From an uncultured Actinomycetota bacterium (GTDB taxonomy: Bacteria > Actinomycetota > Actinomycetes > Propionibacteriales > Nocardioidaceae): a DNA stretch of 64,000 bases. The DNA is taken from the NCBI GenBank assembly GCA_963831375.1, contig CAWHPY010000026.1, positions 362,627 through 426,626 of the forward strand. The letters run 5' to 3'. The translations under genes and the position numbers were made by a program. The notes under the pieces were generated by a model. That model did no database searches. It saw only the letters and a list, made by a program, of their open reading frames with translations, and had not been told where the DNA came from. Below are positions 1 to 64,000 of the stretch, piece after piece (within the stretch, counting starts at the first letter, position 1; every line of letters begins with the position of its first letter).

Positions 1-2
1 CT

Positions 3-1058
3 GATCCGGTCAGCCCAGATCGTCTCGCCGACATCCTGGCCAACCCCGGGTTCGGACTGCATTTCACCGACCACATGTTCGTGGCCGAGTGGACCCCCGA
101 CCGCGGCTGGTACGACGCCCGGGTCACGGCGTACGCGCCGATCCTGATGGATCCCGCGACGGCGGTGCTGCACTACGCACAGGAGATCTTCGAGGGGATG
201 AAGGCCTACCGTCACGAGGACGGGTCGGTCTGGATCTTCCGCCCCGAGGAGAACGCCGCCCGGATGATCCGCTCGGCCGGCCGACTGGCGCTGCCGGGGC
301 TGCCGGTCGCGGACTTCGTCGCCTCGGTCGATGCGCTGATCAAGGAGGACGAGCAGTGGGTACCGGACGCGGCAGGGGAGAAGAGCCTGTACCTCCGGCC
401 GTTCATGTTCGCCTCCGAGAAGTTCCTCGGCGTGCGACCCGCGAAGCACGTGACCTACATGGTCATCGCGTCGCCGGCCGGTGCGTACTTCCCGCGCGGC
501 GTGAAGCCGGTGTCGATCTGGCTCAGTGAGGAGTACTCCCGCGCGGGCGTCGGTGGCATGGGCGCCGCGAAGACCGGCGGCAACTACGCGAGCTCGCTGG
601 TCGCGCAGCAGGAGGCCACCGCGAACGGCTGCGACCAGGTCGCCTTCCTCGACACGGTCGAGAAGAAGTGGGTCGAGGAGCTCGGCGGCATGAACCTCTA
701 CTTCGTCTACGACGACGGCTCGATCGTCACCCCGGAGCTGTCCGGCTCGATCCTGGAGGGGATCACCCGCTCGTCGATCATCGAGCTGTGCGGCAAGCTC
801 GGCCACAAGGTGGAGGAACGCCGCGTCTCGGTCGACGAGTGGCGCGACGGGGTCACGTCAGGTCGCATCGCTGAGGTGTTCGCTTGCGGTACGGCGGCCG
901 TGGTCACCCCGGTCGGGCAGCTCAAGTGGCGCGGTGGCGAGTGCGGGGCAGGAGGCGAGGCCACCGGCCCGGTGACCCTCGAGGTCCGCAAGGCGCTCGT
1001 CGACATCCAGTACGGCCGCGCCGAGGACCCGTTCGGCTGGATGCACCGGGTGCTCTGA
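3..1058 (+). CDS. ilvE: Branched-chain amino acid aminotransferase (5' end outside window)
   Basis: Frame is open from base 3 (DPVSPDRLADILANPGFGLHFTDHMF...). PLP class IV motifs LHYAQEIFEG, KTGGNYA, EELGGMNL, LEGITR, FACGTAAVVTP. Confidence 0.95.
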   Translation, partial: DPVSPDRLADILANPGFGLHFTDHMFVAEWTPDRGWYDARVTAYAPILMDPATAVLHYAQEIFEGMKAYRHEDGSVWIFRPEENAARMIRSAGRLALPGLPVADFVASVDALIKEDEQWVPDAAGEKSLYLRPFMFASEKFLGVRPAKHVTYMVIASPAGAYFPRGVKPVSIWLSEEYSRAGVGGMGAAKTGGNYASSLVAQQEATANGCDQVAFLDTVEKKWVEELGGMNLYFVYDDGSIVTPELSGSILEGITRSSIIELCGKLGHKVEERRVSVDEWRDGVTSGRIAEVFACGTAAVVTPVGQLKWRGGECGAGGEATGPVTLEVRKALVDIQYGRAEDPFGWMHRVL

Positions 1059-1109
1059 ACGCTTTCCGCGCGGGCCGATCCGGCTGCCGCTAGATCTGCT
1101 GAGATCTGG

Positions 1110-1478
1110 TTGTGTCTCGGGCTGACGTGGGGGCTGGTGGCGGTCATCGGCACCGGCGTGGTCGGGGCGGGCGAGAACACCGGTGCCGGCGCTTCACTCG
1201 AGCAGCCGCTCAAGTCCTGCGTCGGACATGTGGACGCGATCGCCTTCCTGGCCGGATGGCGCTGACACTCGTACTCCTCGGCAGAGTGCTTGTCTTCGTG
1301 GGCCTTCGGACCGCCCTGGTCGACTCCGGCCTCGGACGTCATCCGCTGATGCACTTTGCGGTGCCGGCTGCGGTCAGCGGGACTCTTCTCGACCGCCCTC
1401 AACATAGTCGGGGCGATAGCGGGTCTTGGACTGGTGGTCGCGCAGCTGACGATGTCACCGTCGTTGGAGTCGACCTAG
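1110..1478 (+). pseudogene. Possible small membrane protein gene broken by two compensating indels
   Basis: Three hydrophobic stretches in alternating frames (WLCLGLTWGLVAVIGTGVVG; ALTLVLLGRVLVFVGL; LFSTALNIVGAIAGLGLVVAQL) join if one G is added near 1259 and one removed near 1380. TTG start uncertain; no family recognised. Confidence 0.25.
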
Positions 1479-1604
1479 TCGTCGCCGGCTTCGTGCCGTC
1501 TTTTTGTTCTGACCTGGATGGTCTAGGCGGGTGTGGTGCTGTGGCATCGAACCCGGGCGCCTGTCGAGACCTTTGCGTGCGCAGCGCTCGGTTACCGTAG
1601 AGGC

Positions 1605-3341
1605 GTGAGTACGACGACACCGCAGCCCTCGCCCGTCCGGGTGGGTGAGTACCGCCTGCTGACGAAGATCGGCGAGGGCGGCATGGGTGTCGTGCACCTC
1701 GCTCAGGCTCCGGACGGCGAACGGGTAGCGCTGAAGGTCCTGCGGCCGCACATCATCGGCGACGACGAGGCCCGCTCGAGGCTCTCGCGTGAGGTGGCGT
1801 CGCTGCGCCGGGTGCGGAGCCCGCGGATCGCCGAGGTCATCGACGCCGACCCCTGGGGCGAGACGCCGTACGTCGCCACCCGCTACGTCCCCGGCCTGTC
1901 CCTGCACGAGCACATCCGGCAGGAAGGACCGATCACCGGCGAGGACCTGCGCTGGTTCGCGGCCGGGCTCGCCGAAGCGGTGATCGCGGTGCACACCGTC
2001 GGTGTCCTGCACCGAGACATCAAGCCGTCCAACGTGCTGCTCGAGGGCCGCTCACCGGTGCTCATCGACTTCGGTCTGGCGCGGCTCGCGGAGGACCCGC
2101 GGCTCACCGTGACCGGGTGGCTGCTGGGCACGCCCGGATACCTCGCGCCGGAGATCCTGTACGGCGACGACGCGACGACCGCCTCGGACGTGCACTCCTG
2201 GGCAGCCACGGTGGTGTTCGCCGCGACCGGCAACCCTCCGTTCGGCAAGGGCCCGGCGATGGCGATCATGGACCGGGTGCGCCGCGGGGAGCACGACCTC
2301 TCCGCCGTCCCCGCGGAGCTGCTGCCGCTGGTCAGGCAGTGCCTGTCACCGGATCCCGCCGACCGGCCCGAGACGGCGGCCGTGCTGTCTTCGCTGCGCC
2401 GACCGGCTGCGGCGGCACCGGTCATCGACGAGCTCACCATGCCGCTCTCGCTGTTCACCGCGGAGGACGACGACCCGACCGATGTGCTGGGCTCCGATGC
2501 CCGCACCCAGGTGATCAACGACGCGGCCCCGACCACGCCACAGCCCCGCTTCTCGCCGTCGCCCTCTCCGACCACGCCGTTGACCGTGCACAACCCGGTT
2601 CAGCCTGCCCGTGCGCCCTACATGCAGCCCGCCCCTCCGCAGAACCAGCCGCAGCTTTCCGGCCAGGTTCAGCCGTCGCCGACCCAGCAGTTCCCGTCGC
2701 CCGTCGTACCCACCAAGGCGCCACCGGAGCCGTGGCAGTCGCTGCCGTCGGGGCTGGCGAAGTTCCAGCGCGGTTCCCTGCTGCTCGGGATGTTCGCGAG
2801 TGTGACGGTCGGGTTCGCGCTCGCGCCGTACCTCTCCCTGCTGCTGATCGCCCTCGCCGCACTCGCGATCCGGACCTTCTCGTGGACTACCGAGTCCTCC
2901 CGCGACCGGCAGTGGCGACGCGGGAGGAACCGCTGGTACGACGGACCGCTGGCTGTGGCCACGTCGCCGTGGTACCTCGTCGTGGCCACCGGCGGCACCC
3001 TCGTGCTGCTGCTGTGGTCGGCGGCGCTGGCGTTCCTGGTCGGCCTCGCCTACCTGCTGTTCAGCCTGCCGATGATCCCGGGCCTGCTGACTATGGGGGC
3101 CGTGATGGCCTTCTCGTTGTGGTGGGGACCCGGGTCGCGCCGGCTTCGGGTGCCGACCCGCAAGCTGATCGTGCGTGCGACGCGTTGGACGTGGCTCGGA
3201 TGGGTCGCGGTCGGTGTGCTCGCCGTGGTGGTCGCGTTGTTGAGCTATGGGCTGCTGACCTCCGGGGTGAACTGGGATCCGCAGCCCGGCGCCCCATGGC
3301 GCCCGGGGACGATGCTCGGCGACATCGTCGGCTTCTTCTAA
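1605..3341 (+). CDS. Hanks-type Ser/Thr protein kinase with Pro/Gln-rich linker and C-terminal multi-pass membrane region
   Basis: IGEGGMGVV, VALKVL, HRDIKPSNVLL, DFGLA, GTPGYLAPE. GTG start 6 nt after a TACCGT -10 hexamer (1593-1598). Confidence 0.92.
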   Translation: MSTTTPQPSPVRVGEYRLLTKIGEGGMGVVHLAQAPDGERVALKVLRPHIIGDDEARSRLSREVASLRRVRSPRIAEVIDADPWGETPYVATRYVPGLSLHEHIRQEGPITGEDLRWFAAGLAEAVIAVHTVGVLHRDIKPSNVLLEGRSPVLIDFGLARLAEDPRLTVTGWLLGTPGYLAPEILYGDDATTASDVHSWAATVVFAATGNPPFGKGPAMAIMDRVRRGEHDLSAVPAELLPLVRQCLSPDPADRPETAAVLSSLRRPAAAAPVIDELTMPLSLFTAEDDDPTDVLGSDARTQVINDAAPTTPQPRFSPSPSPTTPLTVHNPVQPARAPYMQPAPPQNQPQLSGQVQPSPTQQFPSPVVPTKAPPEPWQSLPSGLAKFQRGSLLLGMFASVTVGFALAPYLSLLLIALAALAIRTFSWTTESSRDRQWRRGRNRWYDGPLAVATSPWYLVVATGGTLVLLLWSAALAFLVGLAYLLFSLPMIPGLLTMGAVMAFSLWWGPGSRRLRVPTRKLIVRATRWTWLGWVAVGVLAVVVALLSYGLLTSGVNWDPQPGAPWRPGTMLGDIVGFF

Positions 3342-3345
3342 CTCC

Positions 3346-3411
3346 GTTGAGATCCGCCTCATTTTCTGTTGAAACTCGCCTCGTTCGGTGTTGAGTGGCG
3401 TCTCATTCCGG
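3346..3411. repeat. Three tandem degenerate 22-bp repeats (left-arm orientation)
   Basis: GTTGAGATCCGCCTCATTTTCT / GTTGAAACTCGCCTCGTTCGGT / GTTGAGTGGCGTCTCATTCCGG at 3346, 3368, 3390; same family as loci at 33275, 51312, 63011. Confidence 0.85.
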
Positions 3412-3444
3412 GCTCCGGGCTTTGTCTCTGGGTGGGCGACCACG

Positions 3445-3507
3445 TCGACGTGCAAACCCTCCCGCAATTGCTGATTCCGCGCTTCAAGGCGAGTGTTTGC
3501 ACGTCGA
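3445..3507. repeat. 13-bp perfect inverted repeat
   Basis: TCGACGTGCAAAC (3445-3457) and GTTTGCACGTCGA (3495-3507). Confidence 0.75.
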
Positions 3508-3558
3508 AACGGCCGCCGCCCATGCGATGCCTTCCGGTTTTGAGCGACCCGGGGCGAC

Positions 3559-3567
3559 TTATCCACA
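3559..3567 (+). promoter_or_regulatory. Single consensus DnaA box
   Basis: TTATCCACA exact match; function here unknown. Confidence 0.35.
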
Positions 3568-3636
3568 GATCGGCGACGAGGACTAGCCGAAACGGATCAG
3601 GCCTGGATAGGTTGCTGAGGCCGTGTTTGTCATGAG

Positions 3637-4260
3637 TTGCGCGGCTTTCTCGGTGCTCACGTCTCTGGGGGTCGATTGCCCGTGCTTGGTTTGCGCGCAG
3701 GTCGTTCCATCGCTGTCCTGACTGGACTTGCCTGCTGCGCTGCCCTGGCCGCGTGCAACTCCAATCCATCGCCGGCGCCGCTACCAAGCGAGTCACCCTC
3801 CGCGTCCACTCCGTCGGGGAGCAGCACCCCTTCGCCCACCCCGCCGACCATGCCGGCCGAGGCGAAGGGGAAGAGCGAGAAGTCCGCCAAGGCGTTCGTC
3901 CGGTACTGGGTCGAGACGCTCAACTATGCGGGACCAGCAGGTGATACACGAGGGCTGAAAAGTTTGAGTGACGGATCCTGTGCCGCGTGTACGGCGATCA
4001 TCAGGTTGATCGACGATGTTCACGAGCAGGAGGGCTACGTTCGAGGAGACGGCTGGACCGTTCGATCAGTGAAGGCCGTTACTGCTGGCGAGGCCAGAGG
4101 CACCGTTGTGGATGCGCTCGTATTAGTTCACCCGCAGGAGGTTCGCACGTCACCAGCGGAGCAGCCAAAGCGCTTCGAAGGGGGACGAAGGCTGAAGACT
4201 TTTTGGCTGGCTCATAGCAGCAAGGGTTGGGTCGTGACGCGGTTGGATCAGCCGCGGTGA
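3637..4260 (+). CDS. Lipoprotein, DUF6318-like
   Basis: Lipobox LAAC, Ser/Pro-rich linker, PTMPAEAK...AKAFVRYWVETLNYA...CAAC. Family recognised from memory; exact start uncertain. Confidence 0.75.
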   Translation: MRGFLGAHVSGGRLPVLGLRAGRSIAVLTGLACCAALAACNSNPSPAPLPSESPSASTPSGSSTPSPTPPTMPAEAKGKSEKSAKAFVRYWVETLNYAGPAGDTRGLKSLSDGSCAACTAIIRLIDDVHEQEGYVRGDGWTVRSVKAVTAGEARGTVVDALVLVHPQEVRTSPAEQPKRFEGGRRLKTFWLAHSSKGWVVTRLDQPR

Positions 4261-5135
4261 GAACGCGTCGAGGCCCGAGCGGGCTTGTCGTGGCCATGGT
4301 GGTGGCCTTGGCGATCTGTGGTCAACGCGAAGTGCTGGCAGATGACTCCACCGACATCACGGGTCAGGCAGGATCAGACGCCTACGAAATCGTCGGGGAG
4401 GCTGCTGACGATCCCCATATCAGCGAGACCAGCGGAACCGATCCCAATGGTGCGGCGTCCTCAGGAGAACCCGAATTCGCCGAGTACAAGTGGGTCTCGG
4501 CGTGCACTTCTCCGGATACGGTGTCCGACCCGTCAACCGTGCTGGATTGCGCCGCCGCTCGCGCCTGCCCCGATGGTGCGGAGCGCTTGTGGCGACTCTG
4601 GGGTCGAATGCTGCGCCCGGCCGGATGGTCCCTCCTGGGCAGTGAATGCTTTGGGCGGCCACCGACGGTGGGTGACGCACCACAACCCCAGGTCACGCCC
4701 GGGCTGGTGCTCAACGCGATCCGGCGGATCGGGCTGCCGGAGCTCACGGCTCAGACCCAGCCGGCCGACAAGACGCTGGTGAACTTCGCGACGATCTTCT
4801 ACGTCGAGCCTCAACCGTTCGCCCGGACGATCCGGCTCCTGGGCCAGCAGGTTGACGTCGAGGCGAGCCCGTCCGAGTTCACCTGGCATTACGGCGATGG
4901 GACCTCAATGACCACGACGACCCCGGGTGCGCCGTACCCCTCGAAGGAGATCACCTACAGCTACTCGGACGCGCACACGACGGTGAGCCCGAGCGTCGAC
5001 GCCACGTATACCGCTCGGTTCCGGGTCAACGGGGGAGCGTGGCAGGACATCGCCGAGACGGTGACGATCGCGGGACCGACCACGGACCTCCGGATCAGCG
5101 AGGCGACCGCCGTGTTGTCCGGAAGCTACGAGTAG
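4257..5135 (+). CDS. Secreted protein with Cys-containing N-terminal region and C-terminal PKD/Ig-like domain
   Basis: GTG overlaps upstream TGA (GTGA). Signal peptide MRTRRGPSGLVVAMVVALAICGQREVLA. C-terminal FTWHYGDGTS...PGAPYP...Y.ARFRVNGGAW. Confidence 0.8.
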   Translation: MRTRRGPSGLVVAMVVALAICGQREVLADDSTDITGQAGSDAYEIVGEAADDPHISETSGTDPNGAASSGEPEFAEYKWVSACTSPDTVSDPSTVLDCAAARACPDGAERLWRLWGRMLRPAGWSLLGSECFGRPPTVGDAPQPQVTPGLVLNAIRRIGLPELTAQTQPADKTLVNFATIFYVEPQPFARTIRLLGQQVDVEASPSEFTWHYGDGTSMTTTTPGAPYPSKEITYSYSDAHTTVSPSVDATYTARFRVNGGAWQDIAETVTIAGPTTDLRISEATAVLSGSYE

Positions 5136-5173
5136 GCGACGACACCACGCGCAATCCGCATTGCGAGATCGGG

Positions 5174-5202
5174 TTCCATGGCTTGGACGGCTCTGGCAGA
5201 CT
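5174..5202 (+). promoter_or_regulatory. Putative sigma-70-type promoter for a leaderless leader peptide
   Basis: TTCCAT-N17-CAGACT with TG extension; GTG 7 nt downstream. Confidence 0.5.
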
Positions 5203-5209
5203 CGAAGCC

Positions 5210-5242
5210 GTGAACCAGCTCAGCAACATCATTATCAGCTAG
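5210..5242 (+). CDS. Putative attenuator leader peptide MNQLSNIIIS
   Basis: GTG AAC CAG CTC AGC AAC ATC ATT ATC AGC TAG: three tandem Ile codons directly upstream of hairpins and cimA. Confidence 0.75.
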   Translation: MNQLSNIIIS

Positions 5243-5295
5243 CGCGCTAGGAAGACTTGGCGCGCTGACCTCTCGTCCCCACGGGAGGTTTTTTT
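5241..5295 (+). terminator. Attenuator hairpins and intrinsic terminator upstream of cimA
   Basis: AGCGCGCTA/TGGCGCGCT stem (5241-5266), then ACCTCTCGT-CCCC-ACGGGAGGT stem (5268-5289) followed by a T run. Confidence 0.85.
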
Positions 5296-5309
5296 GTTGC
5301 TCGACACCG

Positions 5310-6917
5310 ATGCCGACCGAGGACATGACCGTGACGACCACCGACTTTCATGTGTACGACACGACGCTGCGTGACGGCGCCCAGCAGGAGGGGCTGAACC
5401 TCTCCGTCGCCGACAAGCTGAACATCGCCCGCCAGCTCGACGGTCTTGGGGTCGGATACATCGAAGGCGGCTGGCCGGGCGCGAACCCGAAGGACACCGA
5501 GTTCTTCCGCCGGGCCCAGGAGGAGCTCCAGCTCAAGCACGCGCAGCTCGCCGCATTCGGAGCGACGCGCCGCGCTGGGATGAAAGCCGCCGACGACCCG
5601 CTGATCGCCGCACTCCGCGACAGCGGCGCCGGAGTCGTCACACTCGTCGCCAAGTCGCACGACCGGCACGTCGAGCTCGCACTGCGGACCACGCTCGAGG
5701 AGAACCTCGCGATGATCCGGGACACCGTCACCCATCTGCGCGCGGAGGGTCAGCGGGTCTTCCTGGACGCCGAGCACTTCTTCGACGGCTACCGCGACAA
5801 CCGCGACTATGCGCTCGAGGTGCTCCGCACGGCGTACGACGCGGGGGCGGATGTGATTGCCCTCTGCGACACCAACGGCGGCATGCTCCCGCCCTGGGTC
5901 GGCGACGTGGTCAACGATGTCATCGAGTCCACCGGTGTTCGGGTCGGCATCCACTGCCACAACGACACCGGCTGCGCCGTCGCCAACACGCTCGCCGCCG
6001 TGGACGCCGGCGCCACCCACGTGCAAGGCACCCTCAACGGGTACGGCGAGCGCACCGGCAACGCCGACCTTGTCTCGGTCGTGGCGAACCTCGAGCTGAA
6101 GCTGGGCAAGAAGGTGCTGCCCGACGGGCTCCTCCGTGAGGCAACCCGGATCGCACACGCCGTCGCCGACGTCACCAACTTCCCGCCCGCATCACGCCAG
6201 CCGTACGTCGGCGTAAGCGCGTTCGCGCACAAGGCCGGCCTGCATGCCAGCGCGATCAAGGTCGACCCGAACCTGTACCAGCACATGGACCCGGTCCACA
6301 TCGGCAACGACATGAGGCTCCTGGTCTCCGACATGGCCGGGCGCGCGAGCATCGAGCTCAAAGGCAGGGAACTAGGGTTCGACCTGTCCGAAGACAAGGA
6401 GCTGGTCACCCGGATCACCAACCGGGTCAAGGAGCTCGAGTCGAAGGGGTACACGTTCGAGGCCGCCGACGCGTCGTTCGAGCTCATGCTCGTAGAAGAG
6501 GTCGAGGGCGCCCGTCCGTCGTACTTCGATGTGGAGTCCTGGCGGGTGATCACCGAGACGAAACCGGCGGAGGAGGCGGTCTCCGAGGCCACCATCAAGC
6601 TCACCGCGGGCGGCATCCGGATCATCACGACCGGCGAGGGCAATGGCCCGGTCAACGCGCTCGACCACGCACTGCGGGGGGCGATCGGGCAGGCGTACCC
6701 GGGCGTCGCGAAGTTCGAGCTGATCGACTACAAGGTGCGCATCCTCGACCAGGGCCACGGCACCGATGCGGTGACCCGGGTGCTGATCGAGACCAGTGAC
6801 GGCGAGAGCTCGTGGGTCACCGTCGGCGTCGGTCACAACGTGATCGAGGCGTCGTGGGGCGCGCTCGTCGACGCGGTCACCTTCGGACTTCGTCGCAACG
6901 GAGAGGAACCGCAGTAG
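5310..6917 (+). CDS. cimA: Citramalate synthase
   Basis: [59 protein letters not shown] and a LeuA-type regulatory C-terminus. Start may be 5310, 5325 or 5331. Confidence 0.9.
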
Positions 6918-6954
6918 CCTCGGGGAAACCAACCGCACGCTCCGGAGGTCAGGG

Positions 6955-8334
6955 ATGGCAGCGCAGCACAAGATCGAGCTCACCGAGGACGAGATGCCGA
7001 CACGTTGGTACAACGTGCTCAACGACCTCCCGACGCCACCTCCACCTGTGCTGCACCCGGGCACCGGCCAGCCGGTCGGCCCGGATGACCTGACGCCGCT
7101 CTTCCCGATCGACCTGATCCTGCAGGAGGTGTCGACCGAGCAGTACATCGACATTCCCGACGAGGTCCTTGACGTCTACCGGCTGTGGCGACCCAGCCCG
7201 TTGTACCGGGCACATCGCCTGGAGAAGGCGCTCGGCACTCCAGCGAGGATCTACTACAAGTACGAAGGCGTGTCGCCGGCTGGCTCGCACAAGCCGAACA
7301 CCTCTGTGCCGCAGGCCTACTACAACGCCAAGGCCGGCATCAAGAAGCTGACCACCGAGACCGGTGCGGGCCAGTGGGGGACCGCGCTCGCGTTCGCCTG
7401 CGCCCAGTTCGACATGGAGTGCGAGGTGTGGCAGGTGCGCGCGTCGTACGACCAGAAGCCGTACCGGCGGATGATGATCGAGACCTTCGGTGGCACCGTG
7501 CACCCGAGCCCATCGGACCTCACCGACGCCGGCCGGGCGATCCTGGCCGAGCACCCCGACTCCACCGGTTCCCTCGGCATCGCGATCAGCGAGGCCGTCG
7601 AGGTCGCCGCCCAGGACCCGACCACCAACTACGCGCTGGGCAGCGTGCTCAACCACGTGCTCATGCACCAGACGATCATCGGCGAGGAGGCGCTGCTCCA
7701 GCTGGCCAAGATCGGCGAACAGGCCGACCTCCTCGTGGGATGCACGGGCGGCGGGTCCAACTTCGGCGGGTTGATGTTCCCGTTCCTGCGGGAGAAGTGG
7801 GCAGGGCGGATGAGTCCTACGGTGCGCGCCGTCGAGCCGGCGGCCTGTCCGTCACTGACGCAGGGCACCTATGCGTACGACTTCGGGGACACCGCGGGAA
7901 TGACGCCGCTGATGAAGATGCACACCCTCGGCCACGACTTCATCCCCGACCCGATCCACGCCGGCGGTCTGCGCTACCACGGGATGAGCCCGCTGATCAG
8001 CCACCTGTTCGAGGAGAAGGAGATCGAGGCGGTGGCGAAGCCACAACTTGAGTGCTTCGCGGCCGGGGTGCTGTTCGCCCGGACGGAGGGGATCGTTCCG
8101 GCGCCGGAGCCCACGCATGCCCTCGCTGCTGCGGTCGACGAGGCGCTGCGGTGCAAGGAGACGGGTGAGGAGAGGGTGATCCTCACCGCGCTCTGCGGTC
8201 ACGGCCACCTCGACCTACCGGCCTACGACGCCTATCTGTCCGGCAAGATCGTCGACCACGACTGGGCGGACGCGGACATCCAGAGTGCCGTCACGGATGC
8301 CCTGTCCAAGCTGCCCATCCTCGCGCAGCAGTAG
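6955..8334 (+). CDS. trpB2: TrpB-like PLP enzyme (stand-alone tryptophan synthase beta, TrpB2 type)
   Basis: [53 protein letters not shown]; GGAGG RBS. Confidence 0.9.
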
Positions 8335-8343
8335 CGTCGAGGC

Positions 8344-9759
8344 ATGCCGGAACTCCACGATCTGACCGCGCTCGAGCAGGCCACCGCGATCCGCGGCGGC
8401 GACGTCTCGCCCACCGAGCTCGTCGAGCACTACCTGGACCGGGTGGATCGCCTCTCCGACCAGACCGGCGCGTTCGTCACCGTGACCGACGAGCGCGCAC
8501 GCAAGCAGGCGAAGCTGGCCGAGTCGCGGTTGGGCGACGAGAACCTGCCCCTTCTCTTCGGGGTGCCGACCGCGATCAAGGACCTGAACCAGACCGCCGG
8601 GATCCGCACCACCTTCGGCTCGGCAACGATGGAGCAGTTCGTGCCGGACGTCTCCGACGAGGTGGTGCTGCGCATCGAGCAGGCCGGGATGATCAGCCTC
8701 GGCAAGACGAACACCCCGGAGTTCGGTTCTCCCTGCTACACCGAGCCCGACGTCGCGCCGGCCGCCCGGACGCCGTACGACCTGGACCGGATGGCCGGTG
8801 GCTCGAGCGGCGGCGCGGGTGCGGCCGTCGCCGCGGGTCTGGTGCCGATCGCACAGGGCTCCGACGGCGGGGGGTCGATCCGGATCCCGGCGAGCTGCTG
8901 CGGGCTGTTCGGACTGAAGCCGAGTCGTGGCCGGATCAGCGGAGGACCCGTGTACGGCGACCCGGTCGGCCTGGGCACGGCCGGACCCCTGAGCCGCACG
9001 GTGCGTGACGCCGCCGCCATGCTCGACGTGATGGCGGGCCCTGCCCCGGGCGACCCTTCCTGGGCCCCGCCGCTGCCGGACGGCGAGAGCTACCTCGGCT
9101 GGTGCGAGCGTGACCCCGGCCGGCTCCGCATCGCCCGGTTCATCGCGCCGGTGATCGCGGACGCCGAGGTGCACGACGAGTGCCGGCTGGCCTACGAGAA
9201 CGCAACTGCCCTGTTGGAGAGCCTCGGTCATGACATCGAGGAGGTCGACGTACCGATCGCGCACGACGCGGTCGCAACCTTCGAGACGTGCTGGTCGGTG
9301 CTCAGCGCGCTCTCGCCGGTCCCGGCCGGCGCGGATCACAGGCTCCGGCCACTGACCCGGTGGCTGCAGGAGCGCGGACGTTCCGTGTCCGGCCCCGACT
9401 TCGGCGTCGCGATCGGTGAGCTGCGCAGGATCGCCGCCCGGGCGCTCGAGAGCCTGGCGGGGTACGACGCGGTGCTGACCCCCACGCTGGCACAGCCACC
9501 GTTGCGCATCGGCGAGATCCGGGACGACGCGGATCCGGCCCAGGACTTCGAGAACCAGAAGCGGTTCACGCCCTACACGTCCGTGTGGAACCTCACCGGG
9601 ATGCCGGCGGTCTCGCTGCCGCTGCACATGACGTCCGCGGGGCTGCCGGTCGGGGTGATGCTCGCCGGCCGGCCCGCCGAGGAGCACCGGCTGCTCGCAC
9701 TGTCGGCACAGGTCGAGTCGGCCGCACCCTGGCGTGACCGGCACCCGACCTGTTGGTGA
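8344..9759 (+). CDS. Amidase-signature family amidase
   Basis: [37 protein letters not shown] (Ser-cisSer-Lys triad motifs). Confidence 0.92.
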
Positions 9760-9785
9760 GCAGCCGGCCACGACACCGAGTACCG

Positions 9786-12332
9786 CTACTCGCTCGAGAT
9801 CGCCCGCAGCACGTTGAGCCGGGCGGCCCGGCGCGCCGGGAACACCGCAGCCAGCACACCCACCAGCGCTGCCACGACGACGAAGATCGCGAGCCGGACG
9901 CTGGGGACCGACAAGTGGGTGATCCCCTGGTCGGCGACCGCCCGCTGCAGCACCACCCCGAACAGCAGGCCCATCGCCACCCCGAGCACAGCACCGAGCA
10001 CCGCGATCGCGATCGACTCCAGCCGGACCATCCGGCGCAGCTGGGACCGGGAGAGCCCGACCGCACGCAGCAGACCGACCTCCCTGGTTCGTTCGATCAC
10101 GCTGAGCGCCAGGGTGTTCACGATCCCGAGCACCGCGATCACGATCGCCAGCCCGAGCAGGGCGTAGATCAGGTACAAGAGCTGGTCGACGCTGGCGCGC
10201 TGCGCCTCGGAGAACTCGTCCTGGGTCTGCACGGTGACGGTGGGGATGTCCTCGACCAGGGAGCTGAGCTCCTTGCCCACGAGCGCCGACGACACGTCGC
10301 TGTCGATGTTCACACCGATCGCGTTGTCGAACCTCGGCAGGCCCGCCTCGTCGACGATCGAGAACGGCACCAACCCGTTGAAGACAACGTTGGACTGCTC
10401 GTAGGTCCCGACGACCTCCGCCTTCTGCTTGCCGGTCGGGAAGCTCACCGTGATGGTGTCACCGACACGGGCCCCGAGGTCCTCGGCGGTCGACTCCGCC
10501 AGGGCGATCTGGCCATCGGACACGTCGACGGTCCCGCTGGCGGCCGTCAGCTCGAAGATCACGTCAAGGTCGGCCGGGTCGGCCACCGTGAGCCCGAGGT
10601 TGTCGGCGCCGACCTTCGCCGGCAGCCACTGCATCGCGGCCACTGCGGCCACCCCGTCGACCTCGCGCGCCTGCTCGGCTATCGAGGTGGAGAACGGCTG
10701 CCCGATCGCGTTGGTGAGCAGGAAGTCCGCGGTGAACTCCTCCTGCACACTGGCGTCGATCGACTTGTTCACCGACGAACCGAGCACCGACATCGTCGTG
10801 ACCAGGGCGAGGCCGATCATCAGCGCGGAGGCGGTCGCGGCCGTACGGCGGGGGTTGCGCAGGGAGTTCTCGGTGGCGAGGGTGCCGACGGTGCCGTACA
10901 TCTTCCGGTACGCCGCACCCAGGGCATGCAGCACCGGACGGCCGATCACCGGGCTCATCAGGGCCACCCCGATCAGGATGGCGAAGACGCCGAGGCCGAC
11001 CAACGTTGCTCCCTGACCGCCCTCCCCGACTAGGCCGGCCACCATCAGCCCGGCACCCACGAGCCCGAGGACCAGCCCGACGATCAACCGTCGGTGCACC
11101 GACGACTCGGGAAGCGCGATGTCGTCGCGCATCGCTGCGACCGGGGCGACCTTGGCGGCACGTCGCGCGGGGAGGTAGGCCGCGAACAAGGTGACCAGCA
11201 CGCCGACCAGGTAGGACACCAGCACGGTTCGGAGCCCGAACACGAGCGGTGTGGCCGACAGGTCGAGGCCGAAGTTGGCGAAGAGCGCCTTCAGGGCAGC
11301 GGCGAGACCAAAGCCCGTGAGCAGACCCAGGGTCGAGCCGACGAAGCCAACCACGATGGCCTCGATGAGGACCGACCGGGTGACCTGCCTGCGCGACGCG
11401 CCCAGCGCACGCAGCAGCGCGAGCTCCCGGCTGCGTTGGGCGACCAGGATCGAGAAGGTGTTGATGATCAGGAAGGTTCCGACCACCAGGGCGATGGCGG
11501 CGAAGACCAGCAGGAAGATGTTGAGGAAGTTCAGCACCTCACCGATCGCGTCCTGGGTCTCCTTGGCCACCTTGTCACCGGTGACCGCCTCCAACCCCTC
11601 GGGCAGCATCTGCTGCGCGGTGGCGGCGAGCTCCGACTGGCTGACACCTTCCTCGGCGGTCAGGGCGACGGAGTGGTACGCGTCGCGGCCGTCGAGGAAG
11701 AGGTCCTGCGCGGTGGGGGTGTCGAACAGCACCAGGGAGGCGCCGGCGAGCCCACCGCCGCCGAACTCTGCGATCCCGGCCAGGGTCGCGGTGCGGTGCG
11801 GAGTCTCGCCCGAGCTGAGCATCTGCACGGTGTCGCCGATGCCGTAGCCCGCCGTGTCGGCGGTCCGCTCGTCGAGGGCGACCTCATCCGGCCCTCGGGG
11901 CTCCTCGCCTTCGCTGATCAGCACCGCGGGCTCGCCCGTGATGGACGGCGCGTCGTTGTAGTTGAAGCTGAGAGTGGGTGCGCCGGTGCCACCGACGAGC
12001 TTGCCGTCGTCACCGACGATGAACAGGCTCTGGCTCTGCACGGTGCCGTCCACGCGTGCGGCACCGTCGGTGCTCTCGAGCTCGCGCAGCAACTCCGCGG
12101 TGATGGTCCGGGTGTCGATCGTGGCCGACTGGTCGTCCCACGCGCCGGCGCCGTCGGGACGCACGGTGACGTCGGAGGTGCCGCCCTTCACGATGTCGTC
12201 GAAGCTCTTGCCCATCGTGTCGGTGAACACCAGCGTGCCGGCGACGAATGCCACCCCGATCACAATCGCCGATGCGCTCAGCACCAGACGGATCTTGCGC
12301 GCAACCAGGTTGCGCCAGGTCACTCGCAGCAA
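9786..12332 (-). CDS. ABC transporter permease, duplicated MacB/FtsX-type
   Basis: Two FtsX repeats (INTFSILVAQRSRELALLRALGA; IVNTLALSVIERTREVGLLRAVG) with large extracellular domains. Confidence 0.92.
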   Translation of the reverse strand: MLRVTWRNLVARKIRLVLSASAIVIGVAFVAGTLVFTDTMGKSFDDIVKGGTSDVTVRPDGAGAWDDQSATIDTRTITAELLRELESTDGAARVDGTVQSQSLFIVGDDGKLVGGTGAPTLSFNYNDAPSITGEPAVLISEGEEPRGPDEVALDERTADTAGYGIGDTVQMLSSGETPHRTATLAGIAEFGGGGLAGASLVLFDTPTAQDLFLDGRDAYHSVALTAEEGVSQSELAATAQQMLPEGLEAVTGDKVAKETQDAIGEVLNFLNIFLLVFAAIALVVGTFLIINTFSILVAQRSRELALLRALGASRRQVTRSVLIEAIVVGFVGSTLGLLTGFGLAAALKALFANFGLDLSATPLVFGLRTVLVSYLVGVLVTLFAAYLPARRAAKVAPVAAMRDDIALPESSVHRRLIVGLVLGLVGAGLMVAGLVGEGGQGATLVGLGVFAILIGVALMSPVIGRPVLHALGAAYRKMYGTVGTLATENSLRNPRRTAATASALMIGLALVTTMSVLGSSVNKSIDASVQEEFTADFLLTNAIGQPFSTSIAEQAREVDGVAAVAAMQWLPAKVGADNLGLTVADPADLDVIFELTAASGTVDVSDGQIALAESTAEDLGARVGDTITVSFPTGKQKAEVVGTYEQSNVVFNGLVPFSIVDEAGLPRFDNAIGVNIDSDVSSALVGKELSSLVEDIPTVTVQTQDEFSEAQRASVDQLLYLIYALLGLAIVIAVLGIVNTLALSVIERTREVGLLRAVGLSRSQLRRMVRLESIAIAVLGAVLGVAMGLLFGVVLQRAVADQGITHLSVPSVRLAIFVVVAALVGVLAAVFPARRAARLNVLRAISSE

Positions 12333-12335
12333 GGG

Positions 12336-13103
12336 TCAGCGCTCCTCTGCGGGCGATGCCGCGGCCATTGCGTGGGTCTGGATGGCGGCCATCCGCTCGA
12401 GCACGCTGTCAGCGGTCGGCGCGTACATCTCGTCCACGACCTTGCCGTCGGCGAGGAACACGACCCGGTCGGTGTAGGACGCGGCCACCGGGTCGTGGGT
12501 GACCATCACGATGGTCTGCCCGAAGTCGCGGACGCTGCGCTGCAGGAACCCGAGCACCTCCGCACCCGAGGTCGAGTCGAGGTTCCCGGTGGGCTCGTCG
12601 GCGAACACGATCGAGGGTCGGCTGACCAGCGCACGGGCGCAGGCGACCCGCTGCTGCTGGCCTCCCGACATCTCGTTCGGACGGTGGCTGAGCCGGTCGC
12701 GCAGGTTCACCGTGTCGATCACCGTGTCGAACCACTCCATGTCGGGCTTCCTGCCCGCGATCGACAGTGGCAGCAGGATGTTCTCCCGCGCGCTCAGGGT
12801 GGGAACCAGGTTGAAGGCCTGGAACACGAAGCCGATGTCGTCGCGACGGAGCTCGGTCAGCTTCTTGTCGTTGAGCGTGGAGAGGTCCGTCTCACCGATC
12901 AGGACCTGACCGGACGTAGCCGTGTCCAGCGCGGCTATACAGTGCATGAGCGTGGATTTGCCCGAACCGGACGGGCCCATGATCGCGGTGAACTGACCGG
13001 CGAACAGGTCAAGGGTCACCCCGTCGAGTGCATGGACCTCGGCTTGTCCCTTGCCGTAGACCTTGGTCAGGTCGATGGCGCGGGCGGCGGCTGTCTCGGA
13101 CAT
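12336..13103 (-). CDS. ABC transporter ATP-binding protein (LolD/MacB type)
   Basis: GPSGSGKST, MSGGQQQRVA, FADEPTGNLD. Confidence 0.95.
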   Translation of the reverse strand: MSETAAARAIDLTKVYGKGQAEVHALDGVTLDLFAGQFTAIMGPSGSGKSTLMHCIAALDTATSGQVLIGETDLSTLNDKKLTELRRDDIGFVFQAFNLVPTLSARENILLPLSIAGRKPDMEWFDTVIDTVNLRDRLSHRPNEMSGGQQQRVACARALVSRPSIVFADEPTGNLDSTSGAEVLGFLQRSVRDFGQTIVMVTHDPVAASYTDRVVFLADGKVVDEMYAPTADSVLERMAAIQTHAMAAASPAEER

Positions 13104-13225
13104 GTGGCTCCCCAAAGCTACGGACAACGGTGATGCCGGCAACGCTAGCCGTCAGGGGGGTCGAGCCTCCAAGGGTTTTACATTTCCGTAGAGTGACCTG
13201 GACCACCGGCGAATAGGGTGGACTC

Positions 13226-13615
13226 ATGGCCCTGCGAACGAAGACGCAATGGTGGGGTGTCGTGCTCGACGCACCTGACGGCCCCGAGCTGGCCCGCTTC
13301 TACGCGCGGCTGCTCGGCTGGCGGATCTTCAACGAGTCCGAGGGCTGGGCCGACCTCGCCCCTTCGGAGGACGCCGGGTACAACCTCGCGTTCGCGACCG
13401 AGGAGAACTACGCCCGACCGGTCTGGCCGACCGAGGAGGGCAAGCCGCAGATGATGATGCATCTCGATATCGAGGTCGACGACCTGGAGCCAGCGGTGGC
13501 GTACGCCGTCGAGTGCGGCGCGGAGGTGGCGTCGTACCAGCCGCAGGAGACGGTGCGCGTGCTGCTCGACCCGGCCGGTCACCCGTTCTGCCTCTACCTC
13601 GACACCGACGACTGA
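13226..13615 (+). CDS. VOC/glyoxalase-like family protein
   Basis: VVLDAPD..ELARFYARLLGW, MHLDIEVDDL, VLLDPAGHPFCL; TAGGGT -10 six nt before ATG. Confidence 0.9.
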   Translation: MALRTKTQWWGVVLDAPDGPELARFYARLLGWRIFNESEGWADLAPSEDAGYNLAFATEENYARPVWPTEEGKPQMMMHLDIEVDDLEPAVAYAVECGAEVASYQPQETVRVLLDPAGHPFCLYLDTDD

Positions 13616-13643
13616 CCGACCGGTCCCGCTTCGGGCCGGTCGG
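13616..13643. terminator. Hairpin between convergent genes
   Basis: CCGACCGGTCCC-GCTTC-GGGCCGGTCGG. Confidence 0.55.
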
Positions 13644-13652
13644 GCCATCGCG

Positions 13653-14573
13653 TCAGACGCTCGCAGGTTCGGATGCCACGAGCAGCCGGTCACACTCGGA
13701 GATCAGCCGTGCCCGCAGGGGCGCGCCACGCCCGGCGAACGACCGTTGCGCCGCGACGTACTCCTGCTTCCCCGCCGACGTCTCGACGCGGACGGGGGAG
13801 TAGCCGAGCGAGGACAGGTCGTACGGCGACGCCCGCATGTCGAGCACCCGGACGTCGCGGGCGAGCTCGAAGCAGTCCGCGACCAGCTCGGAGCACACGA
13901 GTGGCGTGAGCCGGAACGCGTGCTTGTACAGGTCCATCCCCGCATGTAGACAGCCCGGCTGCTCGAACGCAGGCCGGTCGTCTCGAGCGGGCTGCAGGAT
14001 GTTCAGCGGCCGGGCCGGCGCCGTGAAGAACCGGTACGCGTCGAAGTGGGTGCACGCGATCCGGTGGGACTCCACGACCTCGTCGGTCCCGGACGCCCCG
14101 AGCCGCAGCGGCCACGAGGAGTGACGGACATCGGAATGCTCGAGCCGGTAGACCATCGCCCACTCGTGCATCCCGAAGCAGCCGAGCTGCGCCGGGCGGC
14201 CCGCCGTCGCCGAGAGCAGGGTGCGCAGCGAGCTGATCAGGGGCCGCTGCGCCTCTACATGGGCCCGGCCGACACCGACCCGGTCCCCCTGCCCGTCGTA
14301 CCGCTGCCCGTCGTACCCCTTGAGGGCGAGGTAGTCGGCGGTGCCGGACCCCGCGAGCGCGAAGCCGAACCCCGGATGCCACCGGCGCAGCGCGGCCGGC
14401 CGCTGGGAGTAGTAGGTGAACAGGAAGTCCTCCACCGGGTGCATGTCGCCGCTGCCTCGCCGGGCGAGGTACGGCTGGATCCAGGGGTCTACCCGTGCCT
14501 CGTGGGCGTCCCGGCGGGCATGCCAGGTCGGCTCGTCGAGGACCTCGACCGGGGGTGCAGCCACCTTTTCCAC
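13653..14573 (-). CDS. Conserved actinobacterial protein, family often labelled 3-methyladenine DNA glycosylase (function not evident from sequence)
   Basis: HPVEDFLFTYY, CFGMHEWAMVYR, CTHFDAYRFFT, EQPGCLHAGMDLYK, DMRASPYDL; GTG start 7 nt after TACCCT. Confidence 0.8.
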   Translation of the reverse strand: MEKVAAPPVEVLDEPTWHARRDAHEARVDPWIQPYLARRGSGDMHPVEDFLFTYYSQRPAALRRWHPGFGFALAGSGTADYLALKGYDGQRYDGQGDRVGVGRAHVEAQRPLISSLRTLLSATAGRPAQLGCFGMHEWAMVYRLEHSDVRHSSWPLRLGASGTDEVVESHRIACTHFDAYRFFTAPARPLNILQPARDDRPAFEQPGCLHAGMDLYKHAFRLTPLVCSELVADCFELARDVRVLDMRASPYDLSSLGYSPVRVETSAGKQEYVAAQRSFAGRGAPLRARLISECDRLLVASEPASV

Positions 14574-14625
14574 ACCGTCGAGGGTAGTAACCCGGCCAAC
14601 CTCGCGCCGCGGGTAGGCTCGCCCC

Positions 14626-15423
14626 GTGCGTATCGCAAGATTCACCACCGGAGACGACCCGCAGTACGGCGTGGTCACCGGCGACGTGGACGACCTCGGG
14701 ATCCCGGCAGAGGACTCGATGGTGGTCGCGCTCGCGGGCGACCCGTTGTACGTCGGCGTGAACCTCACCGACCAGGAGCACAAGCTCGCCGACGTGCGAC
14801 TGCTGGCGCCGGTGATCCCGCGCAGCAAGGTGGTCGGGATCGGCCGCAACTACGCCGCGCACGCCGCCGAGCTGGGCAACGACGTGCCTGAGGAACCCCT
14901 GATGTTCCTCAAGCCGAACACCTCGGTGATCGGTCCAGGCGACCCGGTCTTCTACCCCAGGCAGAGCAGCAACGTGCACTACGAGGGCGAGCTCGCGGTG
15001 GTGATCAGCCGGATCTGCCGCGACGTCCCCGTCGAGCGGGCCAACGACGTGATCTATGGGTACACCGTCGGCAACGACGTGACCGCGCGCGACCTGCAGA
15101 AGAGTGACGTGCAGTTCACCCGCGGGAAGGGCTTCGACTCGTTCTGTCCGCTCGGTCCATGGATCGAGACCGAGCTCGACACCAGCGACCTCCGCGTCAC
15201 CACCCACCTCAACGGCGACCTGATGCAGGACGGCTCCACCAAGGACCTGATCTTCGACGTGGCGACGCTGATCGCCTACGTCTCCTCGGTGATGACGCTG
15301 CTGCCGGGCGACGTCATCCTCACCGGCACCCCGGACGGTGTCGGGCCCATGAACCCCGGTGACGAGGTCGAAGTGGCCGTCACCGGCATCGGAACTCTGA
15401 CGAACAAGGTGGTATCCCGGTGA
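14626..15423 (+). CDS. Fumarylacetoacetate hydrolase family protein
   Basis: GIGRNYAAH, P.MFLKP, HYEGELAVVI, GYTVGNDVTARD, GKGFDSFCPLGP, GDVILTGTP; usual position upstream of gltX. Confidence 0.93.
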   Translation: MRIARFTTGDDPQYGVVTGDVDDLGIPAEDSMVVALAGDPLYVGVNLTDQEHKLADVRLLAPVIPRSKVVGIGRNYAAHAAELGNDVPEEPLMFLKPNTSVIGPGDPVFYPRQSSNVHYEGELAVVISRICRDVPVERANDVIYGYTVGNDVTARDLQKSDVQFTRGKGFDSFCPLGPWIETELDTSDLRVTTHLNGDLMQDGSTKDLIFDVATLIAYVSSVMTLLPGDVILTGTPDGVGPMNPGDEVEVAVTGIGTLTNKVVSR

Positions 15424-16955
15424 CTGACGTCCCCTCTGGCAGCGCGGCGGTTCCGGGCGACACCGTGCTCGGCGACCTGGAGCCTTCCAAGGTGCGCGTG
15501 CGGTTCCCACCGTCCCCGACCGGCTCTCTCCACGTCGGGAACGTCCGCAGCGCCCTGTTCAACTGGGCGTTCGCCCGGCACTACGGTGGCACCCTGGTGC
15601 TCCGCATCGAGGACACCGACCTCGCCCGCAACACCCCGGAGGGCTATGCGTCGGTGATCGACTCGCTGCGCTGGCTCGGCATCGAGTGGGACGAGGGCCC
15701 CGAGGTCGGTGGCCCGTTCGCGCCGTACCTCCAGTCCGAGCGGTTCGACAAGTACGCCGGCATCGCCGACCAGCTTCGCGCGGCCGGCAAGGCCTACGAC
15801 TGCTACTGCTCGCAGGAGGAGGTCGAGGTGCGCCGTGAGGCGGCCAGGGCCGAGAACAAGACGAGCGGGTACGACGGACACTGCCGCGAGCTGTCCGCGC
15901 AGGAGAGGGCAGCGTTCATCGCGCAGGAACGCAAACCCGTCCTGCGGTTCCGGATGCCCGACCGGCCGATCGTCTTCCAGGACCTGGTCCGCGGGGAGAT
16001 CACGTTCCTTCCCGAGCACGTGCCGGACTTCGTGCTGGTCCGCGCCAACGGGCACCCGCTCTACACGCTGGTGAACCCGGTCGACGACGCGCTGATGGAG
16101 ATCACCCACGTCCTGCGGGGGGAGGACCTGCTGTCGTCCACGCCCCGGCAGATCGCCCTCTACGAGGCGCTGCAGGATCTCGGCGTCGGCATCGGGGCGC
16201 CACGCTTCGGGCACCTCCCGATCGTGATGGGGGAGGGCAACAAGCGACTCTCCAAGCGGGACAAGGGATCCGGCCTCACCGAGTACATCGAGCGGGGCTT
16301 CCTGCCCGAGGGGATCCTGAACTACCTGGCGCTGCTCGGCTGGGGCATCGCCGAGGACCGTGACGTGTTCACGATGGCGGAGATGGCCGAGGCGTTCGAC
16401 ATCCGTCGGGTGAACCCGAACCCCGCCCGCTTCGACTACAAGAAGTGTGAAGCGATCAACGCCGCCCACCTCCGGTCGCTCAGCGTCGACGACCTGACCG
16501 AGCGGATGATCCCGTACCTCCAGCGCGCCGAGATCCTCGGCGACCGGGTGACCCGCGAACAGCGTGCCCTGCTCGCGCAGGCGGCGCCGCTGGTGCATGA
16601 GCGGATGACCACGCTGAGCGAGTCGGTGGACATGCTCGGCTTCCTGTTCCTCGACGACGCCTCCTTCGAACGTGACCCCGCGGACGCCGAGAAGCTGCTG
16701 AACCAGGAAGGCCGGGCGGTGGTCAAGGCCGCCCATGACGCACTCGCCGAGCTCAGCTCCTGGGACACCGCCTCCATCGACGAGGCGCTGCGTCGCGCGC
16801 TGGTCGAGGAGCTGGGACTCAAGCCGCGCAACGCGTTCGGCCCGGTTCGGGTCGCGGTCACCGGCCGACGCATCTCTCCGCCGTTGTTCGAGTCCCTCGA
16901 GCTGCTGGGCAGGGACCGTGCGTTGGCCCGGTTGACGAGTGCGCAGGAAGGCTGA
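15420..16955 (+). CDS. gltX: Glutamate--tRNA ligase
   Basis: RFPPSPTGSLHVGN (HIGH), RIEDTD, RGED, KRLSKR (KMSKS). Confidence 0.97.
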   Translation: MTDVPSGSAAVPGDTVLGDLEPSKVRVRFPPSPTGSLHVGNVRSALFNWAFARHYGGTLVLRIEDTDLARNTPEGYASVIDSLRWLGIEWDEGPEVGGPFAPYLQSERFDKYAGIADQLRAAGKAYDCYCSQEEVEVRREAARAENKTSGYDGHCRELSAQERAAFIAQERKPVLRFRMPDRPIVFQDLVRGEITFLPEHVPDFVLVRANGHPLYTLVNPVDDALMEITHVLRGEDLLSSTPRQIALYEALQDLGVGIGAPRFGHLPIVMGEGNKRLSKRDKGSGLTEYIERGFLPEGILNYLALLGWGIAEDRDVFTMAEMAEAFDIRRVNPNPARFDYKKCEAINAAHLRSLSVDDLTERMIPYLQRAEILGDRVTREQRALLAQAAPLVHERMTTLSESVDMLGFLFLDDASFERDPADAEKLLNQEGRAVVKAAHDALAELSSWDTASIDEALRRALVEELGLKPRNAFGPVRVAVTGRRISPPLFESLELLGRDRALARLTSAQEG

Positions 16956-18125
16956 GTGACCAGCGGTGGAGGGGGAAACGGGATGAGCGGCCAGTACCCA
17001 GGCGGCCCCTATCCGGGGGGCGGCCAGCAGCCGTACCCTGGCGGCAATCCGCAGCAGCCGCAGTGGACCCCCCCGCAGCAGCCGCCGCACGGGGGACCGC
17101 CGGCCCAGTGGGGACCGCAGTGGGGGCCGCCCGTCCAGCCGCCACCGGCCGCTCCGTTGCCGAGCTACCCGCACCCCGAGCCCCGCGAGTACCACCAGAT
17201 GCTCCGCACCTGGAACTACGCCTGGTGGAAGCCGGTCGTCGGCATCCTCCTCGTCGGCTTCGGCATGATCATCGTCGCACCGCTCGTGCTGATGCCGGTG
17301 CTCGTCGCCGGCGTCGCGATCGAGGGTGGACCGTTCTGGGAGAACTTCGAGAAGGCGGCGACCCTGCAGGCGATCGGCCCTTCGTCGCTGTTGTACCTCA
17401 ACCTCACCCTGGGCTCGACGATCCTGGTCACCTGGTTCGTGATGCGGGTGATCCACCGGATGCGGCCGCGGTGGCTCACCTCAGTCGTGCCCAAGATGCG
17501 GTGGAGGTTCTTCTTCATCTGTCTCGGTCTGGCGGTGCTCGCGCTGATCGCGCAGATCGGGGTCAGCGCACTGCTGCCCGGTTCCCAAGAGGCGGATGTC
17601 AGCCAGGAGATGAACGACTTCACCGCGACCACCGCGGTCCTCGCGATCATCGTGCTGCTCACCACCCCGCTCCAGGCGGCCGGGGAGGAGTACGTCTTCC
17701 GGGGCTACCTGATGCAGGCGCTGGGGTCGCTGTTCCTCAACAAGTGGGTGGCGCTGATCGTGACCGCGAGCCTGTTCGCGGTGGCGCACGGCGTGCAGAA
17801 CTTCCCGCTGTTCTTCGACCGGTTCATGTTCGGCCTGATCGCGGGTTGGCTCGTCGTCAGGACCGGTGGTCTCGAGGCCGGCATCGCGATGCACATCCTG
17901 AACAACTTCCTGGCCTTCGGCTTCGCGTTGACCTTCTCCGACCTGACCGAGACGCTGAACGTCTCCGAGGTCGGCTGGAGCAACATCCCGCTCACACTGA
18001 CACAGTCGATCGCCTATGCGCTGCTGGTGCTTCTCGTGGCCAGAAAGCTGAACCTGCGCACCCGGACGAACCCGCCAGTGCAGGCCTCGCCGGCCTCCGA
18101 TGTGAGTGTGCTCACCCACGGCTGA
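16956..18125 (+). CDS. CPBP (CAAX/Abi-type) intramembrane metalloprotease with Pro/Gln/Gly-rich N-terminus
   Basis: GEEYVFRGYL, FAVAH, GGLEAGIAMHILNN. Confidence 0.9.
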   Translation: MTSGGGGNGMSGQYPGGPYPGGGQQPYPGGNPQQPQWTPPQQPPHGGPPAQWGPQWGPPVQPPPAAPLPSYPHPEPREYHQMLRTWNYAWWKPVVGILLVGFGMIIVAPLVLMPVLVAGVAIEGGPFWENFEKAATLQAIGPSSLLYLNLTLGSTILVTWFVMRVIHRMRPRWLTSVVPKMRWRFFFICLGLAVLALIAQIGVSALLPGSQEADVSQEMNDFTATTAVLAIIVLLTTPLQAAGEEYVFRGYLMQALGSLFLNKWVALIVTASLFAVAHGVQNFPLFFDRFMFGLIAGWLVVRTGGLEAGIAMHILNNFLAFGFALTFSDLTETLNVSEVGWSNIPLTLTQSIAYALLVLLVARKLNLRTRTNPPVQASPASDVSVLTHG

Positions 18126-18142
18126 TCCGGCCGTTGACCGTT

Positions 18143-18172
18143 TTGGTCGTCAGCGGGTGGCGCGTGTATTCT
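18143..18172 (+). promoter_or_regulatory. Putative promoter of the tRNA pair
   Basis: TTGGTC-N18-TATTCT, followed by a GGCTTC-GCAA-GAAGCC hairpin (18181-18196) in the leader. Confidence 0.55.
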
Positions 18173-18204
18173 CAACCGTCGGCTTCGCAAGAAGCCCGAT
18201 CCCA

Positions 18205-18276
18205 TGGGGTATGGGGTAATTGGCAGCCCGACTGGTTCTGGTCCAGTTAGTCTAGGTTCGAGTCCTAGTACCCCAG
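18205..18276 (+). tRNA. tRNA-Gln (anticodon CTG)
   Basis: Acceptor TGGGGTA/TACCCCA, anticodon arm ACTGG-TTCTGGT-CCAGT, T-loop GGTTCGAGTCC. Confidence 0.96.
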
Positions 18277-18344
18277 CTAGAGCAGACAATGACGCTGCGA
18301 TTGGACTCCTCAGAGTCCGGTCGGCTAGAGTTCCGTCCGCTCGG

Positions 18345-18420
18345 GCCCCCGTTGTGTAGTGGCCTAGCACGCCGCCCTCTCAAGGCGGTAGCGCCGGTTC
18401 GAATCCGGTCGGGGGTACCA
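18345..18420 (+). tRNA. tRNA-Glu (anticodon CTC), CCA encoded
   Basis: Acceptor GCCCCCG/CGGGGGT, anticodon arm CCGCC-CTCTCAA-GGCGG, GGTTCGAATCC, 3' ACCA. Confidence 0.97.
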
Positions 18421-18433
18421 CCCAGGCAAGATT

Positions 18434-18460
18434 CCCAGTCGCAGCGCGACTGGGTTTTTT
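18434..18460 (+). terminator. Intrinsic terminator after tRNA-Glu
   Basis: CCCAGTCGC-AGC-GCGACTGGG-TTTTTT. Confidence 0.9.
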
Positions 18461-18533
18461 GTTTCCGGACGGCTCTGCGGTCATGTCCGATTTCCGCTAG
18501 CGCAGCGCCGCCGCGTCGGGGAGGATCGTGGGC

Positions 18534-20051
18534 ATGGACATCGAGGACACCGAAGGCTGCTACCGGGCGGTGAAGGCCCGTGACCGCCGGTTCGACGGGG
18601 TCTTCTACACCGGGGTCAGGACGACCGGTATCTACTGCAGGCCCTCCTGCCCGGCCATCACTCCGCACAAGAAGAACGTGGCGTTCTACCGGACAGCCGC
18701 CGCCGCGCAGGGTGCAGGGTTCCGTGCCTGTCGCCGGTGCCTTCCCGACGCCACGCCCGGTTCCCCGGAGTGGGACGTCGCCGCCGACGTGACCGGGCGC
18801 GCGATGCGGCTGATCGCCGACGGGGTGGTGGACCGGGAGGGCGTCGAGGGCCTCGCCCATCGGGTCGGGTACACGAGTCGGCACCTCGCCAGGCTGCTCA
18901 CGACCGAGCTCGGCGCGGGGCCGCTCGCGCTGGCCCGGGCACGACGGGCGCAGACCGCACGGATCCTGATCGAGACCACCCAGATGTCGTTCGCTGATGC
19001 CGCCTTCGCCTCGGGGTTCGCGAGCGTCCGCCAGTTCAACGACACCGTGCGCGCCGTCTACGCCAGCTCACCGACCGAGCTGCGTGGCCGCCGCACCGGC
19101 CCGGTCGTCTCGCCCGGACAGATCGACCTCCGCCTCGCGGTGCGCCAACCCTTCGCCGCCGACGAGCTGCTCGCGTTCCTGGCGCGCCGGGTGGTGCCGG
19201 GCATCGAGGCCGCCGGCCCCGGTTGGTACGAACGCAGCCTGCGTCTTCCCCACGGGCAGGGCACCGCGCGACTCACCGTGCCCCCGGCCGAACCGGGCAC
19301 CGGCACCGGCTTCGTGGACTGCACACTGCGCCTCTGCGACCTCCGGGACGTCGCGGCCGCGGTGGAACGTTGCCGGCGGATGCTCGACGCCGACTGCGAC
19401 CCGGTCGCCGTCGACGACGAACTCTCGGGGGACCCACGTCTCGCCGGTCTCGTTCGCGCGCGGCCGGGCCTGCGGGTGCCCGGCCACGTCGACGGGAACG
19501 AGGTCGCCGTGCGCGCCGTGCTCGGTCAACAGATCTCCGTTGCCCGGGCCGGCGTCATCGCCGGCCTGCTGGTCCAGGAGTACGGCGAACCACTGCCCCT
19601 CAGCGGCGCGGACGAGCAGGTGGACCGGCCGCCACGAGTCAGCCACCTCTTTCCGTCGGCCGAGGTGCTCGCCGAGGTCGACCCCGAGCAGATCCCGATG
19701 CCCCGGGCCCGCGGCCGCGCGCTCAACGCGATGTGCGCGGCGCTGGCCTCCGGGGACATCGCGTTGGACCGCAGCGCCGAGCGGTCCGACGTACGCGCCG
19801 CCTTGCTCGCCGTACCCGGGATCGGGCCGTGGACCGCGGACTACATCGCGATGCGGGCGCTGGGTGACCCCGACGTGTTCCTGCTCACCGACGTCGGCGT
19901 GCGGCAGGGCATCGTGCTGCTCGGCGAGGACCCGAACCGGGCCGAACAGCTGAGCCAGGCATGGCGACCGTGGCGCTCGTACGCGCAGATGCACCTGTGG
20001 AGCTCGCTGAGCCCTGCCCCGGTGCGCACCCGACATCAGAAGGAGAAGTGA
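18534..20051 (+). CDS. alkA: Ada-AlkA fusion (Ada Zn-binding domain, AraC HTH, 3-methyladenine DNA glycosylase II)
   Basis: GVRTTGIYCRPSCPA, FRACRRC, FASGFASVRQFN, HhH-GPD LLAVPGIGPWTADYIAMRALGDPD. Confidence 0.95.
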   Translation: MDIEDTEGCYRAVKARDRRFDGVFYTGVRTTGIYCRPSCPAITPHKKNVAFYRTAAAAQGAGFRACRRCLPDATPGSPEWDVAADVTGRAMRLIADGVVDREGVEGLAHRVGYTSRHLARLLTTELGAGPLALARARRAQTARILIETTQMSFADAAFASGFASVRQFNDTVRAVYASSPTELRGRRTGPVVSPGQIDLRLAVRQPFAADELLAFLARRVVPGIEAAGPGWYERSLRLPHGQGTARLTVPPAEPGTGTGFVDCTLRLCDLRDVAAAVERCRRMLDADCDPVAVDDELSGDPRLAGLVRARPGLRVPGHVDGNEVAVRAVLGQQISVARAGVIAGLLVQEYGEPLPLSGADEQVDRPPRVSHLFPSAEVLAEVDPEQIPMPRARGRALNAMCAALASGDIALDRSAERSDVRAALLAVPGIGPWTADYIAMRALGDPDVFLLTDVGVRQGIVLLGEDPNRAEQLSQAWRPWRSYAQMHLWSSLSPAPVRTRHQKEK

Positions 20052-20581
20052 CGCGCATGTGGACCTCGATGGAGTCGCCGGTCGGCCCGCTGCGGATCGT
20101 CGCGAACCGCACCGCGGTCACCGCGATCGAGTTCGCCGGACCGAAGCCGCGCAGCCTCTCGCAGCACTCGTCGGTCAACCGGGCCGCGGCCTTCTCCGCA
20201 GGTCGCCCGGTGGGCGAGCGCGACGACGCGCATCCGCTGCTGGTGGAGTCGGTGCGCCAGCTGACGGCCTACTTCGAACGTGATCTCAAGGAGTTCGACC
20301 TCCCTCTGGAGCCCGCGGGCACGCCGTTCCAGCTGTCGGTGTGGGAGCAGCTGCGGAAGATCGGGTACGGCGAGACCACGTCGTACGGCGAGATCGCCGC
20401 GCGGTTGGGCAAGAGCCTCACCGCCTCACGCGCGGTCGGCCTGGCCAACGGCCGCAACCCGATCCCGATCGTGATCCCGTGTCACAGGGTGGTCGGCGCG
20501 AACGGGCTGCTCACCGGGTACGCAGGTGGCATCGACCGGAAGCAGACCCTGCTCGAGCTCGAGCAGGACGCCTTGTTCTAG
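20048..20581 (+). CDS. ogt: Methylated-DNA--protein-cysteine methyltransferase
   Basis: GTPFQLSVW, YGETTSYGEIA, SRAVGLANGRNPIPIVIPCHRV; GTGA overlap with upstream stop (alternative ATG at 20057). Confidence 0.95.
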   Translation: MTRMWTSMESPVGPLRIVANRTAVTAIEFAGPKPRSLSQHSSVNRAAAFSAGRPVGERDDAHPLLVESVRQLTAYFERDLKEFDLPLEPAGTPFQLSVWEQLRKIGYGETTSYGEIAARLGKSLTASRAVGLANGRNPIPIVIPCHRVVGANGLLTGYAGGIDRKQTLLELEQDALF

Positions 20582-20588
20582 GACCGGC

Positions 20589-21200
20589 TCAGCGTCTCGC
20601 CGAGGCGTTCTCCTGCGCCATCCGGCGGATCGCGAGCAGGACCGGCTCGAGCAGCAGCGTGCCGATCACCGCCCGCTGGGTGGCCGTCTCGCGGGACGAG
20701 TCGGCCACCACGTCCGCCACCTCACGTTCCGCGACAGATGCCATCGCCGCGACGTAGTCGTCGAGCAACGCGTCGCTGACCTCATGGTCGAGCGATGCCA
20801 GCGCGTCCAGCGCCCGGGCCAGCGCCTGGCGGTGCGCGCTTCCGGGGGCCACCCTCCAGCGGGACCGCTTCAATAGCGCCTCGACCCGGGTCGTCGACTC
20901 GGGCGAGGGGGGTGCGGCACCGGCGTTCTCGGAGAGCCGCGTGTGTGCGCTGCCCAGCGCCTCGTGCATGGAGACGGTGTCGTCGTCGACGGCGGCGAGG
21001 ACGGCGCGGACCGCGTCCAGCCGCATCCCGGCCACGTCGACGAGCGCCCGGATCAGCCGGAGGCGGCGCACGTGGGAGTCGTCGTACCTGGCCCGGGTCG
21101 CCCCGGTCGCCTCGCCTGGCGGGAGCAGGCCGTCGCGCAGGTAGAACTTGATCGTCGCCACCGGCAGACCGCTGCGCTGCGACAGCTCCGACATCCACAT
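20589..21200 (-). CDS. MerR-family transcriptional regulator
   Basis: MWMSELSQRSGLPVATIKFYLRDGLLP...RYDDSHVRRLRLIRAL. Confidence 0.92.
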   Translation of the reverse strand: MWMSELSQRSGLPVATIKFYLRDGLLPPGEATGATRARYDDSHVRRLRLIRALVDVAGMRLDAVRAVLAAVDDDTVSMHEALGSAHTRLSENAGAAPPSPESTTRVEALLKRSRWRVAPGSAHRQALARALDALASLDHEVSDALLDDYVAAMASVAEREVADVVADSSRETATQRAVIGTLLLEPVLLAIRRMAQENASARR

Positions 21201-21209
21201 GGAAATATC

Positions 21210-21240
21210 TTGACATTGGATAACGTTACTGTCCAATATT
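21210..21240 (+). promoter_or_regulatory. MerR-type promoter with dyad operator in a long spacer
   Basis: TTGACA (21210-21215), about 19-nt spacer, AATATT; inverted repeat ATTGGA (21215-21220) / TCCAAT (21232-21237). Confidence 0.7.
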
Positions 21241-21271
21241 GGAGTGTAGAACTATCTAAGGAGTGGGAGTC

Positions 21272-21694
21272 ATGGAAACCAGCCTGGTCCTCTCGGCTGA
21301 GTCGCGGCAGCTCGCCGGGATCCTGCTGCTCGCCCTGGTCACCGTGGAGACCGGCGGCATGTACATGGTCAAGCTGGTGCGTGGGGCCGCGGAGGCGACG
21401 CCCTTCCAGGTCTCCTTCGCCCGTGCGGGCCATGCCCACGCCGGCGTGCTCCTGATCCTGGCGCTGCTGTGCCAGGTCCTCGCGGACGCTACCGACCAGT
21501 CCGGCCTCCTCGACTGGCTGTCGCGCACTGGAGTGGCGTTGGCGGCCCTGATGATGCCGGGTGGTTTCTTCTTCTCGTCGATGGGCCGCGGGCGTGAGAA
21601 ACCGAACGGTCTGATCGCGCTCGTGTTCGTCGGAGCGGCCGTCATGGCTGCCGGCCTGGTCAGCCTCGGCATCGGGCTGCTCACCGCCGGCTGA
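21272..21694 (+). CDS. Small four-helix membrane protein of unknown function with RAGHAHAG motif
   Basis: Four hydrophobic segments, host-like codon usage, RBS upstream; divergent from the MerR gene. Confidence 0.82.
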   Translation: METSLVLSAESRQLAGILLLALVTVETGGMYMVKLVRGAAEATPFQVSFARAGHAHAGVLLILALLCQVLADATDQSGLLDWLSRTGVALAALMMPGGFFFSSMGRGREKPNGLIALVFVGAAVMAAGLVSLGIGLLTAG

Positions 21695-21732
21695 CCACCT
21701 CCCGCCCCGGCTTCACCATGGTGCCCTGGTGA

Positions 21733-21774
21733 ACCCGCACTCCCCACGGCGCACTCGCCACGGGAAGTGCGGGT
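21733..21774. terminator. Long hairpin between convergent genes
   Basis: ACCCGCACT...AGTGCGGGT outer stem with inner GGCG/CGCC pairing. Confidence 0.55.
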
Positions 21775-21801
21775 CCGTCGTGGGAAGTCGGAACAGGGCG
21801 G

Positions 21802-22521
21802 CTACTCGGCGGCGCGGCGGAGCGACTCGGACAGTCGCTCGGCGGCGGCGAGTACGGCGGGCGCGTGCATGCGACCCGGCTGACGCGACAACCGTTCGAG
21901 CGGCCCCGACACCGACACGGCCGCGATGATCTTGCCCGAGGGAGAACGGACCGGAGCCGACACCGAGGCGACGCCCTGCTCGCGCTCACCGACCGACTGG
22001 GCCCAGCCCCGGCGACGGATCCCGGACAGTGCGGTGGCGGAGAACGCCGCGTTCTGCAGGCCGCGGTGCATCCGCTCCGGGTCCTCCCACGCCAGCAGGA
22101 TCTGTGCTGCGGACCCTGCCCGCATCGTCAGCTGCGAGCCGACCGGGATGGTGTCCCGGAGTCCGGAGGGGCGTTCCGCGGCCGCGACGCAGACGCGGTA
22201 CTCGCCCTGGCGGCGCCACAACTGGGCGGACTCGCCGGTGATGTCCCGCAGTCGTGCGAGCACCGGCCCGGCGGCGGCGAGCAGTCGGTCCTCGCCGGCG
22301 GCCGCGGAAAGCTCCTGGAGCCGCGGCCCGAGCACGAACCGGCCCTGCATGTCACGCGCCACCAGCCGGTGGTGCTCGAGTGCCACCGCCAGGCGGTGCG
22401 CCGTCGGACGGGCCAGGCCGGTGCCGGCGACCAGGCCCGCCAGAGTTGCCGGCCCGGACTCGAGAGCTGCGAGAACCAGGGCGGCTTTATCCAGAACGCC
22501 GACTCCGCTAGAGTTGTCCAT
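21802..22521 (-). CDS. ndgR: IclR-family regulator divergent from leuCD (NdgR/LtbR orthologue)
   Basis: MDNSSGVGVLDKAALVL, GLARPTAHRLA, GSAAQILLAW, IRRRGWAQS.GERE.GVASVSAP; conserved synteny with leuCD. Confidence 0.9.
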   Translation of the reverse strand: MDNSSGVGVLDKAALVLAALESGPATLAGLVAGTGLARPTAHRLAVALEHHRLVARDMQGRFVLGPRLQELSAAAGEDRLLAAAGPVLARLRDITGESAQLWRRQGEYRVCVAAAERPSGLRDTIPVGSQLTMRAGSAAQILLAWEDPERMHRGLQNAAFSATALSGIRRRGWAQSVGEREQGVASVSAPVRSPSGKIIAAVSVSGPLERLSRQPGRMHAPAVLAAAERLSESLRRAAE

Positions 22522-22535
22522 ATACCAATATTGCC

Positions 22536-22556
22536 GTCTCGCATCCTGGGATGCAA
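22536..22556. promoter_or_regulatory. Candidate IclR/NdgR operator
   Basis: GTCTCGCATCCTGGGATGCAA containing the perfect dyad GCATCC-TG-GGATGC in the ndgR-leuC intergenic region. Confidence 0.5.
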
Positions 22557-22632
22557 GTGAAGGATAGGCAAAGAGAGGCCTGTTGTGACACAGACCTCTC
22601 ATAACGGCCGGACCAAATGAAGGAGCAGGGCA

Positions 22633-24042
22633 ATGGGCAAGACCCTTGCAGAGAAGGTGTGGGACGAGCACGTCGTCCGCAGTGCAGCTGGAGAACCGGA
22701 TCTCCTCTTCATTGACCTTCACCTCATTCACGAGGTCACCTCCCCGCAGGCGTTCGAGGGGCTGCGGCTGGCCGGCCGGACGGTACGCCGACCGGACCTC
22801 ACCCTGGCGACCGAGGACCACAACGTCCCGACGCTCGACATCGACAAGCCGATCGCCGACCCGGTCTCCCGGACGCAGGTCGAGACGCTGCGCAGGAACG
22901 CCGAGGAGTTCGGCGTACGCCTGCATCCGCTCGGCGACGTGGAGCAGGGCATCGTGCACGTGGTCGGGCCGCAGCTGGGGCTCACCCAGCCGGGCATGAC
23001 GATCGTCTGCGGCGACTCGCACACCTCCACCCACGGAGCGTTCGGCGCGATCGCCTTCGGCATCGGCACCAGCGAGGTCGAGCACGTGCTCGCCACCCAG
23101 ACCCTGATGCAGGCCAAGCCCAAGACGATGGCGGTCACCGTCAACGGGTCCCTGCCCGACGGCGTCACCGCGAAGGACCTGGTACTCACCCTGATCGCGC
23201 ACACCGGGACCGGCGGCGGCCAGGGCTACATCGTGGAGTATCGCGGGTCCGCCATCGAGGAGCTCTCGATGGAGGCGCGGATGACGATCTGCAACATGTC
23301 CATCGAGTGGGGTGCCAAGGCCGGCCTCATCGCACCCGACCAGACCACCTTCGACTACATCGCGGGCCGGCCCCATGCACCGCAGGGCGCCGACTGGGAC
23401 ACCGCGGTCGCGCACTGGGAGAGCCTGCGCACCGACGACGACGCCACCTTCGACAAGGAGATCACGCTCGACGCCGGCGAGATGACGCCATTCGTCACCT
23501 GGGGCACCAACCCCGGACAGGGAGTTCCGCTGGGCGGCAGGGTGCCCGTCCCGGCCGAGTTCGCCGACGAGGGTGACCGGGTCACCGCCGAGAAGGCACT
23601 GCAGTACATGGGTCTCGAAGCCGGTACCCCGATGCGTGAGGTGACGGTCGACACCGTCTTCGTCGGCTCGTGCACCAACGGCCGCATCGAGGACCTCCGC
23701 GCGGCCGCTGAGGTGATCAAGGGCCGCAAGGTCGCCGACAACACCCGCCTCCTCGTCGTACCCGGTTCGGTCCGGGTCCGGCTCCAGGCCGAGGACGAAG
23801 GCCTCGACGTGGTGTTCAAGGAGGCCGGCGGGGAGTGGCGCGGTGCCGGGTGCTCGATGTGCCTGGGCATGAACCCCGACCAGCTCCAGCCGGGCGAGCG
23901 CAGCGCCTCCACCTCGAACCGCAACTTCGAAGGTCGCCAGGGCAAGGGCGGACGGACCCATCTGGTGTCACCGCTCGTCGCCGCCGCTACCGCGGTCACC
24001 GGCCACCTGGCCTCACCCGCCGATCTGCCCGCGCTGGTCTGA
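22633..24042 (+). CDS. leuC: 3-isopropylmalate dehydratase large subunit
   Basis: [54 protein letters not shown]. Confidence 0.98.
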
Positions 24043-24081
24043 GCGCCCGAGCCCTCCGGCTCAGGAACCGAAAGAGAGAGC

Positions 24082-24669
24082 ATGGACAAGTTCACCAGTC
24101 ACACCGGCACCGCGCTTCCGCTGCGCCGCAGCAACGTCGACACCGACCAGATCATCCCCGCGGTCTACCTCAAGCGGGTCACCCGGACCGGCTTCGAGGA
24201 CGGCCTGTTCGGGGCCTGGCGCAACGACCCGGAGTTCATCCTCAACAAGCCGGAGTACGTCGGGGTCAGCGTCCTCGTCGCAGGACCCGACTTCGGCACC
24301 GGCTCGTCACGTGAGCATGCCGTGTGGGCCTTGACCGACTACGGCTTCCGGGTCGTGATCTCGAGCAGGTTCGCCGACATCTTCCGCGGCAACTCCGGCA
24401 AGGCCGGGCTGCTGGCCGCACAGGTCGACCAGGACGTGGTCGACAAGCTGTGGGCCGCGGTCGAGGCCGACCCGAAGACCGAGGTGACGGTCGACCTCGG
24501 GGCCCGTGAGGTGCGCTCCGGCGACCTCATCGCACCCTTCGACATCGACGACTACACGCGTTGGCGCCTGCTCGAGGGGCTCGACGACATCGGCATCACG
24601 CTCTCCCACGACGAGGACATCGAGACCTACGAGGCCTCGCGCCCGTCCTGGAAGCCCGCCACGCTCTGA
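24082..24669 (+). CDS. leuD: 3-isopropylmalate dehydratase small subunit
   Basis: [38 protein letters not shown]. Confidence 0.98.
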
Positions 24670-24673
24670 CCGG

Positions 24674-25372
24674 CTACGCGCGGATCGCCAGCTGGTGGCA
24701 GTAGTCCTCGAAGCCGAGGGCTGCTGCCGTGCTGCGTGAAGCGACGTTCGTGGTCAGTGCCCGCCACCGGGCGATGCCGCAATGCTGGACGGCGTACGAC
24801 GTGCCGGCCCGGCCAACCCTGGACCCGAGCCCCCGTCCTCGATGGGCCGGATGGACCACGACCCCGAGATCGGCCGGAGGGCCCAGGAACTCGGTGAGGT
24901 TGGCGGCGGCCACGATTTCCCCCGAACTTTCTCGGAGCACGAAAACGCGTAGCAGGGCGTCCGCGAACCCGCCTTCGTGCCACTCGGCGTCGTCGATCGC
25001 CGACCGGAACGAGACCAGCTCCTCGGCATCGGCCAGCTCCACTCCGGCGACCGTTCCCGGGTCGTGGTCGGTGTAGCTGTGCACGCTCGGGCCCAGGACC
25101 GAGAGCCCCGACGTCGCCGGGAGTGCATGCCAGAACCAAGGGTCGCCGAACTGCGGTATCCCTTGCTGGCTTAGGGATTCTCGAAGGTTGTCATCGGACC
25201 AGGTGGGGAGTGAGATGTGGCAGCCAGCGTCTCGGTGCGCCACGAAGATGCCCTCGTAGTCGCCGAGTCGGGCATGCGGGGAGACCGATACTCCCTGCCA
25301 CAACAGGGCTTTCTCGCATCCGAACAGGTCGGCCCACCAGGCCGCAACCTCGCCCCAGCTGTCCTGTCGCAT
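24674..25372 (-). CDS. GNAT-family N-acetyltransferase-like protein
   Basis: C-terminal DLGVVVHPAHRGRGLG and N.ASRSTAAALGF motifs. Confidence 0.78.
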   Translation of the reverse strand: MRQDSWGEVAAWWADLFGCEKALLWQGVSVSPHARLGDYEGIFVAHRDAGCHISLPTWSDDNLRESLSQQGIPQFGDPWFWHALPATSGLSVLGPSVHSYTDHDPGTVAGVELADAEELVSFRSAIDDAEWHEGGFADALLRVFVLRESSGEIVAAANLTEFLGPPADLGVVVHPAHRGRGLGSRVGRAGTSYAVQHCGIARWRALTTNVASRSTAAALGFEDYCHQLAIRA

Positions 25373-25440
25373 GGACCGAGACTAGCCACACCGGCGGGAG
25401 GGACCATCCAAGAACGTGGTCATGTTTTGGCGTGTGGTGA

Positions 25441-25469
25441 TTGTGGCGGGGCTTACTGTTCCCTAACGT
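25441..25469 (+). promoter_or_regulatory. Putative hupB promoter
   Basis: TTGTGG-N17-TAACGT, 54 nt upstream of the GTG start. Confidence 0.55.
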
Positions 25470-25523
25470 ACAAAGGGAAAAGTCGAGCATAGGCTCGGCC
25501 CAAGGTTCACGAAAGGGAAGCAA

Positions 25524-26141
25524 GTGAACAAGAGTCAGCTAGTTGATACCCTCGCGGCTCGCTTCGACGGCAACCGCAAGGCTGCGTCGCATGCGTTGGA
25601 GTCGGTGCTTGACACCATCACTCGAGAGGTCGCCAAGGGCGAGAAGGTCGCCATCACGGGGTTCGGTTCGTTCGAGAAGCGGGTGCGTGACGCGCGCTGG
25701 GTTCGCAACCCGCGCACCGGTGAGCGGATCAAGGCCAAGAAGACCGCGATCCCGAAGTTCAGCGCAGGTGCTGACCTGAAGGCAGTGGTCTCCGGCGCCA
25801 AGAAGCTGCCGAAGCTCACAGCAACGGCCGCAGCAAGTGGCGCGAAGGCAGCGGCTTCGAAGGCAACCCCCGCCAAGAAGTCCGCCGCCAAGAAGACCAC
25901 TCCGGCCAAGAAGACCGCCACGAAGTCGGCGGCCAAGACGACGACCGCCGCCAAGAGCACGGCCAAGAAGGCTCCCGCGAAGAAGGCCACGGCGACCAAG
26001 TCGGCGGCGAAGAAGACCACCGCTACCGCCAAGAAGGCACCCGCCAAGAAGGCTTCGGCGGCGAAGAAGACCACCGCCACCGCGAAGAAGGCACCCGCCA
26101 AGAAGACCTCGACGGCGAAGAAGGCCGCCAAGAAGTCCTGA
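25524..26141 (+). CDS. hupB: HU-family nucleoid protein with Lys/Ala-rich histone-like tail
   Basis: MNKSQLV...GEKVAITGFGSFEKRVR.AR..RNPRTGE; AKK/PAKK repeats. Confidence 0.96.
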   Translation: MNKSQLVDTLAARFDGNRKAASHALESVLDTITREVAKGEKVAITGFGSFEKRVRDARWVRNPRTGERIKAKKTAIPKFSAGADLKAVVSGAKKLPKLTATAAASGAKAAASKATPAKKSAAKKTTPAKKTATKSAAKTTTAAKSTAKKAPAKKATATKSAAKKTTATAKKAPAKKASAAKKTTATAKKAPAKKTSTAKKAAKKS

Positions 26142-26155
26142 TCCTCGCACCACCT

Positions 26156-26193
26156 GCAGATGGGCCGGCCCGATGACGGGCCGGCCCATCTGC
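26156..26193. terminator. Strong, probably bidirectional hairpin after hupB
   Basis: GCAGATGGGCCGGCCCG-ATGA-CGGGCCGGCCCATCTGC, perfect 17-bp stem. Confidence 0.85.
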
Positions 26194-26257
26194 GCGTGCT
26201 GCCCGGCCGGACCGTGACCCAACGCGCAACGTGCGCCGTTGTGACGTACGGCGTCTG

Positions 26258-26464
26258 CTAGGTCAGGGTGATGATCTGCAGAGTCTCCACCTGGAGCGCG
26301 TCACCGTCCCCGGTCGTCTGCAGGCGCACGCGTTGTCCCGGTCTCAGCATCCGCAGGCCAGTGCCGGCCAGGGCCGAGGAGAGGAACGGCACCTCGACGC
26401 CGTCGTCGAACAGCACCGAACCGGTGAACGTGTCGGGGTCGAAGGAGGAGACCGTCGCCTGCAT
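26258..26464 (-). CDS. Small OB-fold/cold-shock-like hypothetical protein
   Basis: MQATVSSFDPDTFTGSVLFDDGVEVPF...LRMLRPGQRVRL; 2 nt downstream of cofC stop. Confidence 0.75.
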   Translation of the reverse strand: MQATVSSFDPDTFTGSVLFDDGVEVPFLSSALAGTGLRMLRPGQRVRLQTTGDGDALQVETLQIITLT

Positions 26465-26466
26465 GG

Positions 26467-27117
26467 TCAGAGCCTAAGCCTTGTCGTGACCATCGACGTG
26501 CGCGCACCCACTCCCAGGTCGAGTGCGGCGGCCAGGTCCGCGGGAGTGTCCACATCCCTGCGCAGGGTGGGGATGTCGGCCAGGTCGATCTCCATCGCCC
26601 CGTCGGAGAGGTGTCCGGCGCGCGACCCGGTCCCGAACTGCGGCATGAAGTCCGCCGGTGAGACAGCCACCAGCACCGTCGTACCCACCCCGGCGCTGTC
26701 CGAGACGAACGACTGACCCTCGTCGGCGGCCGCGGCCAGCGCCCGGGTCAGCTCCTCGGACCGCAGCGCAGGAAGGTCGGCGCACATGGCGGCGACCCGC
26801 AGGTCGGGCCTCCGGCGGTGCAACTCGGCCGCGGCCTGCACCAAGGAACCGTTCAGGTCGTCCGTGGTGCCGTCCGGGATCACGTCGGCGCCGAGCTCGG
26901 CGAGTCCACCGGCGAGGATGAAGTCGTCGGTCACCACCAGCACCAGGTCGACCAGCGGTGACTCCAGGGCGGCGGTCACGGTGTCCGCCGCGAAGGCGAC
27001 CACGAGGTCGCGGCGGGCGTCGTCACCGAGCCCGAGCAGCCGGGACTTGGCCACGGCGGGCGGCTTCACGGGGACGACGATCCCGTAGTGGGGCAGGGCT
27101 GCGGAGGAGGACATCAC
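26467..27117 (-). CDS. cofC: 2-phospho-L-lactate/PEP guanylyltransferase (F420 biosynthesis)
   Basis: IVVPVKPPAVAKSRL, ADLPAL, G.GT, LRRDVDTPADL. Confidence 0.92.
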   Translation of the reverse strand: MMSSSAALPHYGIVVPVKPPAVAKSRLLGLGDDARRDLVVAFAADTVTAALESPLVDLVLVVTDDFILAGGLAELGADVIPDGTTDDLNGSLVQAAAELHRRRPDLRVAAMCADLPALRSEELTRALAAAADEGQSFVSDSAGVGTTVLVAVSPADFMPQFGTGSRAGHLSDGAMEIDLADIPTLRRDVDTPADLAAALDLGVGARTSMVTTRLRL

Positions 27118-27213
27118 CGATGATCTTGCCAGGAGACCACGACACGGGCATCCAATGAGGCATGCTTGCCCAACAGTAATGTCGGGACGGAACTGACCAG
27201 AGACGAGGTACCG

Positions 27214-28011
27214 GTGGCGAAGCCGCGCAAGCTGCAGCAGAAACGCGGATGGGCGTTCGCCACCTGTGTTGCGCTAGTGAAGCCGCCGCTGCTGGCGTTG
27301 ACCAAGCACCGCTGGATCGACGCCCACAAGCTCCCCGCCGACCGGAGGCTGCGTCGTGGTGGCGAACCACATCTCGCACCTCGACCCGTTCACCTTCGCC
27401 CACTTCATCTACGACAACGGGCGGCTGCCTCGCTACCTGGCGAAGGCAGCGGTGTTCGACGTCCCCGTGGGCGGGAAGCTCGTGAAGAACGCCGGCCAGA
27501 TCCCGGTCTACCGGTTGACCACCGACGCCAACCAGGCGTTCAGCGCCGCGGTCGCCGCGGTCAACGAGGGCGAGTGCGTGGTGGTGTACCCCGAGGGCAC
27601 GATCAGCCGCGACCCCGACCTGTGGCCGATGGCCGGCCGGACAGGGGCGGCCCGGATCGCGCTGACCACCGGGTGCCCGGTGATCCCGATCGCACAGTGG
27701 GGCGCGAACCACATCCTCGCGCCGTACGCCAAGAAGCCGAGGCTCTTTCCCCGCAAGATGATCACGATGAAGGCCGGGGACCCGGTCGACCTCGAGGACC
27801 TGAGCGGCAGGCCGTTGACCCCGGAGGTGCTGCGCGAGGCCACCAGCCGGATCATGGACGCGATCACTGCACTGCTCGACGACATTCGTGACGGGCACCC
27901 GCCGGAGACGCGCTTCGACCCGCGCGCGGCAGGGGTGCGCGAGATCGGCAATCCCGAACGAGAATCCCGGCAGGACGTCGGCAGAGGAACAGGACGGGCA
28001 GGAACAAATGA
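27214..28011 (+). CDS. plsC: Lysophospholipid acyltransferase, frameshifted in this sequence
   Basis: NHISHLD and VVVYPEGT motifs. +1 indel near 27333-27344. A probable second indel near 27953 would put the stop at the ATGA overlap with gpsA; 3' end uncertain. Confidence 0.85.
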
Positions 28012-29010
28012 GCAAGGTCGCTGTCTTCGGTGCCGGCTCGTGGGGTACGGCGTTCTCCATCGTGCTGGCCGACGCGGGGAACGACGTCACGATCTGGGGC
28101 CGCCGGGAGGACGTGTGCGCCACGATCAACGAGCGTCGTGAGAACACGGACTACCTCCCCGGCATCGAGCTGCCCGAGTCGATCGCGGCAACGCACGACC
28201 CGGAGCAGGCGCTCGACGGGGCCGAGTTCGTCGTACTCGCGGTGCCGTCGCAGACGCTGCGCAAGAACCTCACCGACTGGGCAGACTTCGTGCCGCGCGA
28301 CTCGGTGATGGTCTCCCTGATGAAGGGCGTCGAGCTCGAGACCCTGAAGCCGGATGAGCGAGGTGATCGCCGAGGTCACCGGCGCCGGGCCGGAGCGGAT
28401 CGGCGTGGTCAGCGGCCCCAACCTGTCCAAGGAGATCGCCCGTCGTGAACCAGCCGCCAGCGTGGTCGCCTGCGCCGACGAGCAGGTCGCGATGCGGCTG
28501 CGCGACCTGTGTCACTCGGCGGCCTTCCGGCCCTACTCGAGCACCGACGTGGTCGGCTGTGAGCTCGGTGGCGCCTACAAGAACGTGATCGCGCTGAGCG
28601 TCGGGATGGCGGTCGGTCTGGGCTTCGGCGACAACACCACAGCGTCGGTGATCACCCGGGGGCTCGCCGAGACGGCTCGTCTGGCGATGGCGCTCGGGGC
28701 GGACCCGATGACGCTGATGGGACTGGCCGGGCTCGGTGACCTGGTGGCCACGTGCTCCTCACCGCTGTCCCGAAACCGCACCTTCGGCGAGAAGCTGGGC
28801 CAGGGAATGACCACCGAGGAGATCACCGCGTCGACCCGTCAGGTCGCGGAGGGCGTGAAGTCCTGCGCGTCGTTGCTCGACCTGGCCAACCGCGCCGAGG
28901 TGTACGCACCGATCGTGAACCACGTGCACGACGTCGTCGAGGGCAAGATGACCGCGGCCGACATGCTCACCAGCCTGATCTCCCGCGACACCAAGCACGA
29001 GCGCGACTAG
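28008..29010 (+). CDS. gpsA: NAD(P)H-dependent glycerol-3-phosphate dehydrogenase, frameshifted in this sequence
   Basis: [24 protein letters not shown]; extra C at 28350-28351; [38 protein letters not shown]. Confidence 0.93.
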
Positions 29011-30114
29011 GCCGGACGCTCACCGGTCAGCTGGTCCAGGGCGGTAGCGAGGTCGTCCCACAGGTCGTTGACGTCCTCGATGCCCACCGACATCCGGACC
29101 AGCCCGTCGGGGATGGTGGCCGGCTCGACCTTCCACCGCCGTCGCCGTTCGAACGTCGACTCGACACCGCCGAGGCTGGTGGCGTGCACCCACAGCTGCG
29201 TCTTGTGGGTCAGCAGGTCGGCGGCCAGCGCCCCCTGCGCCATGACGATCGAGATGATCGCGCCGAACCCCGGGTAGCGCACCTCGCGGATCGCGGCGTG
29301 CTCCGAGAGTCGGGTCACGAGCTCCTGCGCATTGGACTGCGCCCGCTCCATGCGAACGTGCAGGGTCCGCATCCCGCGCAGCGCCAGCCAGGTCTCGAAC
29401 GGTCCGGGCACGGCCCCGATCATGTCCCGTCGCTTCTTGAGTACGTCGAACAGCTCGTCGTCCTTGGTGACCAGGGCACCGAGGAGCACGTCGCTGTGGC
29501 CGGCGATGAACTTGGTGGCCGAGTGGAGCACGATGTCGACGTCCATCGACAGGGGCTGCTGCAGCAGGGGAGTGGCGAAGGTGTTGTCGACCACGACGTA
29601 CGCCCCCGCCTCGTGCGCGGCCTTGACGATCGGCGGGATGTCGGCGATCTCCAGGGCCGGGTTTGTCGGCGACTCCAACCACACCAGCGACGCGTCCGCG
29701 CACTCGGCGACGACCGCGTCGGTGTCGGCGATGTCAACCAGGGAGGCGGTGATCCGGCCACGCGACTCGAGGTCGGCCAGCTGCATCACGCTGCCGTTGT
29801 AGGCGTGCCGCGGCGCGACCACCTTGGTGCCCTGCCCGACGAGGTCGAGGATCGTGGCGACCGCGGCCAGCCCGGACGCGAACGCGAGGGCCCGGCCGCC
29901 TTCGAGGTCACCGAGGGCCTCCTCGAACGCCGTCCAGGTGGGGTTGCCGTAGCGGCCGTACTCGACGTCGCCGCCGGCCACGTAGGTCGAGGCCATCGTG
30001 ATCGGCGGGTTCAGCGGGTTGTCCGGCTCGTGCGGCGGCCGGCCCGCGGTGACGGCCACGGTTGCGGGCCGGAAGCTGCTGGGACCTGGGGAGCCTCGGG
30101 GACGCCGAAGACAT
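29007..30114 (-). CDS. metB: Cys/Met metabolism PLP enzyme (cystathionine gamma-synthase/lyase family)
   Basis: YGRYGNPT, FASGLAA, LESPTNP, VVDNTFATP, HSATKFIAGHSD, ATSLGGVES, RMSVGIED. Likely ATG at 30114 (TAGTGT 7 nt upstream) needs removal of one base from the G4 run at 30098-30101; otherwise GTG at 30125. Exact enzyme within the family is uncertain. Confidence 0.8.
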
Positions 30115-30176
30115 GGGCCCCACACTAGGACGCGCTACCGCGGCGCCCGCAGACGGGCGGGTAGGGTCTGGTCACC

Positions 30177-31354
<1,178 letters not shown>

Positions 31355-31425
31355 CCCCAACCCCGCCGAGCTGTCAGGCTGCTGCGCGGCTCTGACCGGG
31401 TGAGGGCCCGACAACTCGGGGCGCG

Positions 31426-31926
31426 TTACACGCAGGGCTTGACCTCACGGATCGTCCGCTTGATGGGGCCGGCCAGGTCCACCATCGCCGCGGCGGGCGG
31501 CCGGTACCGATCGGGCACCTGCACCTCGACGTTCAGGGTGCGTCCTACGGTGGTCATCACCACGTCGGCGCCCTGGTCCTCGATCTGCGACTCCGGCACG
31601 AACCAGGCGACGTCGTTGGCCACCTGGCAGGTCGCGAACTTGTCGAACCCGTCAGGCACGGGTACCCCGCAGCGCAGCACGATCGCCGGGTCACCCCAGG
31701 CCGCGCCGTACGCGTCCTCCGGCTCCACCGGCCGCCGAAGCTCGTCGGAGACCGCGTTGGGAAGCGCGTCCACGAGCTTTCGGCAGGTCCGTGCGTCGGC
31801 GTCGCTGAGCTCGGGGGAGTCGACCTCGACCTTCCCGGAGCCGCATCCGGTGGCCAGTGCGGCGAGCAGGCCCAGACATGCGACAGCGCCCACGGTCCGG
31901 GTCGGATCGGGGCGCTGTCGAAGCAT
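31426..31926 (-). CDS. DUF3515-family lipoprotein
   Basis: Lipobox LATGC; C..L..ALP, AAWGDPAIVLRCGV, VNDVAWF-like segment. Confidence 0.85.
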   Translation of the reverse strand: MLRQRPDPTRTVGAVACLGLLAALATGCGSGKVEVDSPELSDADARTCRKLVDALPNAVSDELRRPVEPEDAYGAAWGDPAIVLRCGVPVPDGFDKFATCQVANDVAWFVPESQIEDQGADVVMTTVGRTLNVEVQVPDRYRPPAAAMVDLAGPIKRTIREVKPCV

Positions 31927-31949
31927 ATGAGGGGTCGCGGCGGACCCGT

Positions 31950-32186
31950 TCAGATGTGTACGACGGGACAGGTCAACGTCCTGGTGATGCCGGTGATGTT
32001 CTGGACCCGGGCCACCACGAGCTTGCCGAGCTCGTCGACGTTGCGCGCCTCGGCGCGGACGATCACGTCGTACGGGCCGGTGACGTCCTCCGCCATCGTG
32101 ACGCCCTTGACCTCGGCGATCTCGGCGGCCACCTCGGCTGCCTTGCCGACGTCGGTCTGGATCAAGATGTAGGCCTGTACCACCAT
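31950..32186 (-). CDS. Stand-alone Lrp/AsnC ligand-binding-domain protein
   Basis: MVVQAYILIQTDVGKAAEVA...VTGPYDVIVRAE...ITRTLTCPVV; no HTH. Confidence 0.9.
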   Translation of the reverse strand: MVVQAYILIQTDVGKAAEVAAEIAEVKGVTMAEDVTGPYDVIVRAEARNVDELGKLVVARVQNITGITRTLTCPVVHI

Positions 32187-32303
32187 GTGAACTCCTGCGG
32201 TCTCGTAGGGACACCCGTCCTTCGGTGCGTAGATCCTGGCTCAACCTACCGTGTCGCACACCCCTCCCGGAACACGGTCCCGGCATCGGGTTCAATGTGC
32301 ACC

Positions 32304-33279
32304 ATGACTGCTGTGCCTTCCCCCGGCCACCCTCCCGCGAATGCGACCCTGGCCGACCTCGGCGAGTTCGGCCTGGTCGATGCCCTCAAGGGCCGGTTCC
32401 CGCAGGGCGAGCACGTCCTGCTGGGCCCGGGCGATGACGCCGCGGTGGTCGCCGTACCCGATGGCCGGGTGCTGGTCTCGACCGACCTGCTCGTCGACAC
32501 CCGGCACTTCCGGCGCGACTGGGCCTCGGCGACCGACATCGGCCACAAGGCGGCCGCACAGAACCTGTCCGACATCAACGCGATGGGCGGCCGCGCCACT
32601 GCGCTCACCGTGGGCCTGGCCGCGCCCCCTGACCTGCCCGTGTCCTGGGCCCTCGAGCTCGCGGACGGCATCGCGGAGGAGGCGGCCCTCGTGGACGCGT
32701 CGGTGGTGGGGGGTGACGTCACCCGCGCCGACGCGGTGATGATCGCGATCACCGTGCTCGGGCCGGTGCGACGGGGAGCCGGTACGACGGACGGGTGCTC
32801 GTCCCGGGGACCTGGTGGCGCTCGCCGGACGACAGGGGTGGGCGGCGGCCGGCCTCGCCGTACTCGCTCGGGGCTTTCGCTCGCCGCGGGCACTCGTCGA
32901 GGCGCACCGCCGGCCGGAGCCGCCCTACGCGGCGGGAGCTCAGGCGGCCGGTCTGGGGGCGACCGCGATGATCGACCTCTCCGACGGCCTGCTCGGCGAC
33001 GTCGCGCACATCGCGGAGGACTCCGGGGTGGCGATCGACATCCACACCGGGAGCTTCGAGGTGGCCGAGCCGCTGCGCGCGGTGGGCGCCGCGCTCGGGG
33101 CGGACCCGATGCAGTTCATCCTGACCGGGGGAGACGACCACGCCCTCGTGGCGACGTTCCCGGCCGGCACGTCGCTGCCGGACGAGTGGCGGCAGATCGG
33201 CGAGGTCGGTGAGGGGGCGGGTGTCACCGTCGACGGCGCGGAGTACGACGGCCCCGCCGGCCACCAGCACTTCCGTTGA
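32304..33279 (+). CDS. thiL: Thiamine-monophosphate kinase, frameshifted in this sequence
   Basis: LGEFGLV, GPGDDAAV, STDLLV, NLSDINAMG, VVGGD; extra C at 32763-32764; AMIDLSDGL, GGDDHAL. Confidence 0.93.
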
Positions 33280-33339
33280 GTCGCGCCTCATTTCCGGTTC
33301 AGATCCGTGAGATTCGTGCTGAGTCGCGCGGGGTTCGGA
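33275..33339. repeat. Three degenerate 21-22-bp repeats (left arm)
   Basis: GTTGAGTCGCGCCTCATTTCCG / GTTCAGATCCGTGAGATTCGT / GCTGAGTCGCGCGGGGTTCGGA; first unit contains the thiL stop codon. Confidence 0.75.
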
Positions 33340-33346
33340 GACGCGG

Positions 33347-33601
33347 TCAGTAACGCGGTGTCAGCCGGCGGTGCGGCTGACAGGCCATCACCAGGGCGAC
33401 GACCCAGCCGACCACGGTCCAGCCGAGCAGGAAGGTGAGCCACCCGATGAACGCGGAGTTGGACTTACCCCGCGTCGCGGCGATCGCCCACGGAAGCATG
33501 TAGCCGCCGGTCACGACGGTGAGGATCCACCCCACGACGGCCTGACCCGTCTTAGGCGACTGGTCGGTGAGGACATATACGGGAAGCGGCTGCTGGGACA
33601 T
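33347..33601 (-). CDS. Superinfection immunity protein family (T4 Imm-like) small membrane protein
   Basis: YMLPWAIAATRGKSN...LLGWTVVGWVVALVMA matches the Y.LP.IIA..R...N...LLGWT..GW..AL family pattern; TAGGAT -10 six nt before ATG. Confidence 0.85.
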   Translation of the reverse strand: MSQQPLPVYVLTDQSPKTGQAVVGWILTVVTGGYMLPWAIAATRGKSNSAFIGWLTFLLGWTVVGWVVALVMACQPHRRLTPRY

Positions 33602-33666
33602 GTCCCGATCCTAGGCCGATCCGGCGTACGACGGGCGGGCCGCGGCGACTCCCGCTCGGCCTGCGG

Positions 33667-33732
33667 CGGAAATCTCGCGCGTTTCAACAGAGAAAGAGGC
33701 GGGTCTCAACACTAATGAGGCGCGATCTCAAC
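33667..33732. repeat. Three degenerate 22-bp repeats (right arm)
   Basis: CGGAAATCTCGCGCGTTTCAAC / AGAGAAAGAGGCGGGTCTCAAC / ACTAATGAGGCGCGATCTCAAC. Confidence 0.85.
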
Positions 33733-33742
33733 GGGAAGCAGA

Positions 33743-33766
33743 AGGGCCGCCCCGAAGGACGGCCCT
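33743..33766 (-). terminator. Hairpin downstream of rpmB
   Basis: Minus strand AGGGCCGTCC-TTCG-GGGCGGCCCT followed by TCTGCTT. Confidence 0.7.
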
Positions 33767-33797
33767 GTGCTGATCATGCTGTGCGGATGACGCTGGG

Positions 33798-33983
33798 TCA
33801 GCGGGTGACCTTGCCGGCCTTCAGGCAGCCGGTGCAGACGTTCACGCGCTTCGGGGCGCCGTTGACCGTCGCGCGCACGCGCTGGATGTTCGGGTTGAAG
33901 CGACGCTTCGTAATCTTGCGCGACCACGGTCGGTTGTTGCCGAAGCCCGGCCCCTTGGCGCAGATGTCACAGACGGCAGCCAC
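33798..33983 (-). CDS. rpmB: 50S ribosomal protein L28 (zinc-binding type)
   Basis: MAAVCDICAKGPGFGNN...TKRRFNPNIQRV...VCTGCLKAGKV. Confidence 0.97.
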   Translation of the reverse strand: MAAVCDICAKGPGFGNNRPWSRKITKRRFNPNIQRVRATVNGAPKRVNVCTGCLKAGKVTR

Positions 33984-34155
33984 CGTGAACTCCTGGAAAG
34001 CTAGATTGGTTTCGATCTGGGGTGCCCGAGTCAGCCCGGGCAACCGCACAAGAGTATCTGATGGGGCTGGGTCCACGCGAATCGAGCGTCACGCACTAAC
34101 CTGACATCTCCGTTGGACGTGACTGGCACCACCTCGAGGAGGGTCGACCGCGCAG

Positions 34156-35801
34156 ATGCCTGACGACGCCGTGGCCACCTTCGACCTGCCGACCATCCTA
34201 CGGTTCTCCGAGATCGCGCTCGCCTCGCTCGGTGCGGCCCGTGAGGAGATCGACGCACTCAACGTGTACCCGGTGCCCGACGGCGACACCGGCACCAACC
34301 TGTTCCTCACCTTCGAGTCCGCGCGCAACGCGATGCTCGAGACCCTCGACGACGAAGGGCGTGGTGATCTGCGGGTCGCGCTGACCGCGTTCGCCCGCGG
34401 CGCCCTGCTCGGCGCGCGCGGGAACTCTGGTGTGATCTTCTCCCAGCTCGTCGGTGCGCTCGCCAAGCGGGTCGGCGAGGCCGGGCCGGGCGACCGCGCG
34501 GCCGCGGTGTTCGCGGACGGGATGGCCCTGGCGACCGCAGCCAGCTACGCCGCGGTCGGCGAGCCCGTGGAGGGCACCATCCTGTCGGTGGCGAAAGCCG
34601 CCTCGGAGGCCGCGCAACGGACCGCTGCGCGTGACACCGCCCGGGTCGGGCATGTCATCCGGGCGGCGGCCACCGCGGCCCGTGAGGCGCTGGCGCGTAC
34701 GCCTGACCAGCTGCAGGTGCTCAAGGACGCCGGGGTCGTCGACGCCGGAGGCCGTGGGCTGTGCGTGATCCTCGACGCCGCAGAGACCGCGGTCACCGGC
34801 AAGCGGCCGGTGGGCAGCCAGGCCCCGTTCGGCACCCGCGCCATCCCGGTGCCGCTGCCCTCGGGCGACCTCACCGAGGACGGCCCGGCGTACGAGGTGA
34901 TGTACCTCCTCGACGCGGACGACGACCGGATCCACGCCCTGCGCAGGAGGCTCGCACCGCTCGGCGACTCGCTCGTGGTCGTCGGCGGGGACGGGCTCTG
35001 GAACGTGCACGTCCACGTCGACGACGTGGGTGCGGCGGTCGAAGCCGGCATCGAGAGCGGCCGGCCCTACCGGATCCGGGTCACCCACTTCGCGGAGCAG
35101 ATCGACCGGCGTGCGGTCCGGTCGGCCTCCGAGCGCAGCGGTCGCAAGGTCGTGGTCGTCGCGGCGGGAGACGGGTTGAAGGAGCTGTTCGCGGAGGCGG
35201 GCGCGTCCGTCGTACCCGCCGGCCCGGGACGCCGCCCCTCGACCGGGCAGATCCTCGAGGCGATCACCACCGCGTCCGCGGCTGAGGTCATCGTGCTGCC
35301 CAACGACCGCGACTCGGTCGCGGTCGCCGAGGCGGCTGCCCGGACCGCGCGCGAGACCGGCGAGATCCGGGTCTCCGTGATCCCGACCAACGCGCAGGTG
35401 CAGGGACTGGCCGCCCTTGCCGTGCACGAACCCGGCCGCAGCTTCGACAGGACGATCTGATGCAGATGACCGCCGCGGCCCGGCACGCACGCTCAGGCGC
35501 GGTCACGATCGCGGCCCGGCAGGCGATGACCACCGGCGGCCCGTGCGAGCCCGGCGACGTGCTGGGTGCCATCGAGGGCGACTTCGTTCTTGTCGGTGCG
35601 GATCTGTTTACTGTGGCCAGAGGTGTCCTCGAACGGTTGCTGGGTGGTGGTGGTGAGCTGGTCACGGTGGTGTCGGGGGCCGAGTCGGGTGACCTCGCGG
35701 ACCGCTGCGTGGCGTACCTCTCCGCCGAGCACCCGACCGTTGACGTGGTCGTCTACGACGGCGGGCAGGAGCGTTACCCGCTGCTCGTCGCGGTCGAGTA
35801 G
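34156..35801 (+). CDS. DAK2/DegV fatty acid kinase-like protein, split by an apparent frameshift
   Basis: LNVYPVPDGDTGTN, GARGNSGVI, EGTILSV, VVDAGG, VHVHVDD, LPND. C-terminal part resumes in another frame near 35447-35460 and ends YDGGQERYPLLVAVE. Confidence 0.9.
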
Positions 35802-35811
35802 GCGCTGAGCC

Positions 35812-38061
35812 ATGCCAACGATCACCTGGGACTCCAAGCTCGCCACCGTCGCCGCGAACAAGGCCGCGAAGATCGAGAAGGCGTTCGGGTTCCGCACGGT
35901 CGGCGACCTGCTGCGCCACTACCCGCGTCGGTACGTCGAGAAGGGGAAGCTCAGCGACCCGGGCGGCTTCGCGCTCGACGAGCACGTCACGTTCATCGCA
36001 CGGGTGGTCTCCTCGAAGCAGATCCCCTACCAGGACAAGCGTCGCGGCGGCATCTCCTACCGGCTCGAGGTGCTGCTCGAGACCACCGCCGACGAGCTGA
36101 CGCTTACCTTCTTCGACACGAAGAAACACATTGCGGACTGGCGGTCGCGCAGCATCGTCGCCGGCACCACCGGGCTGTTCTCCGGGAAGCTCGGCCGGTT
36201 CCGCAACCGGTGGCAGCTGACCAACCCGCAGACCAAGATCTACTCCAACGAGAAGATGGAGAGCGGCGTCGACCAGGCCTACGCGGCGTGGGACAGCCTG
36301 CCGAACCTGCTCACCATCTACCCGGCGACCTCGACCGTGCAGACCTGGCAGATCCAGGACGCCATCGAGTTCGCCCTGGACCTGCTCGACGAGGTGCCTG
36401 ACCCGATCCCTCCCGAGGTCCGGCTCCAGCACGGGCTGCTCAGCGCCCGCCAGGCGCTCGAGTGGATCCACCGGCCCGGTTCGTGGCAGGAGAAGGGCGC
36501 CGCGGAGAAGCGGCTGCGGTTCGAGGAGGCGTTCGTCACCCAGACCGTGCTCGCCCGCCGACGCGCGGCGCTCGCGGCGCTCGACGCGCAGCCACGCACC
36601 GGTACGACGGGCGGGCTCCTGGACCGGTTCGACGAGCGGCTGCCCTTCGCCCTCACCGAGGGACAGGTCGAGGTCAGCGGCCAGATCCTCGGCGACCTCG
36701 CCGCCGGGCACCCGATGCACCGGCTGCTGCAGGGCGAGGTCGGTTCGGGCAAGACCGTGGTGGCGCTGCGGGCGATGCTGCAGGTCATCGACTCGGGCGG
36801 TCAGGCTGCCCTGCTCGCGCCCACCGAGGTGCTCGCCCAGCAGCACCACCGCTCGATCACCGCGATGCTCGGCGAGCTCGCCGCAGGGGGGATGCTCGGC
36901 GGCGCCGACGACGGCACCCAGGTCGCCCTGCTCACCGGCTCCCTCGGTGCCGCCGCCCGCAAGTCCGCGCTGCTCGATGCCGCCTCCGGGACGGCGGGGA
37001 TCGTGGTCGGCACCCATGCCCTGCTCGAGGAGAAGGTGCAGTTCGCCGACCTGGGGCTTGTGGTCGTCGACGAGCAGCACCGGTTCGGCGTGGAGCAGCG
37101 CGCCGCCCTCACCGCCAAGTCCGGGGAGGTGCCGCCGCATGTCCTGGTGATGACCGCGACCCCGATCCCGCGCACCGTCGCGATGACCGTGTTCGGTGAC
37201 CTGGAGACCTCCACCCTCACCGAGCTGCCGGCCGGCCGGGCACCGATCCAGAGCAGCGTGGTGCCGATGCTCGACCGGCCCGACTGGCTGGAGCGGGCGT
37301 GGAACCGGGTCCGGGAGGAGGCCGAGAAGGGGCACCAGACCTACATCGTCTGCCCGCGGATCGGTGGCCAGACGAAGAGCAGCCGGCTCGACAACGAGGA
37401 AGCCGACGGCGACCCGGACGCGCAGGAGCAGGGGGCGAGGAACGGGAGCGACCTCGCCGCCGTGGAGGAGATCGGGCCCACCCTGGCCGCAGGGCCGCTG
37501 CACGGGCTCCGCGTCGAGGCGCTGCACGGCCGGATGCCGCCTGAGCGCAAGGACGAGGTGATGCGCGCCTTCGCGGCCGGCGAGATCGACGTCCTGGTGT
37601 CCACCACCGTCATCGAGGTCGGCGTCGACGTCGCCAACGCAACCGTGATGGTGGTCCTCGACGCAGAACGCTTCGGCGTCTCCCAGCTGCACCAGCTGCG
37701 CGGCCGGGTGGGGCGTGGCGGTCTGCCCGGCCTGTGCCTGCTGGTCACCCGCTCCGATGCGGACTCGGTCGCCAGGGCGCGGCTGGTGGCGGTCGCCGCG
37801 ACCTCCGACGGCTTCGAGCTGTCCCGGGTCGACCTCGAGCAGCGCCGCGAGGGTGACGTGCTCGGCTCGGCGCAGTCCGGGCGGCGCTCCGGCCTCAAGC
37901 TGCTGTCGGTGATCAAGCACGAGGACGTGATCGCCGAGGCCCGCGAGGCCGCCACCGCGTTCATCGCCAAGGATCCCGACCTGTCCTCGCAGCCCGACCT
38001 CGCCACGGCGGTCCGGAGGCTCGACGAGTCCGAGCAGGGCGACTACCTGGAAAAGGCATGA
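35812..38061 (+). CDS. recG: ATP-dependent DNA helicase RecG
   Basis: LRHYPRRY, RLLQGEVGSGKT, GTHAL, DEQHRFGVEQR, MTATPIPRT, LHQLRGRVGRG. Confidence 0.97.
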   Translation: MPTITWDSKLATVAANKAAKIEKAFGFRTVGDLLRHYPRRYVEKGKLSDPGGFALDEHVTFIARVVSSKQIPYQDKRRGGISYRLEVLLETTADELTLTFFDTKKHIADWRSRSIVAGTTGLFSGKLGRFRNRWQLTNPQTKIYSNEKMESGVDQAYAAWDSLPNLLTIYPATSTVQTWQIQDAIEFALDLLDEVPDPIPPEVRLQHGLLSARQALEWIHRPGSWQEKGAAEKRLRFEEAFVTQTVLARRRAALAALDAQPRTGTTGGLLDRFDERLPFALTEGQVEVSGQILGDLAAGHPMHRLLQGEVGSGKTVVALRAMLQVIDSGGQAALLAPTEVLAQQHHRSITAMLGELAAGGMLGGADDGTQVALLTGSLGAAARKSALLDAASGTAGIVVGTHALLEEKVQFADLGLVVVDEQHRFGVEQRAALTAKSGEVPPHVLVMTATPIPRTVAMTVFGDLETSTLTELPAGRAPIQSSVVPMLDRPDWLERAWNRVREEAEKGHQTYIVCPRIGGQTKSSRLDNEEADGDPDAQEQGARNGSDLAAVEEIGPTLAAGPLHGLRVEALHGRMPPERKDEVMRAFAAGEIDVLVSTTVIEVGVDVANATVMVVLDAERFGVSQLHQLRGRVGRGGLPGLCLLVTRSDADSVARARLVAVAATSDGFELSRVDLEQRREGDVLGSAQSGRRSGLKLLSVIKHEDVIAEAREAATAFIAKDPDLSSQPDLATAVRRLDESEQGDYLEKA

Positions 38062-38642
38062 CGCGGATCATCGGCGGCTCGGCCGGCGGTCGCCGGCTCC
38101 GGACCCCGACCGGCGCGAACACCCGGCCGACCTCCGACCGGGTCCGCGAGGCCATGTTCTCCACGATCGACGCGGGTCTCGGCTCGATCACCGGACTGCG
38201 TTTCCTCGACCTGTACGCCGGGTCGGGTGCGGTGGGCCTCGAGGCGAGGTCGCGCGGAGCGGGTGTCGTCACCCTCGTCGAGCACGACCGGCGCACCGCG
38301 TCGCTGATCCGGCAGAACGTGAAGGCGATCGGCTTCTCCAACGTCGAGGTGGTCGCCTCCACCGTCGGCCGGGTCCTGGTACACCCACCACGTGCGCCGT
38401 ACGACATCGTCTTCCTGGACCCGCCGTACGCCGTGCCGACGTCCGACGTACTCGAAGCGCTGAACGTCCTACGCGCCAACGGCTGGCTCGCCGACGAGGC
38501 GCTCGTGGTGGTGGAACGGTCCACCCGCGACGGTCGGCTCACCTGGCCGGACGGGTTCGCGGCGGACCGCTCCAAGAAGTACGGCGAGACGACGCTTTGG
38601 TACGGTCACGCAGCAAGCCCGTCGCACGACGACGCCGTCTGA
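38058..38642 (+). CDS. rsmD: 16S rRNA m2G966 methyltransferase
   Basis: MTRIIGG, TRPTSDRVREAMF, LDLYAGSGAVG.EA.SRG, DPPY. Confidence 0.95.
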   Translation: MTRIIGGSAGGRRLRTPTGANTRPTSDRVREAMFSTIDAGLGSITGLRFLDLYAGSGAVGLEARSRGAGVVTLVEHDRRTASLIRQNVKAIGFSNVEVVASTVGRVLVHPPRAPYDIVFLDPPYAVPTSDVLEALNVLRANGWLADEALVVVERSTRDGRLTWPDGFAADRSKKYGETTLWYGHAASPSHDDAV

Positions 38643-38658
38643 ACGCCCAGGAGCAAGA

Positions 38659-39150
38659 GTGCGCAGAGCCGTCTGTCCCGGATCCTTCGACCCGGTCACC
38701 AATGGTCATATCGACATCATCAGCCGTGCGTCGATGCTGTTCGACGAGGTCGTGGTGGCCGTGGGGGTCAACAAGTCGAAGCGGCGGCTGTTCTCCGCCG
38801 ACGAGCGGATCGAGATGCTCACCGAGGCCTGCTCCGGCTACCAGAACGTGCGGATCGACTCCTTCGACGGGCTCCTCACCGACTTCTGCAAGCAGCACGA
38901 CGTGCACGCGATCGTCAAGGGTCTGCGGGCGGTCAGCGACTTCGACTACGAGCTGCAGATGGCCCAGATGAACTCCAGCCTTGCCGGCATCGAGACGGTG
39001 TTCGTGCCGACCAGCCCGGAGTACTCCTTCCTCGCGTCCAGTCTGGTCAAGGAGGTGGCGACCTTCGGGGGAGACGTCTCCTCGCTGGTCCCGCCCCGCG
39101 TGCTGGAACGGCTCACCGCCCGGCTCCGGGAACAGCGCGACGACGTGTGA
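38659..39150 (+). CDS. coaD: Phosphopantetheine adenylyltransferase
   Basis: CPGSFDPVTNGH, IVKGLRAVSDFDYE, SSLVKE. Confidence 0.98.
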   Translation: MRRAVCPGSFDPVTNGHIDIISRASMLFDEVVVAVGVNKSKRRLFSADERIEMLTEACSGYQNVRIDSFDGLLTDFCKQHDVHAIVKGLRAVSDFDYELQMAQMNSSLAGIETVFVPTSPEYSFLASSLVKEVATFGGDVSSLVPPRVLERLTARLREQRDDV

Positions 39151-39178
39151 TGTTCGCCGGACTGGGCATATCGTCATA

Positions 39179-39230
39179 GGGGGAGTGCGTCGGCGTCCCT
39201 TGCTGCGCAGGTACCCCCGACGCAGCCCCC
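39179..39230 (+). other. Long GC-rich hairpin in the probable 5' UTR of the sepIVA-like gene
   Basis: GGGGG..TGCGTCGG pairs with CCGACGCA.CCCCC, just after a TATCGT hexamer (39169-39174). Confidence 0.5.
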
Positions 39231-39248
39231 ACCGTAGGAAAGGTCAAC

Positions 39249-39758
39249 GTGGACGTGCACGCAAAGCTTGCCGAGATCCGGCAGGTTGTCGAGCAGGCTC
39301 GGTCGATGCCGATGTCTGCCTCCGCAGTAGTCAACCGTGGGGAGCTCATCTCGCTCCTGGACGAGCTCAGGGACGCGCTGACCGCGGCGTTCAGCGACTC
39401 GCAAGAGGTCATCTCCGACAGGGAGGCCTTTGTCGACGAGGGCCGCAAGGAAGCCGACGAGATCGTGCAGGACGCCCGCAACGAGCGGGACCGGATCGTC
39501 TCCGACACCGAGGTGTTCCGGGTGGCCAAGCGCCGCGCGGACGAGGTGCTCGAGCACGCACGCACCGAGTCCGAGGAGATGCGCAAGGAGACCGACGACT
39601 ACGTCGACGGCAAGCTCGCGACCTTCGAGATCACGCTCGAGCGCACGATGGAGGCAGTCAAACGCGGACGGGACCGGCTCGCCGGCCGCTCCGCCATGGA
39701 CTCGCTCACCGACGACGAGGTCGACGAGATCAAGCTCCCCGAGCACCTCGAGGGCTGA
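39249..39758 (+). CDS. sepIVA: Coiled-coil SepIVA/DivIVA-like protein
   Basis: VEQARSMPMSASAVVNRGEL, EADEIV..AR.E..RIVS.TEV, E.DDYVD.KLA.FE; same position as mycobacterial sepIVA upstream of yceD-rnc-mutM. Confidence 0.75.
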   Translation: MDVHAKLAEIRQVVEQARSMPMSASAVVNRGELISLLDELRDALTAAFSDSQEVISDREAFVDEGRKEADEIVQDARNERDRIVSDTEVFRVAKRRADEVLEHARTESEEMRKETDDYVDGKLATFEITLERTMEAVKRGRDRLAGRSAMDSLTDDEVDEIKLPEHLEG

Positions 39759-39869
39759 GCGCGCGACGCCCGTTTTGGCCGACACCGGCACCTGCCGGTA
39801 CTCTTGAGGGCGGTTCGGCGTGCTCGCCCGAGGTCACACCCCGGTCGGACTGGTCCGGACTGATCTGTT

Positions 39870-40445
39870 GTGCCCGATGACGAAAGCGATGGAACTGTGC
39901 CTCTCGACCCGAGAGCGCCGCTCGTGCTCGATACCCGCGAGCTCGGCCGCCGCCCGGGGTCGCAGCGGATCAAGTCGTTCTCGGCACCGGCGCCGGCAGA
40001 TCTTGGCATCGAAGTTCTCAGCGTTCCCGAAGGGTCGTCCGTCGAGTTCGAGCTTCGACTCGAGGCGGTCATGGAGGGCGTGCTCGTGACGGGTACGGCG
40101 CAGGCCGGCCTCGTCGGCGAGTGCGTGCGGTGCCTGGAGGCCATCGACGACGACATCGTCGCGGACTTCCAGGAGCTGTTCGTCTACAACGAAAGCGACG
40201 CTGGGGAGGACGAGGCCAGCCGGTTGGAGGGCGACCTGCTCGACCTCGAGCCGTTACTGCGGGACGCGGTGGTGCTTGCGCTACCGTTCCAGCCGCTGTG
40301 CCGGGAAGACTGCCCGGGGCTGTGCATCGAGTGCGGTGCCAGGCTCGCGGACGACCCGGACCACCAGCACGAAGATGCGATCGACCCGCGTTGGGCAGCG
40401 CTCCAAGGGCTGACCCAACAGACTGATGATGACCAGACCGAATGA
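39870..40445 (+). CDS. yceD: YceD/DUF177 family protein
   Basis: ELGRRPGS, ECVRCLE, DLEPLLRDAVVLALPFQPLCREDCPGLC..CG, IDPRWAAL; start may be GTG 39897. Confidence 0.93.
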   Translation: MPDDESDGTVPLDPRAPLVLDTRELGRRPGSQRIKSFSAPAPADLGIEVLSVPEGSSVEFELRLEAVMEGVLVTGTAQAGLVGECVRCLEAIDDDIVADFQELFVYNESDAGEDEASRLEGDLLDLEPLLRDAVVLALPFQPLCREDCPGLCIECGARLADDPDHQHEDAIDPRWAALQGLTQQTDDDQTE

Positions 40446-40482
40446 GGGGCCGGCACACCGGCCCGACAGAGGAGTGAGATAA

Positions 40483-40668
40483 GTGGCAGTCCCGAAGCGG
40501 AAGATGTCGCGCAGCAACACGCGTCACCGTCGCTCGCAGTGGAAGGCCGTCGCGCCCTCACTGGTGACCTGTGCCAACCCTGCGTGCGGTGCCAAGCACC
40601 TCCCGCACCGCGCCTGCCCTGACTGCGGTCAGTACGGCGCCCGCGCAGATCGCCGCCAGGTCCTCTGA
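40483..40668 (+). CDS. rpmF: 50S ribosomal protein L32 (zinc-binding type)
   Basis: [21 protein letters not shown]...CANPACG...HRACPDCG. Confidence 0.97.
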
Positions 40669-40679
40669 CGGCAACGACG

Positions 40680-41493
40680 GTGAGCGAGCCGTCGTACGAC
40701 GACTTGCGCGATGCGCTCGGCAGCCCTGACCTGGGCGCCGAGCTGCTCGACCGTGCCCTCACCCACCGCTCCTTCGCTTACGAGAACGGCGGGCTGCCCA
40801 CCAACGAACGCCTGGAGTTCCTCGGGGACTCCGTGCTCGGCGTCGTGGTGACCGACACGCTCTACCGCGCCCACCCCGACCTGTCCGAGGGGCGCCTGGC
40901 CAAGCTGCGGGCGGCCGTCGTGAACGCACGCGCCCTCGCGGAGGTGGCGCGCACCATCGGTCTGGGCGAACACATCAAGCTCGGCCGCGGCGAAGAGGCC
41001 ACCGGAGGCCGGAACAAGTCCTCGATCCTGTCCGACACGGTCGAGGCCGTGATCGGCGCGGTGTACCTCAGCGGCGGCTTCGAGGCCGCCAGTGGCGTGG
41101 TGCACCTGCTGTTCGACCCGCTGATGGAGACCGCCGCCGGGCTCGGCGCCGGCCTGGACTGGAAGACCAGCCTCCAGGAGCTGTCCGCAGAGCACTCCCT
41201 CGGTGTGCCGGAGTACGTCATCGAGGACGAGGGGCCGGACCATCGAGAAGACCTTCACCGCGCAGGTGCAGGTAGGCGACAAGCTCTACGGCCACGGCAC
41301 CGGCCGCTCGAAGAAGGAAGCCGAGCAGCAGGCAGCCGAGACCGCCTACCGCGCCATCGCCGCCGAGCACGGCGAGAACGCCCGAGCCGTGGTCGTGTCC
41401 GAGGCCGCGGTCGACGACGCGTCCGAGGACGGCGCGGTGTCTGACGCGCCCGAGGCCGACGCGGTGTCTGACGCGCCCGAGGCCGACGCCTGA
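40680..41493 (+). CDS. rnc: Ribonuclease III, frameshifted in the dsRBD in this sequence
   Basis: [40 protein letters not shown]; one extra base at 41243-41244; then KTFTA...[13 protein letters not shown] and an acidic tail. Confidence 0.95.
41434..41487 (+). repeat. Perfect 27-bp tandem duplication in the rnc tail
   Basis: GCGGTGTCTGACGCGCCCGAGGCCGAC twice (AVSDAPEAD x2). Confidence 0.9.
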
Positions 41494-41494
41494 G

Positions 41495-42346
41495 TTGCCC
41501 GAGCTCCCCGAAGTAGAGGTCGTCCGGCTCGGCCTGCACAACCACGTCGTCGGCAGGACGATCACCACGGTCGACGTGCTCCATCCCCGCCCCGTCCGCC
41601 GGCACGCCGCCGGACCCGACGACTTCGCCGCCCAGCTCGTCGGACGACGGGTGACCGCCGCCCGCCGCCGCGGCAAGTACCTCTGGCTGCCCCTCGACAA
41701 CGGTGACGCCATCCTTGCCCACCTCGGCATGAGCGGGCAGATGCTCGTGCAGGCCGCGGACGCACCCGCCGAACGCCACCTGCGGGTCCGGATCGGCCTC
41801 GACGGCCCCCACGAGCTGCGCTTCGTAGACCAGCGGATGTTCGGCGGTCTCGCCATCTCCGCCGGGGGAGCCGAGCTGCCCCCGGAGATCGCGCACATCG
41901 CCCGGGACCCGATGGATCCCGACTTCGACGACGACCTGTTCCTACGCCGACTCCGCAAGCGCACCTCGGGTGTGAAGCGACTGCTGCTCGACCAGACCCT
42001 GATCTCCGGGGTCGGCAACATCTATGCCGACGAGGCGCTCTGGCTGGTCAGGCTGCACGGAGAGCGGCCCGGCAACAAGCTGCGCCGTGCCGACGCCGTG
42101 ACTCTGCTGGCCGGGGTGCGCACGGTGATGGCCGCTGCACTTGCCCAGGGCGGTACGTCGTTCGACGCGCTCTACGTCAACGTCAACGGCGAGAGCGGCT
42201 ACTTCGACCGGTCGCTCGAGGTCTACGGGCAGGAAGGTCAGCCGTGCTCGCGGTGCGCCACCCCGGTCGTGCGGGTGTCGTTCATGAACCGCTCCTCGTA
42301 CTTCTGCCCGAGCTGCCAACCGAAGCCACGTCGCCGCTCCTCCTGA
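41495..42346 (+). CDS. mutM: Formamidopyrimidine-DNA glycosylase
   Basis: [38 protein letters not shown], zinc finger CSRC...FCPSCQ. Confidence 0.97.
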
Positions 42347-42366
42347 CCGGCGCTGACGGCCCTGGG

Positions 42367-42561
42367 TCACGACCCGCTGCGTTCCGCCTGAACCGCCTCG
42401 GGCACGGCGCCCGTCCAGTCGATCGGGGTCCACGGCTCGGAGGCGACCCATTCACTTCCGCAGCCGTCGCACGCGAAGAGCCGTTGACCCTCGAGTCGCG
42501 CGTCGGTGGCGGCCCAGCTGCACATCGAGCGGCAGGCGGCGACCTCGAGGGGGCGTGACAT
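42367..42561 (-). CDS. Small hypothetical protein with putative zinc ribbon
   Basis: CRSMC...FACDGCGSEWV..EPWTP.DW; host-like codon usage. Confidence 0.65.
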   Translation of the reverse strand: MSRPLEVAACRSMCSWAATDARLEGQRLFACDGCGSEWVASEPWTPIDWTGAVPEAVQAERSGS

Positions 42562-42752
42562 GCGATGAAATCTACCGACTCGGCCATACCGGCCGGCCCG
42601 GTCAGCTGCGGGGGTGCTTGCTGGCTGCTAGCGCGGGATTGACCGAAACGCCCTGGAGTGGGATTCTTGGAGCAGTGCACCCCACCCCTCGCGGCTGATC
42701 AAGAGCCGGCCTCGTGGTGCGATCAGACCCTCTCTTCCTCCGGAGGAAATCA

Positions 42753-42956
42753 ATGGCGAAGGCGCTCCTCGGCTACATGAGCAGCAGCGACCCAAGAGCC
42801 TTAGCTCAGATCACCGCAGAGAACCAGCGACTTCGGCAGCGCGTGGCCGACCTCGAGGCGCACGTCTTGCGCCTTCAGGCCGAGAACGACTCGCTCGCCG
42901 CCGCCGTACACGACTCCCCGCTCCTCACGCTCGACGAGAGCATGCAGCCCGCCTGA
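42753..42956 (+). CDS. Small coiled-coil hypothetical protein
   Basis: MAKALLGYM...DPR...ENQRLRQRVADLEAHVLRLQAENDSL; GGAGG RBS. Confidence 0.85.
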   Translation: MAKALLGYMSSSDPRALAQITAENQRLRQRVADLEAHVLRLQAENDSLAAAVHDSPLLTLDESMQPA

Positions 42957-43053
42957 GATCACTCGCTCGGTGTGGCGCGTGACTCCTTTGTGGGTACCTC
43001 GTTGAACCGGTGACGTCGTCCATCCGGACCGACGAACCTGGTGGAGGACCCGC

Positions 43054-44583
43054 ATGAACCAGACCCGTCTTCGAGCCGTCGTGCGCCTGGTAACGGCCGT
43101 CGCCGCGACAGCAGCCCTGAGTCTCACCGCCGCATCGCCGGCGTCGGCCCACAGCGACAAGGAGCGCATCGAGAAGATGCGTTCGGAGTACTCCGCGGGG
43201 ATGAACATCCCGCTCGTCGCGAGCTCGAACGTGAACCTGGTGGCATCCGACCCGGGATCGGCCGGGATCTCGGGCTGCTTCATGAAGAGCGCCCCGCTGT
43301 TCGTGATGTCGAACCTCGAGACGGTGAAGGTCTACGACGTCAGCGACCCGCTGAAGCCCACCTTGACCGGAACGCTCCCGAGCCTCCAGTTCGAGAACGA
43401 GGCAATGAACTGCGGCGAGCGGAAGACGCGGTCCGGGACCGAGAGGTTCTCGTTGATCGGCGTCGACACCCACCAGGCCTCCCCGGATGACATCACGCAC
43501 GTCAACACCCCCGTCAACGGTGGTTACGAGCTGATAGTCGTCGACGTCACGGATCCGGCCGCCCCGCATATCCGGTCGCGGGTGCCGGGGTCGACCAGCA
43601 CCCACACCGTGACCTGTGTCGTCGACACCGACTGCCGTTTCGTCTACTCGGCCGGCACCGGCGACACGTTCTCGGTCTTCGACCTCACCGACCTCGACCA
43701 CCCCGTCGAGGTCGACAGCGACCCCGACCGGGCCGGCCTCCAAGCGTTCACCTCACCCACGGCCGGGCACAAGTGGAACTTCGACGACGACGGGTACGGC
43801 ACACACACCGGATGGGGCGGCTCGGGAATGTTCGACGTCAGCAACCCGCGCTCCCCGAAGCTGGTGACCACCACCGGGGCGGCCGGTAGGGGAGAGGACC
43901 CCGCTCACGCCGGCTACAACGACTTCATCCACCACAACTCGTTCCGGCCGAACGCCTCCACGTTCACGCCCGGCGCCGCACCGTCGTTCGCGAACGGCAA
44001 CGTGCTTCTCGTCACCGAGGAGGACTACGAGCAGACCGACTGCGCCCAGGCCGGCTCGTTCCAGACCTGGTGGGTCAAACGCCTCGACGGCACACCGGAC
44101 GCGATCGTCCCCCTGGACAAGGTCGAGCTCGCCGACCTCGGCAGCTTCCCCGTGCCGCAGTACGCCTTCTGCTCCGCGCACTGGTTCGACTACCACCCCT
44201 CCGGCATCGTCGCGGCCGGCTTCTACGGGGGAGGCACGCAGCTGATCGACGTGCGCGACCCGAGCCACCTGAAGTCCTACGGGCACGCCAGCTGGGGCGC
44301 CTCGGAGGTGTGGGACTCCTACTGGCTGCCCGTATACAACAAGAACGGCGTGGCCACGGGCAGGAAGACGAACCTGGTGTACTCCGTGGACCTGGTGCGT
44401 GGCCTGGACGTGTACGCCGTCGACATGCCGGGCGGGGCGACCCTGGCGGGCACGGTCTCGCTGGCCTCCGTCAGCCCGTTCCGGCTCTCCTGGCCCGAAG
44501 ACGCCGTGCCGTTGGCGCTGGTCGTGTCCGCACTCGTCGGATCGGCCGCGCTGCGACGCCGATCGGCCCGACGCGACGGGTGA
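43054..44583 (+). CDS. Secreted LVIVD-repeat beta-propeller-like protein with C-terminal membrane anchor
   Basis: Signal peptide ending ASPASA; repeats VYDVSDPLKP, LIVVDVTDPAAP, VFDLTDLDHP, MFDVSNPRSP, LIDVRDPSH; terminal hydrophobic helix plus RRRSARR. Confidence 0.85.
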   Translation: MNQTRLRAVVRLVTAVAATAALSLTAASPASAHSDKERIEKMRSEYSAGMNIPLVASSNVNLVASDPGSAGISGCFMKSAPLFVMSNLETVKVYDVSDPLKPTLTGTLPSLQFENEAMNCGERKTRSGTERFSLIGVDTHQASPDDITHVNTPVNGGYELIVVDVTDPAAPHIRSRVPGSTSTHTVTCVVDTDCRFVYSAGTGDTFSVFDLTDLDHPVEVDSDPDRAGLQAFTSPTAGHKWNFDDDGYGTHTGWGGSGMFDVSNPRSPKLVTTTGAAGRGEDPAHAGYNDFIHHNSFRPNASTFTPGAAPSFANGNVLLVTEEDYEQTDCAQAGSFQTWWVKRLDGTPDAIVPLDKVELADLGSFPVPQYAFCSAHWFDYHPSGIVAAGFYGGGTQLIDVRDPSHLKSYGHASWGASEVWDSYWLPVYNKNGVATGRKTNLVYSVDLVRGLDVYAVDMPGGATLAGTVSLASVSPFRLSWPEDAVPLALVVSALVGSAALRRRSARRDG

Positions 44584-45575
44584 TCCGGGTGCGGCTGCTG
44601 CCGATGAGCGCTACGCGCTACCCGTCCTGGGTCACGGAGTCCATCACCGGGTTCGCCGAGCAGCAGGTCGCGTCCGGCTCGATGCCGGCCAGGGAGGCCC
44701 GGGACTACGCCGAGCGCGAGTTCGACAAGCTGCTCCCGGAGGGGTTGCTGACTCGCGGGCACCACGTCTGGTCCGCGTACGACGGAGACGTCGAGGTGGG
44801 CTACCTGTGGCTCAGGGTCAGGCAGCAGTCGGACGGGGTCGAGGGATACGTCTTCGACGTCGCGGTGAGCCCGAGCCTTCAGGGCCGTGGCTACGGTCGC
44901 GCCCTCATGCTCGCCGGTGAGGATGCCGCCCGCGACCTGGGCGCCGACACGATGAAGCTGACCGTGTTCGGCCACAACCTCCCGGCACAACGGCTCTACG
45001 ACAACCTGGGCTACGAGACGTCCTCGACGATGATGAGCCGACGGCTGGAGAGCACTGAGCCGTTGACCTTCTCCGGGGGACCCGCGGTGAGCCTCAGACC
45101 GATGAGCGAACGGCAGTTCGGCCGCTACCGTGCCCAGGCCGAGGAGAGCTACGCCGAGAGCATCGCGGCATCGGGGACGCTGCCGCTCGAGGAGGCTCGG
45201 GCCAAGTCCGCTGCAGACTTCGCGCGTCTGCTTCCCGCCGGCCTCGACACGCCCGAGCAGCTCTTCTGGACCGGGTACGACGCAGACACCGAGGTCGGCA
45301 TGGTCTGGCTCAACATCGCAGCCAAATCCGACGGGCTTCACGCGTTCGGCTACGACTTCATCGTCCGGGAGGGCCTGCGGCGCAAGGGCTACGGCCGCGC
45401 GATCGTCGTCGCCGCCGAGCACCTGTGTCGGGACCGTGGTGTCGTGGCCATCGGCCTCAACGTGTTCGGGCACAACCATGGCGCACGTTCCCTGTACGAG
45501 CAGATGGGCTTCGAGGTGACAGCCACCTTGCTGCGCAAGTCGCTGATACCAACTTTGGGGGTAGGGCCGGGGTAG
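44580..45575 (+). CDS. Tandem GNAT acetyltransferase
   Basis: Two domains starting VRLLPM and VSLRPM; QGRGYGRALM...VFGHN and RRKGYGRAIV...VFGHN; GTGA overlap with upstream stop. Confidence 0.88.
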   Translation: MIRVRLLPMSATRYPSWVTESITGFAEQQVASGSMPAREARDYAEREFDKLLPEGLLTRGHHVWSAYDGDVEVGYLWLRVRQQSDGVEGYVFDVAVSPSLQGRGYGRALMLAGEDAARDLGADTMKLTVFGHNLPAQRLYDNLGYETSSTMMSRRLESTEPLTFSGGPAVSLRPMSERQFGRYRAQAEESYAESIAASGTLPLEEARAKSAADFARLLPAGLDTPEQLFWTGYDADTEVGMVWLNIAAKSDGLHAFGYDFIVREGLRRKGYGRAIVVAAEHLCRDRGVVAIGLNVFGHNHGARSLYEQMGFEVTATLLRKSLIPTLGVGPG

Positions 45576-45679
45576 GCTGCTGCCTGCTGTTCTTCCCCAC
45601 GGCAACGAGTTGACATGATCTGTCGTCCGACCAGACAGAAAACCGGCCCCGGAAATGGCCTCTGAGGGGAGCCTCCGAA

Positions 45680-48600
45680 GTGTATTTGAAGAGCCTGACG
45701 CTCCGCGGGTTCAAGTCGTTCGCGTCCGCGACAACCCTGCAGCTCGAGCCGGGAATCACCTGCATCGTCGGGCCCAACGGTTCCGGCAAGTCCAACGTCG
45801 TCGACGCGCTCGCCTGGGTGATGGGTGAGCAGGGCGCCAAGTCGCTGCGCGGCGGCAAGATGGAGGACGTCATCTTCGCCGGCACCTCCGGCCGTCCGCC
45901 ACTGGGCCGCGCCGAGGTCGCGCTGACCATCGACAACGCCGACGGCGCGCTGCCGATCGAGTACGCCGAGGTCACGATCAGCCGCACGATGTTCCGCAAC
46001 GGCGGCTCCGAGTACGCCATAAACGGGTCGCCCTGCCGGTTGTTGGACGTCCAGGAGCTGCTGTCCGACTCCGGCATCGGCCGGGAGATGCACGTGATCG
46101 TCGGGCAGGGCCAGCTCGACTCGATCCTGCATGCCACCCCCGAGGACCGACGCGGATTCATCGAGGAGGCCGCCGGCGTCCTCAAGCACCGCAAGCGCAA
46201 GGAGAAGGCTCTCCGGAAGCTCGACTCGACCGACGGCAACCTGACCCGGTTGAACGACCTGCTGAGCGAGATCCGCCGTCAGCTCAAGCCTCTCGGACGC
46301 CAGGCCGAGGTCGCCCGCAAGGCCGCCAGCGTCCAGGCCGATGTTCGCGATGCCCGCGCCCGACTCCTCGCCGACGATCTGGTCAACGCCCGCACCGCCC
46401 TCGAGCAGGAGCTCGCCGACGAGAGCGTCCTGGTCGAACGGCGCACCGAGGTCGAGGCCGCGATCGAGAAGGCCCGGCAGACCGAGGGCGTGCTCGAGGC
46501 CGCCCTGCGGGAGGACCTGCCGGCGCTGGCCAAGGCACAGGAGAACTGGTTCGCGCTGTCCGGGCTCCGCGAGCGGCTCAAGGGCACAGCGAGCCTGGCC
46601 GCCGAGCGGGTGCGGAACGCCCACGAAAGCACCGCCGAGCCGTCCGCGGGTTCCGGTCGCGACCCTGAGCAGCTGGTCGCCGAGGCCGAGCGGGTCCGCG
46701 CCCAGGAAGCCGAGATCAACACTGAGGTCGACCGCAACCGCACCGCGCTCGACGACGCACTCGCCAGGCGCCAGGAGGCGGAGGCCGCCCACATCGAGGA
46801 GGACCGGCGGGTCGCCGGCCTGGAGCGGGCGGCAGCCGACCGTCGAGAGGGCCTGGCCCGGCTGCATGGCCAGGTCAACGCGCTCAAGAGCCGGGCCGCG
46901 GCCGCCGAGGACGAGCTGGGCCGGCTCACGTCCGCCCGCGAGGAGGCCGTCGACCGCGCCGAGCGCGCACAGCGGGACTTCACGTCGTTGGAGACGAAGG
47001 TCGCCGGGCTCGACGCGGGTGAGGAGGGGCTCGACGCCGAGCACGAGGGGGCAGCCTCCGCGCTCGCCGACATCGAGGACCGGCTGGCCAAGACCCGGGA
47101 CGAGGTCCAGCTCGCCGAACGTGAGCGCAGCTCGCTCACCGCGCGGAAGGAGGCGCTCCAGCTCGGCCTGAACCGCAAGGACGGCGCCGGCGCGCTGCTG
47201 GCAGCGAACGAGTCCATCTCCGGCCTGCTGGGTTCGGTGGCCGCGCTGCTGTCGGTCCGCTCCGGCTACGAGGCCGCGATTGCCGGTGCCCTCGGCAGCG
47301 CCGCCGACGCGGTCGCCGTGGACCACGTCGATGCTGCCATCGGGGCCATCTCACACCTGAAGTCCGACGACCTCGGCCGGGCCGGGATCCTGCTCGGCGG
47401 CGCCGATATCGACGACGCGTCGTGGCCGGACCTGCCGGGTGTCGCCGTCTACGCGATGGACGTCGTGGACTGCCCCGATGCGCTACGCCCCGCCCTGAGC
47501 CGACTGCTGTTCAAGGTCGCCGTCGTCGACGACCTCCCGGCCGCCAAGAACCTGGTGCGTGAGGTTCCCGACGTCACCGCGGTGACCCGCGAGGGTGACC
47601 TGCTCGGCGCACACTTCGCCTCCGGCGGCTCGTCCTCCCAGCCCAGCCTGATCGAGGTCCAGGCGGCGGTCGACGAGGCCACCCAGATGCTGAGCGACGC
47701 CACGCACACCTGCGAGCGGCTCGTCTTCGACCTGTCCCGGCTCGAGGAGGAGCGCGAGCACGCACAGCACCGCGTGGACGTCGCGCTGGCCAAGCTCCAC
47801 GAGTCGGACGCCACCCTTGCCGCGGTCGCGGAGGAGCTCGGTCAGTACGGATCGCTGGCGCGATCCGCCAAGGGCGAGGCGGACCGTCTGGCCCAGGCGA
47901 TCGAGGCTGCGGAGGCTGCTCGTGACAAGGATGTAGCCGGCCTGGCAGATCTCGAGAACCGACTCGTCGCAGCGGAAGAGTCGCCCGAGGAGGAGCCGGA
48001 CACCAGCGAGCGGGAACGCCTCTCCGATGCCGCCCGGACCGCACGCCAGAAGGAGATGGACTCCCGGCTGGCACTTCGGACCGCGGAAGAGCGTGCCCGT
48101 GCCCTGGCCGGTCGCGCCGACTCGCTGCTGAAGGCCGCACAGGCCGAGCGCGACGCCCGCGCCAAGGCCGCCGCACGACGTGAGCGGCTGATCCGCGAGG
48201 GTGAGGTCGCCGGGGCCGTGGGGCGTGGGGTCGCCGTCGTACTCCAGCGTCTCGAGGTCTCGATCGCGGCCGCGGCGGAGGAGCGAACGACTGTCGAGCA
48301 GGCGCGCCGTGGCCGTGAGGAAGAGCTGATGGCGATCCGCACCCGGCTGCGAGACCTGGCCAAGGAGCACGACGAGCTCGTCAACACGGTGCACCGCGAC
48401 GAGATGGCGCGCACCCAGCAGCGGATGCGCATCGAACAGCTCGAGGAACGCGCCATCGAGGAGCTCGGCCTCGACGTCGAAGCTCTGGTCGCCGACTACG
48501 GCCCGCAGAACCTGGTGCCGGCCTCGCTGCCTGCAGCCGGCGAGGAGCGTGACGTCGAACCGGACCCGGTTCCGTTCGTCCGTGAGGAGCAGCAGAAGCG

Positions 48601-49240
48601 GCTACGTTCCGCGGAACGTGCGCTGTCGATGCTCGGCAAGGTCAACCCGCTCGCACTCGAGGAGTTCTCGGCGCTCGAGGAGCGACACAAGTTCCTCACC
48701 GAGCAGCTCGAAGACCTCAAGAAGACCCGTCGCGACCTGATGGACATCGTCCGCGAGGTCGACGACCGGGTGGAGCAGGTGTTCACCGAGGCCTGGACCG
48801 ACGTGCGCGACGCGTTCGACCATGTGTTCAAGCGGCTGTTCCCGGGCGGGGAGGGCAAGCTGGTGCTGACCGACCCGTCCGACATGCTCAACACCGGCAT
48901 CGAGGTGGAGGCCCGACCGGCCGGCAAGAAGGTCAAGCGGCTCTCGTTGCTGTCGGGCGGTGAACGGTCCCTGGTGGCCGTGGCGTTCCTGGTCTCGCTG
49001 TTCAAGGCGCGGCCGTCGCCGTTCTACATCCTCGACGAGGTCGAGGCGGCGCTCGACGACACCAACCTGGGCCGGCTCCTGGAGATCTACGAGGAGCTGC
49101 GGGAGAACAGCCAGCTGCTGGTGATCACCCACCAGAAGCGGACCATGGAGGTCGGCGACGCGTTGTACGGCGTGACCATGCGCGGCGACGGCGTCTCGGC
49201 CGTGATCAGTCAGCGGCTACGTGAAGCAGAGCCGGCCTGA
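45680..49240 (+). CDS. smc: Chromosome segregation protein SMC
   Basis: GFKSFA, GPNGSGKSN, long coiled coils with hinge, LLSGGE, ILDEVEAALD, ITHQK. Confidence 0.98.
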   Translation: MYLKSLTLRGFKSFASATTLQLEPGITCIVGPNGSGKSNVVDALAWVMGEQGAKSLRGGKMEDVIFAGTSGRPPLGRAEVALTIDNADGALPIEYAEVTISRTMFRNGGSEYAINGSPCRLLDVQELLSDSGIGREMHVIVGQGQLDSILHATPEDRRGFIEEAAGVLKHRKRKEKALRKLDSTDGNLTRLNDLLSEIRRQLKPLGRQAEVARKAASVQADVRDARARLLADDLVNARTALEQELADESVLVERRTEVEAAIEKARQTEGVLEAALREDLPALAKAQENWFALSGLRERLKGTASLAAERVRNAHESTAEPSAGSGRDPEQLVAEAERVRAQEAEINTEVDRNRTALDDALARRQEAEAAHIEEDRRVAGLERAAADRREGLARLHGQVNALKSRAAAAEDELGRLTSAREEAVDRAERAQRDFTSLETKVAGLDAGEEGLDAEHEGAASALADIEDRLAKTRDEVQLAERERSSLTARKEALQLGLNRKDGAGALLAANESISGLLGSVAALLSVRSGYEAAIAGALGSAADAVAVDHVDAAIGAISHLKSDDLGRAGILLGGADIDDASWPDLPGVAVYAMDVVDCPDALRPALSRLLFKVAVVDDLPAAKNLVREVPDVTAVTREGDLLGAHFASGGSSSQPSLIEVQAAVDEATQMLSDATHTCERLVFDLSRLEEEREHAQHRVDVALAKLHESDATLAAVAEELGQYGSLARSAKGEADRLAQAIEAAEAARDKDVAGLADLENRLVAAEESPEEEPDTSERERLSDAARTARQKEMDSRLALRTAEERARALAGRADSLLKAAQAERDARAKAAARRERLIREGEVAGAVGRGVAVVLQRLEVSIAAAAEERTTVEQARRGREEELMAIRTRLRDLAKEHDELVNTVHRDEMARTQQRMRIEQLEERAIEELGLDVEALVADYGPQNLVPASLPAAGEERDVEPDPVPFVREEQQKRLRSAERALSMLGKVNPLALEEFSALEERHKFLTEQLEDLKKTRRDLMDIVREVDDRVEQVFTEAWTDVRDAFDHVFKRLFPGGEGKLVLTDPSDMLNTGIEVEARPAGKKVKRLSLLSGGERSLVAVAFLVSLFKARPSPFYILDEVEAALDDTNLGRLLEIYEELRENSQLLVITHQKRTMEVGDALYGVTMRGDGVSAVISQRLREAEPA

Positions 49241-49254
49241 GTCCGTCGTACCCG

Positions 49255-49710
49255 ATGAGCAGACCTGAACGGCCGACCCGCGCCGACTACGTGGTGTGGC
49301 GCCGCGCCACGACGCGTTGGCACGACGACGACGCGTACGGCCACATGAACAATGCGACGTACTACGAGCTGTTCGACACCGCGGTCAACGCGCACCTGTT
49401 CGAGGCGACGGGCGTCAACGTCCGGAAGCTGCCCGCGATCGGAGTGGTCGCGGAGACGTCGTGTCGGTACTTCCGTGAGATCGGGTTTCCCGAGCCGGTC
49501 GACATGGGCATGGTCGTGGACCGGGTCGGCACTTCGTCGGTGATCTACCGGATCGGCCTGTTCCAGGGCGACGCGGACGAGGCGGCCGCTGAGGGACGGT
49601 TCGTGCACGTGTACGTCGACAACTCCGACGGCGCAGGCAACAGGCCGGTGCGCCCGCTCCCGGACGAGATCCGGGCCGTGGCGGAACGACTGCGCAAGCC
49701 CCCCGAGTAG
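49255..49710 (+). CDS. Hot-dog fold acyl-CoA thioesterase
   Basis: TRWHDDDAYGHMNNATYY, C.YF.EI.FP, GTSSVIY.IG, GRFVHVYVD. Confidence 0.9.
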   Translation: MSRPERPTRADYVVWRRATTRWHDDDAYGHMNNATYYELFDTAVNAHLFEATGVNVRKLPAIGVVAETSCRYFREIGFPEPVDMGMVVDRVGTSSVIYRIGLFQGDADEAAAEGRFVHVYVDNSDGAGNRPVRPLPDEIRAVAERLRKPPE

Positions 49711-49874
49711 ACCGGCCCGGGCCACCATCTCCGCGGGCGCCTGTTTGAGCTGCCTGGTTCTGGGGACATGACCCTCGTCACTTCGGTGACCATGTCACGT
49801 CCAGCGGAACGGGAGCGTCTCGTGATCGTGCAACCATGGACGCCGTACGCAGCTGTCTCGGGAAGTGGTGCTCA

Positions 49875-50057
49875 GTGATTCCGATCGTCCTTGCAATGCT
49901 CGTGATCATGGTGCTGGCTGGTGTGGTGGTCCTCTACGTGGCCTTCCCGCACCGCGGCGAGGAGATGCCGCACACCCCGTGGGTCGGCGACGCGATGAAA
50001 AAGGGCGTGAGCAAGCTGCCGACCCTCGACAACCAGCGTGAGCGTCAGGACTTCTGA
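49875..50057 (+). CDS. Small single-pass membrane hypothetical protein
   Basis: MIPIVLAMLVIMVLAGVVVLYVAFPHRGEEMP...; host-like codon usage. Confidence 0.75.
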   Translation: MIPIVLAMLVIMVLAGVVVLYVAFPHRGEEMPHTPWVGDAMKKGVSKLPTLDNQRERQDF

Positions 50058-50135
50058 GTCAGCGCCTGACCCCCGACTCGGCCGCCGCCCCCGTGGCCGG
50101 TCGACCGGTTGAACAGGTCTGGTTGGATGGTGCCC

Positions 50136-51311
50136 GTGGGTGACTATCTCTATCTGATCATTGCTGTAGCCGTAATCTTCCTCGCCGCTGTCGTCGGCCT
50201 GGTCACGACGAGGACGCGTGGGGTCAACAAGAAGGTCGACCGCGGTGCCGACACGGACGTCATCGCACCACCCGAGCCCGAGCCGCGCGTCGGCGAGGAT
50301 GCGGAGACGCCTCGGGACGCGCCGAAGCGCACCATCGAGGACACCGACCTCCCCGACGCTACGACCACACCCACCCTCGAACGGCCGGAGTCCGCGGCCG
50401 GTCGGCTGGTCCGTCTCCGTGAGCGGCTTTCGCGCTCACAGGGTGGTCTGGGCCGCGGCCTGCTCGCGTTGCTCTCCCGGGATCGCCTCGACGAGGACAC
50501 CTGGGAGGACATCGAGGACACCCTGCTCACCGCGGACATCGGCGTCGTGCCGACCCAGGAGCTGGTGGAGAGGCTGCGTAGCCGGCTCAGGGTCGAGGGT
50601 ACGGCGGCCGCTCCTGTGCGCGACGTGCTCCGAGAGGAGCTGCTCAACCTGGTGGACCCGACCATGGACCGCACCCTGAAGGTCGACCGCAAGAACGGTG
50701 TTCCGGGTATCGCCCTGGTCGTCGGGGTCAACGGCACCGGCAAGACCACCACCGTGGGCAAGCTCGCCCGTGTGCTCGTCGCCGAGGACAAGCAGGTCGT
50801 CCTCGGTGCCGCGGACACGTTCCGCGCCGCTGCCGCGGAACAGCTGACCACCTGGGGTGAGCGCGTCGGGGTGCCCGCCGTACGCGGCCCCGAGGGAAGC
50901 GACCCCGCCAGCGTCGCGTTCGAGGCCGTCAAGGCCGGCATCGAGCAGGAGGCTGACGTGGTGATCGTCGACACCGCCGGACGGCTGCAGAACAAGGCCG
51001 GCCTGATGGACGAGCTCGGCAAGGTCAAGCGGGTCGTCGAGAAGCAGGCCCCGGTGACCGAGGTGCTGCTCGTGCTCGACGCCACCACCGGTCAGAACGG
51101 AATGATCCAGGCCCGCGTGTTCAGCGAGGTCGTGGACGTGACCGGCATCGTGCTCACCAAGCTCGACGGCTCCGCCAAGGGCGGCATAGTCGTGGCGGTC
51201 CAGCGCGAGCTCGGCGTACCGGTGAAGCTGGTCGGGATCGGCGAGGGCGCCGACGACCTGGCCCCGTTCGACCCCGAGGCATTCGTCGACGCGCTGCTCG
51301 GCGACGGCTGA
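50136..51311 (+). CDS. ftsY: SRP receptor FtsY
   Basis: N-terminal TM helix; GVNGTGKTTT, AADTFRAAA, DTAGRL, DATTGQ, TKLDGSAKGG. Confidence 0.97.
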   Translation: MGDYLYLIIAVAVIFLAAVVGLVTTRTRGVNKKVDRGADTDVIAPPEPEPRVGEDAETPRDAPKRTIEDTDLPDATTTPTLERPESAAGRLVRLRERLSRSQGGLGRGLLALLSRDRLDEDTWEDIEDTLLTADIGVVPTQELVERLRSRLRVEGTAAAPVRDVLREELLNLVDPTMDRTLKVDRKNGVPGIALVVGVNGTGKTTTVGKLARVLVAEDKQVVLGAADTFRAAAAEQLTTWGERVGVPAVRGPEGSDPASVAFEAVKAGIEQEADVVIVDTAGRLQNKAGLMDELGKVKRVVEKQAPVTEVLLVLDATTGQNGMIQARVFSEVVDVTGIVLTKLDGSAKGGIVVAVQRELGVPVKLVGIGEGADDLAPFDPEAFVDALLGDG

Positions 51312-51399
51312 GCGAACCAGGCGGGTCTCAACCGCGAACCAGGCGGGTCTCAACGGCGAACGAGGCGGATCTGAACCGCGAACGAGGCGGATCTCAACG
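51312..51399. repeat. Four tandem 22-bp repeats (right-arm orientation)
   Basis: GCGAACCAGGCGGGTCTCAACC / GCGAACCAGGCGGGTCTCAACG / GCGAACGAGGCGGATCTGAACC / GCGAACGAGGCGGATCTCAACG, filling the gap between the ftsY and TetR stops. Confidence 0.93.
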
Positions 51400-51400
51400 G

Positions 51401-52015
51401 TCAAGCGAGGATGCCGCGCAGGGTGAACTCGACCAGCACCTCCAGGGCATCGCTCTGCGGCAGCGGGCGGTGGACGATCGCGCGGGCCCCGATCAGCCCG
51501 CCCAGCCACTGCACCACGACCGGGATGTCGATGTCGGCCCGGACCTCGCCGCGGGCGATCGCGCGCTCGTACATCAGCGCCGCCGTCTCCTCCGCGCGCT
51601 CGGTCGACGCCCGGTAGAGGGCGGCGATGCGCGGGTCCCGGATGGACTCGGCCATGGACATCCGGAAGTAGGCCTCGCCCTCGGGGGAGTTCACGAAGTT
51701 GAGCACGTTCCGGAAGTTCTCGGTCAGGTCACCGCGGATCGACCCGGTGTCGGGGTCGGGCAGCTCCACCGAGTAGATCTCCTTCATCGCGGCGACGGCC
51801 AGGTCCTCCTTCGACGGCCAGCGCCGGTAGACCGTCGCCTTGCCGACCCCGGCCTTGGCCGCCACGTGGTCGACGGTCATCTTGTCGAAGCCACGATGCA
51901 GCATCAGCTCCGCGGCGGCCGACTTGATCCGTTGGTCCGTCTCCGGGTTGCGGGGACGTCCGCGCCCCCGTCGTACGGGAGTGTCCTCGGATGGCGTGGT
52001 GCCGGAATTCGTCAT
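51401..52015 (-). CDS. TetR/AcrR-family transcriptional regulator
   Basis: RGRPRNP, GFDKMTVDHVAAKAGVGKATVYRRWPSKEDL; TATCGT hexamer 7 nt before ATG. Confidence 0.93.
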   Translation of the reverse strand: MTNSGTTPSEDTPVRRGRGRPRNPETDQRIKSAAAELMLHRGFDKMTVDHVAAKAGVGKATVYRRWPSKEDLAVAAMKEIYSVELPDPDTGSIRGDLTENFRNVLNFVNSPEGEAYFRMSMAESIRDPRIAALYRASTERAEETAALMYERAIARGEVRADIDIPVVVQWLGGLIGARAIVHRPLPQSDALEVLVEFTLRGILA

Positions 52016-52072
52016 GACAGTAACGATACGCAGAGTTCCGATACCTATGCACGCAGTGCGTACGGAAAATCG

Positions 52073-52119
52073 TTCACGAACTCGTAACACTGCGCGGCAA
52101 CTCGTCACCGGAGCGCAAC
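52073..52119 (+). promoter_or_regulatory. Candidate GlnR boxes upstream of amt-glnK-glnD
   Basis: TTCAC-N6-GTAAC (52073-52088) and GTCAC-N6-GCAAC (52104-52119) resemble the GTnAC-N6-GAAAC GlnR motif; GlnR control of this operon is established in Streptomyces. Confidence 0.6.
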
Positions 52120-52234
52120 ACAGCGTGCCGCAGCGCGAAATCTGTGCGCCGCAGGGTTAGCCCAGCGGATGGGTCGGGCCCGACAGCGCGGTCGAGTGCG
52201 ACGCCACCCTTCTGATACCGATTCTGGAGGTTTC

Positions 52235-53949
<1,715 letters not shown>

Positions 53950-53956
53950 CCAGCCG

Positions 53957-56215
53957 GTGACCGCCAGTCAGCGACAACGACGCGCGGACGCCGCCGATGC
54001 CCTGTGCTCGGCGGCGTTCGCGCACGCCGTGCCCGATCCCGACACCAGGGGCATCGCGCTGGTCGCGGTCGGCGGGTACGGACGCCGGGAGCTCGCGCCG
54101 CACAGCGACCTGGACGTGGTGCTCGTCCACGAGGACGACGTGGACGTCTCCGAGGCCGCCGGACGGGTCTGGTACCCGCTCTGGGACGCCGGTGCCGACA
54201 TCGACCACTCGGTGCGGGCGCTGTCCGAGGTGACCGCGGCGGCCAAGCAGGACGTCCGGGTGGCGCTCGGGCTGCTCGACGCCCGGCACCTGTCCGGCGA
54301 CCCGTCACTGACCCTTCGGCTGCGTACCGGTCTGCTCGCCGGGTGGCGCCGTGACGCGCGGGACCGGCTCCCGGCACTGCGCGACCTGGTGTCACAGCGT
54401 GCGGACCGGGTCGGCGAGCTCGCGCACGCATCGGTCCCGGACCTCAAGGAGTCGACCGGGGGGCTGCGCGACGCCACCGTGCTCACCGCGCTCGTCGCCA
54501 CCTGGCTGGTCGACGTCCCGCACACGGACCTCGAGCGGTCTCGTCGGCAGCTCCTCGACGTGCGCGACACCCTGCACGAGGTGGCCGGCCGTTCCACGGA
54601 CCGGGTGGCGCCCGAGCTCTGGGACGATCTCGCGGCCGGGCTCGGCCTTCCGGACGGCCCCGCCGCGCAGCGGCACGTGCGCGAGGTCGGCCGTCGGATC
54701 ACGCACATCTCACGGCTCACCTGGCGGCGGGTCGACTCCGTCCTCGCCCGGCCCACCGCACCAGGCGCGCTCCGGACCCCCGCGCTGGACCACATCGCGC
54801 CGGGGCTCGCGGTCTCCTCCGGCGAGGTGGTCCTGGACCGTCGCGCCCACCCGGCCGGAGACCCGCTGCTGCTGCTCCGGGCGGCAGCCGAGGCCGCCGA
54901 ACGGGACCTGATCCTGGCCCCGGCGACGGCAGCCCGGCTCTCCCGGGAGTGCCCGGACGTACCCGACCCCTGGGACGGGGACGCGCGCAACCTGCTGGTA
55001 CGGCTGCTTGCCGCAGGCCCGGGGCTGCTCGCGGTCTGGGAGACCCTCGACGAGACCGGTGCGTTGAGCCGGCTGCTGCCGGAGTGGGAACGGGTCCGGC
55101 TGCTCCCGCACGCCTCCTCGGTGCACCGGTTCACCGTCGACCGACACCTGGTCGAGACCTGCATCGAGGCCTCCCGGCTGATCAGGCGGGTCGCCCGCCC
55201 GGACGTCCTGATGGTGGCCGCGCTCCTGCACGACATCGGCAAGGGCGGCGTCCAGGACCACAGCGTCGCCGGGGAGCCGGTCGCGGCCACGGTCGCGCGA
55301 CGGCTCGGGTTCACTGACCGTGAGCAAGCACTGGTCTCCGGGCTGGTGCGCCGGCACCTGCTCCTTGCCGAGATGGCCACCACCCGGGACCTCGAGGACC
55401 CGGCGACCGTCGAGCAGGTCGCCGCGCTCGTGGACGACCCGGAGATGCTCGACCTGCTCACAGTGCTCACCGAGGCGGACGCCCGGGCCACCGCCCCGAA
55501 GGCGTGGAGCAGCTGGCGGGCCGGTCTCGTGGGGCAGCTCGTGCAACGGGTGCGCGCTCACATGTCCGGGCGCGGCGCCCACCGGGAGGACATTGGCCCG
55601 AACCCCTCGCTGGACGAGACCGAGATCCCGTCACGGGTGCGTGCGGACAGCACGCTGGTCGACGTACGCCTGGAGCCGTGGGCCGGCGGTGGCCGGGTCA
55701 CGGTCACAGCCGGGGACCGGGTCGGTCTGCTCGCTGCAGTCGCCTCCGCGCTCGCCGTACAACGGGTCTCGGTCCGGTCGGCGCGAGCGTGGGCGCAGGG
55801 GGAGTACGCAGTGTCGGTCTGGGACGTCGACGACATGCACCTGGACGCGGCGGTGCTCCGGCAGCGGCTCGAGGGCGTGCTGGCCGGGCGGCTGAACCAG
55901 GCAGCGGCCGTGCCCGCACGGGGAGCGAGGCCGCTGGAGCCTTCGGTGGCCGTGCGGCACGAGGCCTCGCGGGAGGCGACCGTGCTGGAGGTTCGTATGG
56001 ACGACCGGACCGGGGTGGTGCACCTGATCTGCGCCGCGCTGGCGGCGCTGGACCTGTCGGTCCGGTCCGCGCACGTCACCACGGTGGGTCCGCAGGCGGT
56101 GGACGTGTTCTACGTGCAGGAGACCGGCGCGGGCGCGCTGAGTGACGAGCGGGCGGCCGCGGCGGCGCACGCTGTACGACGGGCGCTGGGGGACCCGGTT
56201 ACCCTTGACGCCTGA
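53957..56215 (+). CDS. glnD: PII nucleotidyltransferase
   Basis: AVGGYGR.ELAPHSDLD, DLKE..GGLRD, HRFTVDRH, LLHDIGK (HD), two C-terminal ACT domains. Confidence 0.95.
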   Translation: MTASQRQRRADAADALCSAAFAHAVPDPDTRGIALVAVGGYGRRELAPHSDLDVVLVHEDDVDVSEAAGRVWYPLWDAGADIDHSVRALSEVTAAAKQDVRVALGLLDARHLSGDPSLTLRLRTGLLAGWRRDARDRLPALRDLVSQRADRVGELAHASVPDLKESTGGLRDATVLTALVATWLVDVPHTDLERSRRQLLDVRDTLHEVAGRSTDRVAPELWDDLAAGLGLPDGPAAQRHVREVGRRITHISRLTWRRVDSVLARPTAPGALRTPALDHIAPGLAVSSGEVVLDRRAHPAGDPLLLLRAAAEAAERDLILAPATAARLSRECPDVPDPWDGDARNLLVRLLAAGPGLLAVWETLDETGALSRLLPEWERVRLLPHASSVHRFTVDRHLVETCIEASRLIRRVARPDVLMVAALLHDIGKGGVQDHSVAGEPVAATVARRLGFTDREQALVSGLVRRHLLLAEMATTRDLEDPATVEQVAALVDDPEMLDLLTVLTEADARATAPKAWSSWRAGLVGQLVQRVRAHMSGRGAHREDIGPNPSLDETEIPSRVRADSTLVDVRLEPWAGGGRVTVTAGDRVGLLAAVASALAVQRVSVRSARAWAQGEYAVSVWDVDDMHLDAAVLRQRLEGVLAGRLNQAAAVPARGARPLEPSVAVRHEASREATVLEVRMDDRTGVVHLICAALAALDLSVRSAHVTTVGPQAVDVFYVQETGAGALSDERAAAAAHAVRRALGDPVTLDA

Positions 56216-56280
56216 ACGCCTCGCGGGCCGACCTGCCGTGAGGGCTGACGAAGCGCCATTGATACGAGGACTGACCACCA

Positions 56281-57852
56281 TTGTTTGCGACTCTTTCTGA
56301 CCGCCTTGCCGACACCTTCAAGAACCTTCGCGGCAAGGGCCGGCTGTCGGAAGCCGACATCGACGCGACCGCCCGGGAGATCCGGATCGCGCTGCTCGAG
56401 GCCGACGTCGCGCTGCCCGTCGTCAAGCAGTTCGTCGGCGCCGTCAAGGAGCGGGCCCGCGGCGAGGAGGTCAGCGGGGCGCTGAACCCCGCCCAGCAGA
56501 TCATCAAGATCGTCAACGACGAGCTCGTCACGATCCTCGGCGGCGAGACCCGCCGGCTGCGGTTCGCCAAGAACCCGCCGACCGTGATCATGCTCGCCGG
56601 CCTGCAGGGTGCCGGTAAGACCACGCTCGCCGCGAAGCTAGCCCTGTGGCTCAAGGAGCAGGGCAACAGCCCGCTGCTCGTCGCCGCCGACCTCCAACGC
56701 CCGAACGCGGTCAACCAGCTGCAGGTCAACGGTGACCGCGCCGGCGTGAAGGTGTTCGCGCCCGAACCGGGCAACGGCGTGGGTGACCCGGTCGCGGTCG
56801 CCCGCGGTGGTGTCGAGGAGGCCAGACGGACCCTGCACGACGTGGTGATCGTGGACACCGCCGGACGGCTCGGTGTCGACGAGGAGATGATGCGGCAGGC
56901 CGCGAACATCCGCGACGCGGTGCAGCCGGACGAGGTCCTGTTCGTCGTCGACGCGATGATCGGCCAGGACGCGGTGAACACCGCACAGGCCTTCCTCGAC
57001 GGGGTCGGGTACGACGGCGTCGTACTCACCAAGCTCGACGGCGACGCCCGTGGTGGTGCCGCGCTGTCGATCGCCTCGATCACCGGCAAGCCAGTGATGT
57101 TCGCCTCCGCGGGCGAGAAGCTCACCGACTTCGACCTGTTCCACCCGGACCGGATGGCCTCGCGCATCCTCGACATGGGCGACATGCTCACGCTGATCGA
57201 GCAGGCCGAGAAGTCCTTCGACCAGGACCAGGCCGCCAAGGCTGCAGCCAAGCTCACCGGCAAGGGCGGCGACTTCACCCTCGACGACTTCCTCGAGCAG
57301 ATGCAGGCCATCCGCAAGATGGGCTCGCTGTCGAAGATCATGGGGATGCTGCCTGGCATGGGCCAGTTCCGGGACCAGCTCGAGAACTTCGACGAGCGCG
57401 AGATCGACCGGATCCAGGCCATCATCCAGTCGATGACACCGGCCGAGCGGGGCAACCCGAAGCTGATCGACGGCTCGCGACGCGTCCGCATCTCGAAGGG
57501 CTCCGGCACCCAGGTCTCCGACGTGAACACGCTCGTGGACCGGTTCTTCGAGGCCCGCAAGATGATGATGTCGATGGCCAAGGGCGGTGGCATGCCCGGG
57601 ATGCCAGGGATGCCAGGGATGCCCGGCATGGGGGCGGGCAAGCGGTCGAAGGCGAAGCAGGCACCGAAGAAGGGCAAGGCCAAGCGCGGATCCGGCAACC
57701 CGGCCAAGCGTGCCCAGGAGGAGAAGGCAGCCGCTCAGAAGGGTTCCGGAAACGGGGCCAACCCCTTCGGCGCCCCGGCCGCGGCCGAGCAGATGGACCC
57801 CGAGGACTTCCAGCTCCCCAAGGAGTTCTCGAAGTACCTGCCGAAGCAGTAG
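56281..57852 (+). CDS. ffh: Signal recognition particle protein
   Basis: GLQGAGKTT, DLQRP.A, DTAGR, TKLDGDARGGAA, RMASRIL, M-domain with MPG repeats. Confidence 0.98.
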   Translation: MFATLSDRLADTFKNLRGKGRLSEADIDATAREIRIALLEADVALPVVKQFVGAVKERARGEEVSGALNPAQQIIKIVNDELVTILGGETRRLRFAKNPPTVIMLAGLQGAGKTTLAAKLALWLKEQGNSPLLVAADLQRPNAVNQLQVNGDRAGVKVFAPEPGNGVGDPVAVARGGVEEARRTLHDVVIVDTAGRLGVDEEMMRQAANIRDAVQPDEVLFVVDAMIGQDAVNTAQAFLDGVGYDGVVLTKLDGDARGGAALSIASITGKPVMFASAGEKLTDFDLFHPDRMASRILDMGDMLTLIEQAEKSFDQDQAAKAAAKLTGKGGDFTLDDFLEQMQAIRKMGSLSKIMGMLPGMGQFRDQLENFDEREIDRIQAIIQSMTPAERGNPKLIDGSRRVRISKGSGTQVSDVNTLVDRFFEARKMMMSMAKGGGMPGMPGMPGMPGMGAGKRSKAKQAPKKGKAKRGSGNPAKRAQEEKAAAQKGSGNGANPFGAPAAAEQMDPEDFQLPKEFSKYLPKQ

Positions 57853-57967
57853 CCCCAACTGCAGGGGACCTAGGTCCAGCTGGTTCGGGCCGTTCGGCAG
57901 GCGCGCACGGGCGCAGTCCGCGGCAGCCTCGAGGGTGTCTTGTTCCGCGCACCCACCAGGGGGACCC

Positions 57968-59046
57968 GTGTCCGCTCTCCGTCGTCGACCCGCTGCGTCC
58001 CTGGCGCTGCCGATCCTGCTCCTCGCCGCGGCCTGCGGCAACGCGGAGGGCTCCACGAACCCCACGACACCGCAAGGATCCGTGTGGGTGGCCAACGAGG
58101 GCGACGACTCGATCACGATCCTCGACCCAGGACCGGTGAGGTCCTCGCCACCCTGGTCGGCATCTCCACCCCGCACAACATCCAGGCGACCTCGAACGGG
58201 CAGGCCGTGCTCGCGACGTCGGGCGCGGGAGCAGTGGTGCGGATCGACGCCGACGACCTGACCGTGGCCGGCTTCGCGCGGACCGGCAAGCATCCGGCGC
58301 ATGTGGTGGACGACCTGCACGGGAACGTGTACGTGAGCACCTCCGTGGACCGCCGCGTCACCAGGTACACCGCGGACCTGCACCTGGACACGACCGTCGA
58401 GCTGGTGGGGGCGCCGCACGGGGTCAGGCTCGACGTGACGGGTCGCACAGCCGCGGTCGCCAACAGCGCGGGTGGGAGCCTGGACGTCGTCGACACCACC
58501 ACCGCCACGGTGACCAGGAGGGTTCGGGTGGGCTCGTCGCCGGTGCAGGTGGCGATCACCCCGGACGCATCCCGCGCCTTCGTCTCCGTGGCCGGACCCC
58601 GCGAGGTGGTCAGCGTCGACCTCGGCACCGGCACGGTCACCGGACGGCTCACGATGCCGGCCGCGCCTGCCCAGATCCTGCTCGTCGACGACCGGCTGTT
58701 CGTGGCCAACCAGGGCTCCGTCGAGGAACCCGGTGACAGCGTCTCGATCATCGACATCGACGACTTCAGCGTGGTCGGCGAGGTGCCCACCGGCTCCGGA
58801 CCCCATGGCCTGACCAGCGACGAGCTGGGCAGCAAGGTGTGGGTCACCAACTCCTACGACGACACGGTCACCGCGATCGACGTACGGTCACGTCGGGCCC
58901 TGTACACGGTCGACGTCGGAGCGAACCCGAACGGGATCTCGCTCTCACCCACCTCGGCACGCCACGCCGACCGCGGGCCGATGCCGTTGCAGCTGCCGCA
59001 CGCGATCGCGCACCCCGAGGTCGAGACCCACAGCCACAGCCACTGA
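57968..59046 (+). CDS. YVTN/YncE-type beta-propeller lipoprotein with His-rich C-terminus, frameshifted in this sequence
   Basis: GTG start, lipobox LAAAC, VWVANEGDDSITILDP; one C missing at 58126-58128; repeats G.HPAH, GAPHG, GSSPVQ, GSGPHG, GANPNG; tail HAIAHPEVETHSHSH. Confidence 0.8.
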
Positions 59047-59072
59047 GCGGATCCGCGGTAGCGTGCGGAGGC

Positions 59073-60143
59073 ATGAGCGCACTGAAGTTCTGCGGCGTCG
59101 TGCTTCCCGAGGGGGAGAGCAGGGACCTGTACGTCGTCGACGGCAAGGTCACCTACGAACCAGTCGCCTCCGCCGACCTGGTCGCCGAGGGGTGGATCGT
59201 CCCAGGTCTCGTGGACGCGCACTGCCATGTGGGGCTCGACGAGAACGGCGCGGTTCCCGTGGAGACGCAGGAGCGGCAGGCGCTCACCGACCGTGACGCC
59301 GGCGCGCTGCTGCTGCGTGACTGCGGGTCGGCCGCTGACACCTCCTGGATCCACGACCGCGAGGACCTGCCGCGCCTGATCCGGGCCGGCCGGCACCTGG
59401 CGCGGACCCGGCGCTACATCCGCAACTACGCCCATGAGATCGAGCCGGAGGACCTGGCCACCTACGTCGCCAAGGAGGCCGAGCGGGGGGACGGCTGGGT
59501 GAAGCTGGTCGGTGACTGGATCGAGCGGGACGCCGGCGACCTGACTCCGTCGTGGACCAGGGAGTCCCTCGACGAGGCGATGAAGGCCGCGCACGACCGG
59601 GGCGCACGGGTCACCGCCCACGTGTTCGGCGAGCACGCGCTCCCGGACCTGATCGGCTCAGGCATCGACTGCATCGAGCACGGCACCGGCCTGTCCACCG
59701 ACCTGATCGACACCATGGTCGCCAACGAGGTCGCGCTGGTACCGACCGCCAAGCAGCTGAACAACTTCCCGAGCTACGCCGCTGTAGGCGGTGCGAAGTT
59801 CCCGAAGTACGCCGAGCACATGATGGCCCTGTTCGAGCGGCGCCGGGAGACGATCCGCGCGGCGTACGACGCAGGCGTGGCGATCTACGCCGGGACCGAC
59901 GCCGGAGGGGTGCTGCCGCACGGACTGATCGGTGACGAGGTCATCGAGCTCGCGTCCTACGGGTTGACCCCGCAGGACGCACTCGGTGCCGCCTCGTGGC
60001 GTGCCCGCGAGTGGCTCGGCCTCGACGGGACGCTCGCCGAGGGCACGCCCGCGGACTTCGTGGTCTTCGACACCAACCCACTCGAGGACCTCGGCGTCCT
60101 CAAGGACCCGAAACGCATCGTGCTACGCGGCCGGGTGGTCTGA
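59073..60143 (+). CDS. Amidohydrolase-family metallohydrolase
   Basis: PGLVDAHCH, WVKLVGDW, VTAH, IEHG, GTDAGG, ADFVV; usual position after ffh. Confidence 0.92.
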   Translation: MSALKFCGVVLPEGESRDLYVVDGKVTYEPVASADLVAEGWIVPGLVDAHCHVGLDENGAVPVETQERQALTDRDAGALLLRDCGSAADTSWIHDREDLPRLIRAGRHLARTRRYIRNYAHEIEPEDLATYVAKEAERGDGWVKLVGDWIERDAGDLTPSWTRESLDEAMKAAHDRGARVTAHVFGEHALPDLIGSGIDCIEHGTGLSTDLIDTMVANEVALVPTAKQLNNFPSYAAVGGAKFPKYAEHMMALFERRRETIRAAYDAGVAIYAGTDAGGVLPHGLIGDEVIELASYGLTPQDALGAASWRAREWLGLDGTLAEGTPADFVVFDTNPLEDLGVLKDPKRIVLRGRVV

Positions 60144-60198
60144 GCAGCGCGATGTAGCAGAATGGCGAGAACCCAGCTGTGCGTGGGGGAGGCGGAGT

Positions 60199-61119
60199 GT
60201 GCCAGAGACGGTGATCACCGTGCGAGGCCTACGGATGCGGTACGGCGACCGCGACGTGCTGGCGGGAGTCGACTTCGACATACGCCGCGGCGAGGTGGTG
60301 TGCCTCCTCGGGCCGAACGGGGCGGGGAAGACCACGACGATCGAGATCCTGGAAGGGTTCCGGTTGCGCAGCGCCGGCGAGATGTCGGTGCTCGACGCGG
60401 ACCCGGCCACCGCCGGTGAGGACTGGCGGGCCCGCACCGGAGTGGTCCTCCAGTCCTGGCGCGACCATCCGCGGTGGACGCCGCGGCGGCTGCTCACCCA
60501 GCTCGGCGGCTACTACGCCCCGTACTCGACACCGGAACGACCCAGACCCTTCGACGTCGACGCACTCATCGAGACTGTCGGGCTCGCTGACCTCGCGGAC
60601 AACAAGATCGCCACCCTCTCCGGCGGTCAGCGCCGGCGGCTCGACGTGGCCGTGGGGATCGTGGGTCGGCCCGACCTGTTGTTCCTCGACGAACCGACCG
60701 CCGGGTTCGACCCGCATGCGCGTCGTGAGTTCCATACCCTGGTCGACAGGCTCTCCGCGCTCGAGAACACCACGATCCTGCTGACCACGCACGACCTCGG
60801 GGAGGCCGAGAAGGTTGCCGACCGGATCCTGGTCCTCGCGGGAGGGCGGATCGTCGCGGACGGTACCGCGGACCAGCTGGCCAGGCAGGTGGCCGGCGAG
60901 ACCGAGGTGCGGTGGACCGTCGACGGGGAGCAGTACACGGAGACATCGCCGGACGCGACCGCACTCGTCCGCGGTCTGTTCGCGGAGTACGGCGATCGCC
61001 TGGGAGACCTCGAGGTCCGGCGGGCCAGCCTGGAGGACACCTACCTGGCGTTGGTGCAGCAGCACGAGTCCGGCGACTCCGACCTCGCGGTGCGCCTGTT
61101 CGAAGGGGTCACGAAATGA
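60199..61119 (+). CDS. ABC-2 exporter ATP-binding protein
   Basis: GPNGAGKTT, LSGGQRRR, LDEPTAGFD, TTH. Confidence 0.95.
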   Translation: MPETVITVRGLRMRYGDRDVLAGVDFDIRRGEVVCLLGPNGAGKTTTIEILEGFRLRSAGEMSVLDADPATAGEDWRARTGVVLQSWRDHPRWTPRRLLTQLGGYYAPYSTPERPRPFDVDALIETVGLADLADNKIATLSGGQRRRLDVAVGIVGRPDLLFLDEPTAGFDPHARREFHTLVDRLSALENTTILLTTHDLGEAEKVADRILVLAGGRIVADGTADQLARQVAGETEVRWTVDGEQYTETSPDATALVRGLFAEYGDRLGDLEVRRASLEDTYLALVQQHESGDSDLAVRLFEGVTK

Positions 61120-61970
61120 ACCCTCGGGTGCACGCCATCCGGCTCGGGCTTCGCAGAGGCGTGACCGAGTTCAGGCAGAGCGTGCGGAGTCCCCAGGACC
61201 AGGGGTACTACCTCTTCACCGCGGCTTGTGTCCTCGGCTACCTCCTGCTCCGGCGCAACACGAAGGTCGAGGGCACCGACCTCCTGCTGCCGTCGGTGGC
61301 ACTTCCGAGCATCCTCGCCGCCCTGGTCGCGTTCGGCGTGGTGATCGGGCCGGCGTACGCCCTCGCCATGGAGCGGGAGGACGGGACCTTGCTGCGGCAC
61401 AAGGCGGTGCCGCACGGGCTGGTGGGCTACTTCACCGGGCAGCTGCTGTTCAACAGCCTCTCCTTGGTCCCGCAGATGCTGGTGATCCTGGTGCCGAGCT
61501 TCCTGATCTTCGACGACCTGATGGCCAACGGGGCTTCGGGCTGGTTGACGGTGACCTGGGTCCTCGTCCTCGGCTTGCTCGCGACGATGCCGATCGGGAT
61601 GGTCATCGGGGCGACCGTGCCGAACACCCAGAAGGTGGGGACATGGGGGATGCTCCCGATCCTGGTACTCACCGGTATCTCCGGCATCTTCTACCCGATC
61701 CAGGCGATGTGGGGATGGGTGCAGGTGGTCGCTCAGGTCTTCCCCATGTACTGGCTGGGGTTGGGGATGCGCTCGGCGTTCCTGCCCGACTCGGCCGCAG
61801 TGATCGAGGTGGGCGGGTCCTGGCGTCCGGTCGAGACGGCTCTGGTGCTCGGCGCCTGGGCGCTGGCCGGGGTGCTCGTGGTGCCGGGCGTACTCCGTCG
61901 GATGGCTCGCCGGCAGTCCGGGTCACAGGTCGAAGCCGCCCGTGAGCAGGCGGTGCAGTGGATCAGATGA
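61116..61970 (+). CDS. ABC-2 type exporter permease
   Basis: Six hydrophobic segments; EREDGTL.R, SGIFYPI, QVFPMYWL; ATGA overlap. Confidence 0.92.
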   Translation: MNPRVHAIRLGLRRGVTEFRQSVRSPQDQGYYLFTAACVLGYLLLRRNTKVEGTDLLLPSVALPSILAALVAFGVVIGPAYALAMEREDGTLLRHKAVPHGLVGYFTGQLLFNSLSLVPQMLVILVPSFLIFDDLMANGASGWLTVTWVLVLGLLATMPIGMVIGATVPNTQKVGTWGMLPILVLTGISGIFYPIQAMWGWVQVVAQVFPMYWLGLGMRSAFLPDSAAVIEVGGSWRPVETALVLGAWALAGVLVVPGVLRRMARRQSGSQVEAAREQAVQWIR

Positions 61971-62008
61971 GCCCCGGGTGCGGATTAGGAGCCGTGCGGG
62001 CCGTCTGG

Positions 62009-62062
62009 CAGAATGTCGTGTCGAGTCCTGCGTGCTCGGACCCTCTCATCCGGGTCACGCAG
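62009..62062 (+). promoter_or_regulatory. rpsP promoter (-10) and 5' leader hairpin
   Basis: TGG-CAGAAT at 62006-62014; stem CTGCGTG-CTCGGA / TCCGGG-T-CACGCAG with loop CCCTCTCA (62028-62062). Confidence 0.6.
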
Positions 62063-62143
62063 CGTCCGCCGAGCTGATCGGCCTGGTCCCCACCTGGTTC
62101 GTGACGCTCACCCACGCCAATAAATCAAGGAGACACCACACTC

Positions 62144-62761
62144 GTGGCCGTCAAGATTCGTCTTAAGCGCATGGGCAAGATCCGTGCGCCGTACTACCGC
62201 ATCGTCGCCGTCGACGGACGCAAGAAGCGCGATGGCCGGGTCATCGAAGAGATCGGCAAGTACCACCCCAAGGAAGAGCCCTCGGTGATCGAGGTCAAGT
62301 CCGAGCGGGCGCAGTACTGGCTCGGGGTCGGTGCGCAGCCGTCAGAGGCGGTCGCCGCGATCCTCAAGATCACCGGTGACTGGCAGAAGTTCAAGGGCCT
62401 CCCCGGCGCCGAGGGCACCCTCAAGGTCGCCGAGCCGAAGCGTGACAAGGCCGAGATCTTCAACGAGGCTCTCAAGGAGTCTGCCAACGAGCCCAGGGGC
62501 GAGGCGGTCACCAAGAAGTCGAAGAAGATGGAGACTCCCGCCGACGAGGCCCCAGTGGCTCCCAAGCAGGAGGCACCGGTGGCCCCCAAGCAGGAGGCTC
62601 CGGCCGCCACCGAGACCCCGAAGGTCGAGACCCCTAAGGGTGCGACCGAGGAGGCCGAGGCTGCCGAGGTCAAGGCGCTCGACGCCGACAAGGCCGAGGA
62701 GAAGGCCGGCGGCGACGCCCCGGCTGACAAGGCCGGCGTCGACGAGGCCGAGAAGGCCTGA
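62144..62761 (+). CDS. rpsP: 30S ribosomal protein S16 with long acidic C-terminal extension
   Basis: [12 protein letters not shown]...[25 protein letters not shown]; tail with PVAPKQEA twice. Confidence 0.98.
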
Positions 62762-62763
62762 TC

Positions 62764-63006
62764 GTGTTGACCGAAGCGCTCGAGCACCTGGTGCGGGGCA
62801 TCGTCGACAACCCCGATGACGTCACCGTCCGCGACAAGCAGCTTCGTCGCGGTTCCATCCTCGAGGTGCGCGTGCACCCCGAGGACCTCGGCAAGGTCAT
62901 CGGCCGGGGCGGGCGTACGGCCACCGCAATCCGCACCGTGATCAGCGCGCTCGCCGGAAAGGGCGGGGCCCGGGTTGACTTCGTCGATGTGGACCGTCGC
63001 CGCTGA
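62764..63006 (+). CDS. khpA: KH-domain RNA-binding protein
   Basis: LEHLVRGIVDNPDDV, VRVHPEDLGKVIGRGGRTA. Confidence 0.95.
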   Translation: MLTEALEHLVRGIVDNPDDVTVRDKQLRRGSILEVRVHPEDLGKVIGRGGRTATAIRTVISALAGKGGARVDFVDVDRRR

Positions 63007-63010
63007 CTCG

Positions 63011-63231
63011 GTTGAAACGCGCCTCGTTCGCCGATGAGACGCGTCTTGTTCGGCACAGATGATCGTTCTGTCGGATGGGGAGGCCTGCTGGTCTCCCCAT
63101 TCGGCATTTCCGGCGGTACGTCGGACCCGCGACCTTCGTGACGCACCGAACGAGTCGGGTTTCAACGCGAGCGAGGCGCGACTCAACAGCGAACGAGGCG
63201 GGTCTCAACAGCGAACGAGGCGGGTTTCAAC
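63011..63231. mobile_element. 221-bp MITE-like element: two left-arm and four right-arm 22-bp repeats around a 90-bp core
   Basis: Left GTTGAAACGCGCCTCGTTCGCC / GATGAGACGCGTCTTGTTCGGC. Right units end in TCAAC at 63166, 63187, 63209, 63231. Core hairpin ATGGGGAG/CTCCCCAT. Confidence 0.7.
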
Positions 63232-63248
63232 GGGAGGATGGTGCACCA

Positions 63249-63821
63249 GTGAGCACGACCGAGGTCGTGGTCGGCCGGATCGGCAAGCCGCACGGCATCA
63301 AGGGTGAGCTGACGGTCGAGCTGCGCACCGACGAGCCCGACCGTCGATTCGCCGCCGGTGCCGTGCTCGCCACCGAGACCCCGCGGGGCGGCGCGCCGCA
63401 CGGCGCCGACCGACCCGCCACGCTCACCGTGAAGACCACTCGCTGGCACCAGTCCCGGTTGCTGGTGACGTTCGCCGAGGTGGCCGGCCGCAACCAGGCC
63501 GAGGCGGTGCGCGGCCTCCTCCTGCTCGCCGCCATCGACGACACCGAGACGCCCGAGGACCCCGAGGAGTTCTACGACCACCAGCTGGTCGGGCTCACCG
63601 TGGTCACCACCGACGGCGGCGAGGTCGGCGAGCTCGCCGAGGTGGTGCACGGATCCGCCCAGGACCTGCTGTCGGTCAGGACGTCCGACGGACGTGAGGT
63701 GCTGATTCCGTTCGTCTCCCAGCTCGTACCCACCGTCGACGTACCCGGTGGCCGGATCGTCGTGGAGGACCGGCCCGGCCTGCTCACTCCCGCGGTGGAG
63801 GACGAGGAAGGCGGCGCCTGA
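63249..63821 (+). CDS. rimM: Ribosome maturation factor RimM
   Basis: [43 protein letters not shown]. Confidence 0.96.
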
Positions 63822-63822
63822 G

Positions 63823-64000
63823 ATGCGTATCGACGTGATCTCCATCTTCCCCGACTACCTCGCCCCGCTGAACCTGTCGCTGGTCGGCAAGGCCCAGGCG
63901 TCCGGGCTGCTCGACGTCCGCGTGCACGACCTGCGGCAGTGGACCACCGACCGCCACCACACCGTGGACGACACCCCGTACGGCGGAGGCGCCGGCATGG
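63823..64000 (+). CDS. trmD: tRNA (guanine-N1)-methyltransferase (3' end outside window)
   Basis: [37 protein letters not shown]. Confidence 0.96.

What the first reader, a model, noticed from the sequence alone, without database searches (positions are those of the whole stretch)
5174..5310. Probable isoleucine-sensing attenuator with a leaderless leader peptide upstream of citramalate synthase
Seen: TTCCAT-N17-CAGACT, GTG 7 nt later, a 10-codon ORF MNQLSNIIIS with ATC-ATT-ATC (ATT is rare in such a GC-rich genome), a hairpin overlapping the stop (5241-5266), and an intrinsic terminator (5268-5295) 15 nt before cimA. Established: CimA with LeuCD/LeuB makes 2-oxobutanoate for threonine-independent Ile synthesis, and tandem regulatory codons plus a terminator define ribosome-mediated attenuation. 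Inference: Ile-specific control of cimA. Actinobacterial attenuators are described for ilvB and leuA; I do not know whether a cimA one has been described. I could not identify the antiterminator pairing with confidence.
Basis: partly seen in the sequence, partly recalled or inferred. Interest (0 to 1): 0.7.

Follow-up and report, generated by a model that had tools for sequence, protein, structure and literature searches.

The report
Isoleucine-sensing leader attenuator of cimA
A ten-codon mini-gene ending in three isoleucine codons, followed by two back-to-back RNA hairpins (the second a transcription stop signal), sits in front of the citramalate synthase gene and is conserved across many actinobacteria; it most likely switches this isoleucine-pathway gene on when isoleucine is scarce, but it lacks the competing RNA fold that textbook switches of this kind use.

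Summary
The parts are an extended -10 (TGGCAGACT, 5194-5202), GTG 5210, the ORF MNQLSNIIIS* (ATC-ATT-ATC), a 12-bp hairpin starting at the stop codon (5240-5267), an abutting terminator with U7 (5268-5295), and then cimA (TIGR00977).

The same layout occurs in 28 of 30 orthologous loci of the order, 56 of 80 sampled cimA loci of the class, and 9 of 60 from the rest of the phylum. These 93 loci share several features:
- ATT is present in 89, against 1.3% of Ile codons genome-wide.
- UAG is the stop in 70.
- The last Ile codon lies 4-6 nt before the hairpin base in 71.
- The spacer between hairpin and terminator is 0-1 nt in 87.
- The start looks leaderless in 85.

Both hairpins covary. No overlapping antiterminator exists: folding predicts the terminator in every ribosome state, and only hairpin 1 changes (intact when the ribosome stalls on Ile, melted when it reaches the stop).

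My reading is an Ile-sensing ribosome-mediated attenuator in which the abutting hairpin blocks the terminator sterically. This matches the "tug-of-war" antitermination recently shown for riboswitches. I found no paper describing a cimA leader. Earlier follow-ups in this scan found the same device on other DNA several times.

The parts
5156..5177 (+). Conserved promoter-upstream block CCGCATTGCGAGATCGGGTTCC (GAGAY box at about -45, GGTTCC at about -35). It may be an operator, an UP-like element or a -35 element.
   Evidence: Consensus CCGSATYGCGAGAYCSGGTTCC in the same-genus loci. GAGAY lies 26-50 nt upstream of the -10 in 34 of 85 loci, including other families. Function was not tested.
5192..5202 (+). 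Extended -10 promoter element TCTGGCAGACT (T-N-TG-N-CANACT).
   Evidence: Anchored on the hexamer across 85 loci, column frequencies are T 78%, T 93%, G 92%, C 80%, A 71%, C 76%. TG lies within 3 nt upstream of the hexamer in 78 of 85. The strict TTGACA/TATAAT scan does not call it.
5210..5242 (+). Leaderless leader ORF GTG...TAG, MNQLSNIIIS*. The start codon lies 7 nt after the -10, so it is probably the transcript's 5' end.
   Evidence: Sequence. Orthologous ORFs are modally 8-10 codons with a variable N-terminus and a conserved I-I-(I)-X-stop end. Hexamer-to-start spacing is 6-7 nt in 75 of 85 loci.
5228..5236 (+). Regulatory isoleucine codons ATC-ATT-ATC.
   Evidence: At least one ATT in 89 of 93 leaders. 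ATT accounts for 114 and ATC for 106 of the leader Ile codons, against ATT at 1.3% genome-wide. The assembly has a single tRNA-Ile(GAU) gene, which reads both codons.
5240..5267 (+). Hairpin 1 (12 bp, AAGA loop), whose 5' arm starts at the UAG stop codon. I propose it acts as a non-overlapping, steric antiterminator.
   Evidence: Folds; -17.9 kcal/mol alone. Covariation is seen in 5 of 9 pairs. There are 89 distinct sequences of 22-77 nt, yet the base always lies 2-10 nt after the last Ile codon, and 4-6 nt in 71 of 93.
5268..5295 (+). Intrinsic terminator: stem 5268-5276/5281-5289, CCCC loop, U7 at 5289-5295. G5267 can pair with either U5240 or U5290.
   Evidence: -13.5 to -14 kcal/mol alone. 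8 of 10 pairs show changes on both sides, and 97.7% of cells are paired. The spacer to hairpin 1 is 0 nt in 78 and 1 nt in 9 of 93 loci.
5319..5323 (+). Shine-Dalgarno sequence GAGGA of cimA.
   Evidence: Sequence. CCGAGGA followed by 7-9 nt and a start codon is conserved in orthologues.
5331..6917 (+). cimA, (R)-citramalate synthase. The probable start is GTG 5331; the open frame reaches back to ATG 5310.
   Evidence: TIGR00977, 645.3 bits, cut-off 450. Orthologues are present in 41 of 41 relatives, 130 of 161 genomes of the class and 113 of 151 of the phylum sample.
6955..8334 (+). TrpB-like PLP enzyme gene, 37 nt after cimA with no terminator between them. It is probably co-transcribed and so under the same attenuator.
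   Evidence: NF009057, 728.6 bits. The same gene follows cimA in 15 of the 23 other same-genus loci. Co-transcription is inferred.

Best explanation
This is an isoleucine-sensing, ribosome-mediated transcription attenuator of cimA, and probably of cimA plus the trpB-like gene.

Transcription starts at or next to GTG 5210 from an extended -10 promoter, and a 70S ribosome translates the 10-codon leaderless ORF.

When charged tRNA-Ile(GAU) is scarce, the ribosome stalls with ATC/ATT/ATC (5228-5236) in its A site. Its leading edge then stops just short of hairpin 1, which stays folded. Hairpin 1 abuts the terminator with a 0-1 nt spacer. [quoted passage not shown] Polymerase therefore reads through into cimA.

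When Ile is plentiful, the ribosome moves two more codons to UAG and unwinds the 5' arm of hairpin 1. The terminator's 5' flank becomes slack single strand, the terminator folds, and transcription ends at the U7 tract.

Shown here: the anatomy, its conservation, the covariation of both hairpins, the conserved spacings and the codon bias. Inferred: translation of the ORF, the TSS, the response to Ile and the steric ('tug-of-war') step. My confidence that this is an Ile-responsive leader-peptide attenuator is about 0.85. My confidence in the steric mechanism as stated is about 0.5. The value given below is for the whole statement.
For: Anatomy and statistics come, and cimA identity.

Conservation: 28 of 30 loci in the order, and 93 of 170 sampled cimA upstream regions overall (28 order, 56 of 80 class, 9 of 60 phylum).

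Evidence for coding:
- The frame is always kept.
- The N-terminus is free to vary.
- Ile is kept through ATC/ATT swaps.
- An in-frame start follows an NANNNT hexamer at 5-8 nt in 85 of 93 loci, against 12.5% for controls.

Sensor design:
- ATT occurs in 89 of 93 leaders, against 1.3% of Ile codons in the genome.
- The assembly has one tRNA-Ile(GAU) gene.

Geometry:
- The gap from the last Ile codon to the hairpin base is 4-6 nt in 71 of 93 loci (shuffled 17%).
- The spacer from hairpin to terminator is at most 1 nt in 87 of 93 loci (shuffled 32%).
- This holds although hairpin 1 has 89 distinct sequences of 22-77 nt.

Masked folding: hairpin 1 is intact with the A site on any Ile codon, has 8 bp at Ser, and 5 or 0 bp at the stop. 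The terminator is predicted in all states.

Covariation: 93.8% of cells are paired against 85.4% in shuffles, and 104 cells show double changes against 28.9; 0 of 500 shuffles reach either value.

Mechanistic precedent:
- For the M. tuberculosis ilvB1 leaderless uORF, a ribosome at the stop codon is proposed to mask the antiterminator, which forms when the ribosome stalls upstream (PMC13236596).

The ilvB leader of the same genome (MRFDILVRTRRVS, with ATT-CTT-GTA) has the same abutting hairpin and terminator.
Against:
- Thermodynamic folding shows no switch: the terminator is predicted in every state. Regulation therefore rests on a steric and kinetic effect that I cannot compute.
- In the tug-of-war preprint, a simple upstream hairpin had a clear effect only on the weakest terminator tested. 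This terminator is moderate (-13.5 kcal/mol here, median -17.6 across loci).
- In Streptomyces coelicolor, mutating the putative regulatory codons of the ilvB leader had no effect on regulation (Craster et al. 1999, as reported in PMC1262725). Actinobacterial leaders therefore do not always behave as drawn.
- The S. lividans TK24 TSS study lists eight leader peptides and none for cimA.
- The counts are over related genomes and are not independent.
Confidence: 0.55

Rival explanations
1. This is a classical four-segment attenuator whose overlapping antiterminator I failed to recognise, for example a pairing that involves the invariant terminator 5' arm ACCUCUCG.
For: The terminator 5' arm (GACCUCUCG) is more conserved than pairing alone requires, while the 3' arm varies between CGGGAGG, CGAGAGG and CGAGGGG. 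This could hint at a second partner.
Against: No complement of ACCUCUCG occurs in the transcribed leader. Folding the nascent RNA up to 5268-5280, and folding with ribosome masks, yields only hairpin 1 and the terminator. The one candidate long-range helix (5223-5228 with 5295-5300) shows no co-variation: own against cross-locus duplex energy is -7.81 against -7.64, p = 0.99. It also lies beyond the U tract.
Confidence: 0.08
2. This is an Ile attenuator, but hairpin 1 serves only to pause RNA polymerase and synchronise it with the ribosome. Read-through would then be decided by something else, such as direct ribosome-polymerase contact, NusG/NusA, or the timing of ribosome release at UAG.
For: Leaderless initiation needs time, so a pause hairpin about 10 nt before the terminator loop would be useful. 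UAG, which is read by RF1 only, is the stop in 70 of 93 leaders against 19.6% genome-wide, which suggests that dwell time at the stop matters. In the tug-of-war preprint, NusG modulates such switches in B. subtilis.
Against: A pause role does not explain why the spacer to the terminator is 0-1 nt in 87 of 93 loci while hairpin length varies from 22 to 77 nt. It also does not explain how a stall 60 nt upstream would otherwise reach the terminator.
Confidence: 0.2
3. The conserved AUU-containing stretch and hairpins form an RNA element read by a protein, a tRNA or a metabolite (riboswitch-like or T-box-like), and the ORF is not translated.
For: There is nucleotide-level conservation of AUCAUUAUCAGCUAGCGCGC within the order. 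No direct evidence of translation exists.
Against: No Rfam family matches (best hit 21 bits against a gathering score of 50). The element is too small for a T-box. Across the class, what is conserved is in-frame Ile codons, with ATC/ATT interchange and runs of 1-4. The start codon lies at a fixed distance from the -10, and a stop lies at or inside hairpin 1. This is the signature of a reading frame, not of an aptamer.
Confidence: 0.05
4. There is no regulation. The short ORF plus terminator is an independent small transcript or a leaky constitutive terminator, and cimA is expressed from elsewhere.
For: No experimental data are available. The strict promoter scan finds nothing in 4900-5600.
Against: Only 35 nt separate the U tract from the cimA start, and they hold an SD but no conserved promoter. 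The element is tied to cimA in 93 loci across the phylum and occurs once in this genome.
Confidence: 0.04

Closest known systems
Actinobacterial leaderless leader-peptide attenuators of ilvB(N)C, namely the C. glutamicum ilvBNC leader, S. lividans ilvL (MRTRILVLGKRVG) and the M. tuberculosis ilvB1 uORF (PMC8079986, PMC11857589, PMC13236596)
   Same: Both have a leaderless short ORF with regulatory branched-chain codons, followed by hairpins and a U-tract terminator in front of a branched-chain amino-acid gene. In the Mtb model, a ribosome at the stop codon masks the antiterminator and a ribosome stalled upstream lets it form. This is the same geometry as found here.
   Different: The target gene is cimA, and the sensor is Ile only (1-4 Ile codons, nearly always including the rare ATT) rather than a multivalent I/L/V sensor. 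The published models draw mutually exclusive antiterminator and terminator folds. Here the two hairpins share at most one nucleotide. No paper in the searched library mentions a cimA leader.
Enterobacterial leader-peptide attenuators (trpL, hisL, leuL, thrL, ilvL, ivbL); textbook knowledge
   Same: A ribosome reads runs of codons for the end-product amino acid, and its position decides whether an intrinsic terminator acts. Rare synonymous codons are used as sensitive sensors, as with CUA in leuL (my own knowledge).
   Different: Those have an SD-led ORF, four segments with an overlapping 2:3 antiterminator, and termination as the outcome when the leader is not translated. Here the ORF is leaderless, there are only two non-overlapping hairpins, and read-through is the predicted outcome without translation.
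'Tug-of-war' (TOW) transcriptional riboswitches: synthetic ones and about 10% of natural ZTP riboswitches (Bushhouse, Fu & Lucks, bioRxiv 10.64898/2026.06.17.733018)
   Same: A stable RNA structure lies 0-4 nt upstream of an intrinsic terminator, shares no sequence with it, and suppresses termination. The effect is lost as the spacer lengthens. The cimA leader has a -18 kcal/mol hairpin 0-1 nt from a -13.5 kcal/mol terminator.
   Different: There the upstream structure is stabilised by a ligand. Here it would be left intact or unwound by a ribosome. The preprint does not consider leader peptides. Simple hairpins gave smaller effects than aptamers.
pyrBI / pyrE attenuators of E. coli (my own knowledge)
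   Same: There is no alternative RNA fold, and a ribosome's physical position relative to the terminator decides termination.
   Different: There the leader ORF runs up to or over the terminator, and the signal is polymerase speed (UTP). Here the ORF ends 28 nt before the terminator, and only the closed hairpin 1 brings the ribosome close to it.
Mycobacterial polycysteine leaderless uORFs (Canestrari et al. 2020, bioRxiv 10.1101/834739)
   Same: These are leaderless short ORFs with runs of one amino acid's codons that control the biosynthetic genes downstream in Actinobacteria.
   Different: They are reported to act on operonic gene expression without a canonical U-tract terminator (Seliverstov 2005 also found no terminators there). 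The cimA leader has a canonical, highly conserved one.

Membership tests
Ribosome-mediated leader-peptide transcription attenuator | A short upstream ORF enriched in codons for the end product of the regulated pathway | tested here: met
   MNQLSNIIIS has 3 Ile codons among its last 4 sense codons. An Ile run or an ATT codon is conserved in 93 cimA leaders. CimA opens the pyruvate route to Ile (TIGR00977; pathway role from established knowledge).
Ribosome-mediated leader-peptide transcription attenuator | The ORF is translated | not testable with these tools
   Support is indirect only. The frame is conserved, Ile codons exchange synonymously, and the start codon lies at a fixed 5-8 nt from the -10 in 85 of 93 loci against 12.5% for controls.
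Ribosome-mediated leader-peptide transcription attenuator | An intrinsic terminator lies between the leader ORF and the structural gene | tested here: met
   A 9-10 bp G+C-rich stem followed by U7 at 5267-5295. It is conserved, with 8 of 10 covarying pairs.
Ribosome-mediated leader-peptide transcription attenuator | An antiterminator helix that shares nucleotides with the terminator (mutually exclusive folds) | tested here: not met
   Hairpin 1 (5240-5267) and the terminator (5268-5289) share at most G5267. The terminator is predicted in all ribosome-masked states and no alternative pairing was found.
Ribosome-mediated leader-peptide transcription attenuator | Read-through rises when the cognate charged tRNA is limiting | not testable with these tools
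   This needs a reporter assay, Term-seq or northern data with and without Ile limitation.
Tug-of-war (non-overlapping, steric) antitermination | A stable RNA structure lies immediately upstream (0-4 nt) of an intrinsic terminator, with no sequence overlap | tested here: met
   The spacer is 0 nt in the window and at most 1 nt in 87 of 93 loci, with a maximum of 5 (shuffled segments: 32% at most 1 nt). If only the G/C core of the terminator stem is counted, the spacer is 2-3 nt, which is still within range.
Tug-of-war (non-overlapping, steric) antitermination | The signal changes the stability of the upstream structure | tested here: inconclusive
   In silico, a ribosome with its A site on an Ile codon leaves 11-12 bp of hairpin 1, and one at the stop leaves 5 or 0 bp. 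The 4-6 nt gap from Ile to hairpin is conserved in 71 of 93 loci. This is a geometric argument, not a measurement.
Tug-of-war (non-overlapping, steric) antitermination | Antitermination is lost when the spacer is lengthened | not testable with these tools
   This needs spacer-insertion mutants. The comparative data show only that evolution keeps the spacer short.
Any Rfam family (including T-box and known leader families) | A match at or above the family's gathering score | tested here: not met
   The best hit in 4900-5600 is Atu_C8 at 21.1 bits against 50 (E = 0.15). No T-box or leader family matched.

The most novel reading that the evidence does not exclude
The cimA leader may be a natural, ribosome-gated 'tug-of-war' attenuator. 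In this reading a hairpin that shares no nucleotides with the terminator acts as the antiterminator purely by abutting it. A stalled ribosome parked 4-6 nt from its base preserves it and adds bulk, and a ribosome at the stop codon removes it. The ilvB leader of the same genome and published 'two-hairpin' actinobacterial leaders look alike. This could therefore be the general architecture of amino-acid attenuators in Actinomycetota, with default-ON logic opposite to the enterobacterial paradigm.
Probability: 0.4. Interest if true: 0.75.

Novelty: new variant of a known kind. Interest (0 to 1): 0.6.

Why it matters
Leader-peptide attenuation is a textbook mechanism that is defined by competing RNA folds. 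Here a widely conserved attenuator, seen in 93 loci across the phylum, controls an undescribed target: the entry enzyme of the threonine-independent isoleucine route. It has no competing fold. Its conserved features are spacings (Ile codons to hairpin, hairpin to terminator) rather than pairings.

This gives a natural, minimal system of about 86 nt for testing whether nascent RNA structure, and perhaps a stalled ribosome, can block an intrinsic terminator sterically. That idea has only just been shown for engineered and ZTP riboswitches. It would also explain why earlier surveys of actinobacterial leaders reported 'missing attenuator components'.

On the practical side:
- It flags a regulatory element that genome annotation and Rfam miss.
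- It marks cimA, and here a trpB-like gene, as Ile-controlled.
- It offers a compact Ile-responsive part for high-G+C hosts.

Tried and rejected
1. I looked for a classical antiterminator. I searched by eye, folded the nascent RNA truncated at 5268-5280, and folded with six ribosome masks. None appeared.
2. The MFE fold suggested a long-range helix closing the leader (5223-5228 GCAACA with 5295-5300 UGUUGC), and it seemed to covary in a few loci. I rejected it: own-locus duplex energies are no better than cross-locus ones over 93 loci (p = 0.99), and its 3' strand lies beyond the termination point.
3. A permissive Rfam search of 4900-5600 found nothing relevant.
4. The strict sigma-70 scan found no promoter. 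The promoter is supported by conservation only.
6. I scanned the organism's own genome for further leaders with a TG-extended -10, a 6-7 nt spacing, a short ORF and a strong U-tract terminator. Only the cimA leader was returned. The terminator core sequence is unique in the genome. The ilvB leader was found separately and has a weaker -10.
7. I checked that my group definition did not presuppose the counted features. The spacing filters removed none of the 93 loci selected on Ile codons plus a terminator.
8. Literature searches for a cimA or citramalate leader peptide, attenuator or uORF returned nothing pertinent.
Full report
**What is there**

TTCCAT lies at 5174-5179, followed by 17 nt and CAGACT at 5197-5202. 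The hexamer is preceded by TGG, which makes it an extended -10. Seven nucleotides later comes GTG at 5210.

The ORF is GTG AAC CAG CTC AGC AAC ATC ATT ATC AGC TAG (MNQLSNIIIS*, 5210-5242). A 12-bp hairpin follows (5240-5251/5256-5267), and its first pair uses the U of the stop codon. Directly after it comes a 9-10 bp G+C-rich stem (5268-5276/5281-5289) with seven U (5289-5295).

The terminator scan finds this site. The 91-nt leader folds at -37.4 kcal/mol, 4 s.d. below shuffles. The gene behind it is citramalate synthase (TIGR00977, 645 bits, cut-off 450). Its likely start is GTG 5331, 8 nt after GAGGA, rather than ATG 5310. This places the terminator about 35 nt before the gene. No Rfam family matches.

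**Conservation**

cimA orthologues were found in 41 of 41 relatives. In 28 of the 30 loci fetched, 6 of them from other families of the order, the upstream region holds the same device:
- TGGCAGACT or TGGCACACT, then 6-7 nt, then GTG or ATG.
- An 8-14 codon ORF whose N-terminal part varies freely and which ends I-I-(I)-S/T/N-stop.
- A hairpin beginning at the stop.
- ACCUCUCG...CGRGRGG followed by a U tract.

I then sampled the phylum, where cimA is present in 113 of 151 genomes, and the class, where it is present in 130 of 161. From these I fetched 140 more upstream regions.

A script selected loci only on two criteria: Ile codons near the end of a short frame, and a terminator within 90 nt. 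It found the layout in 93 of 170 loci: 28 in the order, 56 of 80 in the class sample and 9 of 60 in the rest of the phylum. Where it is missing, cimA mostly sits inside an operon. These genomes are related, so the counts are descriptive and not independent trials.

**Evidence that the ORF is a reading frame and a sensor**

In 85 of 93 loci an in-frame start lies 5-8 nt after an NANNNT hexamer, and in 75 of these the spacing is 6-7 nt. For start-like triplets elsewhere in the same regions the figure is 12.5%. The hexamer is TG-extended in 78 loci. ORFs are modally 8-9 codons.

Isoleucine is the only conserved residue. It is encoded by ATC or ATT interchangeably, in runs of 1 to 4. Even lineages that keep a single Ile codon keep ATT, for example MRTTLCITS* and MTSPLLIP*.

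At least one ATT occurs in 89 of 93 leaders, and ATT makes up 114 of 220 leader Ile codons. In 876 long ORFs of this genome it is 1.3%. The assembly holds one tRNA-Ile(GAU) gene. ATT is therefore read by wobble by the same tRNA as ATC. I infer that this makes it a slower and more starvation-sensitive codon, as is known for the rare Leu codons of the enterobacterial leu leader (my own knowledge).

The stop is UAG in 70 of 93 leaders, against 19.6% genome-wide.

**The structure and what does not exist**

Both hairpins are supported by covariation on a 61-sequence alignment:
- 93.8% of cells are paired, against 85.4% in shuffles.
- 104 cells show changes on both sides, against 28.9.
- 0 of 500 shuffles reach either value.
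- Slid registers pair only 39-63% of cells.

There is no overlapping antiterminator. I folded with the RNA masked up to the ribosome's unwinding boundary. This boundary is about +11 from the first P-site nucleotide (established knowledge). The terminator is predicted in every state. Only hairpin 1 changes:
- 11-12 bp with the A site on any of the three Ile codons.
- 8 bp with the A site on Ser.
- 5 bp at the stop, and none if the full footprint is masked.

A long-range helix suggested by the MFE fold (5223-5228 with 5295-5300) shows no co-variation and lies beyond the termination point. I rejected it.

**Spacings are the conserved feature**

Hairpin 1 has 89 distinct sequences and ranges from 22 to 77 nt. 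Two distances nonetheless stay fixed:
- Its base lies 2-10 nt after the last Ile codon, and 4-6 nt in 71 of 93 loci (17% in shuffled segments).
- Its 3' end lies 0 nt (78 loci) or 1 nt (9 loci) from the terminator stem, with a maximum of 5 nt (32% at most 1 nt in shuffles).

If only the G/C core of the terminator stem is counted, the spacer is 2-3 nt.

In 19 loci, including large genomes that look like streptomycetes, the UAG has been lost and the frame runs 4-10 codons into hairpin 1 (…IIGRRAG*). The distance from Ile to hairpin is still kept. The conserved logic is therefore as follows. A ribosome stalled on Ile stops just short of hairpin 1. A ribosome that passes the Ile codons unwinds it.

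**Mechanism**

For the regulation to make biological sense, an intact hairpin 1 (starvation) must mean read-through. Hairpin 1 shares no nucleotides with the terminator, so the effect must be steric or kinetic.

Structures of paused complexes, as cited in the preprint below, indicate that the RNA exit channel cannot hold two secondary structures. A rigid helix joined without slack to the base of the terminator's 5' arm should therefore hinder closure of the terminator's lowest pairs.

This effect has just been demonstrated. Bushhouse, Fu and Lucks (bioRxiv 10.64898/2026.06.17.733018) report the following:
- The effect fades as the spacer lengthens.
- About 10% of natural ZTP riboswitches work this way.
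- They call it 'tug-of-war' and do not discuss leader peptides.

The ribosome logic matches the model proposed for the M. tuberculosis ilvB1 leaderless uORF, in which a ribosome at the stop masks the antiterminator (PMC13236596).

I therefore read the cimA leader as a ribosome-gated tug-of-war attenuator. In the preprint, plain hairpins had modest effects on strong terminators. The stalled 70S ribosome, which sits 4-6 nt from the hairpin base and is brought next to the terminator by the closed hairpin, may add to the block. That part is my inference. One consequence is that an untranslated leader should read through. This is the opposite of the enterobacterial default.

**Caveats**

- Nothing here measures transcription or translation.
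- S. coelicolor ilvB leader mutants did not behave as attenuation predicts (reported in PMC1262725).
- The S. lividans TSS study lists eight leader peptides but none for cimA.

**What is known**

Leaderless leader peptides before ilvB, leuA, trpE and several tRNA synthetase genes are described in Actinobacteria. Searches for cimA or citramalate together with leader peptide, attenuator or uORF returned nothing pertinent.

Notes of this scan show that the same cimA leader has been met repeatedly on other DNA. Several follow-ups on actinobacterial examples also noted two back-to-back hairpins without a competing fold. One of them led me to the Mtb paper.

My verdict is a real, strongly conserved element. 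It is a new variant of a known kind of regulator and has a testable, unusual mechanism.

Noticed in passing
G000 contig C26, about 351,680-351,790 (some 11 kb upstream of the window start; locus L171 around 1,240-1,350): The ilvB gene of the same genome has its own leader, ATG CGT TTT GAC ATT CTT GTA ... (MRFDILVRTRRVS*). Its I-L-V codons are all rare (ATT, CTT, GTA). A hairpin follows (GACGCGU...ACGCGUC) and abuts a U6 terminator with no spacer, which is the same two-hairpin design as the cimA leader.
   Followed up: partly
window 6955-8334 (+): A TrpB-like PLP enzyme gene (NF009057, 729 bits) follows cimA after 37 nt with its own SD and no terminator. The pairing recurs in 15 of the 23 other same-genus loci but not in the other families. 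It is probably co-transcribed, so an enzyme of unclear role would be under isoleucine control.
   Followed up: partly
window 5156-5177: There is a conserved block CCGSATYGCGAGAYCSGGTTCC just upstream of the extended -10. The GAGAY box at about -45 recurs in 34 of 85 leaders, including other families (for example ATCCTGAGAC in the large streptomycete-like genomes). It may be a binding site for a transcription factor, which would add a second layer of control.
   Followed up: partly
loci L032-L034, L094, L103, L106, L113, L121, L127, L128, L138, L143, L150, L154: In this variant leader the UAG at the hairpin base is lost and the ORF continues 4-10 codons into hairpin 1, giving peptides that end ...IIGRRAG* or similar. 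The distance from Ile to hairpin and the hairpin-terminator abutment are unchanged.
   Followed up: partly
loci L095, L100, L102, L105, L131, L163, L098, L153: Some lineages keep only one isoleucine codon in the leader, and it is ATT every time (for example MRTTLCITS*, MTSPLLIP*). A single rare wobble-read codon may be enough as the sensor.
   Followed up: no
locus L023 (G001) and locus L020 (G024): There are two same-genus exceptions. L023 has no leader or terminator before cimA, because a different upstream gene ends close by. L020 has a different 13-codon peptide, MNTEIGVITEMIE*, with three dispersed ATC codons but the same hairpin and terminator.
   Followed up: no
window 5310-5333: The longest open frame of cimA starts at ATG 5310. 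However, the SD (5319-5323) and the orthologue N-termini (MTTT...) point to GTG 5331. Automatic annotation may over-extend the gene by 7 codons.
   Followed up: partly
G000 C27:211642-212274 and C4:266980-267798: The best matches to the two-domain threonine dehydratase model TIGR01124 are well below its cut-off (221 and 141 bits against 411). The organism may have only a short-form or catabolic-type threonine dehydratase, which would make the citramalate route its main source of 2-oxobutanoate.
   Followed up: no

What the first reader, a model, noticed from the sequence alone, without database searches (positions are those of the whole stretch)
33275..33732. Superinfection-immunity-type gene packaged between inverted repeat arrays: candidate minimal mobile defence cassette
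Seen: a 458-bp unit between thiL and the rpmB terminator. Left arm has three units, the first containing the thiL stop. Right arm has three units in the opposite orientation, and the outermost units mirror each other (GTTGAGTCGCGCCTCAT versus ATGAGGCGCGATCTCAAC). Inside is one 84-aa gene with its own TAGGAT -10 six nt before ATG and the Imm-family pattern. No phage genes, integrase or transposase are nearby, and no target duplication was seen. Established: T4 Imm is a membrane protein that blocks DNA injection. Inference: the repeat family can capture and move self-expressed cargo, here a possible anti-phage gene, which would be an integron-like or MITE-like route for defence genes. This is the best candidate for an undescribed system in the window.
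Basis: partly seen in the sequence, partly recalled or inferred. Interest (0 to 1): 0.85.

Follow-up and report, generated by a model that had tools for sequence, protein, structure and literature searches.

The report
Immunity-type gene bracketed by host repeats
A small phage-immunity-type membrane protein gene really does sit between two mirror-image repeat arrays, but it has stayed at this one spot through related species while the arrays around it change, so there is no sign that the arrays carry the gene around.

Summary
Observation confirmed. Window 33275-33732 holds an 84-aa, two-helix membrane protein gene (33347-33601, minus strand). It matches Pfam PF14373 Imm_superinfect (E 5e-14) and PHROG 1039 (E 8e-16), and is 45-47% identical to T4-like phage Imm. 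Three 22-nt units lie on each side, in inverted orientation.

The units belong to a genome-wide family (consensus GTTGAGATCCGCCTCGTTCGCT). It has about 400 units in 174 arrays and 39 compact foldbacks, with no target duplication. Arrays start at or just after stop codons.

The "mobile defence cassette" reading is not supported.
- The gene is single-copy and lies only at thiL-rpmB in a clade of at least seven sampled lineages.
- It diverges in step with the adjacent thiL.
- Its leaderless promoter is conserved in 7 of 7 orthologues.
- The arms differ: GTTGAG-type in three lineages, an unrelated GCCGAGCCGTCA family in two, a relic in one, none in one.
- Other paired arms in this genome bracket ordinary genes. 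The three tested (MFS, GNAT, TetR) sit at the same loci in array-free relatives.
- 56 homologues elsewhere are in other contexts; a crude repeat screen found one of them with other repeats nearby.

Still unexplained: arms recur as pairs around this gene. The scan has noted tandem-repeat-armed foldbacks after stop codons in other phyla; those notes are unchecked here.

The parts
32815..33279 (+). C-terminal reading frame of thiL (AIR synthase-type thiamine-monophosphate kinase). The stop TGA at 33277-33279 lies inside the first repeat unit.
   Evidence: ORF list. tblastn with the G017 thiL. Pfam AIRS on the orthologous gene in L104. The native end ...TTCCGCTGAG is present in relatives without arms.
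33275..33339 (+). Left arm: three tandem 22-nt units, U1 33275-33296, U2 33297-33318, U3 33318-33339. The GTTGAG end faces thiL.
   Evidence: Matrix scores 29.6, 14.5 and 6.8 bits. Family census.
33347..33601 (-). 84-aa two-transmembrane Imm_superinfect (PF14373) protein gene.
   Evidence: Pfam 5.4e-14. PHROG 1039 'immunity to superinfection' 8.3e-16. 45-47% identity to T4-like phage imm. Two hydrophobic helices and dN/dS 0.13-0.31.
33608..33613 (-). -10 hexamer TAGGAT, 6 nt upstream of the ATG (leaderless-type promoter).
   Evidence: Read. A TANNNT hexamer exactly 6 nt before the ATG is present in all 7 orthologues.
33625..33636 (+). CGTACGACGGGC, one copy of a genome-wide over-represented 12-mer, in the -35 area of the imm promoter.
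   Evidence: 88 copies against 1 in the control. Conserved at this place in G017, G018, L105 and L106. Absent in L104 and L107.
33667..33732 (-). Right arm: three tandem units in the opposite orientation, R3 33667-33688, R2 33689-33710, R1 33711-33732 (R1 has a 1-nt insertion). The GTTGAG end faces rpmB.
   Evidence: Scores 19.5 and 29.9 bits. Inverted repeats I1, I2 and I6.
33743..33766 (-). rpmB terminator hairpin (AGGGCCGCCC/GGACGGCCCT). It is outside the arms and is conserved in relatives with an empty site.
   Evidence: Inverted repeat I18. An equivalent hairpin is present in all thiL-rpmB spacers.
33798..33986 (-). rpmB (ribosomal protein L28).
   Evidence: ORF. 87-97% DNA identity across the genus. 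Pfam Ribosomal_L28 on the orthologue.

Best explanation
The locus is a one-gene accessory island. It is an Imm/PF14373-type two-helix inner-membrane protein gene with its own leaderless promoter.

The gene was acquired once, in the convergent spacer between thiL and the rpmB terminator, by the ancestor of a small clade of a Nocardioidaceae genus. It has been inherited vertically under purifying selection since then.

By analogy with T4 Imm, the protein probably hinders entry of phage DNA at the membrane. This step is inferred, not shown.

The two inverted arms are not a vehicle. They are copies of the host genome's own 22-nt tandem-unit repeats, which sit next to stop codons at more than 130 intergenic sites. 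These repeats often end up on both sides of single resident genes. They turn over faster than the gene they bracket: they are lost, rebuilt, or replaced by another unit family in sister lineages.

How the arms are laid down is unknown. There is no target duplication and no recognisable transposase.
For: Gene identity:
- PF14373 at 52.3 bits and PHROG 1039.
- BLAST-level similarity to annotated phage imm genes.
- Two transmembrane helices and dN/dS 0.13-0.31.
- TANNNT 6 nt before the ATG in 7 of 7 orthologues.

Single acquisition and vertical descent:
- PF14373 is found in only 3 of 27 genus genomes, all at thiL-rpmB.
- These three form a clade in the rpmB-Dak2 tree, support 0.993.
- Four closer metagenomic homologues (77-87% identity) have the same context.
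- imm distances rank like the adjacent thiL distances, apart from the G017-G018 pair.
- The other genus members aligned have a 70-140 bp empty spacer, apart from G019 (a gene-less foldback) and G004 (a 756-nt spacer that was not examined).

Arms are independent of the gene:
- The G000 unit family is abundant only in G000: 244 hits against 0-5 elsewhere.
- G018 and L104 carry GCCGAGCCGTCA-family arms. That family has 49 copies in G018 and 0-1 in G000, G017 and G011.
- G017 keeps one relic unit; L107-L109 have none.
- G019 has a gene-less foldback at the same spacer.
- G000 and L106 arms are 65% identical, below the imm third-codon-position identity of 75%.

Arms bracket resident genes elsewhere:
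- There are 11 wide (+,-) pairs.
- Their contents are TetR, GNAT, DUF427, DUF559, MFS and gene fragments.
- MFS, GNAT and TetR are syntenic in array-free relatives, and the arms appear as clean additions.

Of 58 homologue loci in other genomes, only the two relatives (G017, G018) are at thiL-rpmB. A crude exact-match screen found flanking inverted matches mostly under 14 nt, comparable with the direct-repeat control. L068, the one locus looked at closely, carries a different 38-nt repeat.
Against: - When arms are present around imm they are always on both sides, with similar unit numbers (3+3, 3+3, 4+4, 3+2, 1+1), and this holds for two unrelated unit families. Independent one-sided insertions do not easily explain that.
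- Both arms here carry the uncommon inner-type unit (GAGATT). It is seen in about 17% of foldback arms but only 3% of solo arms.
- The outermost units share a 12-mer found only 4 times in the genome. So the two arms look like halves of one foldback.
- Relic GTTGAG units in G017 (left side) and G018 (right side) allow that arms were already present when the gene arrived.
- The centres of longer gene-less foldbacks often hold the same CGTACGACGG motif that sits beside the imm promoter.
- The anti-phage function is untested, and PADLOC has no model that matches.
Confidence: 0.55

Rival explanations
1. Historical cassette. The imm gene entered the thiL-rpmB spacer once as the centre of a foldback element, or integrated into the centre of a foldback already there. 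The first reader's architecture would then be original, although the unit has not moved since and its arms have been remodelled.
For: - Paired, symmetric arms occur in 5 of 7 imm-bearing lineages.
- Both arms have inner-type units and share a rare outer variant.
- Relic GTTGAG units are present in G017 and G018.
- G019 shows that this spacer accepts a foldback.
- Foldback centres are variable and often carry the CGTACGACGG motif found next to imm.
Against: - Arms of two unrelated families flank the same orthologous gene.
- Arms clearly were added around resident genes at three other loci.
- No second copy of the gene or unit exists anywhere.
- Gene conversion between close inverted repeats could explain the mirror similarity.
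Confidence: 0.25
2. Active mobile defence cassette. Paired arms are the ends of an element that captures self-expressed genes and moves them between sites or genomes.
For: - The geometry resembles a composite transposon.
- (+,-) pairs at 200-2000 bp number 11, against 2, 5 and 2 for the other orientations.
- The imm family is horizontally mobile in general. One homologue lies next to an ORF that reads like a tyrosine integrase (judged by eye), and 26 Gordonia phage records match.
Against: - No target duplication.
- No transposase enclosed by any pair.
- No RAYT-type (PF01797) match and no PF05635 match in the genome.
- The gene is single-copy and locus-fixed, and diverges in step with adjacent thiL.
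- Enclosed genes elsewhere are syntenic residents.
- The imm homologues elsewhere are in other genomic contexts, and no GTTGAG-type arms were seen around them in a crude screen.
Confidence: 0.05
3. The arms are functional cis-elements, not selfish DNA. They would be helically phased binding arrays or transcription/translation barriers that the host keeps at gene ends, here insulating an acquired gene from read-through from thiL and rpmB.
For: - The 22-nt period is close to two helical turns.
- Arrays start at or within 4 nt after the stop codon in 45 of 78 clear cases. The first unit's TGA serves as the stop in 25 cases, against 1 each for units 2 and 3.
- By my reading of the consensus, three units put TGA in all three frames when read from outside and leave all frames open when read from inside.
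- Arms stay family-like while diverging faster than silent sites.
- Solo arms point away from a gene's 3' end 51 times against 17.
Against: - No binding protein is known.
- The family is missing from most of the genus, and G017 and L107 do without it.
- Some arms sit at operon junctions or face 5' ends.
Confidence: 0.15

Closest known systems
T4 Imm / Pfam PF14373 Imm_superinfect (PHROG 1039)
   Same: Small (about 80 aa) two-helix membrane protein. The HMM match is above threshold, and identity to annotated T4-like phage imm genes is 45-47% over 53 residues.
   Different: It is chromosomal, in a housekeeping neighbourhood of an actinobacterium, with no prophage around it. Many actinobacterial relatives are fused to DUF2510 (PF10708), but this one is not. 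Exclusion activity is untested, and the gene is not in PADLOC.
REP / BIME / REPIN elements with RAYT transposases
   Same: Short extragenic repeats, species-specific in sequence, found as inverted doublets just downstream of genes. There is no target duplication. Presence varies between close relatives.
   Different: Each arm is a tandem array of 22-nt units rather than one palindrome. No Y1/RAYT gene (PF01797) was found in the 93%-complete genome. Arrays abut or contain the stop codon.
Tandem-unit foldbacks near stop codons
   Same: The published heptamer arrays lie mostly within about 50 bp of stop codons or upstream of ORFs (abstract read). The scan's earlier, unchecked notes add inverted arms of tandem units, variable centres, and some copies that enclose a small gene.
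   Different: The unit here is 22 nt, not 7-9 nt, and is not G-quadruplex-like. The small gene those scan notes report in full-length copies (PF05635) is absent here. The enclosed genes are ordinary residents.
MIRU (mycobacterial interspersed repetitive units)
   Same: Actinobacterial tandem intergenic repeats whose ends overlap the stop or start codons of flanking genes, including operon junctions (from my own knowledge). Compare the MFS junction.
   Different: MIRU units are 40-100 bp, arranged as direct arrays only, with no inverted arms.
MITEs, composite transposons and integron cassettes
   Same: Inverted ends around a short segment, many copies, and polymorphic presence.
   Different: No target duplication. 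No parent element with a transposase. The gene has its own promoter and two arms rather than one attC. No integrase is nearby.

Membership tests
Imm_superinfect (PF14373) / T4 Imm | Match to the family HMM above the curated cut-off | tested here: met
   52.3 bits against a cut-off of 27.9, E 5.4e-14, profile positions 2-42 of 42. PHROG 1039, E 8.3e-16.
Imm_superinfect (PF14373) / T4 Imm | Small protein with two membrane-spanning helices | tested here: met
   84 aa. Hydrophobic windows at about residues 21-41 and 49-76.
Imm_superinfect (PF14373) / T4 Imm | Direct sequence similarity to phage imm genes | tested here: met
   tblastn gave 107 phage records. Identity to annotated 'imm: immunity to superinfection' genes of T4-like phages is 45-47% over residues 27-79. 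26 Gordonia phage records also match.
Imm_superinfect (PF14373) / T4 Imm | Blocks phage DNA entry | not testable with these tools
   Needs a plating or injection assay. No PADLOC model matches.
MITE / transposase-derived element | Target-site duplication flanking the element | tested here: not met
   No direct repeat of 3-9 nt at any offset from 0 to 13 in 39 compact foldbacks. None at this locus.
MITE / transposase-derived element | A longer parent copy with the same ends that encodes a transposase | tested here: not met
   The 11 wide pairs enclose TetR, GNAT, DUF427, DUF559, MFS, a weak Fe-S-like ORF, methyltransferase and ATPase fragments, and imm. None is a transposase.
MITE / transposase-derived element | Many copies, with presence or absence varying between relatives | tested here: met
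   About 400 units in G000 against 1-10 in the control. The family is abundant in only some genus members. Empty and filled thiL-rpmB sites both exist.
REP/REPIN-RAYT system | A cognate Y1 (RAYT) transposase gene in the genome | tested here: not met
   PF01797 has no match in G000 (93% complete). The control search found it in 6 of 14 known genomes.
REP/REPIN-RAYT system | Inverted doublets of an extragenic repeat | tested here: met
   39 compact (+,-) foldbacks, most often with a 4-7 nt centre. However, each arm is a tandem array.
Integron gene cassette | A promoterless ORF with a single attC, next to an integron integrase | tested here: not met
   The gene has its own conserved -10 hexamer and two arms. 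The neighbours are thiL, rpmB, Dak2, AsnC and DUF3515.
Tandem-unit foldbacks carrying a PF05635/IVS-type gene (earlier notes of this scan) | Inverted arms of short tandem units placed just after stop codons | tested here: met
   The unit length here is 22 nt instead of 7-9 nt.
Tandem-unit foldbacks carrying a PF05635/IVS-type gene (earlier notes of this scan) | Full-length copies enclose a PF05635-type small gene | tested here: not met
   PF05635 has no match in G000.

The most novel reading that the evidence does not exclude
The 22-nt arrays may be the ends of an undescribed kind of element. It would lay itself down in pairs around single transcription units, without target duplication and with its outer ends locked onto stop codons. 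The imm unit would then be one such bracketed gene, either caught at the stage before mobilisation or originally delivered that way. Arms of two unrelated unit families recur as symmetric pairs around the same gene in different lineages, which is the observation that keeps this open.
Probability: 0.12. Interest if true: 0.8.

Novelty: new variant of a known kind. Interest (0 to 1): 0.38.

Why it matters
As a defence-gene story it is modest: one more chromosomal Imm-family gene, fixed at one locus. That is useful mainly as a clean candidate for testing superinfection-exclusion proteins in actinobacteria.

The wider value lies in the repeats. I found no description of this family in two literature searches. 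Its helically phased 22-nt arrays hug stop codons, form foldbacks, bracket single genes and turn over faster than silent sites. It has no recognisable transposase.

Showing that such arms get placed around resident genes is a warning. "Gene between inverted repeats" should not be read as evidence of mobility.

Tried and rejected
- Target duplications at any offset: none.
- RAYT/IS200-type Y1 transposase: absent.
- IS91 Y2 transposase: no hit, but the control also found nothing, so this is inconclusive.
- PF05635 IVS-protein gene: absent.
- Rfam on 33150-34150: nothing at E up to 1.
- Consensus promoter/terminator scan: nothing, as expected for a high-GC actinobacterium.
- PADLOC and NCBIfam: no match.
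- Intramolecular replicative transposition as the origin of bracketing: rejected, because the MFS segment is colinear and not inverted in array-free G004.
- Treating G000 and L106 arms as simple neutrally decaying orthologues: not supported. They are 65% identical, no more alike than random family units at about 72%.
- The CGTACGACGGGC motif as part of the repeat element: rejected as a general rule. Only 17 of 147 copies lie within 500 bp of an array, and 75% lie in predicted genes.
- Literature searches for Nocardioides or actinobacterial repeats of this kind found nothing relevant.
- Gene positions genome-wide come from my own crude GC3-based caller. It covers 84% of the genome, so context counts are approximate.
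Full report
**What is there**

The window is G000:C26:362627-426626 of a 4.6-Mb, 69% G+C genome. The two genus members that carry organism titles are labelled Nocardioidaceae.

- three tandem 22-nt units on the plus strand (33275-33339);
- an 84-codon ORF on the minus strand (33347-33601);
- a 65-nt upstream region;
- three units on the minus strand (33667-33732).

Matrix scores are 29.6, 14.5 and 6.8 bits for the left units and 19.5 and 29.9 bits for two right units. The outermost right unit has a 1-nt insertion. It shares a perfect 12-nt inverted match with the outermost left unit.

**The gene**

The ORF matches Pfam PF14373 Imm_superinfect (E 5.4e-14, 52.3 bits, cut-off 27.9) and PHROG 1039 'immunity to superinfection' (E 8.3e-16). 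It aligns directly, at 45-47% identity over 53 residues, with annotated imm genes of T4-like phages. It also matches 26 Gordonia phage records.

It has two hydrophobic helices, a coding-type GC3 of 0.88, and dN/dS of 0.13-0.31 against two orthologues. On the minus strand, TAGGAT ends 6 nt before the ATG. A TANNNT hexamer at exactly that spacing is present in all seven orthologues I could read. That is the usual signature of an actinobacterial leaderless promoter (my own knowledge).

PADLOC and NCBIfam have no model for it. That it excludes phages is an inference from the family.

**The repeat family**

The consensus unit is GTTGAGATCCGCCTCGTTCGCT. At matrix thresholds of 10-12 bits there are about 390-420 units, against 1-10 in the reversed genome. 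They form 174 arrays of 1-5 units (mode 3), with a period of 22 nt in 229 of 253 spacings.
- 39 are compact (+,-) foldbacks, most often with 4-7 nt between the arms. Others have centres of 14-170 nt.
- Eleven (+,-) pairs are 228-1557 nt apart. In the 200-2000 nt range the other orientations number 2, 5 and 2.
- There is no target duplication.
- The outer flank is C-rich, as in ...CCCC|GTTGAG.

For 78 arms with a clear incoming ORF, the stop codon is the TGA of the first GTTGAG in 25 cases. It is the TGA of the second or third unit in only 1 case each. It ends 2-4 nt before the array in 20 cases. So arrays are locked onto native stop codons. At thiL, arm-less relatives (G011, G017, G019, L104) already read ...TTCCGCTGAG at that position.

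No Y1/RAYT transposase and no PF05635 gene were found in the genome. Rfam has nothing for the region.

**History of the gene**

PF14373 occurs in only 3 of 27 genomes of the genus, each time between thiL and rpmB. The three form a clade in a tree of the adjacent rpmB-Dak2 region, with support 0.993.

Of the 22 relatives' spacers I could align, 18 hold just 70-140 bp containing the rpmB terminator. The exceptions are:
- G017 and G018, which carry the gene;
- G019, which has a gene-less foldback of its own unit variant, whose first unit again overlaps the thiL stop;
- G004, whose 756-nt spacer I did not examine.

A search of 5.8 billion proteins added four closer homologues (77-87% identity), all in the same rpmB-imm-thiL context.

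Pairwise imm distances rank like distances of the adjacent thiL 3' end. From G000 the values (imm versus thiL) are:
- L106: 0.126 versus 0.112;
- L105: 0.173 versus 0.128;
- L104: 0.184 versus 0.135;
- G017 and G018: about 0.25 versus 0.18.

The one discordance is that G017 and G018 are closer in imm than in thiL. Of 58 loci found in other species' genomes, only those two relatives are at thiL-rpmB. This points to one acquisition followed by vertical descent.

**History of the arms**

Around the same orthologous gene the arms differ.
- G000 and L106 have 3+3 GTTGAG-type units.
- L105 has 4+4 units of a GTTGAGACGCGCC variant, with extra unique spacers.
- G018 has 3+2 units and L104 has 1+1 units of an unrelated family, GCCGAGCCGTCANNTTTGG.
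- G017 has one relic unit on the left only.
- L107-L109 have none.

The G000 variant is abundant only in G000: 244 hits against 0-5 elsewhere. The GCCGAG family has 49 copies in G018 and 41 in G019, and 0-1 in G000, G017 and G011. GTTGAG+16-nt tandems are frequent in only six of 27 genomes, each with its own variant.

G000 and L106 arms are 65% identical. That is below the 75% identity of imm third codon positions and no better than random family units at about 72%. The arms therefore turn over faster than the gene, and each follows the repeat repertoire of its own genome.

**Do paired arms carry cargo?**

The 11 wide pairs enclose:
- a TetR regulator;
- a GNAT acetyltransferase;
- a DUF427 protein;
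- a DUF559/REase-like protein;
- a 471-aa ORF that reads like an MFS/NarK-type transporter (named by eye, not run through Pfam);
- a weak HesB-like ORF;
- a methyltransferase fragment;
- an ATPase N-terminal fragment;
- two gene-less segments;
- imm.

None of them is a transposase, and I found no enrichment for defence genes or small membrane genes.

For three of them I compared relatives.
- The MFS gene and its neighbours are colinear in array-free genomes. In G004 the MFS stop and the next gene's start are 4 nt apart. G000 has the 66-nt arm plus 12 nt inserted exactly there, and the right arm is a clean addition after a conserved upstream region.
- The GNAT gene sits at the same locus in array-free G003, G008, G013 and G014. 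It is missing in others. G017 retains only the last 7 nt of the right arm.
- The TetR gene is syntenic with its left neighbour in array-free genomes.

So arms are laid down around genes that were already there. Bracketing is not evidence of capture.

**What remains unexplained**

When arms are present around imm they are on both sides, with similar unit numbers. This holds for two unrelated unit families.

In G000 both arms contain the inner-type unit (..GYGAGATT..). That type is seen in about 17% of foldback arms but only 3% of solo arms. The outermost units also share a variant found 4 times in the genome. The two arms thus look like halves of one foldback.

Relic GTTGAG units in G017 and G018 allow that arms were present at or soon after the gene's arrival. 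Gene conversion between close inverted repeats, or a process that deposits arms in pairs, could explain this. I could not distinguish between them.

I therefore keep 25% on a historical 'gene in a foldback centre' and 5% on an active cassette.

**Comparison with known systems**

The gene is a member of the Imm_superinfect family. All sequence-level criteria are met, but the function is untested.

The arms resemble REP/REPIN doublets, but the genome lacks a RAYT. They resemble MITEs, but there is no duplication and no parent element. They also resemble MIRU, which overlaps stop and start codons but forms direct arrays only.

The nearest architecture is the tandem-unit foldbacks near stop codons. 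These are described for heptamer arrays in Xanthomonas and Nostoc (PMC4692102, abstract read). Earlier notes of this scan report them in several phyla. Here the unit is 22 nt, and the small gene those scan notes report in full-length copies is absent. Two literature searches found no description of such repeats in Nocardioides or Nocardioidaceae.

**Verdict**

The Imm assignment is confirmed at sequence level. The mobile-cassette interpretation is not supported.

The finding is a vertically inherited one-gene island bracketed by the host's own fast-evolving, stop-codon-hugging repeat arrays. Interest is moderate and rests mainly on the repeats.

**Limits**
- Gene calls genome-wide come from a crude GC3-based caller.
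- The relatives are mostly draft assemblies or MAGs.

Noticed in passing
window 33625-33636, and genome-wide in G000: The 12-mer CGTACGACGGGC (core of the palindrome CCGTCGTACGACGG) occurs 88 times against 1 in the reversed-genome control. 75% of copies lie in predicted genes, in all frames and on both strands, with no similarity in the flanks. It also recurs 1-3 times in the centres of longer foldbacks and upstream of several bracketed genes. A copy is present in a Propionibacteriales MAG (L068:1070-1093). Its meaning is unknown; an uptake-signal-like, Chi-like or operator role are guesses.
   Followed up: partly
window about 32761-32774: thiL is read in two frames. Residues 1-168 of the G017 orthologue align in one frame (32295-32774) and residues 159-330 align in the next frame (32761-33276). 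This is either a frameshift in this assembly or a pseudogene.
   Followed up: partly
G000 arrays in general, for example window 3346-3411 and 63011-63231: Because 22 = 3x7+1, three consensus units read from the GTTGAG end place TGA in all three reading frames. The reverse orientation is open in all three. Three units is also the commonest arm length (79 of 174). Single units found inside predicted genes are in the open orientation 22 times out of 26.
   Followed up: partly
G018 (L003, L008) and G019: There is a second, unrelated 22-nt tandem-unit family, GCCGAGCCGTCANNTTTGG. It has 49 copies in G018 and 41 in G019, also arranged as (+,-) pairs. In G018 it flanks imm and also forms a foldback just after the TetR orthologue (C60:968-1253).
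   Followed up: partly
G000:C27:444279-444356 (L095): An arm plus a 12-nt G-rich tail sits exactly between the stop codon of the MFS gene and the start codon of the next gene in an operon. The tail reads GGGAGAGGG and ends 3 nt before that ATG, so it looks like a ribosome-binding site. In array-free G004 the two codons are 4 nt apart.
   Followed up: partly
L039, L041, L045 and many proteins: Many actinobacterial Imm_superinfect homologues are fused to a DUF2510 (PF10708) domain at either end. In L039 (an Ilumatobacteraceae MAG) the gene lies next to an ORF that reads like a tyrosine integrase (judged by eye).
   Followed up: no
L068:1440-1805: In a Propionibacteriales MAG the imm homologue is flanked by a different 38-nt repeat. 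One copy lies upstream and an inverted pair lies downstream.
   Followed up: no
G000:C6:32578-32955 (L098 2379-2756): The small gene to the right of the TetR bracket lies about 2-3 kb further away in array-free G003 and G004, but is adjacent in G000, G019, G009 and G018. So a rearrangement breakpoint coincides with an arm.
   Followed up: no
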